From NCBI GenBank assembly GCA_041489155.1, contig JBGPQP010000006.1, positions 1,338 to 65,337 on the forward strand: a stretch of DNA of 64,000 nucleotides, in the 5' to 3' direction. Below are positions 1-64,000 of this stretch, piece after piece. The position numbers and the translations under genes are program-made. This DNA comes from Candidatus Aenigmatarchaeota archaeon (GTDB lineage Archaea > Aenigmatarchaeota > Aenigmatarchaeia > QMZP01 > QMZT01). The notes beneath the pieces were generated by a model. It was given only the letters and a program-made list of their open reading frames with translations. It did no database searches and was not told the origin of the DNA. Within the stretch, counting starts at the first letter, position 1, and every line of letters begins with the position of its first letter.

Positions 1-104
1 TCCTTCTGGCCGACTATAAGTTTGGATATCTCCTTCCTTATCTGATCGAGCCTTTCTCTGTGCTCATCTATAGTTCTCTCCTCTATCCCCTCAACCTCAG
101 CCAT
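1..104 (-). CDS. First 34 codons of a gene running off the left edge; MoxR-like AAA+ ATPase suspected
   Basis: ATG (rc) at 104-102, frame open to position 1. Reads MAEVEGIEERTIDEHRERLDQIRKEISKLIVGQKE; the I.K.IVGQ.E segment typically precedes the P-loop of MoxR ATPases. Too short to be sure. Confidence 0.3.
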   Translation of the reverse strand, partial: MAEVEGIEERTIDEHRERLDQIRKEISKLIVGQK

Positions 105-220
105 GATAAAATATTGTCGCAGCCAATATAAATTTTGAACGCGTGCATCAAGCCATGCTTAAGCTGCGTTTTCTTATTTAATTGTTTATCAACAATTATT
201 AGTTATAGAGGGTACGCTCT

Positions 221-3200
221 ATGAAGGGTAATGCGGGTTTATACGTAGCCGTGGTAATATTGGTCGCTTTAGCCCTTCTTATTTTGCGGCCCATCAGCCA
301 GATAACCGGCTTCTTCATAGCTACGACCAGCGGCACCACCAGCCTCGGTACATGGGACATCACAGACCCTCTTGCGGGAGCGTATTACGTTTACGCAGAC
401 GGCAGCCAGTTGGGAAGCGGGCCGGGAGCGACGACTCTCGCCGTCTTCTATGCCAACTATAGCAACATCACGACAGGAGAAGCGATCAACGGGTCGAACA
501 TCGAATGCAACATAACCTTCAACCTTTCAGGCAGCTGGACCTCGCCTGCGCGGATGTGGTTCAACGCCTCAGCTAAGCTTTACACTTACAACAGGACCTT
601 CGCTTCGAGGAGCAATTACTACTGGAACACCACGTGCTACGGCTCTGCGCAGGGTTATGACAACCTGAATGTCATCAACAACATAACCGTCACCAACACA
701 CCTGCAGGCATATATGTCCCTCTGCCTTCAACCAACTGCACTGAAGATGAAATCTGCAGATACAACTTCAGCCAGAGGTGCTATGACATAGACGACATCG
801 ATGAAAACAACCTGACATACGGCTACATAGCAGGCACTGAATTCGCCGGTTTCAGCATAAATACGATCAGCGGCAACGTGACCATCAACATAACGACGGA
901 TGCCGGCTGCGGCAGCTTCAAGGTTGCGCTCACGGTTCAGGATCCTATAGCCGAGGGCGGTAACGCCAACAAAAGCTTCGTGGTCAACGCCGTAAACGAC
1001 AGGCCGATCATGGGCAGCGTGCCCAACGCTTCGTACCAGAACGCCACGCTCACGTACGACATTAACGCGACCGACGAGGAAACACCTGGCAATCTTACTT
1101 TCAACTTCACCGTCCTATCCTGTTACCGGCCTTTCAACAACCAGCACTGGAGCGCTGGGAACTGTTCGGACATAATTATCATAAATCAGACGACAGGCAT
1201 AGTCAGCAGGGGCAGCGTCTTCCAGAATCACGAGGTGGGGAATTACACCGTTAATTTCACGGCCACCGACGCCGGAGACAACCTTACCGGAACTAACATC
1301 CCACCCTACAGCTTCCTTGCCAACCAGACTGACTCAAGAACGGTTAATCTCACGATAATCGACATAAACGACCGGCCTCTCATAAGCACTGTTCCTAATC
1401 AGTTATGGACGCAGAACCAGAGCGTTTCACTGGTCATATATGCAAGCGACATCGACAACGGCACGCTTGTGTTCAGCGCTGCCACGCTGTACAGAAACCT
1501 CTCTGCCTATTTTAACACCAGCCTTTTCCCCATATCGCTTAACGAGACTATTTACCTGGACAACGGGACCAGCCTCGGGAACGCGACCATGAATTTCACA
1601 CCCGTACTGAACGGCCAAGTCGGCAATTACACGGTCAACATTTCCGTCTACGACGGCAGGGCGAACGGGACGTATTCGTTGCTCGTTAATTTCACGGTAA
1701 CGAACATAAACGACCCGCCTAACATAAGCTTCAGCTGCGGTAATTATGCGGTAGAGGGCCTTGAATACGCGTGCAGCATAGGCCAGAACACGACCGACCC
1801 CGACAACTTCCCGTCCTATGTCCCATATACGGACAGCGTAAACTCCACGCTGGCTTACAGCCTCAACTTCACCTACTGCAACAAGACCTTCAACGCCAGC
1901 GACACCAACTGCTCGCTTTTCGCCATAAATTCCACCACCGGCCTGATAAATTACACCGGACCGCTCAGGAGCGATTCAGGCAACTACACCCTTAACATAT
2001 CCGTGACTGACGGCGGAGGCCTGACGACATCCATGCTTTTCAACCTTACCTTAGTCCCTGACTACATGCCCAACATAACTACCGGCGTTTCCAGCCAGAT
2101 AACGACGCAGGGCCAGGCGTTCCTACTGGAGATAAATGCCACAGACCTGGACAACGCAACAGACACGCTGACCTTCAGGACGCAGACTTACTACACCAAC
2201 GGCACGCTTATCAGCCCGACCAAATTTAACATCACCACTAACCTCACTTCGTGGCCGCCTGGACCTGCGACAGGAGTTATGAACTACACGAACGTAAGCA
2301 ACTCCATGGTCGGCAACTACACCACCCGCGTTATCGTTAACGACACGTGGGGCAGGGAAGATTACGTTACCTTCAACCTGAGCGTTTACAATGTTAACGA
2401 CCCGCCGGTTTTGAATTTCTCATGCCTCAACTACACATACGAAGCCACGTATTATGCAGCCAGCCGCTATGAATGCTACGCAGGGCAAAACACGAGCGAC
2501 CCGGACCAGCAAACGCCTTATGGAGATAACCTGACGTACAGCATGACCTTCATCACCGGCCCGCAGCTTTTCTCCATAAACTCTACGATCGGCATCATAA
2601 ATTTCAGCGCCGCGAACGATTCGTGGGCCAACAATACGCTGAACTTTACGTACGTTGTGAACATAACCGTAAACGATTCAGGCGGGCTCACGAACTCGCA
2701 GACACTGAACATAACCGTTTTCGCGGTCAACGACCCGCCTGTCATGAACATGAGCAACACCAGCATAACCGCAAATTCGACGTTTTTCGAAAACCTGAGC
2801 GCTGGCATCACCGACGAGGAGAACAACGCTCCTTTCATTTTCAACGTGACCTTTGTGAACTGCTCGAAGACTAACACGAGCGATACGAACTGCTCGCTTT
2901 TCACAATAAACCAGACGACAGGCGTCATAAGCTTCTACGCCCTTGAAAAAGACATGGGCAATTACACCCTGAACGTGACCGCAAGGGACAGCGGCAACAC
3001 GACGCAGCCGTACAACGCAACTGGCTCCAGACTTGTCACTTTCAGACTCCTGCCGCTGAATCACGCACCCGTTGCTGACATAATGCTTCTTTTCGACCAG
3101 AACTGGAATTGGATACCAAGCTCGATCTTCAGCGAAAACCAGACTGTTATTTTTTCGTTTGACGCATCAGATGCTGACAGCGACACGCTTTATTGCACGT

Positions 3201-4453
3201 GGTTCAGGAACACAACTCAGATAGGCAGCGTCAGCGGCTGCCAGGATGACAGCACATGGTATTACACACCTATCTTCAATGAATCCGGATCGTGGACCAT
3301 AAGGCTCGAGGTTTCTGACTCGTATGCCACCTCTTACGACGAGATGACCGTAACCATACTCAACACCAACAGGCCGCCCGAGCAGATATACCCGATACAG
3401 AACCAGACATGGAACATGAACACGGTCGACAGAAACATAATCCTTTCCTACAACTTCCGCGACCTGGATAATGAAAACAGCGTTACTAACGACGACAACA
3501 ACCTGACGATAAATTACATCGGGTCGCAGCATGTTACAGTTCTTATAGACAACCAGGTGCCTCCTGTGACGATATCGTCTTCTGTCTGGACAGGGAAAGC
3601 CATCGTTACTCTAACGCCGCAGAGTGACTGGTACGGCATCGACACCATAGTCTTCAACGTAAGTGATTCCCAGTATGCCGTGAGCAGCAACAACATAACG
3701 CTCAACGTCAGCTACACGGAAACCCAGACGCAGACGATCGTCCAGCAGACCGGCGGAGGTGGTGGAGGTGGCGGTGCGATGGGAACGAAAATCGCCTCTC
3801 TTACGATTACCGTTTCCCCGATGAAGAGGGTAACCTCGTATAACGCGACGCTTGCAAACGTGACTTTCAGGAACTCGGGCGAAGTCCCGCTTAATGGCAT
3901 TTATCTTGAAGCGTATGTGAAGGAAAGCGACGAGATTTCAGCCAGCCTTGACAGAAGCTACATAAGCCAGCTTGGTCTGGAGAACAGCGTCAATGCCACG
4001 CTCAAACTGACCACATACGAGCTGAAGAAGGACGAATACGAAATAAAGCTTACGGGCCGCGTGACCGATCCGAAATTCAACCAGTCGAGCACAATATACA
4101 TAAGGCCCGTCTTCAACGAGACGAAACTCGAGGAGAGGATACAGCTTGCCAGAGACCTCTTCGAGGACAATCCCGAATGCCTCGACCTCATGGAGCTGAT
4201 ACTGCAGGCAGAGAAGGAGCTCGGCAAGGCCAACCTCGAGACGGCGAAGGACCTGACGGAGACTGCGCTTGAAAACTGTCGAGACATAATAAAATACGCC
4301 AACACGACTGCAAGGAAGGTCACGCCGGAAGGCGAGAAATTGCCGCTGAACGAAATACTGATAGTTATGCTTACGATCTCACTTTTCACTATACTTGCTT
4401 ATCTCTGGCTCGAGAGGAGAGCCGAGACTAATAAGGGCAAGGCGAAAGCATGA
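221..4453 (+). CDS. Giant secreted, C-terminally membrane-anchored surface protein with about 7 cadherin-like repeats and extreme N-glycosylation sequon density
   Basis: 1410-aa ORF with ATG at 221. N-terminal hydrophobic segment. Recurring domain-boundary motifs VNDRP, INDRP, INDPP, VNDPP (x2), LNHAP and TNRPP resemble cadherin DxNDxP linkers. A Gly8 linker is followed by a beta-rich segment, a helical segment and a C-terminal TM (ILIVMLTISLFTILAYLWL) with a basic tail. NxS/T occurs roughly every 10 residues. Confidence 0.85.
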   Translation: MKGNAGLYVAVVILVALALLILRPISQITGFFIATTSGTTSLGTWDITDPLAGAYYVYADGSQLGSGPGATTLAVFYANYSNITTGEAINGSNIECNITFNLSGSWTSPARMWFNASAKLYTYNRTFASRSNYYWNTTCYGSAQGYDNLNVINNITVTNTPAGIYVPLPSTNCTEDEICRYNFSQRCYDIDDIDENNLTYGYIAGTEFAGFSINTISGNVTINITTDAGCGSFKVALTVQDPIAEGGNANKSFVVNAVNDRPIMGSVPNASYQNATLTYDINATDEETPGNLTFNFTVLSCYRPFNNQHWSAGNCSDIIIINQTTGIVSRGSVFQNHEVGNYTVNFTATDAGDNLTGTNIPPYSFLANQTDSRTVNLTIIDINDRPLISTVPNQLWTQNQSVSLVIYASDIDNGTLVFSAATLYRNLSAYFNTSLFPISLNETIYLDNGTSLGNATMNFTPVLNGQVGNYTVNISVYDGRANGTYSLLVNFTVTNINDPPNISFSCGNYAVEGLEYACSIGQNTTDPDNFPSYVPYTDSVNSTLAYSLNFTYCNKTFNASDTNCSLFAINSTTGLINYTGPLRSDSGNYTLNISVTDGGGLTTSMLFNLTLVPDYMPNITTGVSSQITTQGQAFLLEINATDLDNATDTLTFRTQTYYTNGTLISPTKFNITTNLTSWPPGPATGVMNYTNVSNSMVGNYTTRVIVNDTWGREDYVTFNLSVYNVNDPPVLNFSCLNYTYEATYYAASRYECYAGQNTSDPDQQTPYGDNLTYSMTFITGPQLFSINSTIGIINFSAANDSWANNTLNFTYVVNITVNDSGGLTNSQTLNITVFAVNDPPVMNMSNTSITANSTFFENLSAGITDEENNAPFIFNVTFVNCSKTNTSDTNCSLFTINQTTGVISFYALEKDMGNYTLNVTARDSGNTTQPYNATGSRLVTFRLLPLNHAPVADIMLLFDQNWNWIPSSIFSENQTVIFSFDASDADSDTLYCTWFRNTTQIGSVSGCQDDSTWYYTPIFNESGSWTIRLEVSDSYATSYDEMTVTILNTNRPPEQIYPIQNQTWNMNTVDRNIILSYNFRDLDNENSVTNDDNNLTINYIGSQHVTVLIDNQVPPVTISSSVWTGKAIVTLTPQSDWYGIDTIVFNVSDSQYAVSSNNITLNVSYTETQTQTIVQQTGGGGGGGGAMGTKIASLTITVSPMKRVTSYNATLANVTFRNSGEVPLNGIYLEAYVKESDEISASLDRSYISQLGLENSVNATLKLTTYELKKDEYEIKLTGRVTDPKFNQSSTIYIRPVFNETKLEERIQLARDLFEDNPECLDLMELILQAEKELGKANLETAKDLTETALENCRDIIKYANTTARKVTPEGEKLPLNEILIVMLTISLFTILAYLWLERRAETNKGKAKA

Positions 4454-4602
4454 TAGGCGTATGTTCAGTGTGCAAGAAGGAGACCAGAGCGCCTCATGCG
4501 TGCCTTTCATGCGGAGCCACGCTCTGCGCTGAGCACTACGATTTCTCTTCCGGATTCTGCCCAAGCTGCAAAATCAGGCTCAGGAAAATTGAACGCGGGT
4601 AA
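4450..4602 (+). CDS. 50-aa zinc-finger protein (HIT-like / cross-brace Cys-His spacing)
   Basis: ATG 4450 overlaps the upstream stop (ATGA). Sequence MIGVCSVCKKETRAPHACLSCGATLCAEHYDFSSGFCPSCKIRLRKIERG has the spacing CxxC-x9-CxxC-x4-CxxH-x7-CxxC. Below the ORF-track size cutoff. Confidence 0.55.
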   Translation: MIGVCSVCKKETRAPHACLSCGATLCAEHYDFSSGFCPSCKIRLRKIERG

Positions 4603-4648
4603 CCGCTTGTCTCAAACTTAAAAATAACACCACTGAATATAATATCAC

Positions 4649-4796
4649 GCTGGGATGGCGGAATGGTAACGCGCTAGCCTGGAATAAGCCTTTTGACCAA
4701 AAGGCTTAAGCGAAAACCAGCAGCTCACGCTTGCATTTGGTTTGCCAGACAGCTAGTCTCCTTACGGGGTCCTGGGTTCGAATCCCAGTCCCAGCG
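4649..4796 (+). tRNA. tRNA-Ser (GGA) with a 66-nt canonical 37/38 intron (4685-4750)
   Basis: Acceptor GCUGGGA/UCCCAGC, D arm with GG, anticodon stem CUAGC/GCUAG, loop CUGGAA|A, long variable arm CUCC-UUAC-GGGG, T arm CUGGG-UUCGAAU-CCCAG, discriminator G. The intron forms a strict BHB: CUGG:CCAG central helix, bulges AA|U and AC|A, distal helix AAGCC:GGUUU. No encoded CCA. Confidence 0.9.
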
Positions 4797-4830
4797 TTTC
4801 AAGACCAGAAGCATAAAATTACGGATAATT

Positions 4831-5520
4831 ATGAAAACAATTAACGCAGAAAAAATCCCGCTGCCAGAACCTTTCCATTCCCTGACAGGCGGCGTAGAGA
4901 GAGGAACGATTACGAATTTCTACGGCCCGCCGGGCGTGGGAAAAACGAATATCTGCATCCTCGCCGCACTGGAATGCATAAAGAAGGGCGGCAAGGTCAT
5001 TTACATCGACAGCGAGGGCGGGCTGTCGCCGGAACGCATAATGCAGATAAGCGGCGACCAGAGCGTCCTAGAGCGCATAATCCTGATCGAGCCCAAAACC
5101 TTTGAGGAGCAGGGCGTGGCTATAAAGAACCTGGAGGGCAGCGAGTTCGACATGCTGGTCCTCGACTCCGCCGTCGCTTTGTACAGGCTGAAATGCGCCG
5201 ATCCCGGCAGCGAGACGCTCGAGGCGAACAAGGATCTGTCCGTGCAGCTTTCCGTCCTCTCCAACATCGCCAGGAAAAGGAACATTCCCGTCATCATCAC
5301 AGCGCACGTCTTCAAGAACTGGGACACGGGCGAGAACCAGATGATAGGCGGCGACGCCATCAGATACTGGTCCAAATCAATCATCTTCGTCGAGCACACT
5401 GGCAGGATGAGCGAGCGCAAGGCAACAATCGTAAAACACCGCTCGATTCCGGAGGGCAAATTCGTTAAATTCGAGCTCGTTCAGAACGGCATACGCCCGT
5501 CGGGCTTCAGGATATTCTGA
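4831..5520 (+). CDS. radB: RadB (RadA/Rad51 paralog, single RecA-like domain)
   Basis: 229 aa from ATG 4831; the track start at 4693 is a TTG inside the tRNA. Walker A GPPGVGKT, Walker B MLVLDS, RadB-like size and tail. Confidence 0.85.
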   Translation: MKTINAEKIPLPEPFHSLTGGVERGTITNFYGPPGVGKTNICILAALECIKKGGKVIYIDSEGGLSPERIMQISGDQSVLERIILIEPKTFEEQGVAIKNLEGSEFDMLVLDSAVALYRLKCADPGSETLEANKDLSVQLSVLSNIARKRNIPVIITAHVFKNWDTGENQMIGGDAIRYWSKSIIFVEHTGRMSERKATIVKHRSIPEGKFVKFELVQNGIRPSGFRIF

Positions 5521-5586
5521 TTATAATGTAAAGAAAATAAACCACCGAAAAGTCGTTAATTTAAAGCTTGTTTTTAACACTAAAAC

Positions 5587-6375
5587 ATGAGCAAAGGCCT
5601 CATCACCGTAAGCACGGACTGGCACGTGATAAGGGAAGGCGACAGGGCCCAGAACTCCACGGACCCGAGGCTGCTGAGGGAGTATCTGAAATGGGGCTAT
5701 CTGGATACGGACAAGGTAATACTCGGGGGAGACATATTTGACCTTGGCAAATCCACCATTGATAAAATAATGTACGGTGACGGCGCATATGTCGATCTGA
5801 TAAAACTTATTCAAAACTATATGAAATACAAAAAGCTGGAATACATCGCCGGCAACCATGACTGGGAAATGACCAAAGAATGGAAACTGAATGACAGGTT
5901 GTATATCCCTGAACAGAAGGTTATGGTGATGCACGGCCATCAGCTTGATGCCAACCCGGGCTTTTCAGGCAAATGCATAGAAAGGACTCTGCTTAAAGTT
6001 CTGGCCTTTCTGGAAAGAACTGTGTGGGAAGACATAGACCAGATTCCTTCTTTCATGGAGAAAAATTTTCACATCGACGCCGAGAGCAGGGAGAAATTTT
6101 TCACCAACTGTCAAAACTACATGAACGCAAGAGGCAGAACAATTCCGAGAAAGAAACATCCGGTCGATACCCTTTTCGTGGGACACATACACGGAAACCC
6201 TGAAACAAGGGCTCTGGAAGATGGCAGAAAAATAGTCAATTGTGGCTGCAACGTCAAAGTTTGCCTGACCAACAAGAAACCTGAAGATGAGCCTGGCAGT
6301 TACAGGTCCGATTATGTGGTACTTGACACCAGAACAGGAGAAATAACCGCGAAGGACATGAGGGACGGTTTTTAA
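5587..6375 (+). CDS. Calcineurin-like metallophosphoesterase
   Basis: Motifs GGDIFDLG, GNHD, HGH and GHIH in canonical order. Confidence 0.75.
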   Translation: MSKGLITVSTDWHVIREGDRAQNSTDPRLLREYLKWGYLDTDKVILGGDIFDLGKSTIDKIMYGDGAYVDLIKLIQNYMKYKKLEYIAGNHDWEMTKEWKLNDRLYIPEQKVMVMHGHQLDANPGFSGKCIERTLLKVLAFLERTVWEDIDQIPSFMEKNFHIDAESREKFFTNCQNYMNARGRTIPRKKHPVDTLFVGHIHGNPETRALEDGRKIVNCGCNVKVCLTNKKPEDEPGSYRSDYVVLDTRTGEITAKDMRDGF

Positions 6376-8526
6376 TTATTTTTCCTTAATGTGGGAAGGT
6401 TTCGATGCCGCCTGCTGAGCCTTTTCTTTTCCCGCTGGGGCTTTCTCTTCCTTTGTCGCAGCTGTCTTTGCACCTTCTTTTGTCGCGTCACCCTTCCTGT
6501 TCACGAAGCCGCATTTGACGCAGAGCTTCCATGGACGGCGCTTGAACTGCTTCACCTGGATGATGTTGAGGCCGCAAGTGGGGCATTTCTCGTCCGTCGC
6601 GGATACGTAGCCTTTCTGCGGCAGCGGGAAGCTCTGCCTGCACTTCGGGTAATTGGAGCAGCCGACGAAATGCTTCTTGGTAATGTGCGAGCGGATTATG
6701 CGCAGCTCGCCCTTGCATGCGGGGCATACGCCGACAAAATGAGCCATCTCCTGGAATTCCTTCACGCCTTCCTTGAGTTCGGAGCCTATGTGCATCTCGT
6801 GCTCCTTGAACTTCTGGAGCGTTTTCTCCAGCTCTTTCCTCGCGTTCCCGACGATTTCATCCCTCTTCCTTTTACCCTCCTGGATGAGCTCGATCTCATG
6901 GTCAAAAGTCTTGGTCAGCTCTTCGGAGATTATCTCAGGGCAGTGCTTCTCGAGCGCTTCGATTACCGCAGAGCCAAGCGCAGTCACCCTTATCGACTTG
7001 TCCTTTATGTATTCCCTGTCGTAAAGCGTCTGGAGTATTTGCGCGCGCGTCGCTTTCGTGCCCAGGTTCTTGTCCTCCATGGTCTTGAGGATCGAGGCCT
7101 GAGAGTAGCGGTCGGGCGGCGTTGTCTCCTTCTCGTTGAGCTTTACATCAGGCTTGTCGACGTTCTGGCCTTGCGTCATCTCGGGCAGAAGCTGCTCCTT
7201 GAACTTCGCGTACCTGCCGTAGAATTCCATCCACTCGGGTTTTATGGTTGTTGCGCCGAAGGCCTTGAATTTCTCGCCATTGACGTCTATCGCCACGGTC
7301 ACCCTTTCGCGTAGCGCGGGATCGGCGAACGTCGAGAGGAATCTCCTGACTATGATGTCGTAGATGTTCTGCTGGTACTTGCCGAGCTTCGCAGGCTTAA
7401 GGCCGGTCGGGAAAACGCTTGGGTGGGCAGGGTCGTCCTTGTCTCCCTCGATCGGGATGAACTTGCCCTTCTTGATCAGCCTGCCGCAGAGCGCGGCGTA
7501 TTCGCCCTGCTCCGCCAGCTTTTCAATTATTGCCCTGAGGCCCAGCTTCTGGGGCAGCTTCTGGCTAGACGTCCTCGGATAGGAAATAAGCGCATGCTCG
7601 TAGAGATTCTGGGCTATGTCCAGCGTCATCTTCGGGGAATAGCCGAAGTTGTTGAACGCCTCGCGCTGCAGCGTGGTGAGGTCGAAAGGCGTCGGCGGGA
7701 GCTGCTTTACAATCTTCTTTTCGATCTCGTGAACGGCTGCTTTCTTGCCGGTGCATCTCTTTAGGATGGTCTCGGCCTGCCCCTTTTCCCAGAATTTATC
7801 GGCTTCATGGAGCGCGGTTATCTTCTTGCCGTTCACCAGGCCATGGAGCTCGAGCGTCCAGAACAGCTCTGGCACGAATCTCTCGATTTCCCGTTCGCGA
7901 TCCTCCAGGATCTTCAGCGTCGGGCCCTGAACTCTTCCGATGGACAATGTCCAGTAGCCATTCGCCTTTTCCAGCGCCAGCGTAAGGGCGCGGGAAAGGT
8001 TGATGCCCCACAGGAAATCAAGCATGTGCCTTGTCAGGCCTGCCTCTATCTGGGGGAAATCGAGATGAGGCGTTGCGTTGGCATAAGATTCAAGTATGTC
8101 CTTGTCCGTAAGCGTGGAGAATTTCATGCGCCTGCCGTCTTTCGCGTTGCATATGAAGCGAATGATGTTGTAGGCGATGGTCGAGCCTTCGATGTCGTAG
8201 TCGCATGCAGAAACGAAATCAGTCGCGCCCTTCGCGAGTTTGGCTATGTTCGCGTAGTATTTCTGGGCCCATAAATTGTCCTTGTCGTCGAATGTCGGCC
8301 GCCATTCGACGTCGAAGACGGGATACGTCCATTTCGCCTTCTTTCCTTTCTCGTCCAGAACGAAAAGATGTCCGACAGCAGGGACGACAACTATGTCCTT
8401 GCCGCCATGCCTCAGCCTGAAGTATATCACGCTCTTGCCACTCTTTTCTACCTTGCCTTCGGCAAGCGCGTAAGCAATTCTTTCCGCTGCGCTGGGCTTT
8501 TCCGCTATGACGAGCGTATAGGACAT
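6376..8526 (-). CDS. topA: Type IA DNA topoisomerase with C-terminal zinc ribbons and a Lys-rich tail
   Basis: N-terminal TOPRIM (LVIAEKPS...DYDIEGS), central topo IA core, and CPACKG...CSNYPKC...CPTCG...CVKCG zinc ribbons. Confidence 0.9.
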   Translation of the reverse strand: MSYTLVIAEKPSAAERIAYALAEGKVEKSGKSVIYFRLRHGGKDIVVVPAVGHLFVLDEKGKKAKWTYPVFDVEWRPTFDDKDNLWAQKYYANIAKLAKGATDFVSACDYDIEGSTIAYNIIRFICNAKDGRRMKFSTLTDKDILESYANATPHLDFPQIEAGLTRHMLDFLWGINLSRALTLALEKANGYWTLSIGRVQGPTLKILEDREREIERFVPELFWTLELHGLVNGKKITALHEADKFWEKGQAETILKRCTGKKAAVHEIEKKIVKQLPPTPFDLTTLQREAFNNFGYSPKMTLDIAQNLYEHALISYPRTSSQKLPQKLGLRAIIEKLAEQGEYAALCGRLIKKGKFIPIEGDKDDPAHPSVFPTGLKPAKLGKYQQNIYDIIVRRFLSTFADPALRERVTVAIDVNGEKFKAFGATTIKPEWMEFYGRYAKFKEQLLPEMTQGQNVDKPDVKLNEKETTPPDRYSQASILKTMEDKNLGTKATRAQILQTLYDREYIKDKSIRVTALGSAVIEALEKHCPEIISEELTKTFDHEIELIQEGKRKRDEIVGNARKELEKTLQKFKEHEMHIGSELKEGVKEFQEMAHFVGVCPACKGELRIIRSHITKKHFVGCSNYPKCRQSFPLPQKGYVSATDEKCPTCGLNIIQVKQFKRRPWKLCVKCGFVNRKGDATKEGAKTAATKEEKAPAGKEKAQQAASKPSHIKEK

Positions 8527-8596
8527 AATACTATTAAAACCAGCTCATGTTTAAAAGTTTTCGCTGCTTTTTCACTGCTCAGGGCCTAAAATCACG

Positions 8597-8851
8597 TTAA
8601 ATCTTGAAGACAAGGTCCCCTTCTCTTACCCTGTCGTTCACCTTCATGCCGACCGCTTCGCCCTTCTTGGCCTCACTCACGTTCTTGTGCTCGACCTGCA
8701 TCGACTCTATCCTCTGCTGCACGTTCGTCGACGTCCCTTCGATCGAGATCTCGTCGCCGACCTTTATGGTGTGCTCGACGTCAATGACGGCGACGCCTAT
8801 CTTCGTGAAGTAATGCCTTACCTTGCCTACGAGCTTCTTTTCCCCTTCCAT
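8597..8851 (-). CDS. Small stand-alone beta-barrel protein resembling EF-Tu domain 2
   Basis: 84 aa. GKVRHYFTKIGVAVIDVEH.IKVGDEI.I.G......I.SMQ.......A..G..VG..V.....GD.V pattern, typical of translation-factor domain II. Confidence 0.6.
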   Translation of the reverse strand: MEGEKKLVGKVRHYFTKIGVAVIDVEHTIKVGDEISIEGTSTNVQQRIESMQVEHKNVSEAKKGEAVGMKVNDRVREGDLVFKI

Positions 8852-8890
8852 GCTTTATTCCTTGGAAAAGGGGCTTAAAAATAAATATGA

Positions 8891-9049
8891 TGCGGGAGCA
8901 GGGATTCGAACCCTGGAACACATGCCTCGCGCTTCGCTAAGCGAATGCTTCGCAAAGGCGCCCTAAGTGAGCAGGTCTTGAGCATCGACATCATCTTGAA
9001 TCAGAGTTCAAGACCATTCTACCGCCTTTGACCACTTGGCTACCCCCGC
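8891..9049 (-). tRNA. Class II tRNA, probably tRNA-Leu (CAA), 159 nt with two insertions (about 8983-9017 in the anticodon arm, about 8922-8962 in the variable arm)
   Basis: Acceptor GCGGGGG/CUCCCGC, discriminator A, Leu-type D arm GCC-AAGUGGUCAAA-GGC, intact T arm CAGGG-UUCGAAU-CCCUG, loop CUCAAGA followed by CCUGC, variable arm U-CAC-UUAG...GUG-UUC. Exact splice sites were not resolved; no strict BHB was found by hand. Confidence 0.6.
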
Positions 9050-9075
9050 ATTATAGAAATTGCAGAAACAGCTTA

Positions 9076-9600
9076 TTAACCTATCGCCCTCAGCTGCGCC
9101 CTGAGCTTCTCCAGCTGGCCGTACACGTTTTTCATGTGGTCCTCGACCTCGCCCCTTTCTTCCGGTTCGAGGTCCTCTTCCTCGTAATCCTCCGGCCTTT
9201 CCATTGCCTGGGGCTTCATGAAGAACGCATCGAGGTTCGATGTTAGCTCGTTGAGTTCGTCGAGGGTTTTTTGCGCGATTTCTATGCCATTTGCCACTTC
9301 CCTCTGCATGTCCCTCAGAACGTCAAGCGCATCCCTGAGGTTGAGGATGTAAGAGCGCAGATCGCGTATATTTTTAACGATGGCCCTGTACTTGTCGACT
9401 TTTATGAAAAGCGGCGGAGATTGCGTCGAAGGCGTTGGTCTTGGCGCGGGCGCTCTGGGAGCAGGAGCCCTCTTTATCTCTGGCAGTTGTACAGAGGGAG
9501 AGTAGTTTTCCTCTGCCGGTTGCTGTTCAGAATCAGCTTCTTTCTCTTCCTCTGGCTGCAGCTCCTTTATCTCCTTTGCCTTGCTTTTAAAGAGCTTCAT
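9076..9600 (-). CDS. Hypothetical protein: acidic/Pro-rich disordered N-half plus coiled-coil C-half
   Basis: Start moved to ATG 9600 (MKLFKSKAK); the track ORF ran into the tRNA-Gly gene. PAPRAPAPRP linker, then heptad-like LFIKVDKYRAIVKNIRDLRSYILNLRDALDVL... Confidence 0.6.
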   Translation of the reverse strand: MKLFKSKAKEIKELQPEEEKEADSEQQPAEENYSPSVQLPEIKRAPAPRAPAPRPTPSTQSPPLFIKVDKYRAIVKNIRDLRSYILNLRDALDVLRDMQREVANGIEIAQKTLDELNELTSNLDAFFMKPQAMERPEDYEEEDLEPEERGEVEDHMKNVYGQLEKLRAQLRAIG

Positions 9601-9653
9601 AGTAATTATTTCCCGCGCGTCAATAAATATATTAATTTCGCCACTGTTCCGCA

Positions 9654-9793
9654 TGCGTCGGCCGGGAGCTTCAGACGGAAACAGACGAAGTCTGCTTCAT
9701 GCGCCTTTTGAACCCGGGCTACAGGCTTGGCAAGCCTGTGTCCTATTGCCCATTCGCTCTCGCGAAGCGAGCACCAGGCTAGACTACCGACGC
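9654..9793 (-). tRNA. tRNA-Gly (GCC) with two non-canonical introns: D-loop (9746-9773, 28 nt) and T-loop 59/60 (9668-9706, 39 nt)
   Basis: Acceptor GCGUCGG/CCGACGC, D stem GUCU/GGAC, anticodon arm CAGGC-UUGCCAA-GCCUG, T stem CCGGG/CCCGG. Removing both insertions gives a 73-nt cloverleaf with T-loop UUCAAAU. Both insertions can be drawn with BHB motifs. Confidence 0.85.
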
Positions 9794-9877
9794 ACAATTT
9801 CGATGGACGACCTGAAATATAGAGTCAAATCGTCAATCGCTGTTTGGTAATAATTTTTGCTTTGCTGGATTTAAAGC

Positions 9878-10174
9878 TTAGCCGAACAGGGCCCCGAAAC
9901 CTTCGGCAGCGGAGTCTTCCTGCTCCTTTATCTTCTTCAGCACCTCGTCCTTCTCATGGCCGGCGACTTCCTTCCCCTTGTCGCCGATAAGATGCTTCGC
10001 CTTCTCTATCGCCTCGTGGGAGCCGTCAATCTCAAGGTAATAGCCGTCCTTGTTGAAACCGAGCGCTCGGGCTTCCCTGAAATTTATCGTATGCCTCGAC
10101 ACAGTATCGTCTGCGTAAAGCAGGTTCTTGACTCCTGAATAATGCTCCATGGTTATGAAGAAAACCGTCTTCAT
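9878..10174 (-). CDS. 98-aa protein with a ribosomal-stalk-like C-terminal tail (..EQEDSAAEGFGALFG)
   Basis: ATG 10174 preceded by GGAGGU at a 6-nt spacing; the longer track start is unsupported. The beta-rich N-domain is unlike aP1. The last 7 residues, GFGALFG, resemble the conserved aP1 tail GLGALFG. Confidence 0.7.
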   Translation of the reverse strand: MKTVFFITMEHYSGVKNLLYADDTVSRHTINFREARALGFNKDGYYLEIDGSHEAIEKAKHLIGDKGKEVAGHEKDEVLKKIKEQEDSAAEGFGALFG

Positions 10175-10261
10175 GCTCTTACCTCCTGAACATAACATTC
10201 GTTTTATTATCTGAAATATTTCGCGCAAGAATTAATATTTATTCCCTGCCGGTTTTTCAGG

Positions 10262-11731
10262 TTAATCCTGTCCCCCGTAATATTTCTGGCCCTGATAGCC
10301 TCCATAACCATAATCCTGGCCTGGCGAAGTTTTCGCTTTCTTGAAGGCGAAGATTATCAGGACCACGGCGACTATTATTATTACCGGTATTGCCACCAGC
10401 ATCCAGTTGAATCCCGCCGGTTCAGAAGGTTCAGGTTCGTTATTGCCGTTGCCATTGCCGTCTCCGCCGTTATTCACCTTAAGGTCGTCGAGCGTCTCGA
10501 TAAACTTCTCCGCTTCAAGGATGTCTTCCCCGTATGAGGTCTGGTTGTATTTTTGCTCATAGGCGTTTTTCTCTTCTGTTATTTTGTCCTTGAGGCTCGG
10601 GTTAGAGCTCGCGGCGTCTTCAGCGTACCTGACCGCGTCCGTGAGCAGCTCGCCTATCGAAAGGTAGGCGGTCGCAATCTTTTCGTTGTTGTTATTCATC
10701 ACTTTGAACTCAAGCCTGTAGAGCTTCTCGCTGCCAGGCGTGACGCTGAACACCGCGGTTACTTCGTCTCCCTTCTCCACCATAAAGGTCTTTTTCTTCG
10801 GGTCTATGGTAAGCTCCTTGTCTGAGCTGGCTTCTACGGTGAAGTTTTGTGTAGCCTCCTGGTTGGAAACCACCACCCTGAACAAGACCTCATTCGGAGT
10901 CTTCAGGTTTATGTTCTGCGGTATGACGCGAGCGTCAAAGCCAAGCCTTTCCGTGTCGCTGACCCTTACTATGACGTCCTGCTGCTTCTTGCAGGCCTTC
11001 ATGTCGCAGCCGTCGACCTGCGCCATTATAGTCATGGTGTAGTTGCCCTCGCTGTCAGGCGCCTTTATCTTGAAGGCCTTGCTGATCATCGGCTTCGAGG
11101 ACGATGTCGTCACGACCGGCGTTCCGAAATCGTTCTGTAGATTAGTCGCTATAGACAGCCTTATCCTTATGTTCGCATAGGAGGTTATGTAAAGGGTCTT
11201 CGAGAGAAGCTCGCCTCTCTTCGCGATAATCGGGTCTTCTGTGAAGCTCAGGTCGATGATATCGGCGTTTTCGCTGAGCAGCTTGCACACATCGGACCTG
11301 TTGCTCAACTCGAGTCCTGTGTCAACATCGTCGTAATTCGAGACGCATATGCCGCCGGAAATAGAATTGGAAACGCCAAGTTCAAGGGAGGAAAGGCGGA
11401 TGTTGTAGAAGGAGAAGTCGCCCTCCTTCTTTTCTGAATAATAGAAGCACACGGGGTTCTTGTTCATCATGCCCGGACTCAAAATCACCTTGTTGTACGT
11501 CGTCTCCGCCCAAGGGCTTGCATCCTTGCTGACCTCGATTATAGTCTCAGTCTCGCTGTCAATGCTGCTCATGCCGAGGTCCTGCGGCAGGCTGACATAA
11601 ACGCACTTGTAGCCTGTTCCCGGCTGCACTGAGAAAATCGTACCGGTGTCAAGTGCCTGCACAGATGAAACAAAAATAAATACAGAAAACACGAGCAGCA
11701 TCCCAAGGGCCAAGGACAAAGACGGTTTCAT
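10262..11731 (-). CDS. Secreted surface protein with a C-terminal TM anchor
   Basis: Signal peptide (..VSSVQA|LD), beta-sandwich-like region, helical segment, GDGNGNGNNEPEPSEPAGF linker, TM WMLVAIPVIIIVAVVLIIFAF, Gly/Tyr-rich cytoplasmic tail. Confidence 0.75.
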   Translation of the reverse strand: MKPSLSLALGMLLVFSVFIFVSSVQALDTGTIFSVQPGTGYKCVYVSLPQDLGMSSIDSETETIIEVSKDASPWAETTYNKVILSPGMMNKNPVCFYYSEKKEGDFSFYNIRLSSLELGVSNSISGGICVSNYDDVDTGLELSNRSDVCKLLSENADIIDLSFTEDPIIAKRGELLSKTLYITSYANIRIRLSIATNLQNDFGTPVVTTSSSKPMISKAFKIKAPDSEGNYTMTIMAQVDGCDMKACKKQQDVIVRVSDTERLGFDARVIPQNINLKTPNEVLFRVVVSNQEATQNFTVEASSDKELTIDPKKKTFMVEKGDEVTAVFSVTPGSEKLYRLEFKVMNNNNEKIATAYLSIGELLTDAVRYAEDAASSNPSLKDKITEEKNAYEQKYNQTSYGEDILEAEKFIETLDDLKVNNGGDGNGNGNNEPEPSEPAGFNWMLVAIPVIIIVAVVLIIFAFKKAKTSPGQDYGYGGYQGQKYYGGQD

Positions 11732-11783
11732 ATAATTTAATTTGTCTTCTGTGTAATATATATTCTCTGGAAAAGCCGGAACT

Positions 11784-12590
11784 CTATTTCTTGCTTTTGC
11801 TTCCCTTCATTTTCCAGAAGGCCAGCAGGCCAGCGATTACGATGACCGCAGCAAGGAAAACGATGATTAATAAATTATTATCCAAAATGCTCGTTGGGCT
11901 GCCGCCTGCCATCTCACCGGTCACCGTTATTTCTTTTTGGATAGTTTTTTCAGCGAAACCTTCTTTTGAAAGAACCACTCTAATGTTCATGATGTCAGGG
12001 TCAGCCTTGAAACTTGCCAGGCCTGTTGTGAAGTAAAGGTCTTTGAAAGTATCATCGTAGACAAGATAGCCTTTTATTTCCGAGTTTTGAGGGCATTCTA
12101 CCTTCACGTAGACAGTTTCTCCTGCATCAAAAACGAGGCCCACATCATCACATGCTGTGTCGTAGCAAATAACCGCTTCGCAATCGCTGAAGCTGTCTAA
12201 TGCCCCTGCGACATAGAACGTCGTCGTTTTTTCACCTATAACATTGTCTGATTCGTAAATTCTGACAGAATGTACGTATGTCCCTGATTTTGAATACTCA
12301 CTAACATCAAAACTTAAGTCGGAAATCATGGTATTGTTGTTAGGTTCAATAACGAATGTCTCATAAAGCGGCATTGGCTCTATTCCCGGGTAAATCAGAT
12401 ATTGTTCAACGGTTATGTTCACCTGTGTGCTTTCATTATTTACTAACACGGTTCCCAAATCTACGGAATCTCCCGAATAAAAGGTCTCGCCATTTACATC
12501 TTGGAAGTTTACGATTTCCAGAGAATAGGCTGATGAGGTTAAAAGGATAAATATCATCATTGAGAACAGCATAAAGTCTTTAAATGACAT
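11784..12590 (-). CDS. Secreted protein with a C-terminal TM anchor
   Basis: Signal peptide MSFKDFMLFSMMIFILLTSSAYS|LE. C-terminal TM LLIIVFLAAVIVIAGLLAF followed by KMKGSKSKK. Confidence 0.7.
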   Translation of the reverse strand: MSFKDFMLFSMMIFILLTSSAYSLEIVNFQDVNGETFYSGDSVDLGTVLVNNESTQVNITVEQYLIYPGIEPMPLYETFVIEPNNNTMISDLSFDVSEYSKSGTYVHSVRIYESDNVIGEKTTTFYVAGALDSFSDCEAVICYDTACDDVGLVFDAGETVYVKVECPQNSEIKGYLVYDDTFKDLYFTTGLASFKADPDIMNIRVVLSKEGFAEKTIQKEITVTGEMAGGSPTSILDNNLLIIVFLAAVIVIAGLLAFWKMKGSKSKK

Positions 12591-12605
12591 TTATTCACCT
12601 CTGCT

Positions 12606-15600
12606 TTATTTACATATACATCCGGTTCTATGAGTCATATCGTAAGGGTCTTTCGGAATGCATTCCTTTTCCGGTGGTATTGGCTTTCTGCAATCTTTGC
12701 AGTAACACTGGCCACCAGATATTCCCGTTACTACATTCTTGTAACTGCCATCTCTTTGTTCGCAAGAATCTCCAAGCTTTTTCTTTTCGCCATAAGGTCC
12801 TTGGCAATCGATCAGTGAACATTTTTCAGTAATAGGGTCTTCTTGATAGCCATATACACACATGCATCTACAATCATTGCCGTAATTTTGCCAAATCGGG
12901 CAGCAATCTTTTTCGCAATTTTTTTGTGAATTGCATGTGAATGTTGATGTTGGCTTACATGGCTGATTTACCTGTTTGTCGCTGTTCTTTCCAACTCCAC
13001 ATCTGTTATCAGTTACCGCCGGGATTGTTGGTTGTTGTTGTGTCGGTTGTGTTGGCTTTGGTTTTGTAATGTCTTCAGTGACGCAACACTTTCCTTTAAT
13101 GCGATCATTACAGCATTTTTCAACTTCTTCGTTTGTAGTCTTTAAGTTGCAATCAGAACAATATTTAGCTGACGTAGCTGTGCATCCTTCAGCTATTTCT
13201 TCTACGAATGTGCATTTTTTTGTCTTCCTTTCACAGTTTGTTTTGCCTTGCGAATCTGCATAGCAGTAATAATCGCCCTTTATCTTTTTCTCGCTGTAGG
13301 TAAGGTCGACTTTCTGCGGCAGGGCGAGCTGTATGGTCGGGTCGCCAAGCAGCATGTAGTTCGGCTTGTAGCCTTTTTCGGCAAATCTTGATTTTATCAC
13401 GTTGCTGTTAATCGATGAAATAAGGGCATTGCCGAGGTCATATCCTAGGCCATCGGCTTTGCTTCCCAGTATGCGCGAGCTTATCTCTGGCCCCGCATGG
13501 CTGTAACGAGTGGGACTGACTGCCCCATAAAAGGCTAGCACGCCATGTCTTATGAAGTCTGTTCCCAAGAGATTGTTGTTTGTTGATGAATAATAATCAA
13601 GGCTTGAACATGTAGCTGCGACTACGACCGATGAGTTGAACTCCTGCTCGAGCGGGGTTTCTATTTTGGCTGCTGACCAGCTGTTGGCATTGCCGTCATC
13701 ATCGTATATTATGATATCCTGCTCTGTCAGGACATTTTTGTCGGCATAGCTAAGAATGTCATAATAAGATTTGAGCGGGCTGCAGGCAGGCGACTGCAAA
13801 GATGAATAAAGTTTATCATCAAAGAAGCATTTGACATCGTATAAATTGTGATTGTTGCTATCCTTCAAAGCAATTAATTTTTTGGCAAACTCATCAACGT
13901 AGCCTTGGTAGTCAACAAAGTTGGCAGCCAGCATACCGATGTTTTTATATTCGCTGGTTTGGCCTGCTTCTGATACATAAGAAAAACCATTTCTGGAAAA
14001 AGTTATAACCCTGCTCACATACACCGATGTGTCTGTAACCGTTGTGCCGAATATTCTGCCAACGGCTTTGCCTTTCGAATATTCTATGTCAAGCGGCTCC
14101 CTTATCTCCAAAATCTTTCCCTTTTCGCTGCCTTCGTATTCTTTGCAGTCTTTGTATTTGCTGAAGGGGATCGCTCTCGGCGAGGCAAGCACAGTGAGGT
14201 ACATGTTTTGGTTACTTGACATGTCCACTTGTTTTTTCATGTCCTTCTTAACGCTTTCTGAAGCACTTAGTATAGAGTCTTCGAATTTCTTCTTTTCAGG
14301 GCTCAGCTGTTCGTATTTGACGCATTTATCTTCCGCTTCTGTTTCGCTTGTCTTGACGCCTTTTTCAAGAGGCTCCACGTCAGTGAAAACTATCAACTCG
14401 TTTTTGATGCTGGCGAGAATGGGCGCAACAAGGGAGTCCTTGCAGTGGGATTTTGAAAGTTTGCCGAAATCGGTATAGTATTTGAAACTCTCGCAGCTGC
14501 TGTCCTCTATGTCCTTCGGGTTCACCAGAATGGCTTTGTTTGGTTCCATTACTCTCGTGTAATATTGCTGCAATTCCGATAAGGTAAGATTCATGGAGCA
14601 CTTGTCGTACTGGACGTTTCCTATGCAGTAAACGTGGAAGCCTTCGTTTGGCTCCGAGCCTCCTTTTTGGAAGCCTCCCAACTTATTTACTGCATCTCTG
14701 TATTCTTTGACTTCAGCGGCATCAAAAAAGAGCGGGGAATTGATGGATGACGCGAAAAGGCTTGATATGAGGCCGGTTTTATAGTCCTTTTCTGAAAAAA
14801 CAATTCTTTCTATATTGTTGTTATAATAATAGTCTGCCTGCATCTCGCCAAAATTAAACCTATTTTCGGCAGTATCACTGTTATCATTTTTCATTGAAAG
14901 TAGCATTAGAGATGTATTATACCCGTATTTTTCAAGCGCAGATAGTAATTTTTGCGAAACAGGGCCGTTATGATATATGGCAACAGATCTATGTCCATAT
15001 TGTCTCAGAAAAATGGGAATCTGTTCAAAATCGATTTGCTCGCCTTCCCTGTGATATATGATGGTTGGACCGTAAAGTATATGTTTTTTCATCTCTTTCA
15101 TCCACGCGTCTGATGGCGGCTGTAATTTTGTTTCAAGGGCTTTGGGCACATAATGCCGTGTCGTAATCGGAATGATTTTAAGGACATCCATCCAGTTGGT
15201 ATCGTCTATTAAATTGACCCAGCCATCGTCTGCAATGTCCATGCCTCCGGTTTCCTCTGTTTCAGTGCCCGTAGAACATGAATTTCCATGCTCACTTATC
15301 AGTTTTTTTATGCCATCTGACAATTTTGTGAGTATGTTGATAATATCCTGAGGCGAAGGCTCGCTGTTTATTTCGATTGGCTTTATTTCGTTCTCAAGGA
15401 AACTGATGAAAGGGCCGCACGATGACACGTGGAAATAGCCAAAGCGCATCTTGCCGCCTACCTTCGCGTAGTAGACCAAGACATTATAGGCAGCGTTTCC
15501 GCTTGTTCTCATGCCGAGCGTCGCATAGGACTTGTTGCCCGTAGTTTCAAAGGAAGCATCATCAGCCTGAGGCGTGTCGATTATCAATCTTATCAAAACA

Positions 15601-15788
15601 CTGTTGTTCTGCTCGAGGCCTGTGATTATGCTATTTGCCTGGTCCCTGTATGAACCAAGCATGCCGAGGTTATCCGTTATCTTATCTTCGCTCTGCGCCG
15701 CAACAAGAAACGGCGCGATGAGAAGCAAGATGAGCAGCGGTGTTGTGATCAAAAACAAGGCGCGGATAGCTTTTGATTTCATATTCAT
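12606..15788 (-). CDS. 1060-aa secreted protein: possible C25 (gingipain)-like domain plus a Cys-rich C-terminal module
   Basis: Sec signal (..PFLVAA|QSE). VVVAATCSSLDY and NYMLLGDPTIQLALP resemble the C25 catalytic-Cys strand and C-terminal motif, but the expected GH is GN (DDDGNANSW). The last ~230 aa carry dozens of Cys in EGF-like spacing, interrupted by a PTQPTQQQPT linker. Confidence 0.7.
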   Translation of the reverse strand: MNMKSKAIRALFLITTPLLILLLIAPFLVAAQSEDKITDNLGMLGSYRDQANSIITGLEQNNSVLIRLIIDTPQADDASFETTGNKSYATLGMRTSGNAAYNVLVYYAKVGGKMRFGYFHVSSCGPFISFLENEIKPIEINSEPSPQDIINILTKLSDGIKKLISEHGNSCSTGTETEETGGMDIADDGWVNLIDDTNWMDVLKIIPITTRHYVPKALETKLQPPSDAWMKEMKKHILYGPTIIYHREGEQIDFEQIPIFLRQYGHRSVAIYHNGPVSQKLLSALEKYGYNTSLMLLSMKNDNSDTAENRFNFGEMQADYYYNNNIERIVFSEKDYKTGLISSLFASSINSPLFFDAAEVKEYRDAVNKLGGFQKGGSEPNEGFHVYCIGNVQYDKCSMNLTLSELQQYYTRVMEPNKAILVNPKDIEDSSCESFKYYTDFGKLSKSHCKDSLVAPILASIKNELIVFTDVEPLEKGVKTSETEAEDKCVKYEQLSPEKKKFEDSILSASESVKKDMKKQVDMSSNQNMYLTVLASPRAIPFSKYKDCKEYEGSEKGKILEIREPLDIEYSKGKAVGRIFGTTVTDTSVYVSRVITFSRNGFSYVSEAGQTSEYKNIGMLAANFVDYQGYVDEFAKKLIALKDSNNHNLYDVKCFFDDKLYSSLQSPACSPLKSYYDILSYADKNVLTEQDIIIYDDDGNANSWSAAKIETPLEQEFNSSVVVAATCSSLDYYSSTNNNLLGTDFIRHGVLAFYGAVSPTRYSHAGPEISSRILGSKADGLGYDLGNALISSINSNVIKSRFAEKGYKPNYMLLGDPTIQLALPQKVDLTYSEKKIKGDYYCYADSQGKTNCERKTKKCTFVEEIAEGCTATSAKYCSDCNLKTTNEEVEKCCNDRIKGKCCVTEDITKPKPTQPTQQQPTIPAVTDNRCGVGKNSDKQVNQPCKPTSTFTCNSQKNCEKDCCPIWQNYGNDCRCMCVYGYQEDPITEKCSLIDCQGPYGEKKKLGDSCEQRDGSYKNVVTGISGGQCYCKDCRKPIPPEKECIPKDPYDMTHRTGCICK

Positions 15789-15828
15789 ATTTATTCATAT
15801 TTAGACACATATTATTAAATAATTATTT

Positions 15829-17646
15829 ATGAAGGCGATGAAGGCGCAGGTAGAATTCATAGTCATCTTCGCCCTGATAGCCGTCGCAGCCGTGGTGATT
15901 CTGGTTTCTTCGAGGCTATTCGTCATCGGCGACACGAATCCAGCGATAACCGGAACCGAGCAGGAGAAAAAGTTAGTGAGCGATTCCATCCTTAACGCGA
16001 TAAGAAACGCGGCTAAAGACGAACTGAAAGAGATATACCAAACCGGCGCCTCCGAGGCAGCAACTAGGAAAATCAAGTACAGCATGAAAGACATCGGCGT
16101 ATGGCAGGACTGCGATCTTACGCAGACGCCGAACGTCGAACGGCTACTCCGGAACAAAATAGAAGAAAGTTTAACGACGATATTCAAGCCTGAGATGGAG
16201 TTTTTCGGCAAGAAAGTTTACTTCGATGTCAGGAACATAGACGTCATTGTAAAGCTGCAGGACGGCGGCGTAAATATAGACGTGAACATGCCGACCGTTG
16301 TCGAGAATTCGAGCATAGCGCAGCCTTATAGCATAGTCGTTCCCTCGAAGCTGAAGAAGATACTTGAGACCAGCAAGGAGATAACCGACAGGAACAACGC
16401 ATCGAGCTTCTTCGAAGTGGCGACTATCAATTCAATTCTGCATTCGAACCCCGAAATCGTGGACGAGTGGCTGCCGACCATCGATTTGAAGACCGGCTGC
16501 TGGAACGCGCTTTTCAAAACCGAGCAGGAAGCAGCCAATACACTGGAGACCTTTGCCAAATACACCGCAAGCCACACGGTATACAACAGGCAGGTTATGG
16601 AAATACCGGACAATCCCTTTTACGTCTTCGGGGTTTCCGATTCTGACATTAACGTATCATTCATATACCCGGATGAATGGGACATGACAAGCAACATCGA
16701 AATCACGCCCAATCCTCTTGTTTTCTATCCGAAACCCATTCTCTCTTTTTCATCGGTGTGCATTGAAACGACCGACGTCCGCTATTCGATGAGATATCCT
16801 GTGATCGTCTCAATAAAGGACGATGCGATGGGAGAGCTGTTCAATTTTGTACTCATGGTGAACATAGATGATAACCAGCCGGGCTGCGGTTTTGTCAAAG
16901 GGACTAAAGCGCCTTATTATGAAAAATGCTTTTTGGAAAGCGGTTGCCCGGTCACCATAAATGTAAAGGATGCGAACGGCCTTCCGCTTCCGAATGCGCT
17001 GGTTACATTTGGCGAATGCTCGCTGGGATGGACCGACTATGCTGGCGCCCTTAGCTCGCTGGCTCCATGTATGATAGGCGAGCTTGCTGCGCACAAGGAA
17101 GGCTACAAAGAATACAGGAAACTGATGAAGGCATCTGACCTGCGCGATTATGCGATAGCGATGGAGGCAGAAGGCAAGGAGATGACAGTCCACTTTTACG
17201 GCGTCCCGCTCAAGTCAGGGGAATACATGGGCGGCGGCAGATACGTTGACTATGCTGTTTCCGGTCAGGGAAGGGAGATGAAGCTTTTCGATGAGGAGTA
17301 TTTTGTCCTCGTGTACATGAAGCCCAGGGAAGGCGAAAACGTGATGCTTTACAACCTTGACGCCAGCGGTTTCACGTCGGCGTCAAAGGCGATGATAAAT
17401 AGCGGTTCGTACGACATGTTCGGCGCCGTGGTGAACAACATGACAGGCGATACAGTCGGCTACATAGAATCAGCCTACCTTTCCAGCGGCAATGAAAACG
17501 AGCTTTATGTCTATCTGCCTCTTGTGGAAAACCTCCATGAGGCGCTACAGCCGAGCGAAATATACAAAATGAAAGCTGCGTTTGGCGAATGCAATCTAAA
17601 CGTCGTGAGCGCCAGCCAGCAGAACGTGAGCGTGCCATGTGGTTGA
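15829..17646 (+). CDS. Large extracellular protein with a type IV pilin-like (class III) signal peptide candidate
   Basis: N-terminus MKAMKA|QVEFIVIFALIAVAAVVILV: basic, then A|Q, then E at +3, then a hydrophobic helix. Internal CarboxypepD_reg-like stretch VTINVKDANGLPLPNALVTFG. Confidence 0.7.
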   Translation: MKAMKAQVEFIVIFALIAVAAVVILVSSRLFVIGDTNPAITGTEQEKKLVSDSILNAIRNAAKDELKEIYQTGASEAATRKIKYSMKDIGVWQDCDLTQTPNVERLLRNKIEESLTTIFKPEMEFFGKKVYFDVRNIDVIVKLQDGGVNIDVNMPTVVENSSIAQPYSIVVPSKLKKILETSKEITDRNNASSFFEVATINSILHSNPEIVDEWLPTIDLKTGCWNALFKTEQEAANTLETFAKYTASHTVYNRQVMEIPDNPFYVFGVSDSDINVSFIYPDEWDMTSNIEITPNPLVFYPKPILSFSSVCIETTDVRYSMRYPVIVSIKDDAMGELFNFVLMVNIDDNQPGCGFVKGTKAPYYEKCFLESGCPVTINVKDANGLPLPNALVTFGECSLGWTDYAGALSSLAPCMIGELAAHKEGYKEYRKLMKASDLRDYAIAMEAEGKEMTVHFYGVPLKSGEYMGGGRYVDYAVSGQGREMKLFDEEYFVLVYMKPREGENVMLYNLDASGFTSASKAMINSGSYDMFGAVVNNMTGDTVGYIESAYLSSGNENELYVYLPLVENLHEALQPSEIYKMKAAFGECNLNVVSASQQNVSVPCG

Positions 17647-17647
17647 G

Positions 17648-19012
17648 ATGAAAGAGAGATACGTAATCTTGATAGCAGCGGTGATTTTTTCAGCCATGCT
17701 AAGCACTGGCGCTTTTGCAGAAGAGTTCAAGGTACTAGAAGTCTCGAAAAACGATGTTTATTGCCAGCTGCTGAATTACGACCTCGAATGCCAGCTGCTT
17801 GATAACCAGATTTCAGTGGTCATAAGAAGCGACGCAAAAGACATGGACGCAGATTTGCAGCTCAGTTGCGGCAGCAAACAGATTAAAGCATACGCCGGCA
17901 GGTGCAACCACACAGGCAATGTTTACAAGTGCTATTTCAGTCTCGAGCCTCTGATCGACCTCGACAAGGCGTCTGCGCTCGAATGCTCGATGAACTTCTA
18001 TTTTTACAAGAAGCTTTCAAACGAGTCTATAGGCAGCGACAAGTACGAAGGGAAGTTCGTGATAACGCCGCTTTCCGAGACCTCGCTGCTCAGCCTCTCC
18101 AAGCAGAAAACCAAGCTGCGCAATGATTTCATCGCCGTCAAGAGCTTTGACATGGAAGCGATCTACAACTCGGGCATCTGCTCCTATCTGGGAACAGGCA
18201 TATTTTTCAGTCGGATTGGAGACTACGAAAACGCCTTCAAAACCCTAGGCGGCTTCGTCGCATCAGCGCAGACAACTTCAGCAAGGTCTGTAAACCTCCT
18301 GAGCAATTCGAGCGTGCTAGCGTCCGTTTATGCTGAAAACGGCGACTTCTTGTTTGAGATGCTGCTGGAAAACTTCCTGCTCCATGGCCTGCACACGGGC
18401 AGCTTCATAAGCGATATTCTCTACCATCTTGAGGAAGGCTACATAACAGGCAGCGTGTTCGAAAACATGCAGAGCGATGTCGACGCAAGCTGCATGAAAA
18501 TACAGAACAACTTCGACCAACTGCTTAACCCGAACTTCCTTGTGATGCAAAAGATGAAACTGCTCGACTGCCTGGAGAAAAGGGATTTCAAGAACTGCTG
18601 GAAGAAGCTTGCTGAGATGGAGAATTATGTGAACCCGGGCAACTCGCCCCAGAGGGCGGAACTCAGGTTTTACGTCGGCAACAGGCTGATGAGGGACAAT
18701 TCTAATTTGTGCAACGGCAGCACTATAAGCATTGCCTACAGCGAGCTCGAACGGTATGGCGTCGATAAGATAACTGTGAAGGGCGATGGCAGGTACAAGC
18801 CATGCGACAACACGATAAACCTCGACTTCACCATGAAAGACGAATACACCGTCAGCGAATTCCTCTGTGAAGAAGGGAATGAGCCGGCTGATGGCAAAAG
18901 GTATGCGATAGAGATCGACCCGGGTGCAGCGGGGAGCAAGATAGCCTACAACGTTAACTATTACGCCGACCCTGAGAACTGCAGGGTGCAGCAGGAAATA
19001 ATTCCCGTTTGA
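17648..19012 (+). CDS. Secreted hypothetical protein
   Basis: ATG 17648, one nt after the upstream stop; the track start 17639 is GTG. Signal peptide MKERYVILIAAVIFSAMLSTGAFA|EE. Cys-containing. Confidence 0.65.
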   Translation: MKERYVILIAAVIFSAMLSTGAFAEEFKVLEVSKNDVYCQLLNYDLECQLLDNQISVVIRSDAKDMDADLQLSCGSKQIKAYAGRCNHTGNVYKCYFSLEPLIDLDKASALECSMNFYFYKKLSNESIGSDKYEGKFVITPLSETSLLSLSKQKTKLRNDFIAVKSFDMEAIYNSGICSYLGTGIFFSRIGDYENAFKTLGGFVASAQTTSARSVNLLSNSSVLASVYAENGDFLFEMLLENFLLHGLHTGSFISDILYHLEEGYITGSVFENMQSDVDASCMKIQNNFDQLLNPNFLVMQKMKLLDCLEKRDFKNCWKKLAEMENYVNPGNSPQRAELRFYVGNRLMRDNSNLCNGSTISIAYSELERYGVDKITVKGDGRYKPCDNTINLDFTMKDEYTVSEFLCEEGNEPADGKRYAIEIDPGAAGSKIAYNVNYYADPENCRVQQEIIPV

Positions 19013-19073
19013 AATGCAAAAATGAGTTCTTAGCAAAACCAAAGCTTATAAATTTTATTTATAAATTGAAATA

Positions 19074-19409
19074 ATGCCTGAAACTCTTGAGGGGTTCGTT
19101 TCTCCGAGAAGGATGCCGGCTTATGAAAAGAAAATCGCTGAAATAAGCAAGAACGACATCCGCGTCCGCCTGCTGGGAACGGTGATAGACAGCAGGGAGA
19201 ACATAGTCGTGATCGACGACGGCACGGGCAAGATAAACGTGGCATTCGCCGATCCTGTCGAAGTGAAAGCGAACAAGCTGATAAGGGTCATCGGCAGGGT
19301 AATGCCCAGCGAGGACGGCTTCGAGATCGAGGGCGAAATCCTTCAGGACATGAGCGGCATCGACGTCGCTCTCTACAGGAAAACCGTGGACCTGGAGAGA
19401 GGCGGCTGA
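19074..19409 (+). CDS. OB-fold nucleic-acid-binding protein (small RPA-like)
   Basis: 111 aa. The pattern VRLLGTVID....IVVIDDGTG.I.V.F.......N.LIRVIGRV is typical of tRNA_anti/RPA OB folds. Lies directly upstream of PCNA. Confidence 0.6.
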   Translation: MPETLEGFVSPRRMPAYEKKIAEISKNDIRVRLLGTVIDSRENIVVIDDGTGKINVAFADPVEVKANKLIRVIGRVMPSEDGFEIEGEILQDMSGIDVALYRKTVDLERGG

Positions 19410-19443
19410 TAGTTAGCAGGAGTTAAGGTCGGAGGTGTTTGAG

Positions 19444-20196
19444 ATGTTCAAGATAACGTTGTCGAATGCGGATTTGCTGAAGAATTCGATACCCATAATA
19501 GCGGAGATAATAGACGAAGGGGTTTTCAAGGTTGACGCCAAGGGGATGTCACTGGTGTCGCCTGACAGGAGCATGATAGCGATGGTAGACTTCCATCTGT
19601 TCTCAACCGCCTTCGAAGACTTCAAGGTCACGGGCGAGAACCTGCTTGGCCTGAACCTGGCGAACCTTGTGGCGGTCGTGAAGAGGGTAAAAACAGGGGA
19701 CAAGGTCGTCCTTACGAAGGAAGACGCCTCCAACACCCTGCAGGTGATGATTAAGGGCGCGGGTGGTACTAGGAAATTCGAAATCCCGCTGCTCAACATC
19801 ACGAGCGAGAAGCCGCCGCTGGACCAGCTGAAGTTCACGGGCAAGATCGAGGTCGATTCCGGCATACTTGAAGAGGGCATAACGGACGCCGATATCGTGG
19901 ACGATTCCGTCGTCTTTGAGACTGACCACCACTGCTTCAAGATATGGGCGAAGGGCGACATAAACTCGTCTGAGTTCGAGATAAAGAAGGGCGAAACGGG
20001 CCTTGATAAAATCGAGGTCACAGAGCCTATACGTGCGAGATACCCGCTCGAATACCTGAAGAAAATGATAAAGGCAGCGAAGTTCTCCGACAAGGTGATG
20101 GTGGAATTCGCAAACGACTACCCGCTCAAGATGGTCTTCAGGGACATAGACAAAATCCACCTCTCATTCGTGCTGGCGCCCAGGGTGGAAGAATAA
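19444..20196 (+). CDS. pcn: DNA polymerase sliding clamp (PCNA)
   Basis: ATG 19444 with GGAGGUG 6-7 nt upstream; the track start 19435 is GTG. MFKITLSNADLLKNSIPIIAEIIDEG.F.V...G and a length of 250 aa fit PCNA. Confidence 0.9.
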   Translation: MFKITLSNADLLKNSIPIIAEIIDEGVFKVDAKGMSLVSPDRSMIAMVDFHLFSTAFEDFKVTGENLLGLNLANLVAVVKRVKTGDKVVLTKEDASNTLQVMIKGAGGTRKFEIPLLNITSEKPPLDQLKFTGKIEVDSGILEEGITDADIVDDSVVFETDHHCFKIWAKGDINSSEFEIKKGETGLDKIEVTEPIRARYPLEYLKKMIKAAKFSDKVMVEFANDYPLKMVFRDIDKIHLSFVLAPRVEE

Positions 20197-20226
20197 GCCT
20201 CGCCTGTTTTTTGCCGGCCGGGGATT

Positions 20227-20403
20227 TTATGACAGCACGAAGGCTATGAACATCATGCCGATGCCCACGATGGCGAGAATTATCCCTGACCAGAGGCCTA
20301 TCGCGCTGGCGAAGAACGTGATGGCCACATAGGCGCCCAATATGAAAAATATGAAACCGATTATCGCGGTCGCCCAGAGAGGCATCAGACCCTTCTTTTT
20401 CAT
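20227..20403 (-). CDS. 58-aa two-TM membrane peptide
   Basis: MKKKGLMPLWATAIIGFIFFILGAYVAITFFASAIGLWSGIILAIVGIGMMFIAFVLS. Below the ORF-track cutoff. Supported only by an ATG and hydrophobic periodicity. Confidence 0.45.
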   Translation of the reverse strand: MKKKGLMPLWATAIIGFIFFILGAYVAITFFASAIGLWSGIILAIVGIGMMFIAFVLS

Positions 20404-20455
20404 ATTTAACCTATGTCGGGGAAACTAATAAAAATACCAAATCCATCTCTTCTTC

Positions 20456-20953
20456 ATGGACTTTTCCCGTATTCTGAAGACAGGCGCGGTTTCTGGCGCC
20501 ATATACGGCGTTTTGCAGGGCATAGTTTCAGTCCTGTCTTACGTGTTTTACAGGCAGGATATAATAGACCTGATACGCGCTTCCATCCCGTCCGGCGTCG
20601 ATATTCCCATGACCATGGACCAGCTCGCCGACATAGGCATGATTACAGCGATACCGGGATCGATAATCGGCGGCATAATAGCAGGCATAATCGTGGCCTT
20701 CATATTCTCGCTCATGCACGAAGACTTGTGGGGCAAGAACGATAAAATAAAAGGCGTCTTCCTTTGCGTCCTCCTAACCATAGCCATACTGCTGGGCGAG
20801 GCGCTCTACCCCAACGGCATCGTTGCAGGTCTTTTCATGGTGCAGACGCGCTTCCTCATGCTTACCCCGCTTAGCGTAGCCTTTTTCATATTTAGCGGCT
20901 ACTTGACAGGCATGTTTTACGAGAGGTTTGGAGGGGGTAAGAGGAAAAAATGA
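20456..20953 (+). CDS. Integral membrane protein (about 4 TM), unknown function
   Basis: 165 aa, four hydrophobic segments. The stop overlaps the next gene start. Confidence 0.65.
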   Translation: MDFSRILKTGAVSGAIYGVLQGIVSVLSYVFYRQDIIDLIRASIPSGVDIPMTMDQLADIGMITAIPGSIIGGIIAGIIVAFIFSLMHEDLWGKNDKIKGVFLCVLLTIAILLGEALYPNGIVAGLFMVQTRFLMLTPLSVAFFIFSGYLTGMFYERFGGGKRKK

Positions 20954-21447
20954 ACGATTTCATAAATATGCTAAAGGACAGGAGAAGCGTAAGGGCATAT
21001 GCCAGCAAGCCGATAGACAAAACCGTTCTCCAGGAACTAGTCGACTGTGCTAGACTCGCGCCGACGGCGAGGAACATACAGCCGTGGAAGTTCATCATTG
21101 TCACCGACAGGGCAAATCTTTCCGAGATTTCCAGGATAGTCGAGTACGGGCATTTCATAAAGGACGCTGCCGCCTGCATCGTCGTATGCGGCGAGAAGGA
21201 AGCGAACCGCCATGTCGAGGACTGCTGCATCGCAGCGGAGAACATAATGCTTTCTGCCAAGTCGCTCGGGATAGGGTCATGCTACGTCGCTGCCCTGGAG
21301 AAAAACATGAAAGATGCAAGGAAGCTGCTGAAACTCCCTGAAAAATACCAGATAGTCTGTTTCATCTCACTGGGCTATATTACGACCAACCCCCAAACGC
21401 CGAAGAAGAAGCATATAAAAGACGTCATCCACTGGGAGAAGTTCTAG
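20950..21447 (+). CDS. Nitroreductase-family flavoprotein
   Basis: RRSVRAY, LAPTARNIQPWKFIIV and SCYV motifs; 165 aa. Confidence 0.8.
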   Translation: MNDFINMLKDRRSVRAYASKPIDKTVLQELVDCARLAPTARNIQPWKFIIVTDRANLSEISRIVEYGHFIKDAAACIVVCGEKEANRHVEDCCIAAENIMLSAKSLGIGSCYVAALEKNMKDARKLLKLPEKYQIVCFISLGYITTNPQTPKKKHIKDVIHWEKF

Positions 21448-21503
21448 ACAGCGAGCGGCTAGACTATGCTTTTAAAAACAGGTGACATCATACATTATAG
21501 CAC

Positions 21504-21599
21504 AGCGGGGTGGAGCAGCCTGGAGTGCTCGCTGGGCCCATAACCCAGAGGTCGATGGTTCAAAACCTTAATGAAAAGGTGAAAATCCATCCCCCGCTA
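21504..21599 (+). tRNA. Initiator tRNA-Met (CAU) with a 21-nt T-loop (59/60) intron at 21565-21585
   Basis: A1:U72, anticodon stem CUGGG/CCCAG (three G:C), loop CCCAUAA (C33). T stem GAUGG/CCAUC. The insertion forms a strict BHB: UUCA:UGAA, bulges AA|A and AA|U, distal helix CCUU:AAGG. The spliced T-loop is UUCAAAU. Confidence 0.9.
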
Positions 21600-21601
21600 T
21601 T

Positions 21602-21943
21602 ATGAAGGTTGCCTTGCTTCTTCTTTTGATTACGGCATCGCTTATTATTTCTGGCTGCGTGCAGCAGCAGGGCACCGGGCAGACGGCGAGCGCTGAAGAA
21701 CAGGCAAAGCAGAAATGCATCGAAACATGCATGATGATAAGCTGGGATCTGACAAACAGAAGCCCGTGCCTGTCTGACAACAATACTGCATGGAACATAA
21801 GCGACTGGGTCTGCGATGTTGCCCATTCGCCGAGGCAGCCTGTCGATAATCTGCCTGAAAACCAGTGCGCTGCCTTCAGGGAAGGCAAGGCCCGCCATTT
21901 CGTTGAAGTGGGCCCGGACTGCAAGCTCATAAGGGCAGTCTGA
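21602..21943 (+). CDS. Small Cys-rich lipoprotein-like secreted protein
   Basis: MKVALLLLLITASLIISG|C lipobox-like signal; 113 aa with 8 Cys. The ATG lies 2 nt after the tRNA discriminator base. Confidence 0.7.
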   Translation: MKVALLLLLITASLIISGCVQQQGTGQTASAEEQAKQKCIETCMMISWDLTNRSPCLSDNNTAWNISDWVCDVAHSPRQPVDNLPENQCAAFREGKARHFVEVGPDCKLIRAV

Positions 21944-21945
21944 CC

Positions 21946-22968
21946 CTAAAACCTGCCGGCGTATTCTGTTGCGAGCTGGAAATAGAGTTTGGCAGTGTTC
22001 TTCGCCTCTTCTTTTTCGAAGTCTAGCATTTGCGGGTCGTTCAGCCTGAAACCCATGACTTTGCCGCGGACATACGCCCTGTAACATTTGTAGAAATCGA
22101 GCAACCTAAGGATTTCCTCGTCGCTGCTTTTCTGGATGTATTTTTTCACGAAGAAATCGGAAAGGAATGTCTTGCGCTGGAAGTCGAGATCCATCGAGAG
22201 GAAGGCGATATCGCTCGTGACATCGGAGCATGCGAAGCGCTCGTTGAACTCGATGGCGTCGAAAATGTAAACCTTGTCATCCACGATGAAGATGTTGCCC
22301 GAGTGCAGGTCGCCGTGGCACCACTTTACTCGTCCTTCCATCAGGCGCTTGTCGAAGAGGCTCCTGTTCTTCTCCATGAAAGCCTTCACCTTCGCTTTTA
22401 ACGCGTCGTATCTTTTCTGATCTATAGTTCTCCCGATGAAGTTCTCGGTCTGCCTGAAGTTCTCGTTCCAGTTGAATTTCACCGTGTCGAGCGAGCCGAC
22501 AGAACCCGGGAGGCGGTATGTCTCGGTCTTTGCATAGAACTTCAGCATCATGTCGGCGATCCTGTTCATGACGTCGGTCTTGATCTCGTTTTTCGCGAGC
22601 AGCGTGCTCATGAGCTTTTCCTGGGGCAGCTCTCTCATCTTGATGGCGTATTCTATGGTCTTTCCCTTGCCTCCTATCTTTATTCTTTCATCGTTCTCAT
22701 TCTTGTTCAAAGGGATGACGCCCAGGTAAATCTCGGGCGAAAACTTGCGATTTATTTCGAGTTCCCGGTTGCACAGCCTCTTGCGCTTTTCGAGCGTCGT
22801 GAAATCGAGGAAGCCGAAGTCAACTGGCTTCTTTATCTTGTAGGCGAATCTGCCCGTCAGGAAAATCCATGAAATGTGCGTCTGTAGCATCCGGATGTCA
22901 TCGACTTTCTCGTCGTACGTTTTCGGGTCCTGCATGGCTTCCAGAAGCTCGTTTACCTGCTCGGGCAT
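21946..22968 (-). CDS. Aminoglycoside-phosphotransferase/choline-kinase-fold kinase
   Basis: Start moved to ATG 22968 (MPEQVNELL). Catalytic loop HGDLHSGNIF followed by IFDAIEF (DxD-type metal site). Confidence 0.75.
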   Translation of the reverse strand: MPEQVNELLEAMQDPKTYDEKVDDIRMLQTHISWIFLTGRFAYKIKKPVDFGFLDFTTLEKRKRLCNRELEINRKFSPEIYLGVIPLNKNENDERIKIGGKGKTIEYAIKMRELPQEKLMSTLLAKNEIKTDVMNRIADMMLKFYAKTETYRLPGSVGSLDTVKFNWNENFRQTENFIGRTIDQKRYDALKAKVKAFMEKNRSLFDKRLMEGRVKWCHGDLHSGNIFIVDDKVYIFDAIEFNERFACSDVTSDIAFLSMDLDFQRKTFLSDFFVKKYIQKSSDEEILRLLDFYKCYRAYVRGKVMGFRLNDPQMLDFEKEEAKNTAKLYFQLATEYAGRF

Positions 22969-23028
22969 ACTATTAACTTTTATATTAGCAATATAAAATG
23001 AGAAATTGACGTGACATAAGGTGATGTT

Positions 23029-24279
23029 ATGAGCAAGGTAAAGGACGCGAGCCTGGCGGAGGACGGGAAGATGAAAATCACATGGGCCGAAGACCACATG
23101 CCGGTTCTGATGAGCATAAAGAAGAGATTCGAGAAGGAAAAGCCGCTGAAAGGCCTGGCAATAGCGTGCTGCCTTCATGTTACCAAGGAAACCGCTGTCT
23201 TGGCAAAGACGCTGAAAGCAGGGGGAGCGAATGTCTTCCTTTGCGGCTCCAATCCGCTGAGCACGCAGGACGACGTCGCTGCAGCTCTCGCAAGCGACGA
23301 TATAAACGTGTTCGCGTGGAGAGGTGTTAACAACGAGGAATATTACTGGTGCATTGACCAGGTGCTTGATGCCAAGCCAAACATCACGATGGACGACGGC
23401 GGAGATCTTGTAACTAGAATACTCTCGAAAAGAACCGATCTAATTCAGAACATTATTGCCGGCACCGAGGAAACGACAACAGGCGTGGTAAGATTTCGCG
23501 CTATGGAGAAGGATGGCGTTTTGAAATACCCCATAATCGCTGTCAACGACGCATACACCAAGCACCTGTTTGACAACCGCTACGGCACAGGTCAGTCAAC
23601 CATCGACGGCATCATGCGCGCGACATCCGTCCTTATTTCCGGCAAGAGCTTCGTAGTCTCAGGCTACGGATGGTGCGCGAGAGGGATAGCGATGCGCGCG
23701 AAGGGTATGGGAGCGAACGTGATAGTCACAGAAGTCGACCCGCTAAAAGCGTTAGAAGCTGTGATGGACGGCTTCTGCGTCATGACGCTTGCCGAAGCTT
23801 CGCCAGTCGGGGACATATTCGTCACGGCAACGGGCTGCAAGAACGTCGTCAGGAAGGAGCACATAGAAAGGATGAAAACAGGCGCGATCCTTGCGAACTC
23901 AGGGCATTTCGACGCCGAGATAAACAAGAAGGATCTCGATGCACTCACAAAATCCAAGAAGACGATAAGACCGAATGTCGAGGAGCATATGCTTAGGAAC
24001 GGCAGGAAAATCTATCTCCTTGCCGAGGGCAGGCTCGTCAACCTCGCCGCAGCGGAGGGGCATCCGAGCGAAGTCATGGACATGAGCTTCGCCAACCAGG
24101 CGCTTTCGGCTGAGTACATAGTTAAGAGCAAAGGCAGACTGCAATCAAAGGTATACAAGGTTCCCGACGATATTGACAAAGACGTTGCAAAGCTCAAACT
24201 GGCCTCAATGGACATAAAAATCGACGCGCTCACCAAGGAGCAGATAGATTACCTTTCCGGCTGGAAAGAAGGCACATAA
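23029..24279 (+). CDS. ahcY: S-adenosyl-L-homocysteine hydrolase
   Basis: 416 aa. [14 protein letters not shown]-binding GYGWCARG, and archaeal-type length. Confidence 0.92.
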
Positions 24280-24290
24280 TAAATATCAAA

Positions 24291-24995
24291 TTACCAGATG
24301 CCCGAGTAGAGTTCTATAAGCTTTCTTGTATCTTGTTCGTTGTTTGGTGATTCCGCCTCAAGTCTCTCTTTTACAAGGCCAAAAAGCCAAGCTGTATAAT
24401 CTGCTGCTGCCTTGAGCCACTTCGGGCTTTTGAGCGTGATTTCCATGGCTTTTTGTGGATCTCCCAAGCCCACTGTTCTGAGCAACTGGGCTTGCATTTC
24501 AGCTATTTTTTCATGGAGTGTTTTTTCATCATAGGCTGTCAACGCTTTCAAATTCAAGATGCCTGAGGCCCTAAGCTCACCTTGATCAAGTTTTAAAGAA
24601 AGCAGCTCTCCGAAATTATCCAAGGCTGCAAAATCTTTATCTCCCTTAATCCCAACAATCTCTCTGGCATCCTCAAGGTCTAAAATGCATCTTGATGCGT
24701 AGTCGAGGCCAGAAATGTGGTTTTTGCTGGCAGCGGCGTAAAGTGATCTTACGCCATCAGGCGTTCTGCCGCAAATCTTGAGATTGGCAAAGGCTTTACC
24801 GTAATCGACAGGCAGCTTAAAATGCACAAAACCGTCAAGATGCACCAATGGTTCAACTCTCATGTCCAGTTTTTCTATTAGGCCTTGCTCTCCCTGCAGA
24901 AGAGACTTTGCCGTTTCTCCTCCTACGGCTGTCCTGAACATCTTAAACAGATTATATTTTTGTGCAAAGGAATATTCTTGAGCATTTGAATTCAT
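24291..24995 (-). CDS. Hypothetical soluble protein (234 aa)
   Basis: ATG start and no recognised motifs. By eye more AT-rich than its neighbours. Last gene of the Get3 cassette. Confidence 0.55.
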   Translation of the reverse strand: MNSNAQEYSFAQKYNLFKMFRTAVGGETAKSLLQGEQGLIEKLDMRVEPLVHLDGFVHFKLPVDYGKAFANLKICGRTPDGVRSLYAAASKNHISGLDYASRCILDLEDAREIVGIKGDKDFAALDNFGELLSLKLDQGELRASGILNLKALTAYDEKTLHEKIAEMQAQLLRTVGLGDPQKAMEITLKSPKWLKAAADYTAWLFGLVKERLEAESPNNEQDTRKLIELYSGIW

Positions 24996-25033
24996 GACTA
25001 CCTATAAATAGTAAAAATTATGTATTTAAAAAG

Positions 25034-25981
25034 CTATTTAACGTACAGTTCTTTCGCAACCTTTCCCAGCATATCCAGTCCTTTCACCTCGTTCTTGTAA
25101 AGCTGGACCTGCAGGACTTCAGGGCCCTTGAACTTCGAGCGTATCTCCTTGAGCCTCTCCTGCTGCATCTTGCGCCTTTCCGTGCAAAAGGAGCATTTTA
25201 TGTTCTCAGGTATGAGCTGGTTGACCACGACCTTGCTCACTGGAATGCCGTACTCGCCCAGTATCTTCACGGAGCGCTCTGATTCGCTTATGCTCATGGT
25301 TTCAGGAATAAGCACCAGGTTGAAATGGGTTTTCTTCTTGTTCGAGAGCATTTTCCTCGCTTCGGAAATCCTTTTTTTTATCAGTTCAAGCTCCTCGGTG
25401 CCGAGCTTGGTGCCGCCTTCTTCGCTTTCGCCGAAAGGCATCACTTTCTTGAACATGTTTATCAGGCCTGCTATTTTCAGGCGTATGCTTATCATCTTGC
25501 CGACCCATGAGTCAAGGACATCGGGTAGGGAAAGGAATCTCAGCGTGTGGCCGAAGGGAGCGGTGTCGAATATGATGATGTCGTAATCCTTAGACTGCAT
25601 GTAAAGCAGGAACTTGTCAAACGCTGCAAGCTCGTCTATGCCAGGCACGGTGCCTGCGAAGTCGAAGACGTCTTCAAGGCCAAGGCCCTTGAGGAATCCG
25701 ACCTTCCCTATCTTGGGGGCCAGCTTTTCCTTGTATTCGGCCATGGACTTCTTCGGGTCGATTTCAACGCCATAAAGGTTATCGGCTATTTGCATCATCT
25801 CGCCGCTTATTTTCTTTTCGAACGAGTCTGCTAGTGAATGGGCAGGGTCTGTTGAAATTATCAAAGTCTTTTTGCCTTGTCTGGCGAAATACAGCGCTGT
25901 CGCTGCCGCCATGCTCGTCTTGCCTACGCCGCCCTTGCCCGCGAAAAGGTAGAATTGCGTTTCCTTCTTCCCCAAGACCAT
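25034..25981 (-). CDS. ArsA/Get3-family ATPase (single-domain, with CxxC)
   Basis: Start moved to ATG 25981 (MVLGKKETQFYLFAGKGGVGKTS). Deviant Walker A, DTAPFGHTLRFL switch region, and KCSFC near the C-terminus as in Get3-type proteins. Confidence 0.85.
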   Translation of the reverse strand: MVLGKKETQFYLFAGKGGVGKTSMAAATALYFARQGKKTLIISTDPAHSLADSFEKKISGEMMQIADNLYGVEIDPKKSMAEYKEKLAPKIGKVGFLKGLGLEDVFDFAGTVPGIDELAAFDKFLLYMQSKDYDIIIFDTAPFGHTLRFLSLPDVLDSWVGKMISIRLKIAGLINMFKKVMPFGESEEGGTKLGTEELELIKKRISEARKMLSNKKKTHFNLVLIPETMSISESERSVKILGEYGIPVSKVVVNQLIPENIKCSFCTERRKMQQERLKEIRSKFKGPEVLQVQLYKNEVKGLDMLGKVAKELYVK

Positions 25982-25992
25982 AATTCCGACAC

Positions 25993-26250
25993 CTACATGT
26001 TGAAAATGAAAATCCAGCTTACCAGCCAGACCAGAATGTAAAGCAGACCGCCGTTTGACATCCACCACTTTATGCCTTTCTTCTTAAGCACTAACTCAGT
26101 AAAATAACCGACTGCAAAAAGTATGATCAGCATCGCGCCGATAGAATAAAGCTTGCTGGTGGCGGCAAGCACCTGTGAAACGTAGCCTGCGGCTATGCCG
26201 GCTATGGTGTGTATTCCTAGAGAAATTCTTGTCTCCTTAAGTTCGTTCAT
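25993..26250 (-). CDS. 85-aa three-TM membrane protein, 11 nt upstream of Get3
   Basis: Three hydrophobic helices; KKKGIKWW loop between TM2 and TM3. Confidence 0.6.
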   Translation of the reverse strand: MNELKETRISLGIHTIAGIAAGYVSQVLAATSKLYSIGAMLIILFAVGYFTELVLKKKGIKWWMSNGGLLYILVWLVSWIFIFNM

Positions 26251-26282
26251 CTTATATTTTTTGTTCCCCGGGGTTTAAATGT

Positions 26283-27086
26283 TTAAAAGAGTGGTAAAAA
26301 TCTTTGCCTGTTTCTACCAGTATCACTCATGCTCCATCTCAAATCTCTCGTGATATAATCTTCATTGTGCCTGGGTATCTCTTCTTCAGGGACATGGAGC
26401 AGGCGTGCCGTAACCCTGTTCGCAGCATATCTCTTTATCATTCTTACGCGATCAGGGATTCTGCCCACATCTATTTCATCTCCTGCAGGATTATCAATTA
26501 AATGAATCATCAGTTTTCTTAACTTGGCATAAAGTTCTTCTGTATTCACGTTCCATCTGAGCTTGTCTGGATGAAACTTTTGGAAGTGCGGAGGTAGTCT
26601 GAAGCCTATGTCCATAACCTGCATCCTCTGGTCACCTCTCTTTCTGTAGATTTCTGCTTGTTCTTCCCTGCACGGATCACAGCAAAACAAGCTCAAAAGA
26701 GGATATGTCTGATTTATCCATTCCGGGCCTCCGCTTCTTATTTTTTCATCAAAATTATGTTCAACTCCGTAAGGCAAAACCCATGCAGTTGCCTCGTCTC
26801 TGCAAGTGTTATCTCTGCCCTCACATTTTACATGTACACCCAATTTTCTTCCCAAAGAAACGGCAATCGCTTGCGTATTTGCCAAATCCGTGCTCTCTAT
26901 TACAATAGGCGCTGTTTTTTCAGGATTAGACAAATATCCATCAACATATGAGAAGCCTTTAAACCCCTCCAGTAAAGGCATTTGCGCCAAAGAGTGCAGT
27001 CTTGAACTCGGCAAATACCTGCCTTCACTATCCTTCGCATAAGCACCGAAATTTATCAAAACTATGGTCCTTGGATCGAATGTCAT
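26283..27086 (-). CDS. Hypothetical protein (267 aa) with Cys clusters
   Basis: ATG start. CEGRDNTC and FCCDPC clusters; no family recognised. AT-rich by eye. Confidence 0.55.
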   Translation of the reverse strand: MTFDPRTIVLINFGAYAKDSEGRYLPSSRLHSLAQMPLLEGFKGFSYVDGYLSNPEKTAPIVIESTDLANTQAIAVSLGRKLGVHVKCEGRDNTCRDEATAWVLPYGVEHNFDEKIRSGGPEWINQTYPLLSLFCCDPCREEQAEIYRKRGDQRMQVMDIGFRLPPHFQKFHPDKLRWNVNTEELYAKLRKLMIHLIDNPAGDEIDVGRIPDRVRMIKRYAANRVTARLLHVPEEEIPRHNEDYITRDLRWSMSDTGRNRQRFLPLF

Positions 27087-27149
27087 GCTTAAACCTTCAT
27101 TGGAGTATTTAAATACTTTTTACCCTTAAAAAGTAGTGATTCGCTGGCG

Positions 27150-27248
27150 TTACTTTTTCCTGTGCCGCATCTTCTTGCGTCTCTTCTTCAGCTTGTGCTT
27201 CTTGATTTTCTTCCTTTTTCTTTTCCTGCCACACGGAATACAAATCAC
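27150..27248 (-). CDS. rpl41e: Ribosomal protein eL41-like micro-ORF (32 aa)
   Basis: Reads (V/M)ICIPCGRKRKRKKIKKHKLKKRRKKMRHRKK*. The C-terminal LKKRRKKMRHRKK matches the eL41 core LKRKRRKMRQRSK at 8 of 13 positions, the rest K/R swaps. GTG start embedded in AGGUGA, so the start is uncertain. Not in the ORF track. Confidence 0.5.
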   Translation of the reverse strand: MICIPCGRKRKRKKIKKHKLKKRRKKMRHRKK

Positions 27249-27288
27249 CTTTAATTATTATTTGGCATGTCCTACTAATATTTTTGAA

Positions 27289-27452
27289 AGCCCCGGGCGA
27301 GGATTGAACTCGCGACCTTTCGCTTTTTGTCGGCAGAATATTCGTTTTCTGCCTAAGCTCTTTCCTAAAGAGCTTATACCAAGCGAACGCTCTGTAGGGA
27401 TTGAAGCAGGTTTCACCTGCTTCGCTCGAAATTACCACTGAGCTACCGAGGC
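27289..27452 (-). tRNA. tRNA-Thr (GGU) with two insertions: D-region (about 27393-27432, 40 nt) and canonical 37/38 (27325-27376, 52 nt)
   Basis: Acceptor GCCUCGG/CCGGGGC (one G.U), D stem GCUC/GAGC, anticodon arm UUCGC-UUGGUA|..|A-GCGAA, variable AGGUC, T arm GCGAG-UUCAAUC-CUCGC, discriminator U. The spliced length is 72 nt. The D-region boundary is ambiguous because GAGCG is duplicated. Confidence 0.8.
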
Positions 27453-27494
27453 GGATAATATACAATAAATTATCTTCTTTTTATTTATGAAAGC

Positions 27495-28283
27495 TTAAAA
27501 CAGGAAAACCCTTTCCGTCTTTATCTTGTCTCCGGCTTGTTTTCCAAGTGCTATTATAGAGCCGCCTTTGTCGAATATCCCAACTGTTCCATCGGTGTCT
27601 GTTTTCTCTCTCCTGAAAATGAAATCCGGAAAAACAGGGCTGCCGTTCCTTATTTTTACAATCGCTTCATCGTTCACGATAACTTTTTTGAGGCCAACCC
27701 TTTCGAGGATCTCTTCAAGCGGCACGACGTCTTTTTCGCTGAGCTTTGAAAGAGTAACGGCTTCATCAATAACGAAGGGCCCAATTTTGGTCCTGCGAAG
27801 CTCTGTCATGTGGGCGCCGCAGCCAAGTGCCTGGCCGATGTCATGGACCAGCTTGCGGATGTACGTGCCCGCCTCGCAGCTCACAGAGAAAGCGACTTCC
27901 CTTCTCTGCATTCTAAGTATTCTAAGCCAGTTGACTCTCCGCTTTCTCTCGACCCTCGCGACTCGTGATTTTACAGGAGGCTTCTGGATGATTTCGCCGG
28001 TGAATTTCTTGAAGGCGTTTTCAACCGCTTCGCGTTCGGCATCTGCATGTATAAGCATCATGCCTTCGTATTCCTTGTCCATACCCATGAGGACAGGCAT
28101 CGCCTTCCTCGCTTCTTCCAGGGCGATGAGCATGAGGCCTGTGACGTTGGGGTCGAGCGTTCCCGCATGGCCGCCGCGCTCTGCGCCTAGGATTTTGCAT
28201 GTTTTCTCCACGACGTCGAAACTCGTCATCCCGCTGGGCTTGTCGACAAGAACGACGCCTTTACATAGAGTTGGATTTTTCAT
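27495..28283 (-). CDS. truB: tRNA pseudouridine synthase, TruB/Cbf5 family, with a PUA domain
   Basis: VLVDKPSGMTSFDVV and the catalytic GHAGTLDPNVTG; C-terminal PUA-like segment. Short for a Cbf5. Confidence 0.88.
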   Translation of the reverse strand: MKNPTLCKGVVLVDKPSGMTSFDVVEKTCKILGAERGGHAGTLDPNVTGLMLIALEEARKAMPVLMGMDKEYEGMMLIHADAEREAVENAFKKFTGEIIQKPPVKSRVARVERKRRVNWLRILRMQRREVAFSVSCEAGTYIRKLVHDIGQALGCGAHMTELRRTKIGPFVIDEAVTLSKLSEKDVVPLEEILERVGLKKVIVNDEAIVKIRNGSPVFPDFIFRREKTDTDGTVGIFDKGGSIIALGKQAGDKIKTERVFLF

Positions 28284-28921
28284 GCAGCATCAATTAGTTT
28301 TATAATTTCAGATACATCGTCGATGACGCGTATAAGATTGAAATCGATTTTGTTCATGTAATTATTTTTCAGGGCACTGGCCTTCAGCCAGCTGAAAAGA
28401 CCTTTCCAGTAGTTTTTACCGACGCATATGAGCGGGATTCTGTCTACAATGTCGTTCTGCATCAGCATCGCATTCTCCAGCAATTCGTTGAGCGTCCCGA
28501 AGCCGCCGGGATAATAAACGATTGCCTCTGTCTTTATCAGCATTATGAACCTGCGCACGAAAAAGAAATGGAAATGCAGCGTGTCGGTGTACAGCTTGTC
28601 TATGATTTTTTCGTTTTCAAGCAGCTCGGACTTGCAGCCTATTGATCTAGTTTTGGCTTCCATCGCTCCAAGATTGGCGGCGTGCATTATGCCGGGCCCT
28701 CCGCCGGTCATTATGGCGTATTTTTTCCTGCCCAGCTCAAAGGCGAGCTTTTTCGCGTGCTCGTAGTATTTGTTGCCGGGCCTGATCCTGGCAGAACCCT
28801 GGAACACGACGATCCTGGAATTTATCTTTTTTAACAGATCCAGGCCGGCCTTTATCTCGCTGCCTGCCTTTCCGGCCGTCCAGTCGTCGTGGTAAAGCCT
28901 GTTCTTGTGGAATCTGACCAT
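28280..28921 (-). CDS. LOG-family (TIGR00730) nucleotide phosphoribohydrolase-like protein
   Basis: Start moved to ATG 28921 (MVRFHKN). Motifs GGGPGIMHAAN and PGGFGTLNELLE. Confidence 0.8.
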   Translation of the reverse strand: MVRFHKNRLYHDDWTAGKAGSEIKAGLDLLKKINSRIVVFQGSARIRPGNKYYEHAKKLAFELGRKKYAIMTGGGPGIMHAANLGAMEAKTRSIGCKSELLENEKIIDKLYTDTLHFHFFFVRRFIMLIKTEAIVYYPGGFGTLNELLENAMLMQNDIVDRIPLICVGKNYWKGLFSWLKASALKNNYMNKIDFNLIRVIDDVSEIIKLIDAA

Positions 28922-28955
28922 AATAATAATTGTGATTATTTTAAAAAGAAAAAAT

Positions 28956-29783
28956 TTATACGGCTTCCTCTTTTTTCTTGTTTTCCTTCGCCTCAGCCTT
29001 CTCTTTTCTGGCCGCTTTTTTCTTTTCCTTCTTCGGCTCCGCTGCCTTTTCGGCCGGCTTTGCCTCTTCTTCCTCTGGCGTCTCTGCCTTCTCCGGCCTT
29101 CCTGCATGGAATTCCGGGGACTTCAGAACCTTTATCTTCGCGATTTCCGAGAACCTGACAGGATAAATCTTGCTGCCGGATTTCTTTATCATCATCTGCA
29201 ATTCGGTCGTGAGGATTTTCCTGACGATCTCGCCCATGTCGTTCTTTTTCGCAAAGTCGTTGAAGAAACCGGAAACCATGTGCCTCATCTTTGTCTCGAC
29301 GGTCGCGACGGGCTTGCCGTTGAGTATGGTCCAGGGCTTTATCCTGAGGACCCAGCCGTCCTTGGTGGCGACATCGACGACGCTTTCGACCTTCTGGTTC
29401 CTCTTCCTGACCATCCTCATCAGATGGTCCCTCGTGCAGTCCAGACCGTTGAAGGCCGTAAGGCACGTCTTGCCCTCGATTTGGGTTATCTTTACGCTCA
29501 GCTTCATGTAGTATTTGTTGTTATCCCCTGTTATGTCCGGCACGCCGACTTCCATGTTCCTGCCGATAAGCGATTTGGGATCAGTCGCCGGCGTCTGGCC
29601 TAGGACCTTCGCGCCGAATTCCCTAGGAGCCAAGATATTGAACCAGTCCTTGCCTTTCCATTTTTTGACCAGTATTTTCTCTTCTACCTGGTCCGGCATG
29701 GCTTCCTTCTCCAGCTTCGCCTCTTTCTTCTTCTCTTCTGGCTGCTGCTCTTCTTTCAGCCTCGGTTTGTTCTTCATGCCCAT
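28956..29783 (-). CDS. rps3ae: Ribosomal protein eS1 (S3Ae) with K/E-rich N- and C-terminal extensions
   Basis: Core VKKWKGKDWFNILAPREF...; an alternative start is ATG 29699 (MPDQVEEK). Overlaps the 3' end of the RecJ-like gene in another frame. Confidence 0.85.
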   Translation of the reverse strand: MGMKNKPRLKEEQQPEEKKKEAKLEKEAMPDQVEEKILVKKWKGKDWFNILAPREFGAKVLGQTPATDPKSLIGRNMEVGVPDITGDNNKYYMKLSVKITQIEGKTCLTAFNGLDCTRDHLMRMVRKRNQKVESVVDVATKDGWVLRIKPWTILNGKPVATVETKMRHMVSGFFNDFAKKNDMGEIVRKILTTELQMMIKKSGSKIYPVRFSEIAKIKVLKSPEFHAGRPEKAETPEEEEAKPAEKAAEPKKEKKKAARKEKAEAKENKKKEEAV

Positions 29784-31191
29784 GTTTTACACCAACAATA
29801 TTTGTAAGTATTAGTTCAGTCATATTTATAAATTCCTCCTGCCTTTCTTTCGGTATCACGCCCGCCGCCGCTCCGACGTGGCCGCCTCCGTCGCCGCCCA
29901 GTTTTGTGGAAACCTCGCTCATTATCTCGTTGAGTTTAATGCCGTTAACCAAAAGCGAGTCGCTTGCCCTTGCCGATATCTTTATGCCGTCTTCAGCGTC
30001 GACTATGCCGAAAAGCGGTTTCTCGGGAAAAATGCCGGAATGGTTGATGACCGAGATTACGTTGGAAATTATGTGCTCCGATATGTTCGAATCGGCGAGG
30101 ACATAGATGCCGTTCATGACCCTGACCAGGTCGGCGTTTTTGGTGTTCGAGTTTACCCAGCTGACGCCCCTTCCTATCTCTCTCCTGTAGTCATCGAAGG
30201 TCGCTCTCGCCTTTTCATACGCTTTTTTGACGTTGAAGCAGAGAGCAATGCCGAGATTCGCACGGCCCATCTTGCCGCAGGCATTCAGCAGCGTGGCAAA
30301 TTCATTCGCGTCGCGGAATTCGCCTTCGTTCGCCGGCAGCTCGTAAATGTCGCCGAAAATGAAATCCGGATTCTCGTGGTTCGCCATTATCCTTTCCTTG
30401 ATTATCCCGTCAGCAAGGCTTCTCTGCTCCTCGGGCGTGAGGTCAGCTATGGTGCGCCATTCTTCGCCTTTCTTGGCAGGTATGCCTAGGTCATGCAAAA
30501 ACTGGAGGCTCGCCGACTCAGAATTGGTTATGCCGGGGATGAAGGGGTCGATTGAATAGGCCAGAGCTTTGTGGAGAGGACGAGTGTATCTGCCCCAGAG
30601 ATGCAGGCCCTTCGAAACCTTTATCATGCCGTGCGTTTCTGCGTCCTTTAGTATCTCCCTGTTCATGCCGCTCAGGCCCCAGTCCCTGCCTATCGCGTCT
30701 ATCTGCGAGTCGCCTATCGCCCCTATCACGGCTATATGCGCGAGGTCTGAATTTTTGGTATCAAGGGTTTTTGAAAATATATACGTCACGCCCGAGCCCG
30801 AGATGGCGTCTTCCATGCCTTTTTCGGTCGGATTTATGTGTACGATGTTCTCGCTCGCATCGCCGCCGACCTGATGGTGGTCGCATATTATCACGCGCGA
30901 GGCATGGAGGTGTTTTTTGATGAGCTCGATCTGGCCCGAGCCCATGTCAAGGAAAATGACAAGCTTCCGCTTTTCGCCAGCGACGCTCTCGAGGATTTTA
31001 TTGCTCAACTGTTTTACAATGGAGAGGTGGAAATCCTTGCCGAGCCTTTCCAGCGTCCTAGCCATTATAGCGGCGGAGGTTATACCATCGGCGTCGTAAT
31101 GCGAAAAAACGCGGATCTGGTCTCTTGTATCAAGCAGCCATTCCTTCCCCCGTTCCGCCTGTCTTGTCATACGATCGAATCTTTCCTGCAT
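29623..31191 (-). CDS. DHH/DHHA1 phosphoesterase, RecJ-like (archaeal GAN/Cdc45-RecJ family)
   Basis: DHH motifs: SHYDADGITS, IFLDMGSG, ICDHHQ, GGGHVGAAAG. The last ~55 aa are low-complexity and overlap rps3ae. Confidence 0.8.
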   Translation of the reverse strand: MQERFDRMTRQAERGKEWLLDTRDQIRVFSHYDADGITSAAIMARTLERLGKDFHLSIVKQLSNKILESVAGEKRKLVIFLDMGSGQIELIKKHLHASRVIICDHHQVGGDASENIVHINPTEKGMEDAISGSGVTYIFSKTLDTKNSDLAHIAVIGAIGDSQIDAIGRDWGLSGMNREILKDAETHGMIKVSKGLHLWGRYTRPLHKALAYSIDPFIPGITNSESASLQFLHDLGIPAKKGEEWRTIADLTPEEQRSLADGIIKERIMANHENPDFIFGDIYELPANEGEFRDANEFATLLNACGKMGRANLGIALCFNVKKAYEKARATFDDYRREIGRGVSWVNSNTKNADLVRVMNGIYVLADSNISEHIISNVISVINHSGIFPEKPLFGIVDAEDGIKISARASDSLLVNGIKLNEIMSEVSTKLGGDGGGHVGAAAGVIPKERQEEFINMTELILTNIVGVKHGHEEQTEAERRAAARREEERGEAGEGSHAGPGRRENTGQKMERQGLVQYLGS

Positions 31192-31311
31192 GCTGACCAG
31201 TTTTATAATAAAGTTACCAGTTATTTATTGTTGGCGGTTGCCATAAGCAAACCAAGTCCATGAAAAATTGACTATTCAATTATTTAAAGTAACAATTAGA
31301 ACTAATTTTCA

Positions 31312-33405
31312 ATGACCTCTATGACCCACAAAACTCTCATAACAGCGGCCCTGATATACGCGAACGGTCCGGTCCATGTAGGACATCTGGTGGAATACAT
31401 TCAGACTGACATATACACCCGCTTCCTTAAGCAGAGGGGCTTTGACGCAATATACTGCTGCGCGGACGACACGCACGGCACTCCCATCGAAGTCTCAGCG
31501 CTTAGGGCAGGTCTCGCTCCAGAGGAATTCATAAAGACATGGTTCGAAGAGCACAAGAAAGACTTCGCCGACTTCCACATCCATTTCGACAGCTATTATA
31601 CCACGCATTCGGATGAGAACAGGAATTTCACAAACCTCATATTCAAGAACCTCAAGGAAAACGGCCACATCTACAAAAAAAACGTGAAACAGCTTTACTG
31701 CGAAAAATGCAAGCGCTTCCTTCCGGACAGATTCGTGAAAGGCGCCTGTCCCAAATGTGGCGCAGAGGACCAGTACGGCGACGTGTGTGAAGCGTGCGGC
31801 TCGACTTACAAACCAAGCGATCTGAAACATCCTTGCTGCAGCATCTGCAGGAACCCGCCAGTGTTCAAGGATTCCGACCATTACTTCTTCAGGCTCAGCG
31901 CCTTTTCAGACCGCTTACGCGAATGGCTGAAAACGAACGAGAACCTGCAGAGCGACATAAAGAACTACGTGCTTTCATGGATCGACAAGGGCCTCGAGGA
32001 CTGGTGCATTTCGAGGGACGCTCCTTACTTCGGCTTCAAGATCCCCGGCGAGAAGGACAAGTATTTCTACGTCTGGCTTGACGCGCCGATAGGCTACATC
32101 GCCTCGACGGAGAATTACTGCCAGCACCGCGGCTGCTCTGCGACGGGGGATTACTGGAAATCCAAGCATTCGACCATCGTACATTTCATCGGCAAGGACA
32201 TCGCCTACTTCCATCTCATTTTCTGGCCTGCTGTCCTCATGGGCTCGGGCTTCAAGACGCCGGACAACGTCGTGGTCCACGGCTTCCTGACCGTGAACGG
32301 GGAGAAAATGTCCAAGTCGAGAGGCACGTTCATCACGGCGAGGGAATTCGTGCAGGCAGCAAATCCCGAATTCCTGCGCTATCATTACGCTTCCAATCTT
32401 ACGCACACGACCAGCGACATAGACCTGAACTTCGACGACTTCAGGAGCAGGATAAACAACGAGCTGATAGGCAACATAGCGAACTTCTGTTATCGCACGC
32501 TGAGCTTCATCTCGAAGAATGCTGAAGGCAAAATAGGCAAGATCGGCAAGAAGAACAGGGACCACATGGTGCTCGAAAGGGTCAATGATCTGCTGCATGC
32601 CGCGGAAAAAAATTACCAAGAAATCGCCCTCAGGGAAGTGGTCAAAAACGCTGTTGAGATAAGCAACATGGGCAACCGCTATTTCCAGGAGAACGAGCCG
32701 TGGAAGCTCACCAAGAAAGAGGACCAGGAGCGTCTGGAAGAGGTGCTCGCGGTTTCGGCAAACATCGTGAAGAAGCTCGCCATCGTGCTTCATCCGATAC
32801 TGCCGCAGTTTTCAGAGAAGCTCGCGCACCAGCTGAACATCAAAAGCCTTGAATGGAAGGACACGCACGCGTATCTTGAGGACCATAAGATGGGAAAGCC
32901 GGAGATAATCTTCAGGAGAATCGAGCGCATAGAGTTCTCCGACCCGTTCTCAGCGCTCGACCTGCGGGTCGCGAAGGTCGAGAACGTCGAAGACGTCCCC
33001 GATTCCGACAAGCTTTACGTCGTGCACCTCGACCTCGGCGCGGAAAAGCGGAAGATAGTCGCCGGCCTCAAGGACATCTATTCGAAGAAGGATCTGAAGG
33101 GCAAACACATCGTCGTCATATGCAATCTCAAGAAGGCGAAGCTCCGAGGCATCGAGTCGGAGGGCATGCTGCTCGCCGCTGATGACGGCAAGAAAATCGG
33201 CCTTTTGCTTTCGAAGGACAAGCCTGGCGCGAGCGTCATAATCGAAGGCGTTGAAAAAAGGCCGGCGAAGGAGCTCGATATGAAAGAGTTCGCGAAGCTC
33301 AGCCTGAAGAGCAAAGGTGGCAAAGCGTATTACAAGGACAAAGCGCTGAAAACAGTAGCTGGAGAAATAGCAGTGGATAGAGGTATAGAAGGCGCCGTCA
33401 AGTAA
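31312..33405 (+). CDS. metG: Methionyl-tRNA synthetase with a C-terminal Trbp111/EMAP-like tRNA-binding domain
   Basis: HVGH (HIGH), KMSKS, four-Cys knuckle CEKC...CPKC...CEAC...CSIC, and a C-terminal OB domain LRVAKVENVE... Confidence 0.92.
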   Translation: MTSMTHKTLITAALIYANGPVHVGHLVEYIQTDIYTRFLKQRGFDAIYCCADDTHGTPIEVSALRAGLAPEEFIKTWFEEHKKDFADFHIHFDSYYTTHSDENRNFTNLIFKNLKENGHIYKKNVKQLYCEKCKRFLPDRFVKGACPKCGAEDQYGDVCEACGSTYKPSDLKHPCCSICRNPPVFKDSDHYFFRLSAFSDRLREWLKTNENLQSDIKNYVLSWIDKGLEDWCISRDAPYFGFKIPGEKDKYFYVWLDAPIGYIASTENYCQHRGCSATGDYWKSKHSTIVHFIGKDIAYFHLIFWPAVLMGSGFKTPDNVVVHGFLTVNGEKMSKSRGTFITAREFVQAANPEFLRYHYASNLTHTTSDIDLNFDDFRSRINNELIGNIANFCYRTLSFISKNAEGKIGKIGKKNRDHMVLERVNDLLHAAEKNYQEIALREVVKNAVEISNMGNRYFQENEPWKLTKKEDQERLEEVLAVSANIVKKLAIVLHPILPQFSEKLAHQLNIKSLEWKDTHAYLEDHKMGKPEIIFRRIERIEFSDPFSALDLRVAKVENVEDVPDSDKLYVVHLDLGAEKRKIVAGLKDIYSKKDLKGKHIVVICNLKKAKLRGIESEGMLLAADDGKKIGLLLSKDKPGASVIIEGVEKRPAKELDMKEFAKLSLKSKGGKAYYKDKALKTVAGEIAVDRGIEGAVK

Positions 33406-33457
33406 AAACGGCTTAAACTGTTTTTAATCCCGCAATCCGATTATTCAAGGTGATTTC

Positions 33458-34660
33458 ATGCTCATAGGCATCGTAGGGAAAACCAATACCGGAAAATCAA
33501 CATTCCTTAAGGCGCTGACGCTCGCGGACGTGGAAATCTCGAACCGCGTTTTCACGACGATTGATCCGAATCACGCGGTCGGCTATGTCAAGGCGAAATG
33601 CCCTGCTGTGAAGGTCGGAACGCCGTGCAAGCCGAACGTCGGCTACTGCAAACACGGGATAAGATTCATCCCTGTCGAACTTCTCGACGTCGCCGGCCTA
33701 GTGCCGGGGGCGCATATGGGAAAAGGCCTCGGTCTCAAATTCCTGGATGATCTGCGGCAGGCCGATGCTTTCATTCATGTCATCGATGTGTCGGGCTCGA
33801 CGAACGAGAACGGCGAACCGGTCGCTTCCGGCAGCTACGACCCAGCCAGAGACGTGCGCTTTTTGGAAGAGGAAATAGGCTACTGGTTCTTCGGCATGAT
33901 GAAGAAGAACTGGGCCAAGTTCTCGAAGGAAGTCGAGATGAACAAGAAAAACATCACCGAATCTCTTGTCCAGCAGTTTTCCGGCCTCAAGGTAACCGAA
34001 GACCAGATAAAGAAGGTGCTGGAAAAAATAGACCTTCACGGAATGTCGCCGATGAAATGGAGCGACAACGAACTCTGTCGCTTCGCCTTCGAGCTGCGCA
34101 AGCTTTCGAAGCGTATGATAATCGCGGCGAATAAAATCGACGTGCCCGGCGCGGAGAAAAATGTCGAGCGGCTGAGAGAAGAATTCCCCAATTACACGAT
34201 TATCCCATGCTCCGCAGAGAGCGAGCTCGCACTGAAGGAAGCTGAGAAGCACGGCCTCATAAAATACATTCCAGGCAGCGACACATTTGAAGTCGACGAA
34301 CCGGAAAAACTCAGCGAAAAGCAGAAGCACGCGCTCGAATTCATAAGGAAAAACGTCCTCGAAAAATACGGCTCTACCGGCGCGCAGGAATGCCTGGACA
34401 AGGTCATATTCAGTGTGATGGATTACATCGTGGCTTATCCGGTCGCCAACCTGAGCAGAATGACGGACAAAAAAGGCAACGTCCTGCCTGATGCGCTGCT
34501 CGTGCCAAAGGGAACGAAGCTGAAGGAATTCGCAGCGAAAGTCCACACAGAAATGGCGGACAAGTTCATCGGCGGCATCGACTTCGAGACGAAGCGTAAG
34601 CTGGGAGCGGAACACGAGGTCAGGGACGGCGACGTGATAGAGATTCTGTTCGGCAAATAA
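33458..34660 (+). CDS. Obg/YchF-like P-loop GTPase with a C-terminal TGS domain
   Basis: G1 GKTNTGKST, G3 DVAGL, NKID (G4), C-terminal TGS-like ...VRDGDVIEILF. Confidence 0.8.
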   Translation: MLIGIVGKTNTGKSTFLKALTLADVEISNRVFTTIDPNHAVGYVKAKCPAVKVGTPCKPNVGYCKHGIRFIPVELLDVAGLVPGAHMGKGLGLKFLDDLRQADAFIHVIDVSGSTNENGEPVASGSYDPARDVRFLEEEIGYWFFGMMKKNWAKFSKEVEMNKKNITESLVQQFSGLKVTEDQIKKVLEKIDLHGMSPMKWSDNELCRFAFELRKLSKRMIIAANKIDVPGAEKNVERLREEFPNYTIIPCSAESELALKEAEKHGLIKYIPGSDTFEVDEPEKLSEKQKHALEFIRKNVLEKYGSTGAQECLDKVIFSVMDYIVAYPVANLSRMTDKKGNVLPDALLVPKGTKLKEFAAKVHTEMADKFIGGIDFETKRKLGAEHEVRDGDVIEILFGK

Positions 34661-34667
34661 TTAAAAA

Positions 34668-35957
34668 TTATTTGTACTCCTTCCCCGCCGAAGAATAATG
34701 CACGTCTATCTGGTATTCGCTCTTTGCCTTGTATGTGTCGCCTACTATAATTTCCGTCTTGACCTCATATCTGTCGGATTCCTCTTCTTTTGTTTCCTCG
34801 ACCTGCGGCGCCTTGAATTCGAAGATCGTCTGCTCCTCGTATTTGAATGCAGTCTGCTTGTTGGTGGAGGTGCGGAACCTCCATATCAGTTTGCCATCGG
34901 TATCGATGCAATATAGATGGCAATCATATGACGGTACATAGATTCGACCTTTTTCAATAACGGTTTCGCCATAGATATGACCGTAGGTTTTGAACCGCCA
35001 TATCTCCTTTCCTGTCATGCAATCAAGGCAATAGACGTTGTTGTCCGCGGAGCCGAATATCACATGACCATTTAGAACAACGGGTTTTGCCCCTCCGGAA
35101 CGGTAGCTAGTCCTGAATTTCCAGAGCAATTCCGATTTGGTCAAGTCAACTGCGTAAAAATTCTCGTCATCCGATAAAAAGTAGATGATGCCTTCATGCA
35201 CCAGAGGGACAACATCGACATAGCTGCCCGTCCTGAATCGCCAAACCTCCTTCCCGTCCGAGAGCCTGACGCCGTAAACGTTGAAATCATCGGAACCGAA
35301 ATACACAACCCCTTCATGAACGCAGAACCTGTTCTGATTGAAGATGTTACCTCCCGTCTTGAATCTCCATATCTCCTTTCCATATTTGCTCAGGTAGTAA
35401 AGATTGCCGTCGGACGAACTTATGATTATGTTGCCTTCATGTTCGGTCGGGCATGACCACGACCAGCCGCCTGTCCTAAAAGCCCAAATCATCTTGCCTG
35501 TTTTGCGATTGATGGAATAGACAAAAAAATCATCTGATGAAAATATCGCCATTTCGCCAAGGATGAGCACGGACGAGCCGTCTATTTTTCCTCCTGTCCT
35601 GAAACGCCACACCTCTTCTCCGGTATTCTCATCTAATGCATACATGTTATGGTCGTAACAGCCGAGGTAGATTATGCCGTCTTTTATGACTGGCCATGCA
35701 TCGCTGAATATGCCACCTCCCTTGAATTTCCAAACGAGTCTTCCGCTCGCCTTTTCAAGCTTGTATAGGTAGCCGTCGAGAGCGGCTATGTATAAATGCG
35801 GCCCTTTTATGACAGGTGACGAATTTATGCTGCCTCCGCCCTCTTGCAGGTGCCACGTAAAATAAGCGACCTTGCTGCTTTTTCTGGCGAAGTCGCCGAG
35901 ATCGAAACCGGCGTCGTTATCAAGTGTTGCCATGAAGATGTCGTTTCGTGAAACCAT
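34668..35957 (-). CDS. PQQ-like beta-propeller repeat protein (no signal peptide)
   Basis: About 8 repeats of G(K/E)E(I/V)WRF(K/R)TGG...; acidic C-terminal tail. Paralog of 60200-61471. Confidence 0.8.
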   Translation of the reverse strand: MVSRNDIFMATLDNDAGFDLGDFARKSSKVAYFTWHLQEGGGSINSSPVIKGPHLYIAALDGYLYKLEKASGRLVWKFKGGGIFSDAWPVIKDGIIYLGCYDHNMYALDENTGEEVWRFRTGGKIDGSSVLILGEMAIFSSDDFFVYSINRKTGKMIWAFRTGGWSWSCPTEHEGNIIISSSDGNLYYLSKYGKEIWRFKTGGNIFNQNRFCVHEGVVYFGSDDFNVYGVRLSDGKEVWRFRTGSYVDVVPLVHEGIIYFLSDDENFYAVDLTKSELLWKFRTSYRSGGAKPVVLNGHVIFGSADNNVYCLDCMTGKEIWRFKTYGHIYGETVIEKGRIYVPSYDCHLYCIDTDGKLIWRFRTSTNKQTAFKYEEQTIFEFKAPQVEETKEEESDRYEVKTEIIVGDTYKAKSEYQIDVHYSSAGKEYK

Positions 35958-36007
35958 AACAAAAATTTTCGTTCAAAGGTTTAAAAATCACGAATGAAAT
36001 TTTATTC

Positions 36008-36745
36008 ATGCTTTCGCTTGTCGGTATTGGCCTGTGGGACGAGAAGGACATTCTGGTCAGCGGCATCGAGGCATGCAAGCTTGCTGACAGGGTTTACTGC
36101 GAGCTTTACACAGCTGCTTGGGGAGGCAACCTGAAAAAACTCGGGAAAATAATAGGAAAGGAGATCGAAGTTCTCAAGAGGGAAGACCTCGAGGAGAACT
36201 CGGACAGGCTGATCGAGGAAGCGAAAAGGCAGGATATCGTCATCCTGGTTCCCGGCGACCCGCTGACAGCGACCACGCACATCCACCTTGTGATGGAGTG
36301 CAAGAAAAGGTGCATAGACTTCAAAATCATACACTCGTCGTCCATATACACCGCTGTCGCCAAGACCGGCCTGCAGCTCTACAAGTTCGGCCGCACGACG
36401 ACCATCCCTGCAGCCAGCGGCAAATACGCAGCGACGTCGTTTTTTGACGCGATTGCTGAAAACGCGAAAGCAGGCCTGCATACTCTGGTGCTGTTAGACC
36501 GTGACATGGGCACCAGGCAGGGGCTGAAAATTCTGAAAGACGTCGAACGCAAAAAGAGGAAGAAAATACTGAAATATGCGGTCCTATGCTCAAAGATCGG
36601 ATCAAAGGCTGAAAAAATAGTTTACGGCAAGGTCAGCGACCTGCTGGAAACCGACCTCCCCCCGCCCGCTGTCATAATAATACCCGGCAGGCTGCATTTC
36701 GTAGAGAAGGAATTTCTGGAAACCCTGGACTCATGCAGGCGTTAG
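36008..36745 (+). CDS. dph5: Diphthine synthase
   Basis: MLSLVGIGLWDEKDI..., VILVPGDPLTATTH, tetrapyrrole-methylase fold, 245 aa. Confidence 0.9.
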   Translation: MLSLVGIGLWDEKDILVSGIEACKLADRVYCELYTAAWGGNLKKLGKIIGKEIEVLKREDLEENSDRLIEEAKRQDIVILVPGDPLTATTHIHLVMECKKRCIDFKIIHSSSIYTAVAKTGLQLYKFGRTTTIPAASGKYAATSFFDAIAENAKAGLHTLVLLDRDMGTRQGLKILKDVERKKRKKILKYAVLCSKIGSKAEKIVYGKVSDLLETDLPPPAVIIIPGRLHFVEKEFLETLDSCRR

Positions 36746-36771
36746 CTGCCGTAAAACGGAAAAGCTGCGCC

Positions 36772-36999
36772 TCAACTGACTTCCCTGTACAGGCCGATGT
36801 CCACCACGAAGATGATTATGCCAACTACCACCAGGGTCGCGATGAAGAGCACTATGGTTATGAGTGGGTGGAGATTGAAGAATGAATAGACCACCAGGTA
36901 TACGAGCAGCAGAATGGCAACGATGCAGAGTATTGTGATCAGCAACTTCAGCTTTCTGCTGAACTCCTTCACATGGACTTCGTCGGGCTTGAACGCCAT
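36772..36999 (-). CDS. 75-aa two-TM membrane protein
   Basis: ATG 36999 and two long hydrophobic helices. The upstream leader region carries the repeated hairpins. Confidence 0.55.
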   Translation of the reverse strand: MAFKPDEVHVKEFSRKLKLLITILCIVAILLLVYLVVYSFFNLHPLITIVLFIATLVVVGIIIFVVDIGLYREVS

Positions 37000-37019
37000 A
37001 TATATCGCTTTTTTCTGCT

Positions 37020-37042
37020 TAGGCTCTTTCCTAAAGAGCTTA
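37020..37042. repeat. Palindromic hairpin element, copy B (taggctcttt-cct-aaagagctta)
   Basis: 10-bp arms with one mismatch. Together with its flanks (37011-37060) it is near-identical to the anticodon-arm/intron junction of tRNA-Thr (27325-27385). Confidence 0.8.
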
Positions 37043-37084
37043 TTGGAAGCAAATGCAGCGGAGCGGAGTGAAGCTCCTTTCTGA

Positions 37085-37111
37085 TTAAGCTCTTTCCTGA
37101 AAAGAGCTTAA
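37085..37111. repeat. Palindromic hairpin element, copy C (ttaagctcttt-cctga-aaagagcttaa)
   Basis: 11-bp perfect arms, the same arm sequence as copy B and as the tRNA-Thr intron hairpin (27354-27376). Confidence 0.8.
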
Positions 37112-37185
37112 GCTTATTATATATTTAAATTAGTTTAACATAAATAATTGTCATCTCAACGTATGTCAAACTATATAAATTAGAA

Positions 37186-38010
37186 ATGTCAAAGAGGCTG
37201 TATATGCATTCGCTACCTGTATTTGATCTGGAGGGGAATGAAAAGGAGAAGATTACGTTACCCGCCAGTTTCTCGGAAAGGGTCAGGCAGGACATAATAC
37301 AGAAGGCGGTTGTCGCCGAGCAGAGCAAGCTCAGGCAGCCTTACGGAACAGACCCGCTTGCGGGCCACAGGACTTCCGCCCATTACTGGGGCCTGAGAGG
37401 CGCAAGGGATTCGCAAATGAACAGGGAAATGGCGAGGATGAAGAGGATCCACAATCAAGGCAACCTGAACATGACTGCGAGGTTCAACCCGCGAACCGTG
37501 AAAGGGCGAAGGACGCATCCGCCGAAGGTCGAAAAGATATGGGCGCTCAAAATCAACAAGAAAGAACACATCAAGGCGCTTAAAGCCGCGCTGGCCGCGA
37601 CGCTTGCAAAAGATCTTGTTGTAAAAAGGGGCCATTATATTGACGATGTGAAGCATGTCCCTCTCGTTCTCGAGGATGATTTCCAGAAGATAAGCAGGAC
37701 TTCTGAAGCGATAAAGATTCTCGAGAAGTTTGGCTTCGCGAAGGAAATCGAGAGATGCAAGGAGAAGAAGGTCCGCGCGGGCAGGGGCAAGATGAGGGGA
37801 AGGAGATACAAAACGAAGAAAGGGCCCATTGTTGTGATAGCGAAGGATGAGGGCATACGCAAGGCCATAGAGAACCTGCTGGGTTTTGATGTTTATCTCG
37901 CAAAAGAACTCAATGTCAGTTCGCTGGCGCCGGGCACGCAGCCGGGAAGGCTGGCGATATTCACCAAGTCAGCGATAAAGGAGCTGGGTTTCGATGGAAA
38001 AGCAAAGTAA
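37186..38010 (+). CDS. rpl4: Ribosomal protein uL4
   Basis: 274 aa, typical archaeal L4 sequence. First gene of the cluster; no uL3 upstream. Confidence 0.9.
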   Translation: MSKRLYMHSLPVFDLEGNEKEKITLPASFSERVRQDIIQKAVVAEQSKLRQPYGTDPLAGHRTSAHYWGLRGARDSQMNREMARMKRIHNQGNLNMTARFNPRTVKGRRTHPPKVEKIWALKINKKEHIKALKAALAATLAKDLVVKRGHYIDDVKHVPLVLEDDFQKISRTSEAIKILEKFGFAKEIERCKEKKVRAGRGKMRGRRYKTKKGPIVVIAKDEGIRKAIENLLGFDVYLAKELNVSSLAPGTQPGRLAIFTKSAIKELGFDGKAK

Positions 38011-38326
38011 GGGTAACGCTGTTAAAGCTGCTCCGGCAGCGAAGGAAGCGAAAGCCAGGGAGGAGAAGAGCGCCTGGGACGTCCTCGTTTACCCGCACCT
38101 TACCGAAAAGTCGATGAACATGGTCGAGCTGGAAAACAAGCTCGTTTTCATAGTCAGAAAGAAGGCGAACAAAGGGGAGATCAAAGAAGCGATTGAAAAG
38201 GAATTTGAAGTGAAGGTCGAATGGGTAAAGACGGAGATAACGACCCGCGGCCAGAAAAAGGCGTATGTGAAGATAAGCCCGGAGTTCTCGGCGGCGGACA
38301 TCGCCTCGAAACTCGGGATGATATAA
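37994..38326 (+). CDS. rpl23: Ribosomal protein uL23 with a K/A-rich N-terminal extension
   Basis: WDVLVYPHLTEKSMNMVE.ENKLVFIV...A.K.EIK.AIEKEFEVKV..V.T. Confidence 0.9.
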   Translation: MEKQSKGNAVKAAPAAKEAKAREEKSAWDVLVYPHLTEKSMNMVELENKLVFIVRKKANKGEIKEAIEKEFEVKVEWVKTEITTRGQKKAYVKISPEFSAADIASKLGMI

Positions 38327-38347
38327 AACTGATATCATGGTGATGCG

Positions 38348-39019
38348 ATGGGAAAAAGGATAAGGGCGCAAAGGGTCGGGAAGGGAAGCAATGCTTACCG
38401 CGTCCCGCCAAGAGGAAGGATGCTTTTTGTCACTTACAAGAACGTCGATGGCGACGTGGTTGACATAGTAGACGACCCGGGGAGGAATGCGCCGCTTGCC
38501 AAGGTGAAATACTCGGACGGAACGATAAGCTATCTTATAGCTCCGAACGGAGTAAAGGTCGGGGACAAGAGCGATTTTGTCGTACCCCTTTCGAACATCC
38601 CGGTCGGCGCCGAGATTTTCGGCATAGAGATTTACCCCCATTCCGGCCCCAAGATGTGCAACACTCCTGGTTCTTTCGCAATCCTTGTTTCAAAAACAAA
38701 GGACAACTGCGTCGTCCAGCTCCCTTCGAAAAAAACGAAGGAGGTCAACCAGCAGTGCAGGGCAAGCCTCGGCAGGCCGGCTGGCGATGGTCTCAGGGAA
38801 AAACCGTGGATGAAGGCAGGCAAGAGATTTTACGCCATGCGCAGGAGAGGCAAGATATACCCGAGAACCTCCGGCGTGGCGATGAACGCGGTCTGCCACC
38901 CGTTCGGCGGCCCGACAAAGCCCGGCACGCCCAAGACCGTGAGCAGGCATGCACCGCCTGGCGCGAAGGTAGGCGCATGGGGTGCCAGAAGAACCGGCAG
39001 GAGGAGAGGCAAGACATAA
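38348..39019 (+). CDS. rpl2: Ribosomal protein uL2
   Basis: MGKRIRAQRVGKGS..., ...GVAMNAVCHPFGG. Confidence 0.92.
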   Translation: MGKRIRAQRVGKGSNAYRVPPRGRMLFVTYKNVDGDVVDIVDDPGRNAPLAKVKYSDGTISYLIAPNGVKVGDKSDFVVPLSNIPVGAEIFGIEIYPHSGPKMCNTPGSFAILVSKTKDNCVVQLPSKKTKEVNQQCRASLGRPAGDGLREKPWMKAGKRFYAMRRRGKIYPRTSGVAMNAVCHPFGGPTKPGTPKTVSRHAPPGAKVGAWGARRTGRRRGKT

Positions 39020-39049
39020 AAATAGGGGAAACAAGCTAATGGTGATTAA

Positions 39050-39430
39050 ATGGCGAAGTTCGAGTTCCGCGGGAAAAGCATCGAGGAAATAAAGGCCATG
39101 AACCTAGAGGAATTCAGCCTTATGATTCCCTCGCGTCAGAGGAGAAGCCTTAAGCGCGGCCTCCCGGAAAAGCAGAAGAAGCTGCTGGAGAAGATAAGGA
39201 AGAACCCGAAGAAATACCACCGCACGCACTCGAGGGAGATGGTCATACTGCCCGAGATGGTTGGCGTCAAAATAGGCGTTTACAACGGTAAGGAATACCT
39301 GGCGCTTGAAATCAAGCCGGAGATGCTCGGCCACAGGCTCGGCGAATTCGTGCTCACCAGGAAGAATGTGAAACATTCCGCCCCTGGTTTCGGCGCAACC
39401 AGATCTTCGAAGTTCGTGCCATTGAAGTGA
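39050..39430 (+). CDS. rps19: Ribosomal protein uS19
   Basis: RRSLKRG...[21 protein letters not shown]...GHRLGEF..TR. Confidence 0.92.
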
Positions 39431-39819
39431 TGTCTATGCCCAAATACGCCCTTAACCTTGACCAGAAAAAATCTGCAAAAGCATATGGCAGGTCTCTTAA
39501 CATATCCACCAAGAGCTCTGTCCTTATGTGCAGGAAGGTTTCAGGCATGAACGTGCAGAAAGCGAAGCAGCTGCTCGAAGGCATGACCGAGGGCAAGAGG
39601 GACGTAGACGGCAAGTATTATTCCAACGTTTCGAGTGAGATGCTGAGGCTGCTGAAAGCCGCGGAAGCCAACGCCGAGTTCAAGGGCCTCGACACCAGCA
39701 GGCTCGTTGTTTTCGCCTCGGCCCACAAAGGCTTCACGTTTTTCCGGCCGAGGAGAACCAAGCTGAAGAGGACGCAGAGGAAAATCACGAACCTGCAGAT
39801 AGTGCTGCAGCAGAAATGA
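39430..39819 (+). CDS. rpl22: Ribosomal protein uL22
   Basis: ATG 39430 overlaps the rps19 stop; the track start is GTG 39427. A.AYGRSLNISTK.S..... pattern. Confidence 0.88.
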   Translation: MSMPKYALNLDQKKSAKAYGRSLNISTKSSVLMCRKVSGMNVQKAKQLLEGMTEGKRDVDGKYYSNVSSEMLRLLKAAEANAEFKGLDTSRLVVFASAHKGFTFFRPRRTKLKRTQRKITNLQIVLQQK

Positions 39820-39832
39820 TGCGGAGGAAATT

Positions 39833-40489
39833 ATGTTGCTCAAAAAATTCTTCGTTGACTATTCCGTAAGGAAGATGAAGATAGAGGACTTCGTAAAGAA
39901 GTACTTCCCTGACGAGAGCTATTCCAGGGTCGACCTGGAAAGGACGCCGCTTGGCGTCAAGGTCGTGATATACACGGACAAACCAGGGAGAATAATCGGA
40001 GCGGGCGGGAGAAAGATAAACGAGATGACCGACAGGCTGAAGATGGAATTCAAGCTTGAGAACCCGCAGGTCGACGTGAAGTCGATAGACCATCCGGACC
40101 TAGACCCCAAGATAATGGCCAAGAGGATAAAGGCCGCACTGGAGAAGGGCTACAATTACAAGAAGATAGGCAACATCATGATGAAGAGGATCATGGACGC
40201 AGGAGCGGTCGGAGTCGAAATCGTTATAGCCGGCAAGCTCGGCGGCTCAAAGGGGAGGACGGGCAAGTTCATACAAGGTTACATGAAGCACTGCGGGCAG
40301 CCCGCGAAGGAGCTCGTTGACTACGGCTTCGAGGAGGCCGAAACAAAGCCTGGCAAGATAGGCATAAAGGTGAAGATAATGAAGTCCGTCCCGGTAATAG
40401 CGTACGACAAGCCGGTGGTTGAAGCGGCTGAAACCAAGGAAAAGGGGGAAAAGGTTAAAAGCAGGGAAACCAAGAATAAAGAGGAATAG
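39833..40489 (+). CDS. rps3: Ribosomal protein uS3
   Basis: KH domain IGAGGRKINEMT; 218 aa. Confidence 0.92.
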   Translation: MLLKKFFVDYSVRKMKIEDFVKKYFPDESYSRVDLERTPLGVKVVIYTDKPGRIIGAGGRKINEMTDRLKMEFKLENPQVDVKSIDHPDLDPKIMAKRIKAALEKGYNYKKIGNIMMKRIMDAGAVGVEIVIAGKLGGSKGRTGKFIQGYMKHCGQPAKELVDYGFEEAETKPGKIGIKVKIMKSVPVIAYDKPVVEAAETKEKGEKVKSRETKNKEE

Positions 40490-40498
40490 GTTCTGATT

Positions 40499-40702
40499 AT
40501 GGCGATTCTCAGGTCAAAAGACATAAGGAAAATGGACGACAAGGAGCTCGAAAAGCAGATAAGAGACCTGAATCTTGAGCTTGCCAAGGAAAGGGCGAAC
40601 ATACACATCGGGGCTTCTGTGACTTCTCCTGGCAGAATCAAAGAGGTCAGAAGGACCATAGCCAGGATAAAGACCATTAAAAACGAGAAAAGGAAAAAAT
40701 GA
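40499..40702 (+). CDS. rpl29: Ribosomal protein uL29
   Basis: 67 aa. LR....EL..QI.DLN.EL pattern. Confidence 0.88.
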   Translation: MAILRSKDIRKMDDKELEKQIRDLNLELAKERANIHIGASVTSPGRIKEVRRTIARIKTIKNEKRKK

Positions 40703-40790
40703 AAGCGGATACGCAATATTCGCAAGGGTCTGGAAATGCTGTTTTTTCACGAGGCATAGTGTTTCAAATAGAGGAGGTTGGAATCAGGGG

Positions 40791-41096
40791 ATGACTGAAA
40801 TCTGCCCTAACTGCGGCCTTCCGAATGACATCTGCGCCTGCGAAACCATCGCCAAAGAGGAGCAGAAGGTGCGGGTGAGTTCGATAAAGAAGAGGTTCGG
40901 CAAGACCGTGACGCTGATAGAAGGCATAAGCAACGACGTTGACATAAAAAACGTTGTGAAAGAGCTCAAGACGAAGCTTGCCTGCGGCGGCACCATGAAG
41001 GACGGCATAATCGAACTGCAGGGAGACCACAGGAAGAAGATAAGGGACATTCTTGTGAAAATAGGCTTCCCGGGCGAGAAAATCGAGGTTTCCTAA
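40791..41096 (+). CDS. Translation initiation factor aIF1 (SUI1)
   Basis: N-terminal zinc knuckle CPNCG...CAC; TLIEGI...LK.LKTKLACGGT. Confidence 0.88.
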   Translation: MTEICPNCGLPNDICACETIAKEEQKVRVSSIKKRFGKTVTLIEGISNDVDIKNVVKELKTKLACGGTMKDGIIELQGDHRKKIRDILVKIGFPGEKIEVS

Positions 41097-41156
41097 ATCC
41101 GGAAACCGCATCCGGGGATAGCGAGATTTTTACAATCTTGAGTTTCCATATTCTTT

Positions 41157-41435
41157 ATGAGAACCCCAGAAAACCTCGTCAGGCACGAACTGATCGGCCT
41201 GAAAGCGAAGGTCGTGGAGAGCTCCAACCCGAAAAACATCGGCGTCGCGGGCAGGGTCGTTGACGAGACCAGGAACATGCTAATCATAGAAAAAGCGGAT
41301 GGCAAAGAGGCAAGGCTCGTCAAGGAGCAGAACGTTTTTTCTTTCGAACTGGGCCAGACGAGGGTCAGGGTGGACGGGAAAATCCTCGTGGCAAGGCCCG
41401 AGGACAGGATAAAGAAGAAGTTCAAGAGATGGTAA
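41157..41435 (+). CDS. rnp1: RNase P protein component 1 (Rpp29/Pop4)
   Basis: LIGLKAKVVESSNP..IG..G.VVDETRNML.I; 92 aa; usual position between L29/SUI1 and S17. Confidence 0.85.
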   Translation: MRTPENLVRHELIGLKAKVVESSNPKNIGVAGRVVDETRNMLIIEKADGKEARLVKEQNVFSFELGQTRVRVDGKILVARPEDRIKKKFKRW

Positions 41436-41544
41436 TAGCGAAATTACACTTTTATAAATATTGTTATTAGTATTATCTCCATACTACCTCTCCATATATA
41501 TTTAAATAATAGATTCATCAATTATTGGATTACAGGCGAAGATT

Positions 41545-41895
41545 ATGAAAGCTGCAAAAGCGAAGGCGAAGGACATTGGCCTGGGTTTGCCCGAGCCGAA
41601 GGAAGCCTGCTCTGACCATAAGTGCGCGTGGCACGGCAAGCTGCCGGTGCGCGGCAGGGTCTTCAGAGGCACGGTGAAATCGGCGAAGTCGAAAAATACC
41701 GTAATTGTCGAATGGGGCTATCACAGGTTCATAAACAAGTACGAAAGGTTCGAGAGGCGCAAGTCCCGCATCGTGGCGCACAATCCTCCCTGCATGAAGG
41801 CGAAGGAAGGCGACAAGGTTACCATCGCCGAAACCAGACCGCTTTCAAAGACGAAGCATTTTGTCGTGGTTAATGTTGAGAGGGGAATGAAATGA
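41545..41895 (+). CDS. rps17: Ribosomal protein uS17
   Basis: G.V.S.K..NT..V.....H....Y.R.E.R.S...AHNP.C...K.GD.V.I.E.RPLSKTK. Confidence 0.9.
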   Translation: MKAAKAKAKDIGLGLPEPKEACSDHKCAWHGKLPVRGRVFRGTVKSAKSKNTVIVEWGYHRFINKYERFERRKSRIVAHNPPCMKAKEGDKVTIAETRPLSKTKHFVVVNVERGMK

Positions 41896-42290
41896 GAGGC
41901 TTATCCTCAAAGATCACGTATGGCTTGATGACCAAGTCCCAGCTCAGGTGCGCAGACAACAGCGGGGCAAAGATACTCGAGATAATAGCGGTCATGGGCG
42001 CAAAAGGAAGGAAAAGGATGCTCCCGAAAGCGGGAGTGGGAAGCCTTGTCTCCTGCCGCGTGTACAGCGGCGAGGAGAAGGTAAGGCACCAAGTCTTCCG
42101 CGCTGTCATAATAAGGCAGAAAAGGGAGTTTCGAAGGGTCGACGGCATCAGAATCCAGTTCGAAGACAACGCAGCCGTCATAGTCGACGAGAAAGGCGAC
42201 CCCAAGGGGACGCAGATAAAAGGGCCTGTCGCGAAGGAGGCAGTCGAGAGGTTCCCGACTGTCGGCAAAATCGCAACGATAGTGGTATGA
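41892..42290 (+). CDS. rpl14: Ribosomal protein uL14
   Basis: L.CADNSGAK.LEII...G; 132 aa. Confidence 0.92.
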   Translation: MRGLSSKITYGLMTKSQLRCADNSGAKILEIIAVMGAKGRKRMLPKAGVGSLVSCRVYSGEEKVRHQVFRAVIIRQKREFRRVDGIRIQFEDNAAVIVDEKGDPKGTQIKGPVAKEAVERFPTVGKIATIVV

Positions 42291-42291
42291 T

Positions 42292-42735
42292 ATGAAAACA
42301 TGGTCAAAAAAATGGGTTTCAAGCTCGCAACCCCGCAAGCAGAGGAAATACAGGTACAATGCTCCAATGCATGTGAGGCAGAAATTCGTTTCAGCCCACC
42401 TTGCCGAAGCCCTGAGGAACAGATTCGGCAAACGCTCGCTTTCTTTGAGAAAGGGCGATGAGGTCAAGGTAATGCGCGGCCACAAAAGGGGCTACAGGGG
42501 AAAGATTGACCACGTTGACCTTAAAAAAAGCAAAGTATACATAGAAGGTTATAATTTCAAAAAGGTCGACGGCTCTGAAATCATGAAATCTATCCATCCG
42601 TCTAACCTTATCATTATCGAGCCCAAGATGGACGACAAGAGAAGGCAGATGATTATAGAAAGGTCGAGGGGCTCGAGAAAGAGCGAAAAGGCAGAGAAAA
42701 CGCAGGCAGAAACCAAGGAGAAGAAAGGTGAATGA
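42292..42735 (+). CDS. rpl24: Ribosomal protein uL24 with a basic/acidic C-terminal extension
   Basis: KOW motif LRKGDEVKVMRGHKRG..GKI. Confidence 0.9.
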   Translation: MKTWSKKWVSSSQPRKQRKYRYNAPMHVRQKFVSAHLAEALRNRFGKRSLSLRKGDEVKVMRGHKRGYRGKIDHVDLKKSKVYIEGYNFKKVDGSEIMKSIHPSNLIIIEPKMDDKRRQMIIERSRGSRKSEKAEKTQAETKEKKGE

Positions 42736-43415
42736 TCATGCACGTAAAGCGTTACACGATACCCAAATACTGGAAGGTGAAGAAGAAGGCAAACAAATTC
42801 GTGGTGGCTCCGAGACCAGGACCTCACAAAAAATACGAGTCCATCCCTCTTCTCGTCGTTCTCAGGGACGTTTTGAAGGTATGCGCCGATGCAGGCGAAG
42901 CGAGAAGCGTAATCAAGAAAGGCGAAATTCTTGTTGATAAAAGGGCAAGGAAGGACACGAACTATCCCGTCGGCTTCATGGACGTCATCGAGATACAGAA
43001 GATGCACAAGTTCTACAGGGTCATTGTAGACAAGCACGGCCTTGCGCTTCATGAGATAAAAAACGAAGAAGCAGGCAAGAAGCTGTGCAGGATACAGCAA
43101 AAAAGAAAGGTGAAGGGAGGCATGATACAGCTCAACCTTCATGACGGCAGGAACGTTCTGACGGACAAGAATGATTACAGGCCGAATGACTCGGTGCTCA
43201 TCGAGCTTCCGGACCAGAAAATACTGCAGCACTTCAGTTTCGACAAGGATGTACCTGCAATCATAATCGCAGGCAAAAACATCGGGGTACACGGCAAGGT
43301 GAAGGAAATATTCCAGAGGAAGACCATGCTTGAAAGCAGCAGGGTCATTCTGCAGACCAAGGACGGAGACATAGAAACCGTAAAGGAATACGTGCTGGTC
43401 GGTGAAATCAAATGA
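42732..43415 (+). CDS. rps4e: Ribosomal protein eS4
   Basis: HVKRYTIPKYWKV...KFVV.PRPGPH; 227 aa. Confidence 0.9.
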   Translation: MIMHVKRYTIPKYWKVKKKANKFVVAPRPGPHKKYESIPLLVVLRDVLKVCADAGEARSVIKKGEILVDKRARKDTNYPVGFMDVIEIQKMHKFYRVIVDKHGLALHEIKNEEAGKKLCRIQQKRKVKGGMIQLNLHDGRNVLTDKNDYRPNDSVLIELPDQKILQHFSFDKDVPAIIIAGKNIGVHGKVKEIFQRKTMLESSRVILQTKDGDIETVKEYVLVGEIK

Positions 43416-43921
43416 ATCCCATGAGAGAGATACGCCTTGAGAAGGTTACCATCAACATAGGTGCAGGAGAAGCAGGGCCCAAACTCGAAATGGCCAAGAA
43501 GCTGCTTGAAAAACTGAGCGGCACGAAGGTCGTTGTTACTTCGACCCGCAAGCGCTCGACCTTCGGCGTCGCCAAGAACAGGCCGATCGGCGTGAAGGTA
43601 ACGCTGCGCGGCGAGAAGGCGAAGACGTTTCTCGCCAGCGCGCTGAAAGCGAACGAGAACAGGCTGAAGCCGAACCAGTTCGACAGCAGCGGCAATTTCT
43701 CGCTGGGCATAAGGGAATACATAGACCTGCCCGGGATTAAATACGACCCGGAGATAGGGATAATGGGCATGGATGTCTGCGTAACGCTCATAAGGCCGGG
43801 CTACAGCATAAGCCGGAAGAAAATAAGGCCGAAAAGCATAGGCAAGGCCCACAGGATAACGGCGGAGGAAGCGAAAGAGTGGGTGCAGAAGGAATTCAGC
43901 GTAAGGATTGCTGAAGAATGA
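43412..43921 (+). CDS. rpl5: Ribosomal protein uL5
   Basis: [16 protein letters not shown]...; 169 aa. Confidence 0.92.
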
Positions 43922-43937
43922 GCGAAAGGTGTTGAAC

Positions 43938-44159
43938 ATGAGTTTCGAAAATGCCAAAAAGCAGATTGAAGGCAAACCGATAAAATTAGCAAGATTCATG
44001 AAGTTCAACAAAGCGAAGGGCAGAAAATTCGGGCGGGGAGCGAAGCCATGCAGGAGATGCGGCAAAACCGAGGGAGTGATACACAAATACGGCCTCTGCT
44101 ACTGCAGGCAGTGCTTCAGGGAAGTGGCGAGGGAACTGGGCTTTGAAAAATATGAATGA
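43938..44159 (+). CDS. rps14: Ribosomal protein uS14 (zinc type)
   Basis: ATG 43938 with AAAGGUG 6 nt upstream; the track start is TTG 43908. CRRCG...CRQCFRE. Confidence 0.85.
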
Positions 44160-44557
44160 GGTTTATGTTTATGAAACACGACAATCTATCCGACATGTTC
44201 ACGGTAATAAAAAACTCCGAGCAGAACGGCGGTAAGGAATGCGTGGTTCCTAGCTCGAGCATAATAAAGGAAGTGCTCAAAATCATGCAGAAGAACAAAT
44301 ACATAGGCTCGTTCGAGTTCATAGACGACGGCAGGAGCGGGAAGTTCAAGGTGGAACTGCTCGGCAGGATAAACAACTGCGGGCCGATAAGGCCGAGGAC
44401 GTACATCACAAAAGACGAATTCATCAGGTGGGAGAAAAGATTCCTGCCTTCTGTTAACGTGGGAATCCTGTTCATAACGACGCCGAAAGGCATAACCGAC
44501 CACAGAAACGCCAAGAAAGAGAAGACCGGGGGCGCTTTGCTCGGCTACATATATTAG
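44156..44557 (+). CDS. rps8: Ribosomal protein uS8
   Basis: [13 protein letters not shown]...; C-terminal GG.LLGYIY. Confidence 0.9.
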
Positions 44558-44565
44558 GTGGAAAC

Positions 44566-44829
44566 ATGACGCTGGAAAATGAAATCAAAGACGCCATGAA
44601 GGATAAGAAACTGGTGATGGGCAGCAACAGGATTTTCGGCGGCATCAAGCAGGAAGCAATAAAATACGTCATATGCTCAAGCAACTGCAGGGAGGATGCG
44701 CTTAACGACCTTAACTATTACAGCAGGAACTTCGGCATCGAGATAAAGAAGTTCGCTGGCAACTCGAGGCAGCTCGGAGAAATATGCGGAAAACCTTTCA
44801 ACATCATGCTGCTGGGCGTAAAGAAATAA
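44566..44829 (+). CDS. rpl30e: Ribosomal protein eL30
   Basis: 87 aa, L7Ae/L30e fold pattern (K.KKLVMGSN......K....KYVI.SSNC....). Followed by NusA-S12-S7-EF2, as in the archaeal str-like operon. Confidence 0.8.
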   Translation: MTLENEIKDAMKDKKLVMGSNRIFGGIKQEAIKYVICSSNCREDALNDLNYYSRNFGIEIKKFAGNSRQLGEICGKPFNIMLLGVKK

Positions 44830-44839
44830 GCTGGTATGG

Positions 44840-45244
44840 ATGACCATAAAGCTGACGACCGAACATGTGCGCCTCGTCGGGACGTTCGAAAGAATCGCCG
44901 GCGTCCACGTGAAGGACTGCGTTATGGACGAGGACACGGTTTACTTCCTGATCGAACCCGGGAGGATGGGCAGGGCGATAGGAAGGGACGGCAGCAACAT
45001 CCGCAGCGTCTCGAATGCGCTCGGCAAGAAGGTAAAGGTATTCGAATACGCGGACACGCCTGAAAAACTTGTCCGCAACATAGTACCGACCATAAACTCG
45101 TTCGAGATGAGCAACGAGGCCATAACGATCTCGGTGCCTGTGTCCGACAGGTCGATTGTCATAGGCAAGAACGGCAAGAACATAAAAATGATGAGGCAGT
45201 TCCTCGACAGGCACTTCAATATCAAGAATTTAAGGCTGAAATAG
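44840..45244 (+). CDS. nusA: Archaeal NusA-like protein (two KH domains)
   Basis: GRAIGRDGSNIRSV and IVIGKNGKNIKMM GxxG KH motifs; 134 aa. Confidence 0.88.
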   Translation: MTIKLTTEHVRLVGTFERIAGVHVKDCVMDEDTVYFLIEPGRMGRAIGRDGSNIRSVSNALGKKVKVFEYADTPEKLVRNIVPTINSFEMSNEAITISVPVSDRSIVIGKNGKNIKMMRQFLDRHFNIKNLRLK

Positions 45245-45312
45245 TATAAAATGATAATCCGGCAGCCTATGTCATTAATAGGCTGTCTTGCGAAATAAGG
45301 ACTGTGTTGACC

Positions 45313-45741
45313 ATGGGCGGAGCATTCTCTGCAAGGAACCTGAAGAAGAAAAGGAGAAAGTTCAGGTGGAGCTCCGACAAGAAGAAAAGGAAGCTCATGA
45401 AGCTCTGGAAAAAGAGCCCGCTGAAGGGCGCTCCCATGGGAAGGGCGCTGGTGCTCAAGAAAAAGGGCATCGAGCAAAAGCAGCCCCACTCAGGCATAAT
45501 CAAGGCCGTCAGATGCCAGCTCATAAAGAACGGCATCCAGATTACTGCCTTCGTTCCGAAGACCGGCGCCATAAAGCATATAGACGAGCACGATGAGGTC
45601 CTTGTCGAGGGCCTCGGCGCTTCCCAAGGAGGAGCGGTAGGCTCGATGCACGGCGTGCAGTACAGGGTCGTTTCTGTAAACGGCGTCCCCTTGTCCGAGA
45701 TACTCAAAGGCAAGAAAGAGAAAGGCAAAGGAAGCGGATAA
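45313..45741 (+). CDS. rps12: Ribosomal protein uS12
   Basis: ATG 45313; the track start is GTG 45304. KQPHSGIIKAVRCQLIKNG.Q.TAF.P..GA...IDEHDEVL.EG. Confidence 0.92.
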   Translation: MGGAFSARNLKKKRRKFRWSSDKKKRKLMKLWKKSPLKGAPMGRALVLKKKGIEQKQPHSGIIKAVRCQLIKNGIQITAFVPKTGAIKHIDEHDEVLVEGLGASQGGAVGSMHGVQYRVVSVNGVPLSEILKGKKEKGKGSG

Positions 45742-45743
45742 GC

Positions 45744-46340
45744 ATGGCTATTCTTCTTTTCAACAGGTGGGACTTCGCAGGCGTTGAGGTAAGAGACGCC
45801 GGTCTCAAGAAGTACATGACTCTCAGACCTGTGGTTGTGCCGAAAACCTGCGGCAGATACGGAAGCGTTTCGATTCACAAAATAAAGATGAACATAGTCG
45901 AGAGGTTCATCACCAAGCTTTTCGTGCCCGGCCACAGGGGCAAGAAGCACAAGCTGACGTCCGGCCAGGTTGTCGGCGGTTACCAGAGGATTTTCAACGC
46001 CATGAACGACGCGTTTGACATAATAGAGAAGAGGACCAATAAAAATCCCATCCAGATACTTGTGACCGCGATAGAGAACGGCGCGCTTTACGAAGAGGTA
46101 ATGGGCTACAGGCTCGGAGGCGTGATCGCGAGGAAGGCGGTCGTCGTCGCTCCGCAGCGAAGGCTTGACGTGTCGCTGAGGCTTATAGCGCAGGACATAT
46201 TTTCAAGATCATTCCACAGCAAGAAAACGTTCCCGGAAACAATCGCCGATGAACTCATTGAACTTGCAAGCAACGACCAGAGGAACAACGTAATCCGCGA
46301 GAGGCAAAGGATAGAAAAGGAAGCGGAAAGCGCGAGGTAA
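45744..46340 (+). CDS. rps7: Ribosomal protein uS7
   Basis: 198 aa, typical archaeal S7 (..VERFITKLF..G...GKK.....). Confidence 0.9.
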   Translation: MAILLFNRWDFAGVEVRDAGLKKYMTLRPVVVPKTCGRYGSVSIHKIKMNIVERFITKLFVPGHRGKKHKLTSGQVVGGYQRIFNAMNDAFDIIEKRTNKNPIQILVTAIENGALYEEVMGYRLGGVIARKAVVVAPQRRLDVSLRLIAQDIFSRSFHSKKTFPETIADELIELASNDQRNNVIRERQRIEKEAESAR

Positions 46341-46358
46341 GCCTGATTCTGGCAAATC

Positions 46359-48560
46359 ATGCTTAAAAGTGATGTTTGTATGATAACCAAGGATTTGACA
46401 TTAGTCATAAAGGACCTTATGCTCAAGCCGGAGAAGATCCGCAACATCGGCATAGTCGCCCACATAGACCACGGCAAGACGACGTTCAGCGACAATCTCC
46501 TTGCAGGGGCGGGCATGATATCACAGGAACTCGCGGGCAAACAGCTGGCGATGGACTTCGACAAGCAGGAGCAGGAAAGGGGCATAACGATATTCGCCGC
46601 AAATGCCAGCATGGTGCACGAATACCACAACGAAAGCTATCTCATCAACCTTATAGACACTCCCGGGCACGTGGACTTCGGAGGCGACGTCACGCGGGCG
46701 ATGAGGGCCGTGGACGGCGTCATCGTGCTGATAGACGCGGTGGAGATGGTGATGCCGCAGACCGAGACCGTCATCCGCCAGGCGCTTAGGGAACGCGTCA
46801 AACCAATTCTTTTCATCAACAAGGTCGACAGGCTTATCAAGGAGCTCAAACTCACGCCGGAGCAGATGCAGGAAAGGCTGAAGAGGATAATCACGGACGT
46901 CAACGCCCTTACACAGAAATACGCAGAGAAGGAATTCGCGGAGAGGTGCGTTACAAATGTCGCCGACGGCAGCGTTGCCTTCGGCTCGGCAGTGAAGAAC
47001 TGGGCAATTTCGATTCCCTACATGCAGAAGACAGGCATAACCTTCAAGGACGTCATTGACCTGACCAACAAGGGCCCTGAAGGCGAGAAGGAGCTTGCGA
47101 AGCGAGCGCCTCTTCACACCATCGTTCTCGACATGATAATCAAACACCTGCCCAACCCGCTTGTTGCGCAGAAATACCGCATACCAAAGATATGGCCCGG
47201 AGAGGCCGACTCGGAAGTAGGGAAGGACATGGCCTCGTGCAACCCGAACGGCAAGCTGGCGGCAGTCGTGACAAAGCTTTACCCTGACCCTCACGCAGGA
47301 TATGTCGCTACGGTGCGCATATTCTCCGGCAAGATAAGGACAGGACAGGAAGTCTATCTAGTTGGCATGGCAAAGCCGCAGAAGGTGCAGCAGGTTTCTG
47401 TTTACAAGGGAGCGCAAAGGATAACGATGGACGAAGTCGATGCCGGCAACATCGTGGGCGTCGTCGGGCTGAAGGAATCTTATTCAGGCGAGACGCTTTG
47501 CGATCCGGAAAACATAATCCCGAGTTTCGAGCTGATAACCCACATCTTTGAGCCTGTTGTGGTGAAGGCGATAGAACCGAAGAAGCCACAGCAGCTTGCG
47601 AAGCTCATCGACTTCCTCAGGAAGGTCGCCAAGGAAGACCCGACGCTGAGGGTAAAAATCAACGAGGAGACCGGAGAATATCTTGTTTCCGGCCTCGGCG
47701 AACTGCATATAGATGCCAAGATAGAGCGCCCGCTAAAGGACGCGGAAATAGAAGTCGACGTTTCTCCGCCCATCGTAATTTACAGGGAATCCGTGCGCGG
47801 CCCGACGCCGCAGGCGATAGAAGGCAAATCTCCCAACAAGCACAACAGGTTCTACATAATCACCGAACCCCTTAACGAAAAGATACACCAGGCCATGGTG
47901 AGGGGCGACATACCGTCGAGCTCCGAGCTGAAGAAGAAGGATCTCGAGCTGCAGGACAAGCTGATAAACCTTGGCCTCGACAAGGAAGAGGCGAAGAAGG
48001 TCAGGTTAGTACACAACCGCAACATCTTCCTTGACATGACGAGGGGCGTGCACGCGATACTGGAAGTCATGGAGATGCTGAAGGAATCGTTCACGGAGGC
48101 GATGGACGAAGGCCCTCTTGCGAGGGAGCCGTGCGACGCGATAAAGGTGAAGCTCGTTGACGCGAAGCTGCACGAGGACGCGATACACAGGGGCCCTGCG
48201 CAGGTTATACCGGCTGTCCGTTCAGCAATACGTGACGCGATGGTCTCGAGCAGGGCCTTCATCCTAGAGCCGAAACAGATAATCAGGATAGACGTCCCGA
48301 GCGAGCAGATGAGCGGCGCCATGAAGGAAGTGCAGAACAGGAGAGGCCAGATAATTGAAATGGGAGAGGAAAGAGGCACTTCGACCATCACGGCCAAGCT
48401 GCCTGTCGCAGAGATGTTCGGCTTCAACTCCGCACTTAAATCATCGACTGGCGGCAAGGGCTTTTACTGGCTAATAGACGTAGTTTACGAGCCGCTGCCC
48501 AGGGACCTTGAGCCGAGGATTTTGAGCCAGATAAAGCAGAGGAAGGGGATAACCGAATAG
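46359..48560 (+). CDS. fusA: Translation elongation factor aEF-2
   Basis: IRNIGIVAHIDHGKTT, DTPGHVDF, NKVDR; diphthamide-loop region HEDAIHRG. The start could instead be ATG 46380. Confidence 0.93.
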   Translation: MLKSDVCMITKDLTLVIKDLMLKPEKIRNIGIVAHIDHGKTTFSDNLLAGAGMISQELAGKQLAMDFDKQEQERGITIFAANASMVHEYHNESYLINLIDTPGHVDFGGDVTRAMRAVDGVIVLIDAVEMVMPQTETVIRQALRERVKPILFINKVDRLIKELKLTPEQMQERLKRIITDVNALTQKYAEKEFAERCVTNVADGSVAFGSAVKNWAISIPYMQKTGITFKDVIDLTNKGPEGEKELAKRAPLHTIVLDMIIKHLPNPLVAQKYRIPKIWPGEADSEVGKDMASCNPNGKLAAVVTKLYPDPHAGYVATVRIFSGKIRTGQEVYLVGMAKPQKVQQVSVYKGAQRITMDEVDAGNIVGVVGLKESYSGETLCDPENIIPSFELITHIFEPVVVKAIEPKKPQQLAKLIDFLRKVAKEDPTLRVKINEETGEYLVSGLGELHIDAKIERPLKDAEIEVDVSPPIVIYRESVRGPTPQAIEGKSPNKHNRFYIITEPLNEKIHQAMVRGDIPSSSELKKKDLELQDKLINLGLDKEEAKKVRLVHNRNIFLDMTRGVHAILEVMEMLKESFTEAMDEGPLAREPCDAIKVKLVDAKLHEDAIHRGPAQVIPAVRSAIRDAMVSSRAFILEPKQIIRIDVPSEQMSGAMKEVQNRRGQIIEMGEERGTSTITAKLPVAEMFGFNSALKSSTGGKGFYWLIDVVYEPLPRDLEPRILSQIKQRKGITE

Positions 48561-48632
48561 GCTCCTTCCATTTAACTCTTTTTGGTTTTTGCTAAACTTT
48601 TAATATATTCACGATAATTATTCTTACCTATA

Positions 48633-48772
48633 GGGGCCGTGGTGTAGCTAAGCCCTTTCACGGCAGCTTTCGCTTGCACGAAAGCGCTTGCGGAAAACGT
48701 GAATGGCTCTGCAATGGTCTAGCATTCAAGCTTCGGGAGCTTGCGACCTGAGTTCGAATCTCAGCGGCCCCA
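48633..48772 (+). tRNA. tRNA-Pro (CGG) with a 65-nt D-loop intron (48650-48714)
   Basis: Acceptor GGGGCCG/CGGCCCC, D stem GUGU/GCAU, anticodon arm CAAGC-UUCGGGA-GCUUG, T arm CUGAG-UUCGAAU-CUCAG, discriminator A. BHB-like fold: GUAG:CUGC central helix, bulges CU|A and AA|U, distal helix AGCC:GGCU. The spliced D-loop is AGCUUGGUCUA. Confidence 0.85.
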
Positions 48773-48816
48773 TCGGATATTCAATAATTTATATTTTGAG
48801 GACGACAATAGTTATT

Positions 48817-49650
48817 ATGCTCGGTTTCGTGTTTCTTGCGATAGGCATAGTCGGTTTTGGCCTTGCCGCGTACTGGGACCTTCGCTATACCGAGTTCCCT
48901 GACTGGCTTCCTTATTCGATAATCATTCTGACCATCGCGGCGAAGGCTGTGTTTTCATATGCCGCGGATAACTGGCTGATACTAGGCACATCGGTGTTTT
49001 ACGGATGCGTGTTCCTTGGCCTAGGTCTGCTTCTCTATTTCGCGAAACAGTGGGGCGACGGCGACGCGTGGCTGCTTGGAGCGCTGGGATTCGTGCTGCC
49101 CGACCAGCTCGAATTCGGCGTTTCGACGAATCTCCCGTTCCCAATGACCCTGCTTTTCAATTTCCTTCTGGTCTCACTAGTATACCTAATCGCCTATTCG
49201 CTGGTGCTCGGACTAAGAAACAGAACTGTCAACAAGAGATACGCAGAACATCTCTACAAAGAAAGATACAAGCTGATGGGCATGACTGCGTTTTTCTTTG
49301 CCTTTTGCTGGGGCTTCGCGTTTTTCATGCATTACATGGGCTTTAACGCTATGAATGTTATGCAAATGGCCATGCTCCCCTTCCTTCTTACGTTCATCCT
49401 CCTGTTCTCATACTATGCAAAAATAGTCGAAAAAAACCTGTTCAAGAGAAAAGTAAAGACATCTGAACTGAGAGAGGGTGACGTCATCCTGGATGGAAGA
49501 TGGAGGGGCCTGACCAAGAAGGAAATAGCTGAAATCAGGAGAAAAGGCAAATACGCCTGGATAAAGGAGGGGGTGAGATTCGCGCCTGTTTTCATAATAA
49601 CCATGCTGATAAGCATTTTTTACGGGGATTTAATATTAATATTGGTTTAA
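48817..49650 (+). CDS. A24-family prepilin/preflagellin peptidase (PibD/FlaK/EppA-like) with a C-terminal soluble extension
   Basis: Start moved to ATG 48817; the track ORF begins inside the tRNA. Polytopic, with the first catalytic Asp in AAYWDLRYTEFPD and the second in the GDGDAWLLGALG (GxGD) motif. Confidence 0.8.
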   Translation: MLGFVFLAIGIVGFGLAAYWDLRYTEFPDWLPYSIIILTIAAKAVFSYAADNWLILGTSVFYGCVFLGLGLLLYFAKQWGDGDAWLLGALGFVLPDQLEFGVSTNLPFPMTLLFNFLLVSLVYLIAYSLVLGLRNRTVNKRYAEHLYKERYKLMGMTAFFFAFCWGFAFFMHYMGFNAMNVMQMAMLPFLLTFILLFSYYAKIVEKNLFKRKVKTSELREGDVILDGRWRGLTKKEIAEIRRKGKYAWIKEGVRFAPVFIITMLISIFYGDLILILV

Positions 49651-49780
49651 AATGCTTATTTTTTAATTTAAACGGTTTAAAATTGTTTTGGAACAATTAA
49701 AATCGATTTTTAGTGTTAATGGAACGATAAAAAGCACTAAAACCACATGTTTCAGTGTTCACGCGACTGTTTCACACAAC

Positions 49781-49789
49781 TTATATATA
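49781..49789 (+). promoter_or_regulatory. Candidate TATA box of the S-layer gene promoter
   Basis: ttatatata about 97 nt upstream of the ATG, implying a ~70-nt leader. The leader holds a hairpin (UACCGC..GCGGUA, 49827-49849) and a strong SD GGAGGU (49874-49879). Confidence 0.4.
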
Positions 49790-49885
49790 CCTCATCCGAA
49801 CAACTATTGAATAAGCATCAAACTCTTACCGCTGGGCATACTGGCGGTAAAAAGGTTTGGGATGTTCAAAATAGGAGGTTAAAAT

Positions 49886-52273
49886 ATGAAAATAAAGAGA
49901 CTTATTGCAGGAGGTTTAGCAGCAGCAGCAATAGGAGCTACATTAATAGCAGGAGGTTTAGCAGCGACTACATTTGACAAGGGCATGGGAGAATTCGTAA
50001 CTATTTCCAGCGGAGCACTTAGCTCTCCGGTAATAGTTGTCGGAGCAGGCGTGGACACGACAGACGTCCTTGGAGCAACTGACATTGCCGCAAGCTTGGT
50101 CTCGAACTATGCCGTAGTGGCAAAGACCATTCCATCAGCAGCGGCGACAACTGGCGTGACCGACGGTATTCTTATAAAGAGTGAAAAGGATTACCCATGG
50201 CTCAACACATCAGCAACCTTTAGCAACATAAAAGCGACAATAACAGAGTCTGATCTCGGCACTTTGCTAGCAAAGGGAAGCGTAGACACAACGAGCGGAA
50301 CCCCGGTGAAATACGAGCAGCTTATCAACCTAGGCGGCCACTACGTTGAGTACAACGAAGACCCCGAGGACGTGGATGAGCCCGTGCTTAACGTAGAGTT
50401 CGGCACAGGAACGACATACGACCTTAAAGTGATCTTCCTAGGAGGGCTGGACACCGCATACGTTGACACGACAACCGAAATAAAGCTCTTCGGCAAGAAC
50501 TACAAATTCGGTCCGAACCCGACCAACGCGAGCCTTGTGCTGTACTCGCAAACAGGCTCACAAACAATAACAATAGGCAACGCTGCAGGTGTTTCAGATT
50601 CAGCAACCGTAAGGGTAGAGGGAGTTGACTACGTGATAAAGTTCCTTGGCTGGGACCCGGCGAACACGAACATTGCCACCGTCAGCATAGAACATGGCGG
50701 CAACAGCGTAACAAAATCCTGGACGGAAAGCAACACCTACACGCTGCCCGGCTCGACGACACAAGTATTCGTAAACAGGGTTGATGTCGTTGCTTTGGGA
50801 GCTGATGCGCAAGCGGCTTCGGTCGAACTTTTCGTGGGAACCGACAAGCTAGAACTTGATGACGGAGACACCGTAGTGAAGAACGACGAGACTATGGACT
50901 ACACGACAGTCGCCTTCGATGCAAGCGGAACCAAGATAAACATACTGACGTTCACCGTCGCGCCGGATGACGATGCATACATGGTCGATGGCGGAACGTT
51001 CACGGACCCGATGTTCGGAAGCTTTAAGTTCGCCTTGGGCGGCATGACGCCAGGTGTGACGGACACTTCCAGAGACACAGTAAAGATAGCAAAGAGCGGG
51101 ACAGAGAAGGTGAAACTAACCTACACCAACGATGACGGAACCAAATACACCATGGATGTTATGTATTACAACAGCGGATGGCAACTCGGAGATGGAACAA
51201 GGGCTCTTCACGTACTTGAACCAAACACGACTGTCCCGTCAGACACCGATTGGATAGCAAAGAACGAGTACTTCGTCCTGGCAAGCGGTGAAAAGTCATA
51301 CATAGTGAAGTACACGGGCTACGACGACGACGACGATATCCTGTCATTCCAGGATGCCGGAAGCTTGACCGAGTACGATGCATCATACAGCGGGAGCGGT
51401 CTCAGAGATGCGAATTTGATAATAGGGGCAGCCCAGTTTAGCATCAAGTACAACGTGACATCGCACGAGATTGCAGTTGACCTTGACGACAGCAACTCCA
51501 TAGTCAGTAACGAGGTAGGATACCTGAGGACAAAGGGCGACGGTCAGATAGATCTTTCAGCAGGAGGTTCAGGAACAGAAATAGGCAACATAACCTTCAC
51601 AGAAAATGCGCTCTACACGATAGGTGACTATGAACCGAATGTAGCGTCGCTGAAGTTTGTGGTAACATACGACGCGAGCGCAGGTGAGGTGAGCACGATA
51701 TCAGTTCCGAGCAGCCTTCTTGGAGGCCAGGTTGGCTCTGAAAAGCTGTACCACTACCTTAGCTACTACGGAACATACGTTGTCCACGACTCAGACGCAG
51801 ATTCGGTAACACTCTACTACCCGGGCAACAGACCAGCATATGCAAACGTGGCCATCGGAATCGACCCCAAGTTCACAACGACGAGCGGAACCGGAGGCGG
51901 AACATACAACGAGGCGGTTCCAGTAACGAACCCGATAGCCAAGTTCCCAAGCGAGGTAGCGCAAACCGCTTCGCTCGACAAGGACCTAATATTAGTTGGT
52001 GGTCCATGCGCGAACGGACTTGTGAAGACTTTGCTTAACGAGGCTTGGAACTCAACGGACTCTTGCGCTGCCTGGCTGGCAGATGCGACCCTGAAAGACA
52101 ACGGAAAAGGTCTCATCCAGGTAGTCGAAAACATTTTCGGCTCAGGCAAGAAGGCGTTGATCGTTGCGGGTACGAGCGCTCAGGACACCAGAAACTTGAT
52201 AGCCAACAAGGTTATCAAGCCAACGGAGTTCAAGGCACTTGGAGCAGTCGCACAGTACAAGGGTGCTGCGTAA
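49886..52273 (+). CDS. S-layer protein (Methanococcales-type S_layer_N / S_layer_C ends)
   Basis: Signal peptide. N-terminal ..SPVIVVGAGVDTTDVLGATDIAASL and C-terminal DLILVGGPCANGLV recall the conserved ends of methanococcal S-layer proteins. Strong SD and terminator; Thr/Gly/Asp-rich, with no C-terminal TM. Confidence 0.8.
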   Translation: MKIKRLIAGGLAAAAIGATLIAGGLAATTFDKGMGEFVTISSGALSSPVIVVGAGVDTTDVLGATDIAASLVSNYAVVAKTIPSAAATTGVTDGILIKSEKDYPWLNTSATFSNIKATITESDLGTLLAKGSVDTTSGTPVKYEQLINLGGHYVEYNEDPEDVDEPVLNVEFGTGTTYDLKVIFLGGLDTAYVDTTTEIKLFGKNYKFGPNPTNASLVLYSQTGSQTITIGNAAGVSDSATVRVEGVDYVIKFLGWDPANTNIATVSIEHGGNSVTKSWTESNTYTLPGSTTQVFVNRVDVVALGADAQAASVELFVGTDKLELDDGDTVVKNDETMDYTTVAFDASGTKINILTFTVAPDDDAYMVDGGTFTDPMFGSFKFALGGMTPGVTDTSRDTVKIAKSGTEKVKLTYTNDDGTKYTMDVMYYNSGWQLGDGTRALHVLEPNTTVPSDTDWIAKNEYFVLASGEKSYIVKYTGYDDDDDILSFQDAGSLTEYDASYSGSGLRDANLIIGAAQFSIKYNVTSHEIAVDLDDSNSIVSNEVGYLRTKGDGQIDLSAGGSGTEIGNITFTENALYTIGDYEPNVASLKFVVTYDASAGEVSTISVPSSLLGGQVGSEKLYHYLSYYGTYVVHDSDADSVTLYYPGNRPAYANVAIGIDPKFTTTSGTGGGTYNEAVPVTNPIAKFPSEVAQTASLDKDLILVGGPCANGLVKTLLNEAWNSTDSCAAWLADATLKDNGKGLIQVVENIFGSGKKALIVAGTSAQDTRNLIANKVIKPTEFKALGAVAQYKGAA

Positions 52274-52287
52274 GATCGATAGCTATT

Positions 52288-52326
52288 GGGGTTAAAACAA
52301 TAACCCCCTCTTTTTCTTTTTTATTT
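52288..52326 (+). terminator. Hairpin plus T-tract terminator after the S-layer gene
   Basis: GGGGUUA-AAACAA-UAACCCC, followed by ctctttttcttttttatttt. Confidence 0.55.
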
Positions 52327-52327
52327 T

Positions 52328-52350
52328 AAACCTTTTTCAGAAAAAGGTTT
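52328..52350. terminator. Second perfect hairpin between convergent genes
   Basis: AAACCUUUUU-CAG-AAAAAGGUUU (10-bp arms) flanked by A/T runs on both strands. Confidence 0.4.
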
Positions 52351-52400
52351 ATCAAAAAATGAATTTATGTCACAAAGGCTTCAGCGAAACATGTATTTAT

Positions 52401-53789
52401 CTATATTTTGACTCTGTATATCACGGCCGCGTTCTCGTCGCCCCACTGCTCGAATTTCTTTACAGGCAGGAATCCGCTTTTTTCATCGAAATAATAATCT
52501 ACGTAATCTGGATTTCCCGGCTCGAATTTGTAGACGAGGATGAATTTAATGCCATTCTCTCCGATGACGCTGCCCATGCCCTCATATTTATCGGGAAATC
52601 TTATTGTCTTCCTTTCAGAGAAATAGTATACGTAGGGGTATGATTCCGTCATCACCGCGTCCCTCTCGCCGGTGATGTTCTTGAGGTAAACGGACGCCTC
52701 GACAAGACTCTTACCTGAAAAGCGATCGTTCCAGGCAAACGCCAGTCCTGTTAGCAAGCTTGCGACGCATATAAGAACGGCGATTAAAGGCAGATATTTC
52801 GCAAACGCGGGCTTTTTGTTTTCTAACCTTAGCACCAGCCCGGCGAATATCGCGTATATTGGCATGTAGGAAAGCAGGTACCGAGGTTCGCGGTGGAAAG
52901 CAAAGGAAAAGAACGCCAGCGGCAGCAGGAAAAACGCAAAAAGCAAAAAATTGTGACCGGACTTATCCTGCCTGGCCAGGACGTAAAGGCCAATAGCCAC
53001 GAATATTATTTGCATGCCGAAGATGCCGAATATGTCTGCGAAGTAAGAAGAAAAACCGGATGGCAGCGACTCCGAATAAACGGCCAAATTCGTCAAATAC
53101 GCACCGAAAATGCTGCCGTAATAAGCGTAGCTCAGCAGCAACCACGGCGAGAGCACGGCAAGAAAGCCGAGCAGCAAAAATGCGGCTTCGCTGAAGACGC
53201 GCTTGGTCTTTTTCCTGTAAAAAATGTATATGAAGTAAAGCGCGTAGGAAAGGATGATTATTGTGCCGAGATATCTGGTTATTAACGCGAGACCTGTAAA
53301 AACGCCTGATGCAAGCGCATTGGCCGGTTTTTTCCTCCTAAGGAAAAACAGCAATGACAATGAGAGGAAAGACATGAACAAAGGTTCTGACAGGATTTTT
53401 GTGCTGAAGAAAACGAAGAGCTGGTTGGTCGAAAGAAAAAGAGAGGAGAGAAGGGCGATGTCCTTGCCGAAAAGCTCCTTTGACAGATAGTATGTCGTCA
53501 CAACCGAAATCGCAGAAATAAGCACTACAACTATTCTGGCCCAAAGTATGTTGTCTGATACCGGGGAAATGAACAGAGGGAAAACAGGGGGCCTGAAGGT
53601 TTCCAGCGCTGTTCCGCTTTCAAGAGAATACAAGCCTTTCTGGACGTTTCTTCCGAGGCCGAGATAGACCGCTTCATCCCACCACATGCCTTCATTGCAG
53701 AAAAGCAAGGCGAATTTTGCCAGAATCGAGAATATTATCAAAGAAATCAGGACGTGTTTAAGGCGCTTTTCCATATTATTAGATTGCAT
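52401..53789 (-). CDS. GT-C fold glycosyltransferase (ArnT / PMT_2-like)
   Basis: 462 aa, about 11 TM. The N-terminal loop WWDEAVYLGLGRN resembles the DE/DxD loop of GT39/GT83 enzymes. Confidence 0.7.
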   Translation of the reverse strand: MQSNNMEKRLKHVLISLIIFSILAKFALLFCNEGMWWDEAVYLGLGRNVQKGLYSLESGTALETFRPPVFPLFISPVSDNILWARIVVVLISAISVVTTYYLSKELFGKDIALLSSLFLSTNQLFVFFSTKILSEPLFMSFLSLSLLFFLRRKKPANALASGVFTGLALITRYLGTIIILSYALYFIYIFYRKKTKRVFSEAAFLLLGFLAVLSPWLLLSYAYYGSIFGAYLTNLAVYSESLPSGFSSYFADIFGIFGMQIIFVAIGLYVLARQDKSGHNFLLFAFFLLPLAFFSFAFHREPRYLLSYMPIYAIFAGLVLRLENKKPAFAKYLPLIAVLICVASLLTGLAFAWNDRFSGKSLVEASVYLKNITGERDAVMTESYPYVYYFSERKTIRFPDKYEGMGSVIGENGIKFILVYKFEPGNPDYVDYYFDEKSGFLPVKKFEQWGDENAAVIYRVKI

Positions 53790-53795
53790 CCGGTA

Positions 53796-55169
53796 TTAAT
53801 TACTGAAAGGCTCTGTAATTTTCGCGGGCAGGATCGAAGGTGGAAGGCTGTAAATTTTGTTCCCGTTCTTCTGTATCATATACCAGTCCATGGGCCTCTT
53901 CAGGACTGATTTGAATATGGCCAAGGAAACCGAAAAGGAAACCAGGACTCCTACGGTAAATGAGGATACGAACAGCTTTGGGAACATGAGCAGGCGTCTG
54001 TTTTTCTTGAGGGCGACGAGGCTGGCCGCTATGAAGCCTGACGTGAGAATGACGTTTCTGCCGACTGACCTCGTGAATTCGAGGAGATTGACTGGACCGG
54101 GGACATTGGTTATGAAAGACATGGTTCCCGAAACCAGAAGCAATGTCAGTATCGGGGCAGTAAGGTAGCCTAACAGAACGAAAGCAAGCATGAGCTTCTG
54201 TTTGATGTTAAAATTTCTGTTGAAAAGTATCTGTTTCTTGTGGTCCATGAACGCGCGTATCGTGCCGTAAGCCCAGCGCATCTGCTGGCGCTTGAAGCCC
54301 TTGAACGTGAACGGGCTCTCTCCGGGCGTGACAAGGTCTGGAAGATAAACGTTCTTGTATCCCATCTCCATTATCCTTATCGAAAACTCCGTGTCTTCGG
54401 TCAAGCTCCCGTTCTGCCAGCCTCCGAGCTTTATCAGCACGTCCTTCCTCACTGCCTCGGCAGAGCCGCATATGAACGAAACGCCGAACCTGTTTATCAG
54501 GGGAAGCGTGAGATGGTGGTAGACTATAAGTATCGAGGAAGACAGGCGAGACACAAGATTCTGGTCGGCGTTGATGAACTCCCATCGCGCCTGCACGCCT
54601 GCGACTTTTTTGTCTTCGATAAAAGGTCTGACTATCCTGCTCAGGAAATCTTTAGATGGGATGAAATCCGAGTCGAATATCGCTATTATCTCTCCTTTCG
54701 AGTGATGTAGCATGTTGTTGAGGTTGCCTGCCTTGAAGCCTGTGTTGGTCGGTCTTCTTATGATTTTAATTCTGTCCTTATGCTTCTCTGCGAACTCGTC
54801 TATCGTCCTGGCTACGCTTTCTTCATTGCTGTCGTCGCCGATTATTATCTCATACTTGTTTTTCGGGTAATCGAACTCCAGGCATTTTTCAGCGCAGCGG
54901 ATGGCAACAGGTTCGTTGTAGGTTGGGATCTGGATCGTGACAAAAGGCAGTTTCTCTGGCGGGGTTTTGACTGTCTCTTTGTAGCTTCTCGGCTTTGAAA
55001 ACATGCCATTGATCGCAAGTATGTAAAAGAGCACCGAAAACATCGTCGCCACTATCAGGATGTTGTTGAATACCAGGTCGCTTGCCTGATATAGCGGCGG
55101 CTTTATGAAGGTATCCAATATTCTCGCTGCTTCAACGTATATCTGGTAAAAAAATCCCAAGTCAAGCAT
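53796..55169 (-). CDS. Processive family-2 glycosyltransferase, cellulose-synthase-like
   Basis: ATG 55169; the track start is GTG 55175. Motifs TYNEP, DDS, KAGNLN, DSD, TED and QQMRW, flanked by TM helices. Confidence 0.8.
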   Translation of the reverse strand: MLDLGFFYQIYVEAARILDTFIKPPLYQASDLVFNNILIVATMFSVLFYILAINGMFSKPRSYKETVKTPPEKLPFVTIQIPTYNEPVAIRCAEKCLEFDYPKNKYEIIIGDDSNEESVARTIDEFAEKHKDRIKIIRRPTNTGFKAGNLNNMLHHSKGEIIAIFDSDFIPSKDFLSRIVRPFIEDKKVAGVQARWEFINADQNLVSRLSSSILIVYHHLTLPLINRFGVSFICGSAEAVRKDVLIKLGGWQNGSLTEDTEFSIRIMEMGYKNVYLPDLVTPGESPFTFKGFKRQQMRWAYGTIRAFMDHKKQILFNRNFNIKQKLMLAFVLLGYLTAPILTLLLVSGTMSFITNVPGPVNLLEFTRSVGRNVILTSGFIAASLVALKKNRRLLMFPKLFVSSFTVGVLVSFSVSLAIFKSVLKRPMDWYMIQKNGNKIYSLPPSILPAKITEPFSN

Positions 55170-55177
55170 TAACACAC

Positions 55178-56431
55178 CTATTTAATAAAAGTTCCCTTCC
55201 CTCTTTTAAAAGCATAGGCCACTGCGCCAGATATTATCATGAGGTTCATCAGCAGCGTGTATGGGAAAAAGAAGAACACGCCTATGGACTTCCTGATGTC
55301 TATCTTCTCCCTGAACGTCCTGAATGACAGCAGTATCATAAAAAGCGTTATGAAGCCGGACATGATGCCGAAAATCGAGACTATCGATATGCCCCATTGC
55401 GGAAGCATGTAGATTGCGTAAAACGGCCCTATGAGGTTGAACCACCTGAAAAGGTAGAAGAACAGGTCAAAAAGCGTGGAGGAGTTGTAGGGTATCCAGT
55501 AGAATATCTGGTAAGTTATTATCGGGATCGCGATGAAAGAGTAAACCAGCCAGAAAAGCTGGATGAAGAATATCATCATTATCACTATGCCGTATTTCGG
55601 CCTCATCATGTCAGAGTTTTTCCTCAGGCTCTGCAGAATCCCGTTCCACCATCTCGCTCTCTGCCTGAAGAGCGGGACTATCTCGTGCGGCACGATGGTC
55701 CTGCCCACTGCGCTCTTCATGCTCAAGGTTTTGTAGCCCGCCCGTTTGACCTGCAGTATTATGTCGAAATCCTCGGCCTCTGTCCTTTTGTTGAAGCCGC
55801 CTATGGCAGCAAGAACCTCCTTCCTGAAGGCCGCGAAGGCGCCGCAGAAGAGGAACGAAGTCCCGAAAACCGTTGAGAAGCTGTCCATGATGAGCGAAAG
55901 GTAAGCGTATTCTATCGCCTGGAAGGCTGAAAGCATGTTGCGATTGCCGTTTTTAACATTTGCAACCCCGCTTACCGCCCCTATTTTGGGGTCGCTGAAC
56001 GGTGAAACCATGTTCTTAAGCGCGTTGCCGTCTATAAGGACATCCGAGTCCAGGGTAACTACTATTTCGCCTATCGCCTTCGAAGCGCCGAAATTAAGGG
56101 CTTCAACCTTGCCTTTGTGCTTTTGTTCGATTACCCTTACGCCGCCGAAACCTTTGGCGATTGCAACGCTCCTGTCTGAGGAGCCGTCGTCGACCACTAT
56201 GACTTCCAATTTTTCTTTGGGGTAATCCGCATTATTCACTGCTTCGAGGCAGGCGCCTATGTTTTTTTCCTCGTTATAACACGGAATTACTATGCTCACC
56301 TTTGGTTCATTTCCCATCGTCCATGTACGTTTTTTAAAAAATGCCGCAAGCGTTACCAGGAAGATGAAAGTCAGCACTGCAAAAAGGACCATGAATACAA
56401 GACCTGAAAAAAGCATTATTGGGTCTTCCAT
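55178..56431 (-). CDS. Processive family-2 glycosyltransferase, PgaC/NodC/chitin-synthase-like
   Basis: CYNEEKNI, DDGSSD, DSD, EAEDFD, RQRARW; N- and C-terminal TM bundles. Confidence 0.8.
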   Translation of the reverse strand: MEDPIMLFSGLVFMVLFAVLTFIFLVTLAAFFKKRTWTMGNEPKVSIVIPCYNEEKNIGACLEAVNNADYPKEKLEVIVVDDGSSDRSVAIAKGFGGVRVIEQKHKGKVEALNFGASKAIGEIVVTLDSDVLIDGNALKNMVSPFSDPKIGAVSGVANVKNGNRNMLSAFQAIEYAYLSLIMDSFSTVFGTSFLFCGAFAAFRKEVLAAIGGFNKRTEAEDFDIILQVKRAGYKTLSMKSAVGRTIVPHEIVPLFRQRARWWNGILQSLRKNSDMMRPKYGIVIMMIFFIQLFWLVYSFIAIPIITYQIFYWIPYNSSTLFDLFFYLFRWFNLIGPFYAIYMLPQWGISIVSIFGIMSGFITLFMILLSFRTFREKIDIRKSIGVFFFFPYTLLMNLMIISGAVAYAFKRGKGTFIK

Positions 56432-56513
56432 ATTAATATTTGGAAATTACGGCATTTAAACCATAAAAATGAATGAAGTCGGTCTTTGTCTGGTTGCATG
56501 ATGACATGTAAAA

Positions 56514-57974
56514 TTAAATCTCATAGATTGACCATGCAGAATTCGTATATATCAAACTGAGATCACTTTTCTCATTGGTTATTACGTATTTTAATCCCGC
56601 CTGCTCCGCAAGGTCTCTTATGCTTTCCCCTGCTTTGAGCCCTTCCTTTATTTTTTGGTTGGTCTCGCGTTGCTTCATGTAAGCATCAGAAAACTTTTCC
56701 AGATATGAAATCTCGGGTTCCAGCGGTATTTTGCCTGACAAAACCCCGAACCATGCCGGAGCCCGGTCGACATAGACTTTTACATTATTCTTGTCATGTT
56801 CTCCGAGCCAAAGCGCTGCCTCTTGCAAAGAAGGCTCTGCCGAAATCTCCGGGTCAAACCAGACGTTTTTCGCATAGCTGAAATGGTACAGCTGGAAAGC
56901 TAACAGCATGGCTACGAAAAATATTATTACAAGCGGACCGCGATTCCTGAAATATTTTGAAACCTCAATCACGCCGAACGACGCCAGGAGAGCGGCAGGT
57001 ATGGTAAGCACGTCGAAAATCTTTAGCTGGGTATAGGGGACGTGGAAAACCGAGAAGGCAAAGCATGCTATGAAGAAAATTTTAATGAACCTGTCCTTTG
57101 TAACGGACAGGCCGATGAATGACAGCACAAGAATGAGAGGGGTGAAATAGTCCAAGCCGAAAAGGTATTTAGAGAGTGTTTCTGCAGGCCAGAACCAGAA
57201 AACAGGCTGGTATGCGTTGTAAACGACGTTCTGCCAGTCTCCCGAAAACATGTTCATCGCTATCATCACGTATTTGGGAAGCCACGCTGCCGAGATCGCG
57301 AATGGCAGTAGCAACAGCAAAGGGTAAAGCGGTTTCTTTTCGCTGAAAAGAGGCGGCAGAACGAAATAAAGATAAACGAGGAAGGAAACTATCGGCATAA
57401 AGGGGTGCGAAAGGAAAACGAGGCCCGTCATTATCCCGGCCATGAGGTATCTGCCTTTTTTCAGATAATAAAGTTCCAGCATCAGCAGTTCCATCGCCAG
57501 CAGCTGCGGGAACTCGCCGAAAATGAAGACATTCGAGAGGAACGGCAGCAGCACAAATACCGCTGCCGAAAGCAGTGCCACTTTCCTGTCATAAAGTGAG
57601 CCGAGCAGGTACGCGCATAAGGGTATCATGGCCCATAAAATTATCCCCACCATTATCACTGCATCAGCCAGCGGAAAGCCAACAAGGCTGAACAAAAGGA
57701 CAATGTAGTGGAAAAGCGGCGGGTAGGTGAAGTCGTTGGAGGCATAGGGCTCCCATGAATTCGGATAACCCTGCTGGCGCAGGATATTGACAATCTCGCT
57801 GTGTATCGCGGGGTCATGCGTTATCGAAACGGGGTAATGCGCATAAACGCCCATGATTATTGACAATGCAACGAGGGATGCGAGTAAAATCCTTTCCTTG
57901 TCTTTTAGCAGCCCGAAAATTTTAACTTTATTTCTGGTTTCCACTTTCCTGATTTTTTTACTGGCCTTTTTCAT
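56514..57974 (-). CDS. Polytopic membrane protein, GT-C-like / polymerase-like
   Basis: 486 aa, 12 or more TM segments plus a C-terminal soluble domain. No diagnostic motif recognised. Confidence 0.6.
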   Translation of the reverse strand: MKKASKKIRKVETRNKVKIFGLLKDKERILLASLVALSIIMGVYAHYPVSITHDPAIHSEIVNILRQQGYPNSWEPYASNDFTYPPLFHYIVLLFSLVGFPLADAVIMVGIILWAMIPLCAYLLGSLYDRKVALLSAAVFVLLPFLSNVFIFGEFPQLLAMELLMLELYYLKKGRYLMAGIMTGLVFLSHPFMPIVSFLVYLYFVLPPLFSEKKPLYPLLLLLPFAISAAWLPKYVMIAMNMFSGDWQNVVYNAYQPVFWFWPAETLSKYLFGLDYFTPLILVLSFIGLSVTKDRFIKIFFIACFAFSVFHVPYTQLKIFDVLTIPAALLASFGVIEVSKYFRNRGPLVIIFFVAMLLAFQLYHFSYAKNVWFDPEISAEPSLQEAALWLGEHDKNNVKVYVDRAPAWFGVLSGKIPLEPEISYLEKFSDAYMKQRETNQKIKEGLKAGESIRDLAEQAGLKYVITNEKSDLSLIYTNSAWSIYEI

Positions 57975-57975
57975 A

Positions 57976-59073
57976 TTATCTGTTTATTTTATACCAATAT
58001 AATCTGAACAGATGTTTTAGGTAACGAATCTCTTCGGCCAGGCCCAGCTTGCTCTTGCCGTGTTTTCTGTCGACGAAGGTGTAAGGTACTTCAGTGACCT
58101 TCGCCTCGCTCTTTACGAAAATCTCAAGCCCTATCTTGTAGCCTGTGGGGTTCAGCTTCCTGCCTTCTATCGCTTCTTTCTTGAAGAAAAAGAAACCTGA
58201 CATGGGGTCCTTGACTTTTGTCAGCGGCCTTGCCAGCAAGCCTGCTCCCCTAGAAATTATTTTCCTTCTGGCAGGCCAGCCGCTTATTTTTCCGCCACGG
58301 ACATATCTGCTGCCCACGCTTATGTCCGCTTCATCCGCAATCAAAGGTCTGAGCACATCCGGGATGATTGCCGGCGGATGCGACATATCGGCGTCCATCA
58401 CCCCGATTATCTCCCCTTCCGCGCTCCTGATGCCGTCAAGCACCGCCGTCGAAAGGCCCATCTTGCCTGGCCTGCGGATCACTTTAATGCGATAATCTTT
58501 CTTCAGTTTTTCCGCGATTTCCCCGGTTCCATCCGGCGAATTGTCGTCGACTATTACGACTTCTCCTCTCACCCCGCTCTTTTCCAGCGCCTGGAAAATC
58601 CCGGGCACAAGCATTCCTATGTTCTCCTTTTCGTTGTAAGTCGGTATGATTATGGAAACCAGCGGGTTCATGCCCACGCGGAAGGTTTTGGCTGGTTCTT
58701 CGTAAACCCACGTAAATTTCAGGTTAATGAAATAGTTCCAGTAGAAAACAATGCCTATTGCGAGCAGATTGGACATGAGATAATACAGGCCAAAAAGGAC
58801 CGTGAAGGCATAGAGCAGCACAACATTCAGCAGCATGCCTCCGACGCAGATAACGTTGTATTTGCCGAGCCTTTTCCATACGCTTTCCCTTTTCTCCCGG
58901 TCGCGGAAGGTCCATTTCTCGTTTATGGCGAAATTGGTTAACAATGCTATTTCGACGGCGATAACGCTTGAGATCAAAAAATATATTCCAAACACGTCAG
59001 TGAAAACGAAAAGCAGCACTTCGTTTATCAGAAGACCATTGAGCCCGACCAGCATGAATTTGCCAATTCTCAT
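57976..59073 (-). CDS. GtrA-like domain fused to a polyprenyl-phosphate glycosyltransferase (Dpm1-like GT2)
   Basis: Start moved to ATG 59073 (ATGA overlap with the truD stop). GtrA-type 4-TM N-domain (FMLVGLNGLLINEVLLF...NEKWTFRD), then IPTYNEKENI, VDDNSPDGT and MDADMSHPP. Confidence 0.8.
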   Translation of the reverse strand: MRIGKFMLVGLNGLLINEVLLFVFTDVFGIYFLISSVIAVEIALLTNFAINEKWTFRDREKRESVWKRLGKYNVICVGGMLLNVVLLYAFTVLFGLYYLMSNLLAIGIVFYWNYFINLKFTWVYEEPAKTFRVGMNPLVSIIIPTYNEKENIGMLVPGIFQALEKSGVRGEVVIVDDNSPDGTGEIAEKLKKDYRIKVIRRPGKMGLSTAVLDGIRSAEGEIIGVMDADMSHPPAIIPDVLRPLIADEADISVGSRYVRGGKISGWPARRKIISRGAGLLARPLTKVKDPMSGFFFFKKEAIEGRKLNPTGYKIGLEIFVKSEAKVTEVPYTFVDRKHGKSKLGLAEEIRYLKHLFRLYWYKINR

Positions 59074-60164
59074 TCTCCCGCCTTCAGAACTTCGCTCAAA
59101 ACGACAGTCGCATAAGAACCTTTCGGAATCTCGAAATACAGAAGGCATTTGATTTTGCCTTCGTTTAGCTCGTCCTTCTCGAATTCCCACCTCAGCTTGT
59201 CCGCCCTGGCAAGCCTTTCGCGCTCGCTGCCCTCGCATGAGAGCTCGGGCATTGATTTAATGCTAAAATCTTCGGCAGCGATGCCTTCCATTTCAAGGAT
59301 TTTTTCCATTGCCTTACTTGTTTTGTATTCTGATAAATCTGTATTGAAGCCTGTGAGAGGCAACTTTTCCTCGTCGCATGCCTTTGCCATCTCGTTCCAT
59401 AGATACGACTGATATGCGTGAACCAGCATCATGCGAAACTTCTTCGGCAGCCTGCGCAGAGCGCCTGCATAATCGGTCGGCTTTTGCACCAGATGGTTCA
59501 TCAGGATTATTTCGTTCCTCAGCATCCTCGGGCATTCTCTCAGGCCTTGTCTGACATCGCCGCTTTCCCTCAGGCGCTTCCTGAACTCGGTTATTGCGTC
59601 GCTCCCGCTGCCTTCATGCGCTAGGTAAAGCCAGACAGCTTCCTTCAGGTTGTTCTTCAGGACTGCCTTGCCGACCAGATGCGTGTCGCCGCGCATGCCG
59701 AATCTCTGCTCGCCGAAATAGTTGACGAAGCCGTTTTTCTTTATCCTCTCCAGGTTTTTCTCGATTTTTTGTCTTTCTTTCGGGTCAACATCCCTTACCG
59801 TTATCTCGAACTCATTCGCCTTAAGGTCGCCGAGGTTTATTCTCTCGCGCTTCTCCTCGAAATTCGAAAGCTCGATGTCTTTGAGCCTTATCTCCCTGAG
59901 CTTTTCAACAGGCACGTTCCACACGGAAATCTTCTGCGTCGTAATCGCCCGCTTGTCCTTCGTGCCGGCGTAGCCGAAGCGCTTAGGTGAAACGCCGAGC
60001 CTTGATGCAAGAATCTTGATGCAGCGGAAAAGGTCGTAATTGCATTTAGTCAGGTCACACCAGACATACGCTCCGTCTTCGCTTTTCCATCCATCCTTCT
60101 GCGGCTGCTTCTCGAATATTTCGCGTACGACGAAGTCCTCCGGAAACTGCTTTATTCTCGGCAT
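59070..60164 (-). CDS. truD: tRNA pseudouridine synthase D (TruD/Pus7 family)
   Basis: MPRIKQFPEDFVVREI and the catalytic GYAGTKDKRAITTQ. Confidence 0.88.
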   Translation of the reverse strand: MPRIKQFPEDFVVREIFEKQPQKDGWKSEDGAYVWCDLTKCNYDLFRCIKILASRLGVSPKRFGYAGTKDKRAITTQKISVWNVPVEKLREIRLKDIELSNFEEKRERINLGDLKANEFEITVRDVDPKERQKIEKNLERIKKNGFVNYFGEQRFGMRGDTHLVGKAVLKNNLKEAVWLYLAHEGSGSDAITEFRKRLRESGDVRQGLRECPRMLRNEIILMNHLVQKPTDYAGALRRLPKKFRMMLVHAYQSYLWNEMAKACDEEKLPLTGFNTDLSEYKTSKAMEKILEMEGIAAEDFSIKSMPELSCEGSERERLARADKLRWEFEKDELNEGKIKCLLYFEIPKGSYATVVLSEVLKAGE

Positions 60165-60199
60165 AAAGTGTTTTTATTTCAGGTATTTTTAATACACAT

Positions 60200-61471
60200 A
60201 TGGAGTTCGAGAGGGATTTTGACATCGAGATGGCCGATTTCGGTGTCCAGAAAATGTATTCGCTCACGTGGGACCATGGCTATGGTGGAACGGTGGCCTG
60301 CCTGCCGGCAATAGATGAAGGCATCGTTTACTTCGGCTGCGATAATTATTTCCTTTACGCCCTTGATGTCGAAACCGGAAAAGAGATATGGAAGTTCAGG
60401 GCCGGCGACTGCGCCGGCAATTATCCTCCTGTTGTCGCTGGCGAGTTTGTTTTTTTCGGTTCCTATGATGGATACCTTTACATGCTGAAAAAGAAGAGCG
60501 GGGAGCTTGTCTGGAGGTTCAAGACTGGTGGCAAGGTCGTTTCGGGCGTGACCTGTTCTGAAGGGAGAGTAGTCTTTGGCTCAAGGGATTGTTATGTTTA
60601 TTGCTTGGACATTAACGGGAACGAGATGTGGAGATTCAGGACAGGTAATCAGATATTATCCACGCCCGCCATAATCGGCGGGAAGGTTTACATCGGCAGT
60701 TATGATGGCTGTATGTATTGTCTGGACTTTGAAACCGGAAAGGAAATCTGGAGGTTCAGGACAGGAGGTGCAGTCGGCAGCTTGGCTCCTATGAACATAA
60801 AAGATGATAAGATATTTTTCGGCTCATGGGACTTCAACATGTATTGCCTGAACAGGCATACAGGAAAGGAAATCTGGAGGTTCCGAGCTGGAAGGGGGAC
60901 TATGAACTGCGGAGAGGTGCATGACGGCGTGTTGTATTTCGGCGCCAAGGACGGATTCCATGCAATCGATGTCTCTGACGGAAAGGAATTGTGGATGATT
61001 AAGCTCGGCTATCTTCCACACTCTTCACACGTCTGTGTTTATGAGGACAGGATATATTTCGGCGGGGGTGAAGACAGCTACGAAAGAGGCGTTTTAATGT
61101 GCGTCAATAAGCAGGGGAAAATTTTATGGGAATTCGTTACGAATGGCCCCTGCTGGCTGGGACCTCAAATCAAAGACGACAAGCTGGTCACAGGCTCCTG
61201 GAATTGTTATTTCTACAGACTTGACCCTAAAACAGGAAAAGTGATCTGGCAATTCAAAACGGGAGGAACACCGTCGAAAGAAAAAGTCATCGACTTCAGC
61301 GAGGTCGCGCTGGTGACAATCATAACGGGGAAGGGCGTGTTCAAGGAGGAAGTGAAAGAGGAAAAATACGAAACCGTTCCGGAAATAGAAATGCATGACA
61401 ACGTTTACGTCACAAAGAGCGAATATTCGATCGGCTCGAAAATTTATAAATCCGAAACAGGTTATAGATAA
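60200..61471 (+). CDS. PQQ-like beta-propeller repeat protein (paralog of 34668-35957)
   Basis: Repeats GKEIW(K/R)FR(A/T)G.; no signal peptide; acidic C-terminal tail similar to that of its paralog. Confidence 0.8.
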   Translation: MEFERDFDIEMADFGVQKMYSLTWDHGYGGTVACLPAIDEGIVYFGCDNYFLYALDVETGKEIWKFRAGDCAGNYPPVVAGEFVFFGSYDGYLYMLKKKSGELVWRFKTGGKVVSGVTCSEGRVVFGSRDCYVYCLDINGNEMWRFRTGNQILSTPAIIGGKVYIGSYDGCMYCLDFETGKEIWRFRTGGAVGSLAPMNIKDDKIFFGSWDFNMYCLNRHTGKEIWRFRAGRGTMNCGEVHDGVLYFGAKDGFHAIDVSDGKELWMIKLGYLPHSSHVCVYEDRIYFGGGEDSYERGVLMCVNKQGKILWEFVTNGPCWLGPQIKDDKLVTGSWNCYFYRLDPKTGKVIWQFKTGGTPSKEKVIDFSEVALVTIITGKGVFKEEVKEEKYETVPEIEMHDNVYVTKSEYSIGSKIYKSETGYR

Positions 61472-61512
61472 ACTCATAAACGCTGTTCGAGAACATAGCC
61501 AGGAGTGTTTTT

Positions 61513-63159
61513 ATGGACCTTGAGAAAGAGCTTAGTTCACTGCTGAGAAAGCACGGCGACGTGCGTAGGAACCATGCAATAGAGAAGGTGGTCCAGGACG
61601 TTGTCAGGCGGAAAGAAGCGGTGGTCTCGGCGAATGGCGCGCTGGCCAAATGGACGCCGCCCGAATCGACGGGTCGGAGCCCGAAGGACACGTACATAGT
61701 CAGGAACGAGGAAACCCTTGAAACCGTGGACTGGGACTCGCCGAACAGCAACGCGATGGAGCCGAAGACTTTTGAAATGCTTCTCGAGGATGCGCTGAAT
61801 ACGCTCGCCGGCAAGAAAACGCTTTACGTCACTCACAGAGTCCTGGGAGCGGATGTTTCGTATGCGCTGCCGGCGACCATCGTCACTGACAGCGCGCTGA
61901 CGACGCTTTTCGTCTACCACATGTTCAGGCCGATACACGAGGACATGCACAAAAGCGTCTTCCACGGCAAAGACTTCATTCTGCTTGCACTGCCGTACGA
62001 CAAGCTCGACCCGAAGAGATACGAGGGCCGCCTGCGAATCGTGCCGGAAAAGAAGCAGACTTCTGACATGGCAATCGCTATCGACTTCGTCAACAGGATC
62101 GGCGTTGTTTTCGGCTCATCATACTGCGGCAGCGTGAAGAAGCTCATGTTCACAGTCATGAATTACATGCTACCTGCGAAAGGCGTCCTCCCTTTGCACT
62201 GCTCGGCGAACGAGGGGAAGAAGGGCGACATGGCGCTGTTCCTTGGCCTTTCAGGGACAGGGAAGACGACGCTTTCCGCTGATCCTGACCGGGCGCTGCT
62301 CGGAGACGATGAGCACGGATGGGACGAAAGGGGTATAGCGAACTTCGAGAACGGTTGCTACGCGAAGCTTATCAATCTTAACCCTGCGAAGGAGCCTGAA
62401 ATTTACAATGCGATAATGCACAAGGACAAATACACGAAGCACGGCGCAATCGTCGAGAACGCGATGATTTATCCGGACGGGAGGTTCGACTTCAGCGACA
62501 ACCGCTTCACGGAAAATTCGAGGGGTTCGTACCCGCTGCGCTACCTGAAGAACACGAAGAAATCCTCGACCAGCGGCCATCCGAAGACCATCGTATTCCT
62601 TACCGCCGATGCGAACGGCGTCCTGCCGCCTATTTCTAAACTCAACGAACGGCAGGCGATGCTCTGGTTTCTGATGGGCTACACGAGCAAGCTCGCAGGG
62701 ACGGAGACAGGCATCATCGAGCCGAAGACTACGTTCTCGCGCTTCTTCGGAGAACCGTTCATGCCGAGGAATCCGGATATCTATGCAAAGATGCTCGGGC
62801 AGAAGATGATGAAGCACAAGGCCAACGTTTACCTGATAAACACAGGCTGGAGCGGAGGGCCTTACGGAGTGGGCAAGAGGATAGATATAATCATGACGAG
62901 GAAGATGGTCACCGCAGCGCTCAATGGCAACCTTGAAGAAACCGAATATCAGGAAAACGAAACCTTCCATCTCTCCGTCCCGAAGAGCTGCCAAGGCGTC
63001 CCGAGCGAGATGCTCGACCCGAGAAACACGTGGCAGGATAAAGCCGCTTACGACGAACGCGCGAGAAAGCTCGCAAAAGAGTTCGCGGACAAGTTCGACC
63101 AGACATACGGCAAAAAAGACATGGATAAGACGATAGAGGCTCAGTGCCCTGGAAAATAA
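61513..63159 (+). CDS. pckA: Phosphoenolpyruvate carboxykinase (ATP)
   Basis: AGGAGUG SD. GLSGTGKTTLS kinase-1a, GDDEHGW and NTGWSGG motifs; 548 aa. Confidence 0.9.
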   Translation: MDLEKELSSLLRKHGDVRRNHAIEKVVQDVVRRKEAVVSANGALAKWTPPESTGRSPKDTYIVRNEETLETVDWDSPNSNAMEPKTFEMLLEDALNTLAGKKTLYVTHRVLGADVSYALPATIVTDSALTTLFVYHMFRPIHEDMHKSVFHGKDFILLALPYDKLDPKRYEGRLRIVPEKKQTSDMAIAIDFVNRIGVVFGSSYCGSVKKLMFTVMNYMLPAKGVLPLHCSANEGKKGDMALFLGLSGTGKTTLSADPDRALLGDDEHGWDERGIANFENGCYAKLINLNPAKEPEIYNAIMHKDKYTKHGAIVENAMIYPDGRFDFSDNRFTENSRGSYPLRYLKNTKKSSTSGHPKTIVFLTADANGVLPPISKLNERQAMLWFLMGYTSKLAGTETGIIEPKTTFSRFFGEPFMPRNPDIYAKMLGQKMMKHKANVYLINTGWSGGPYGVGKRIDIIMTRKMVTAALNGNLEETEYQENETFHLSVPKSCQGVPSEMLDPRNTWQDKAAYDERARKLAKEFADKFDQTYGKKDMDKTIEAQCPGK

Positions 63160-63170
63160 TTTTGAAAAAC

Positions 63171-64000
63171 TTAGGAAGGCCCAAGCTTTGGCCACATTGG
63201 TTTTTTTGTTCCTAAAGCAATTCCGGCAGCAACAACAACTATCACAACAGCCGCTATCAGCCACGCATAAGGATTGGCAGCAGAGAATTCTGCGGCTTCC
63301 TCTTTGCATTTCCCGTCTCCGCAGCCGTGCTCGCAGCTCTCCTTCGTCGTCCAGCTCTTACCGTCAGCAGCGCATTCCTGCAATTCATTTCCTTCGCATC
63401 TTTTCTCCATCGGAGCGCAAGCCGTGGCCTCTTGCACCTCGCCGGTAATCGAGAATATCGAGAAGCCGGGGGTTTCGACCTGATATTCGAAATAGTTGGA
63501 TTCCTCATTTTTTAGTTCCGTATTTAATTTCTGCCAGTTGTCGTTGTAATATCTATTTAGAACAACAGTAGCTTTGTTTATCGAATTATCATTCAGCCAA
63601 AATTTATCCACCTTGAATCTTATTTTGCCGGATTCGATATTCGAATCGTTGAGATTGTAATAAGTTATGTTCAGGTACTGGTAAACACTTCCTTCCGGTT
63701 CTTTTAGAATAAATGACGGCCTGTTTGCCAGTTTCTTTATGTCTATTGCCACATTCTCAATTTCGTTCTTTACTTTTACCCATACCTGATGTACGGGCAA
63801 ACCAGTATCGTTAATGATGAATCCTGTATCCACTCCTGCGTCTATTTTCTCGAAATACCACGTCACATTCTCGAAAACTCTGCTCTTGTTCTGGACAGTA
63901 ATACTTGGCGGCAGAGAAGAGCCTGATGGGCTCCCGCCGGAGGGCGCCGACGAGCAGGTCTGGACGACTGCGCTCCTGTTAACAGTCGTCCTGCAACCGT
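63171..64000 (-). CDS. PGF-pre-PGF-domain surface protein, 5'-truncated by the window edge, with a Cys-rich stalk and C-terminal TM
   Basis: The frame stays open upstream of the GTG at 63866 to position 64000. The ..VYQYLNITYYNL....I..GKIRFKVDKFWL......VVLNRYY.NWQKL.T........YFEYQVETPGFSIFSITG pattern matches PGF-pre-PGF. C-terminal NPYAWLIAAVVIVVVAAGIALGTKK anchor. Confidence 0.75.
   Translation of the reverse strand, partial: GCRTTVNRSAVVQTCSSAPSGGSPSGSSLPPSITVQNKSRVFENVTWYFEKIDAGVDTGFIINDTGLPVHQVWVKVKNEIENVAIDIKKLANRPSFILKEPEGSVYQYLNITYYNLNDSNIESGKIRFKVDKFWLNDNSINKATVVLNRYYNDNWQKLNTELKNEESNYFEYQVETPGFSIFSITGEVQEATACAPMEKRCEGNELQECAADGKSWTTKESCEHGCGDGKCKEEAAEFSAANPYAWLIAAVVIVVVAAGIALGTKKPMWPKLGPS

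Follow-up and report, generated by a model that had tools for sequence, protein, structure and literature searches.

tRNA punctuation in mitochondria relies on RNase P and RNase Z, whose excision of the tRNAs frees mRNAs that are mostly leaderless. Transcripts joining a tRNA to another RNA also occur in archaea. Thermococcus kodakarensis carries a tRNA-Lys in the 5′ UTR of TK0306 and a tRNA-Arg/snoRNA sR44 co-transcript for which cleavage by RNase Z has been proposed, and RNase Z cuts the tRNA-C/D sRNA precursors of N. equitans (PMC4247193). We analyzed a 64-kb stretch of archaeal DNA (hereafter the window) in which the gene for an initiator tRNA-Met (iMet; 21504-21599, + strand) is separated by two nucleotides from the start codon of a putative lipoprotein gene (21602..21943, + strand). 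As in the archaeal co-transcripts, the tRNA lies upstream of another functional RNA and RNase Z is the proposed releasing enzyme. However, those cases have longer spacers or a small RNA as partner, whereas in the window the cut itself would make a translatable 5′ end. As in mitochondrial punctuation, the tRNA abuts a start codon with neither promoter nor terminator in between, and the predicted leader is 0-2 nt. In contrast to mitochondria, this is a cellular archaeal chromosome with a single tRNA-mRNA pair and no genome-wide polycistron, and the processing is a prediction from the sequence.

The tRNA gene is interrupted by an intron between positions 59 and 60, a documented non-canonical intron site of archaea (PMC4090602) that is also occupied in the DPANN archaeon ARMAN-2 (PMC3239211). 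The introns of pre-tRNA-Cys and pre-tRNA-Pro in ARMAN-2 'Ca. Micrarchaeum' and those of the Thermoproteales share with the present one the T-loop site, the hBHBh′ geometry and the short length, and they too are found in small-genome archaea, whose endonucleases tolerate non-canonical sites (PMC3239211, PMC4090602). Unlike these known cases, the window intron sits in an initiator tRNA and varies in presence between sister species, and relatives carry up to five introns in one iMet gene.

An archaeal initiator tRNA gene and its T-loop intron

The region 21504-21599 matches the Rfam tRNA family RF00005 with 44.2 bits against a gathering score of 29, and the cloverleaf is its minimum-free-energy fold. 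Read from the sequence, the acceptor stem (AGCGGGG/CCCCGCU) begins with A1:U72 (A21504/U21598), the D-stem (GAGC/GCUC) contains A11:U24, and the anticodon stem (CUGGG/CCCAG) has three consecutive G:C pairs at 29-31:39-41. The anticodon loop CCCAUAA places the CAU anticodon at 21539-21541 and a C at position 33 (21538); the variable loop is AGGUC and the T-stem GAUGG/CCAUC. The discriminator A73 is nucleotide 21599, CCA is not encoded, and UUAUG follows directly. Together with the Rfam score, the A1:U72 and A11:U24 pairs, the three G:C pairs and the anticodon bear out the initiator identity proposed in the first-pass annotation: this is an archaeal (DPANN-type) initiator tRNA-Met gene of the single-copy type. 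Its mature 75-mer is identical in the relatives L245 and L247. The tRNA promoter has a TATA-like box, TTTTAAAAA (21470..21478, + strand), whose centre lies about 30 nt before tRNA position 1; with the promoter matrix described below it scores 7.2, a value reached by a random 40-mer with p = 0.04. L245 shares the 56-nt spacer with a single base difference, and L248 also keeps the stretch CATCATACATTATAGCAC.

Rfam, the minimum-free-energy fold and the sequence place the 5′ exon (positions 1-59) at 21504..21564; the 3′ exon (U60, the 3′ strands of T-stem and acceptor stem, and A73, without CCA) lies at 21586..21599, both on the + strand. The T-stem strands are 28 nt apart, which corresponds to a 7-nt loop plus a 21-nt insert at 21565..21585 (A-CCUU-AAUGAA-AAGG-UGAA-AA, + strand), whose boundaries are slidable within an A-run. 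The insert forms an hBHBh′ motif in which the outer helix, the central helix UUCA:UGAA and the inner helix CCUU:AAGG are each paired at 4/4 positions, the bulges AAA and AAU are 3 nt each, and the loop of the inner helix is 6 nt. The ViennaRNA fold lacks the weak A/U central helix and shows the same nucleotides as a symmetric 6×6 internal loop. Removal of 21565-21585 yields the T-loop UUCAAAU. L245 and L246 contain base for base the same tRNA with an uninterrupted T-loop, GGTTCAAATCC, followed by a gene for a protein 89% identical to that of the window. The 21 nt are thus exactly an intron between positions 59 and 60, and the intron-less tRNA of this sister lineage proves that it can be excised precisely. 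In eight related 21-nt introns, 99% of the cells were paired and 7 pairs had changed on both sides; none of 500 shuffles matched this pairing, and slid controls were only 44-64% paired. The reading of the insert as a 21-nt intron with a perfect BHB is therefore sound, with all three helices complete, covariation among relatives and an intron-less sister. No intron-minus variant was present in the Logan contigs of four DNA runs, which reproduced the window contig.

In geometry the 59/60 site matches the canonical 37/38 site, each being placed after nucleotide six of a 7-nt loop that is closed by a 5-bp stem. In metagenomes, at least 66 distinct archaeal initiator genes carry an insert of 17-100 nt at 59/60. 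Among the matches listed, 68 rows were parsed at this site, two of them being 1-nt artefacts; all four central pairs were present in 46 of the 68 rows and at least three in 67. T-loop introns are accordingly widespread in initiator genes of uncultured archaea, so the rarity implied earlier was overstated, and the window intron is not strictly minimal as had been supposed, since a 17-nt insert exists at 59/60 in another archaeal initiator gene.

We compared the orthologous iMet genes, which lie in a conserved neighbourhood of genes for PCNA, nitroreductase, the tRNA, the lipoprotein, a kinase and SAH hydrolase. Introns are absent from the gene of L245 and are found at 59/60 in the window, L048 and L211, in the D-loop and at 59/60 in L232, in the D-loop and at 32/33 and 37/38 in L247, at 32/33, 37/38 and 59/60 in L253, and in the D-loop and at 32/33, 37/38, 43/44 and 59/60 in L248. 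After splicing, the sequences show either no difference or a single compensated pair change. L253 has a 59/60 intron nearly identical to that of the window, with 2 differences. This near-identity and the varied intron content indicate that the 59/60 intron is evidently old in the clade of the window and that it was lost precisely in L245 and L247. The comparison of related initiator tRNAs suggested in the first-pass annotation was thus informative on both features: the 59/60 intron is variable, with none in L245 and L247, and C33 is common to all members of the clade. An iMet gene with an intron is ordinary for DPANN, and C33 is typical of this lineage. Farther relatives carry 3-5 introns per initiator tRNA gene.

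Position 33 is a near-universal U in tRNAs, and in the window iMet it is a C. We scanned one genome per species with the pattern GGGCCCATAACCC..AG.......GTTC and found C33 initiator-type tRNAs in at least 120 prokaryotic species, with matches, sorted by sequence, of clear archaeal type in at least 28 cases and of bacterial type in at least 63. The archaeal sources include Thermoplasmata, Methanomicrobiales, Methanofastidiosia, Altarchaeum, Cenarchaeum and Woese-, Pace-, Aenigm- and Nanohalo-archaeota, and the bacterial ones Weissella/Leuconostoc, Planctomycetota, Patescibacteria and Erysipelotrichaceae. Since C33 is shared by at least 28 other archaeal-type initiators, the missing U33 does not disqualify the gene as an initiator. 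Among the matches listed, the genes with a T-loop intron have U33 in 59 cases and C33 in 9, which indicates that C33 and the T-loop intron are independent of each other.

C33 has been ascribed to the initiators of multicellular eukaryotes and U33 to those of prokaryotes, and C33 is reported to prevent the E. coli and yeast enzymes from forming t6A37 (PMC8887486, PMC9023262). The 28-nt identity to the vertebrate initiator that the first-pass annotation noted is real: the human sequence given in PMC8216282 contains GCTGGGCCCATAACCCAGAGGTCGATGG. The human cytoplasmic initiator tRNA-Met shares with the window iMet A1:U72, GGG:CCC, C33 and 28 consecutive nucleotides (positions 26-53). Taken with the assignment of C33 to multicellular eukaryotes (PMC8887486, PMC9023262), this might be read as a specific evolutionary or functional link to eukaryotic initiation. 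Such a link is extremely unlikely, as C33 recurs across the archaeal- and bacterial-type initiators counted above, the 28 identical nucleotides are the most constrained part of all initiators, and the T-loop is the archaeal UUCAAAU, which lacks the A54/A60 of the human AUCGAAA. The D-arm also differs from the human one, the genomic context is archaeal and an intron is present. C33 is thus a scattered, under-reported lineage trait of archaea and bacteria that indicates no eukaryotic link and is not unique to this gene, as against the rarity implied earlier. This census corrects the published picture, in which C33 initiators seem restricted to multicellular eukaryotes.

The two-nucleotide junction and the gene downstream

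As further cases of known categories, the tRNA, its intron and C33 are not exceptional; the unusual part of the locus is the junction. UU (21600..21601, + strand) is the whole spacer between discriminator and start codon. The succession of A 21599, UU and ATG 21602 was confirmed as first read, and the junction is reproduced on independent assemblies. The same UU spacer occurs in L245, also before the lipoprotein gene, and in L048, L211 and L216 before a gene for an AlaX-type protein. In a set of 126 distinct archaeal-type initiator genes, an ATG ORF of at least 60 codons that starts no more than 5 nt from the discriminator was confined to these two clades; the sole further case, a 70-codon TTG ORF in L068, is probably spurious.

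The ORF encodes 113 aa, a putative secreted or lipid-anchored protein whose family is restricted to DPANN, with 99 homologues at E ≤ 1e-3. Named homologues come from MAGs of Aenigmarchaeota, Diapherotrites, Micrarchaeota and Nanoarchaeota, which places the window in DPANN. The predicted signal peptide, MKVALLLLLITASLI, ends in the lipobox ISGC with Cys19 (codon 21656-21658); the sequence MKVALLLLLITASLIISGC follows the lipobox pattern ([LVI][ASTVI][GAS]C after n- and h-region), and the SGC motif is kept in most of 25 aligned homologues. In this alignment, M-K/R is followed by a hydrophobic core and an (I/V/L)SGC lipobox, and the members also share six invariant cysteines and the conserved core DWVCDVAHSPR...ENQC...HFVEV. 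All family-invariant residues are kept in the window protein, and its N-terminus aligns with those of the relatives, which supports ATG 21602 as the right start. Between the window and L245, dN/dS is 0.38 at dS 0.21, the highest value among eight neighbouring genes (0.02-0.30 for the neighbours). The AlphaFold model has a pLDDT of 86, with >90 in the mature domain. The protein matched no Pfam or NCBIfam family, and a Foldseek search against the PDB gave no match with E < 1. The N-terminal MK, hydrophobic core, ISGC and invariant Cys are common to bacterial-type and haloarchaeal lipobox lipoproteins, whereas the mature domain of the putative window lipoprotein is a DPANN-restricted six-Cys fold without a Pfam, NCBIfam or PDB relative. 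The ORF, annotated at first as a credible lipoprotein gene, is a real gene under purifying selection; the 99 homologues, the MK with a hydrophobic stretch and (I/V/L)SGC, and the six invariant cysteines agree with that annotation.

In the window, first genes are preceded by a TTTAAA-type box with its centre about 26-30 nt from the ATG, a spacing that implies leaderless mRNAs, and internal genes by GGTGAT at about 6 nt from the ATG. An A/T profile upstream of all window ORFs was uninformative until it was limited to first genes. Neither signal precedes the lipoprotein gene, and the 2-nt gap holds no terminator, promoter or SD. We built a promoter PWM from 28 first-gene promoters of the window, which themselves score 5.8-12.6, and scanned positions -50 to -10. 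The best site before the lipoprotein ATG is CTTAATGAAA, located in the intron, with a score of 3.3 (p = 0.16 for a random 40-mer).

Two mechanisms had been offered for the expression of the lipoprotein gene: co-transcription with release by RNase Z, which the comparisons favour, and a promoter formed by the A/T-rich intron and T-arm, which fared poorly. According to the latter, the lipoprotein mRNA would be a separate primary leaderless transcript starting at about 21602. The weak A/T run TTAATGAAAA is indeed centred about 30 nt before the ATG, a spacing resembling that of window promoters centred at -26 to -33, and the intron loop AAUGAA of the window is richer in A/T than the UUCG of its relatives. 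However, the score of 3.3 is below those of all 28 reference promoters, and the junction is identical in L245, which has neither intron nor A/T run (-2.4), and is kept with a GC-rich intron in L048 (-2.9) and L211 (-1.8). Moreover, the lipoprotein gene of L253, where the intron is nearly that of the window, nonetheless lies behind a terminator, a cassette and an SD. An internal promoter is thus very unlikely, being a weak explanation for the window and an untenable one for the relatives.

The first-pass annotation also listed six tRNAs lying 2-53 nt upstream of a co-oriented CDS. Five of them were confirmed, and the next start codon is co-oriented in 5/5 cases: Ser(GGA) at 4649-4796(+), with an intron at 37/38 and 34 nt to the next start; a Leu-like type II tRNA at 9049-8891(-), with an intron and 39 nt; the iMet at 21504-21599(+), with its 59/60 intron and 2 nt; Thr(GGU) at 27452-27289(-), with introns in the D-loop and at 37/38 and 40 nt; and Pro(CGG) at 48633-48772(+), with an intron in the D-arm and 44 nt. 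The sixth was not found: 37000-37125(-) has two hairpins resembling the tRNA-Thr intron but contains no Rfam tRNA, and ARAGORN called none there after brute-force removal of one hairpin. By default ARAGORN finds no tRNA in the window, because every tRNA there has an intron, and with -i only two; its 'Asp' call at 8891-9049 is doubtful, as the D-arm looks type II and Leu-like. The TATA-like runs ascribed to the other gaps are present in three of the four, centred at -26 to -33, but the run in the Ser gap is centred at -16. Five co-oriented pairs out of five are unremarkable in a compact genome, and the iMet junction is the outlier.

Origin and stability of the junction

The interval between tRNA and lipoprotein gene varies among the relatives. 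In L253 it consists of a GCTA-TTTTTTT (T7) terminator, a 60-nt hairpin, a LAGLIDADG gene and then GGGTGAAGCAT-ATG, in L248 of a T5 terminator and a LAGLIDADG gene, and in L247 of a 28-nt T-rich spacer. L249, L250, L251, L254 and L255 have no tRNA at the locus, and a TATA box and GGGAG precede the lipoprotein ATG. As the relatives keep these separate signals, the lineage of the window and L245 evidently deleted a spacer present in its ancestors, and terminator, promoter and SD went with it. This spacer would have held a T-run terminator and the TATA box and SD of the lipoprotein gene, with a LAGLIDADG cassette in some relatives.

In the second clade, the succession A73-UU-AUG precedes the gene of an AlaX-type editing protein with tRNA_SAD and AlaRS C-terminal domains; no AlaX gene lies in the window. 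L048 and L211 both keep the junction although dS is saturated, their AlaX proteins being 72% identical. The sister of L211, L232 (93% identity), differs in carrying an SD-like insertion of 18 nt in place of the 2-nt junction. The architecture is evolutionarily stable. This bears on a further explanation, that the junction is a recent, slightly deleterious deletion and the lipoprotein gene is poorly expressed or becoming a pseudogene. Such decay would fit the dN/dS of the lipoprotein, the highest among the eight neighbouring genes, and the spacer loss seen from the relatives. However, the ORF is intact, the invariant residues, lipobox and frame are kept in two species at dS ~0.2, and the same architecture has persisted over saturated dS before AlaX. 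Incipient decay is on these grounds highly improbable.

Predicted transcription and processing

The gap without terminator, promoter or SD, the leaderless first genes and the occurrence of the junction in two clades together favour co-transcription. We consider it fairly probable that tRNA and mRNA form one transcript from which RNase Z frees an essentially leaderless lipoprotein mRNA. The transcript would start within a few nucleotides of tRNA position 1, from the tRNA's own TATA box, and without a terminator after the tRNA, transcription would run on into the lipoprotein ORF. The splicing endonuclease would cut in both 3-nt bulges, and ligation would give UUCAAAU. tRNase Z would cut after A73, a cleavage that is expected to be obligatory because CCA is not encoded. 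The tRNA would thus be freed for CCA addition and a 5′-P-UUAUG mRNA left, which would be translated in leaderless mode as proposed for the first genes of the organism.

RNase P and RNase Z read the elbow of T-loop and D-loop. As the insert disrupts this elbow, intron removal would probably come ahead of end processing in the window species, a speculative order of events. Genes for EndA, RtcB, RNase Z and RNase P were not located within the 64-kb window. The sequencing runs in which the window sequence was found are DNA runs only; a search for RNA runs, made for both the window and L048, yielded none. A T-rich stretch in the signal-peptide codons, CTTCTTCTTTTGA (21618..21630, + strand), is a feature of the sequence only; it could be a weak, partial terminator for tRNA-only transcripts and might end part of the transcripts. 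Read-through from the co-oriented nitroreductase operon upstream could also contribute to transcription of the locus.

Alternatively, after co-transcription, ribosomes might start on the ORF by SD-independent internal initiation, either on the uncut precursor or on longer read-through RNAs of the upstream operon, in which case RNase Z would only destroy or compete with the message. There is no terminator among the nitroreductase gene, the tRNA and the ORF, and SD-less internal initiation is reportedly known in haloarchaea. However, internal genes regularly have GGTGAT, whereas the lipoprotein and AlaX genes have none. L232, which has a spacer, has gained the SD-like GGGGTTGG, and this gain suggests that an unprocessed leader needs an SD. 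In addition, a start codon 2 nt from the stable acceptor stem would be poorly accessible. Translation of the precursor is accordingly unlikely, though less so than an intron promoter or gene decay.

Release by tRNA processing may not be confined to the window. As a tentative generalization, tRNA 3′-end processing may have been co-opted to make mRNA 5′ ends in at least two DPANN lineages, independently for the lipoprotein and AlaX, with release in the window needing prior splicing. If this is true, it would be an archaeal counterpart of mitochondrial tRNA punctuation, located downstream of the initiator tRNA in both lineages. The comparisons show steps of streamlining in which terminator, promoter and SD were lost and the resulting architecture was stable. 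The junction would thus offer a natural test case of whether streamlined archaea make leaderless mRNAs by tRNA processing, of the smallest 5′ leader and the 5′ chemistry that archaeal leaderless initiation tolerates, and of whether tRNA splicing and mRNA release can be coupled.

tRNA promoters and flanking elements in the window

All five tRNA genes of the window are preceded by a TATA-like box whose center falls 27-31 nt before position 1 of the mature tRNA: 4617-4627 for tRNA-Ser, 9071-9080(-) for the Leu-like tRNA, 21470-21478 for tRNA-iMet, 27477-27489(-) for tRNA-Thr and 48597-48609 for tRNA-Pro. Such spacing would place the transcription start on the tRNA 5′ end or only a few nucleotides from it, and the five tRNAs would then be near-leaderless, like those described in Nanoarchaeum equitans.

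A RadB/Rad51-like gene (4831-5520) lies 34 nt downstream of tRNA-Ser(GGA), and the gap (4797-4830) contains no T-run terminator, SD sequence or correctly spaced TATA box. The gene pair is the window's second candidate tRNA-mRNA co-transcript.

Downstream of tRNA-Thr by 40 nt is a highly basic 30-codon ORF with a GTG start (27248-27156(-), ..RKRKRKKIKKHKLKKRRKKMRHRKK), which is shorter than ordinary ORF-length cut-offs and resembles ribosomal protein L41e. The hairpin of the tRNA-Thr 37/38 intron (27354-27376) recurs nearly identically in two copies at 37000-37125(-), as TAAGCTCTTT..AGGAAAGAGC(T/C)TA. The ~43 nt between the two copies contain a Trp-like anticodon arm (UUGC-UUCCAAA-GCGA), and neither Rfam nor ARAGORN detected a tRNA in this region. 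Possible readings of this element are a mobile hairpin derived from an intron, the remnant of a tRNA, or a small RNA flanked by BHB motifs.

The initiator tRNA-lipoprotein locus in relatives

Orthologous initiator tRNA genes are found at the related loci L248 (2115-2341), L253 (564-728) and L247 (start 2799). The L248 gene has five apparent introns, with strict BHB motifs at 32/33 and 59/60 and relaxed ones in the D-loop and at 37/38 and 43/44; they leave a 5-nt micro-exon, CCAUA, and the spliced product equals the L253 mature tRNA. In the initiator genes of L049, L059 and L240 (Woese- and Aenigmarchaeota), ..CCGCAAT(A/G)G.. replaces the expected AGCGGGG, despite the 3′ acceptor strand being CCCCGCTA. 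Another intron may lie near positions 1-7, or the gene may be split there.

The slot between the nitroreductase/tRNA-iMet side and the lipoprotein gene is filled in relatives by a free-standing LAGLIDADG_3 homing-endonuclease gene in either orientation (L247:2249-2800, L248:2370-2975, L253:830-1495, L254:617-1378(-), L251:188-844(-) and L249:2135-2878(-)). A conserved hairpin of ~60 nt (GGGCGGCTTATATCATTTT ... AAAATGATAATAAGTCGCCC) always lies upstream of this gene, and together they look like a mobile cassette, which is absent from the window and the related locus L245. The lipoprotein itself (21602-21943) represents a family restricted to DPANN, whose proteins measure ~110 aa and share six invariant Cys residues in the alignment of 25 members (A1); its fold is predicted confidently (pLDDT 86), and no relative was found in Pfam or the PDB.

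C33 in bacterial initiator tRNAs

Among the matches listed in the scan for C33 initiator-type tRNAs (L005-L124), C33 occurs in bacterial initiators across whole clades, namely Weissella/Leuconostoc/Fructobacillus, Phycisphaerae/Pirellulales, several Patescibacteria and Erysipelotrichaceae. This distribution runs against the statement that U33 is the prokaryotic initiator state, and poses the question of the route to t6A37 in such organisms.

Follow-up and report, generated by a model that had tools for sequence, protein, structure and literature searches.

Introduction

REP/BIME elements are extragenic palindromes of 20-40 nt that lie after genes in many copies per genome, with lineage-specific variants, and RAYT, a Y1 HUH transposase, is often flanked by REPs. 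To our knowledge, REPs have not been found in tRNA or rRNA genes as spliced introns. The recognition of archaeal bulge-helix-bulge (BHB) introns is structural, and we know of no sequence requirement for it. In the MALAT1/ENE system, an A-rich tract lies beside a U:A-rich stem at an RNA processing site, which in MALAT1 adjoins a tRNA-like structure; ENE helices combine two U-rich strands with one A-rich strand (U.A-U).

Ever since intron transposition came to light in Thermoproteales, the question of how tRNA introns spread and change place in archaeal genomes has stood open. Intron gain was placed at the DNA level in the 2010 study, as summarised in a 2014 review that still calls the mechanism unknown (PMC4090602). 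The intrastrand triplex motifs BoxC, PIT and TM_ECO of prokaryotic genomes were described by Holder et al. 2015 (PMC4666352) and, as that paper cites it, by Hoyne and Maher 2000.

Here we describe a structured cassette found in the window, by which we mean the whole 64,000-nt stretch of Candidatus Aenigmatarchaeota DNA that was analysed. It consists of a 5-bp foot (UAAGC/GCUUA), an upper stem of 5-6 bp, a 3-nt linker (AGC or AUC) and a mirrored purine tail, and a long form adds a second hairpin, GGAG...CUUCC. The closest described systems are the Thermoproteales introns in phenomenon, BoxC/TM_ECO in sequence architecture and REP in genomic habit. In contrast to the Thermoproteales introns, the cassette belongs to the DPANN superphylum, the part shared by its copies is a defined stretch at the 5' end, marked by a fixed foot and a mirrored tail, and it also occurs in 16S rRNA and, abundantly, outside RNA genes at gene ends; no report of cassette-like copies in 16S or at gene ends was found for Thermoproteales introns in the literature searched. 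Compared with archaeal BHB introns in general, about 30 nt of cassette sequence are conserved across phyla.

Like BoxC, PIT and TM_ECO, the cassette is a short, multi-copy, highly conserved extragenic repeat, and like them it has the order pyrimidine - purine - reverse-Hoogsteen purine (class II), with class III/IV on the other strand, some inverted pairs, loci rearranged between close relatives and no associated transposase (PMC4666352). However, TM_ECO is rich in G/C, lacks an additional Watson-Crick foot, shows neither an orientation bias nor a constant distance to genes, and is not found in introns, whereas the DPANN cassette is rich in A/U, carries a 5-bp foot around which the linker must pass, keeps strictly to one orientation and starts at splice sites or gene ends; the triplex was measured for TM_ECO, while that of the cassette is predicted from co-variation. 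The cassette shares with REP/BIME the character of a multi-copy extragenic palindrome, but no RAYT/IS200-like gene was seen near the DPANN copies (97 loci, ~4 kb) and no conserved 5' tetranucleotide stands outside the element. As in MALAT1/ENE, a genomically encoded A-rich tract adjoins a U:A-rich stem where RNA is processed; unlike in ENE, the sense strand of the cassette has one U-rich and two A-rich blocks, and only its antisense strand would give U.A-U triples. The cassette differs from Thermoproteales introns, BoxC/TM_ECO and REP alike: it unites a fixed foot and a strict orientation with a start at the splice site or gene end and with residence in tRNA and rRNA genes.

Results

Hairpin modules in the window

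A preliminary description of the window had placed four copies of a hairpin module in a tRNA-Ser intron, a tRNA-Thr intron and, as copies B and C, in the spacer beside rpl4, and all four were confirmed at these sites. The pattern TAAGCYYTTT-N2-10-AAARRGCYTA matched only at 4685-4708 (+), 27354-27376 (-), 37020-37042 (-) and 37086-37110 (-). Because the hairpin is palindromic, the four sites gave seven strand-matches, against none in 100 dinucleotide shuffles of the window. The tail RKC-R(G)AAA followed each of the four copies, as had been written. A variant hairpin with a TAAAC/GUUUA foot (UAAACCUUUUU-CAG-AAAAAGGUUUA) was found at 52327..52359 (+; R1 model 32.3 bits), its hairpin proper at 52327-52351, between convergent genes; it is possibly a distant family member, and its membership is uncertain.

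The rpl4 spacer holds a long form and a short form

A covariance model, R1, with 65 positions was built from nine foreign long forms, excluding the window and its ortholog. This model, of the kind proposed in the preliminary description and made from other genomes only, matched 37043-37110 end to end, with all 65 positions aligned, GCUUCCAA included (72.9 bits, E=1.3e-13, E-values being rough owing to a short calibration). Hairpin 1 of copy C (UAAGCUCUUU-UCAGG-AAAGAGCUUA; 37086..37110, -) was an exact pattern match, was recovered by folding and occupied R1 positions 1-25. It was followed by the linker AUC and the purine tail AGAAA (37078..37085, -), which mirrors the purine arm AAAGA, and then by the second hairpin of the long form, GGAGC...GCUUCC and AA (37043..37077, -), identified by the R1 match and by alignment with foreign long forms. 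Copy B (37011..37042, -) had the short form UAAGCUCUUU-AGG-AAAGAGCCUA with linker AGC and tail AGAAAA, and was found both by the pattern and by R1 (30.1 bits); its stem carried one A.C mismatch. The R1 scores of the Ser, B and Thr copies came through the first hairpin. By its sequence, therefore, copy C with the 35-nt spacer behind it is a long form, and copy B, directly after, is a short form.

The flank GCAUUUGCUUCCAA beside copy B, which had been likened to an anticodon arm, was found as quoted, but it corresponds to positions 34-65 of R1 and is the stretch now assigned to the second hairpin (37043..37077), so that the likeness is coincidental. With it had come the idea that the spacer is a relic of a tRNA-Trp gene; the spacer might then be a pseudogene fragment, or a split-tRNA segment with an intron-like leader. 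CUUCCAA plus an intron-type module agrees with this, since it looks like an anticodon loop in which CCA occupies 34-36 and an intron interrupts 37/38, and leaders of split tRNAs are known to resemble introns (PMC4090602). However, GCUUCCAA forms the 3' side of the second hairpin and is conserved there; long forms occur at about 30 other loci, GCUUCCAA ends long forms in D-arm, T-loop and intergenic contexts of other genomes, and the whole 68 nt match the long-form model. The real, intact tRNA-Trp(CCA) gene of a relative (L013) has a module at 37/38, yet its 5' half is unlike and unrelated to the spacer. That no acceptor, D or T arm lies near the spacer copies had already been stated and held true: ARAGORN found no tRNA in the spacer, Rfam tRNA had no match in 36900-37250 at E<=1, and no T-arm motif was found near the copies. 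We regard this explanation, which the contexts contradict, as extremely improbable.

Other RNA structures were rejected for the spacer as well. A split or tri-split tRNA piece was dismissed, with no T-arm motifs or partner halves in the window, and a C/D-box or K-turn RNA, with no boxes and no Rfam match in the spacer. At copies B and C there were no flanking exons and no central 4-bp helix of a BHB, and no partner able to pair with the 4 nt preceding each copy was found. RNAfold preferred long-range C-B pairing for the 151-nt stretch, while the local hairpins won when the fold began at the module; as a processing stem the C-B pairing was discarded, having one 3-nt and one 1-nt bulge and not a BHB.

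A TATA-like box, TTTAAATATATA (37118..37129, -), a putative promoter read from sequence only, lies 7 nt upstream of copy C. The box and 17 bases upstream of it were kept in the orthologous spacers of two relatives, and the distance from box to module was 5-11 nt in the three genomes. Downstream of both copies is a small ORF for a two-helix membrane protein of 75 aa (36772..36999, -), kept in L002 and L089, whose ATG stands 11 nt beyond the end of copy B. If transcription begins about 23-25 nt past the TATA box, the spacing seen at the tRNA genes of the window, its start is predicted within hairpin C. The box being so near the module, the transcript may start inside hairpin C, and in that case perhaps only copy B is intact in the leader of the small ORF. 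A structured 5' leader, one of the roles suggested before, is thus possible for the spacer copies; lying between a conserved TATA box and the start of a small gene, they would be at most part of its leader. No sign of a tRNA-related function was seen for them. The module as a portable TATA box or promoter was considered and, as a general account of the copies, rejected: the spacing suits some A/T-only copies, but the CUCUUU arms of the window make poor TATA boxes. Synteny links the region to contig JAPLVC010000006 of an Aenigmatarchaeota MAG (loci L076, L002 and L090), and the rpl4 protein of the window was also found on a JGI metagenome contig.

Cassettes begin tRNA introns of the window

The Ser and Thr copies start exactly at the start of a 37/38 intron. 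In the tRNA-Ser(GGA) intron (4685..4750, +; R1 36.8 bits), the module (4685-4716) has CUUUU/AAAAG arms and the tail GAAAA; behind it stands a second hairpin, which belongs to the CCAG..AGC..GCU subtype. The Ser pre-tRNA folded as a proper BHB with a CUGG/CCAG central helix and the bulges AA/U and AC/A (the slash marking the junction), the hairpin lying directly beyond the 5' bulge and the first U of the module being the third bulge nucleotide. After in-silico splicing, tRNA-Ser was recovered by ARAGORN.

In the tRNA-Thr(GGU) intron (27325..27376, -), the module occupies 27345-27376 (R1 28.1 bits), and its tail serves as the 5' arm of the second hairpin, GGCAGAA/UUCUGCC, in which the orthologous intron L090 shows a compensatory change. 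Here the fold gave a relaxed BHB, without the canonical 3-nt 3' bulge, in which the hairpin again adjoins the 5' bulge and the first U of the module is its third nucleotide. A third case is the D-arm intron of tRNA-Pro(CGG) (48649..48706, +), which is a decayed long form by alignment with the intact intron of L076: it begins UAAGCCCUUU and retains the 5' arm UAAGCCCUUUCAC and the closing 3' arm, while the internal purine arm is lost. ARAGORN found none of the five tRNA genes in the window, and Rfam at its gathering threshold found three of the five.

A repeat family common in DPANN archaea

R1 gave at least 137 matches in at least 97 archaeal loci, about 32 of them long forms. In a scan with one genome per species, using the module and the first four tail bases as query, at least 117 stretches were found in at least 49 archaeal assemblies, mostly DPANN. 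Among the matches listed were Aenigmatarchaeota, Woesearchaeota, Nanoarchaeota, Nanohalarchaeota, Micrarchaeia, unclassified archaea and 3 Methanosarcinales. The second hairpin, GGAG(N)C...G(N)CUUC-C, followed the tail in about 30 copies and often ended in CCAA. In an alignment of 39 long forms fitted to R1, hairpin 1 was 100% paired with 4 covarying pairs, and the hairpin 2 pairs GGAG(C)/(G)CUUC were 98.5% kept with one covarying pair.

No Rfam 15 family covered the module in the window and 12 loci at E<=1, where tRNA and SSU rRNA matched; weak sub-gathering matches off the module came up in three bacterial loci (mir-4782, YrlA, Histone3 and alpha_tmRNA; E 0.36-0.98). All-against-all clustering of ORFs within about 4 kb of the copies in 97 loci gave no protein family present in more than 5 loci, and no transposase was found beside the copies in these loci. 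Viral contigs (IMG/VR) contained no match to the module, and a viral origin was rejected accordingly. Searches of the literature by sequence string and by topic found no description of the motif. Apparently, the repeat is undescribed, and it is common in DPANN.

The distribution also bears on the suggestion that the palindromes are protein-binding sites, that is, operators for a dimeric regulator of the divergent promoters of rpl4 and the small ORF, shared with tRNA genes. Perfect palindromes beside or over the predicted transcription start would suit an operator, as would the TATA-adjacent placement kept in three genomes. Yet more than 140 copies lie in unrelated contexts, many of them inside transcribed RNA genes or over stop codons, which makes a promoter-specific site unlikely; moreover, the arms co-vary for pairing with no single half-site consensus, and the mirrored tail has no two-fold symmetry. 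We consider an operator very unlikely.

Cassettes start at splice sites and gene ends

Contexts of the family members were classified partly by eye. The first base of the module stood directly after GUAGUCUAG in the D-loop, at 37/38, or directly after GGUUCGAA in the T-loop of many tRNAs. When the segment starting at the first base of the module was removed in silico, ARAGORN regained a tRNA in no fewer than 31 of 145 cases; the figure is a minimum, as tRNA genes with several introns are missed, the typing covering single-intron tRNAs and its isotype labels being unreliable. Modules also open mini-introns of 16S rRNA, and in L085 the Rfam SSU match spans the site. For the 16S copies the junctions were read from sequence, unfolded, and in this reading the hairpin is the helix beside the 5' bulge, with the first U as third bulge nucleotide. 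At L056, L066, L076, L101, L105 and L115 a module lies 1-3 nt after a tRNA 3' end.

Protein genes showed the same abutment. A same-strand frame of at least 100 codons ended within 3 nt of the module start in 19 of 136 cases, 13 of these 19 by means of the module's own TAA, compared with 1 of 136 in the mirror control, in which an opposite-strand frame ends at the tail. The distance from the module to the next gene was variable, and the orientation was sense in all tRNA and gene-end contexts inspected. Such strict gene-end anchoring and uniform orientation could mean function and not tolerated insertion.

The cassette could be in the main a functional RNA element of gene ends: a compact, nuclease-resistant hairpin, with or without a triple helix, that sits just behind stop codons and tRNA 3' ends and defines or protects RNA ends or separates cistrons, a role comparable to that of bacterial REP or terminator hairpins or of the MALAT1 triple helix of animals. 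Introns would then have borrowed a ready-made helix, and in the rpl4 spacer the cassette would give structure to the 5' leader of the small ORF. The module is sharply anchored where the upstream unit ends, at a variable distance from the next gene, and its orientation is uniformly sense in the tRNA and gene-end contexts inspected; anchoring and orientation are explained better in this way than by neutral insertion. Near-perfect stems (11 mismatches in 146 modules), conservation across phylum-level lineages, the place beside the TATA box kept in three genomes and the stop of copy B 11 nt before the ATG all point in the same direction. Against it, the hairpin has no U-tract after it, and presence varies at the same site in close relatives (tRNA-Pro trailer, rpl4 spacer). 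A module at an intron start cannot protect exon 1, the predicted transcription start lies inside the hairpin in three orthologous spacers, and the purine-motif triplex is reported to be absent in RNA (PMC4666352). We judge a chiefly functional gene-end element to be rather unlikely.

Two narrower candidates for these sites were rejected. Rich in A/U and trailed by an A tract, with no U-tract, the hairpin is not an intrinsic terminator. An IS200/IS605-type target had been considered for the upstream T at -5, A at -2 and purine at -1, which are explained by stop codons and tRNA loop bases.

Turnover and possible exchange between relatives

The content of the rpl4 spacer differed among relatives: the window has a long form and a short form, L002 a long form only, followed by 85 nt in which the small ORF has its own TATA box, and L089 a short form only. 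The module in the tRNA-Pro trailer was present in L076 and L105 and absent in the window, and L105 carried an extra T-loop intron that begins with a module. Two copies of one genome had a 53-nt palindromic insert nested between the hairpins, and L072 held an inverted pair of long forms. These turnover differences are the marks of a duplicating or recombining repeat.

The sequence homology of the spacer copies to tRNA introns, claimed at the outset, was borne out by pairwise comparison. Copy B and the Thr intron module were identical at 30 of 32 positions. The long form of the window, copy C with its spacer, matched the D-arm intron of tRNA-Pro in the sister genome (L076) at 62 of 68 positions without gaps, and the orthologous spacer copy at 56 of 68. 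Judged from these alignments, the identity pattern fits copy exchange or mobility, the gap behind the exchange reading being small (6 vs 12 mismatches).

In filled-versus-empty comparisons of the tRNA-Pro trailer and T-loop sites, no target-site duplication was seen beyond palindromic-loop effects, and the 3' boundary was fuzzy. The short forms had no terminal inverted repeat at the 3' end. A MITE was rejected for having no target-site duplication and no terminal inverted repeat that defines its ends. The preliminary description had weighed the tRNA connection against a genome-wide REP-like repeat unrelated to tRNAs; the element did prove to be a widespread repeat, yet one that is tightly tied to tRNA and rRNA introns.

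Three-way co-variation of stem and tail

At five variable stem positions, pyrimidines stood on the 5' arm and purines on the 3' arm, and the five bases past the 3-nt linker were the mirror of the purine arm, which is also the positionwise complement of the pyrimidine arm. This mirror rule was obeyed in 57/57 copies of the class TTTTT/AAAAA/AAAAA, 34/36 of CTTTT/AAAAG/GAAAA and 13/15 of TCTTT/AAAGA/AGAAA, these three counts referring to two variable arm positions and the first two tail bases only, and in 22/26 of TTCTT/AAGAA/AAGAA, a class taken from a metagenome scan with C forced at the third arm position and the tail left free. Several classes coexist in one genome, the window having CT (Ser) and TC (Thr, B and C), and tail length tracked arm length, with 5 or 6 nt in long forms.

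In the 39-sequence alignment, tail and 5' arm were complementary in 97.4% of cells, and two-sided changes were seen at all three variable positions (13, 7 and 7 sequences). None of 500 shuffles reached the mirror signal, which fell to zero in slid controls. Modules with other feet also obeyed the rule: CAAGC, TAAAC, TAAAAC, TAACC, UGAG and CGAUU, the last with UUCUUU/AAAGAA/AAGAAA. So did an unrelated cassette that opens a third intron of the 16S gene in L085, UAUACC-UUUCUUUU-CC-AAAAGAAA-GGUAUA-ACC-AAAGAAAA. A generic scan for mirrored tails was confounded by register ambiguity in all-T arms and was informative for arms with an internal C only. The 11 stem mismatches in 146 modules comprised 5 of G.U type against 5 of A.C type, with no strand bias.

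Since the variant classes could represent just a handful of subfamilies, co-variation may have arisen independently in only a modest number of events, roughly 4 to 10. The co-variation, being a property of the sequences, is strong evidence for a constraint and not for a particular structure. The mirror repeat is not explained by any secondary structure and is, in its sequence, the layout of an intrastrand triplex. By the definitions of PMC4666352, class II is the purine motif, here on the sense strand, and class IV the pyrimidine motif, here on the antisense strand. Purine-motif triplexes are stated there not to form in RNA; therefore the sense RNA of a pre-tRNA may not form the triplex, which, if real, would more likely exist in single-stranded DNA or antisense RNA.

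Discussion

We lean towards the view that both spacer hairpins are copies of a duplicative structured cassette, which is exchanged between introns and intergenic sites and tolerated in RNA genes. Copies would spread or convert between sites at the DNA level. Within tRNA and rRNA genes the cassette would be tolerated because its start sits exactly at the 5' splice site, where hairpin 1, in the folds obtained, serves as the helix on the far side of the 5' bulge in a relaxed BHB. With this helix provided, the splicing endonuclease could excise the cassette, and broad-specificity endonucleases are described for DPANN (PMC5829648). Outside RNA genes, the cassette would survive directly after gene ends. 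The three blocks of arm, arm and tail may form an intrastrand triple helix that aids spread, stability or both; such a triplex might stall polymerase and promote rearrangement, as has been reported for bacterial triplex repeats (PMC4666352).

More tentatively, and we think this rather doubtful, the cassette could be the vehicle of intron gain in DPANN: a self-propagating triplex hairpin that lands at the ends or loops of RNA units and is made spliceable by its own hairpin. It would be convertible to a BHB intron because that hairpin gives half of the splice-site structure. If this were true, it would be without precedent as a natural triple-helix motif kept across whole archaeal phyla, and its 3-nt linker would span a 5-bp foot. 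Whatever its role, a real triple helix here would rank among the few natural cases that comparative evidence clearly supports.

For the multiplication and movement of archaeal tRNA introns, the cassette offers a concrete handle, being sharply defined, occurring as introns in RNA genes as well as beyond such genes, and present or absent in sister genomes. It also matters for annotation, as cassette-interrupted tRNA and 16S genes of DPANN are missed or mis-called by standard tools, and a covariance model of the cassette would flag intron starts.

Outside the archaea, a few bacterial repeats also matched the module; a Clostridia/Oscillospiraceae repeat, for which we found no Rfam family and no obvious transposase at the bacterial loci, shares the same 31 nt.

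Introns of rRNA and tRNA genes

At locus L085 (CAYYYJ010000007), from an uncultured archaeon, the 16S rRNA gene at 5934-7782 contained at least three mini-introns, starting near 7154, 7480 and 7572, and each of these three was opened by a hairpin with a mirrored purine tail. The foot of the hairpin was CAAGC in one of them and UAAGC in another, and the third opened with unrelated sequence (UAUACC / UUUCUUUU / AAAAGAAA / tail AAAGAAAA).

The 37/38 intron of a relative's intact tRNA-Trp(CCA) gene (L013 81-136) was a cassette of the Ser subtype, the form carried by the tRNA-Ser intron of the window. Euryarchaeal tRNA-Trp introns are known to contain a C/D-box guide RNA; the Rfam search at E<=1 gave no match to C/D-box families anywhere in the window, and thus there was no sign of such a guide RNA there. 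Four tRNA genes of the window had non-canonical or multiple introns, namely tRNA-Thr with D-loop and 37/38 introns (27289-27452, minus strand), tRNA-Pro with a D-arm intron (48633-48772, plus strand), a tRNA gene with an insertion of about 100 nt (8891-9049, minus strand) and one with a T-loop intron (21504-21599, plus strand). ARAGORN, run on the window, detected none of the four, and Rfam missed tRNA-Thr altogether and scored tRNA-Pro below the gathering threshold.

Nested, inverted and tandem arrangements

Two cassettes of one genome carried a 53-nt palindromic insert (AACTTAACTCAAC...GTTGAGTTAAGTT) between hairpin 1 and hairpin 2 (L084 4207-4260; L105 near 3690-3750, minus strand). This palindrome is possibly another small mobile element, with the A-rich tail of the cassette as its target. 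At L072, two long-form cassettes lay in inverted orientation with 6 nt between them (7325-7394, plus strand; 7401-7479, minus strand), resembling the inverted pairs of REP/TM_ECO elements. Short tandem duplications immediately 3' of the A-rich tail were seen at L007, L016, L022 and L087, for example AAAAACUAAGC twice or AAAACACAAUC at least five times, suggesting slippage or instability at this position.

Matches in bacterial and Methanosarcinales assemblies

A multi-copy repeat of Clostridia/Oscillospiraceae MAGs ended in the cassette's 31 nt (TAAGCTTTTTGAAAAAAGCTTAAGCAAAAA), preceded by a conserved block of about 40 nt (...GGCATGAGGCTGTCGCCTCAAACTCCAC). Among the matches listed, this repeat accounted for L008, L029, L034, L075, L098, L100 and L113, and no Rfam match to it was found. 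The 31 nt held in common may reflect chance, convergence or transfer. Also among the matches listed were modules in Methanosarcina/Methanosarcinales MAG assemblies (L010, L028 and L033), located about 105 nt 3' of a 107-aa ORF and flanked by direct repeats of about 18 nt (CATRTTAATCTCTTTTA). These copies may be DPANN DNA contaminating the bins.

Other features of the window

The ribosomal-protein cluster is unusually rearranged. It begins at rpl4 without rpl3 upstream (window 37186-45000; L001 gene table), and in the gene calls S8 is followed directly by L7Ae, NusA-like KH, S12, S7 and EF-2, with L6-L32e-L19e-L18-S5-L30-L15 absent from that position. Between convergent genes at 52285-52326, just upstream of the TAAAC-variant hairpin, a GGGGUUA-AAACA-AUAACCCC hairpin is followed by two T-rich runs, and this may be a terminator region.
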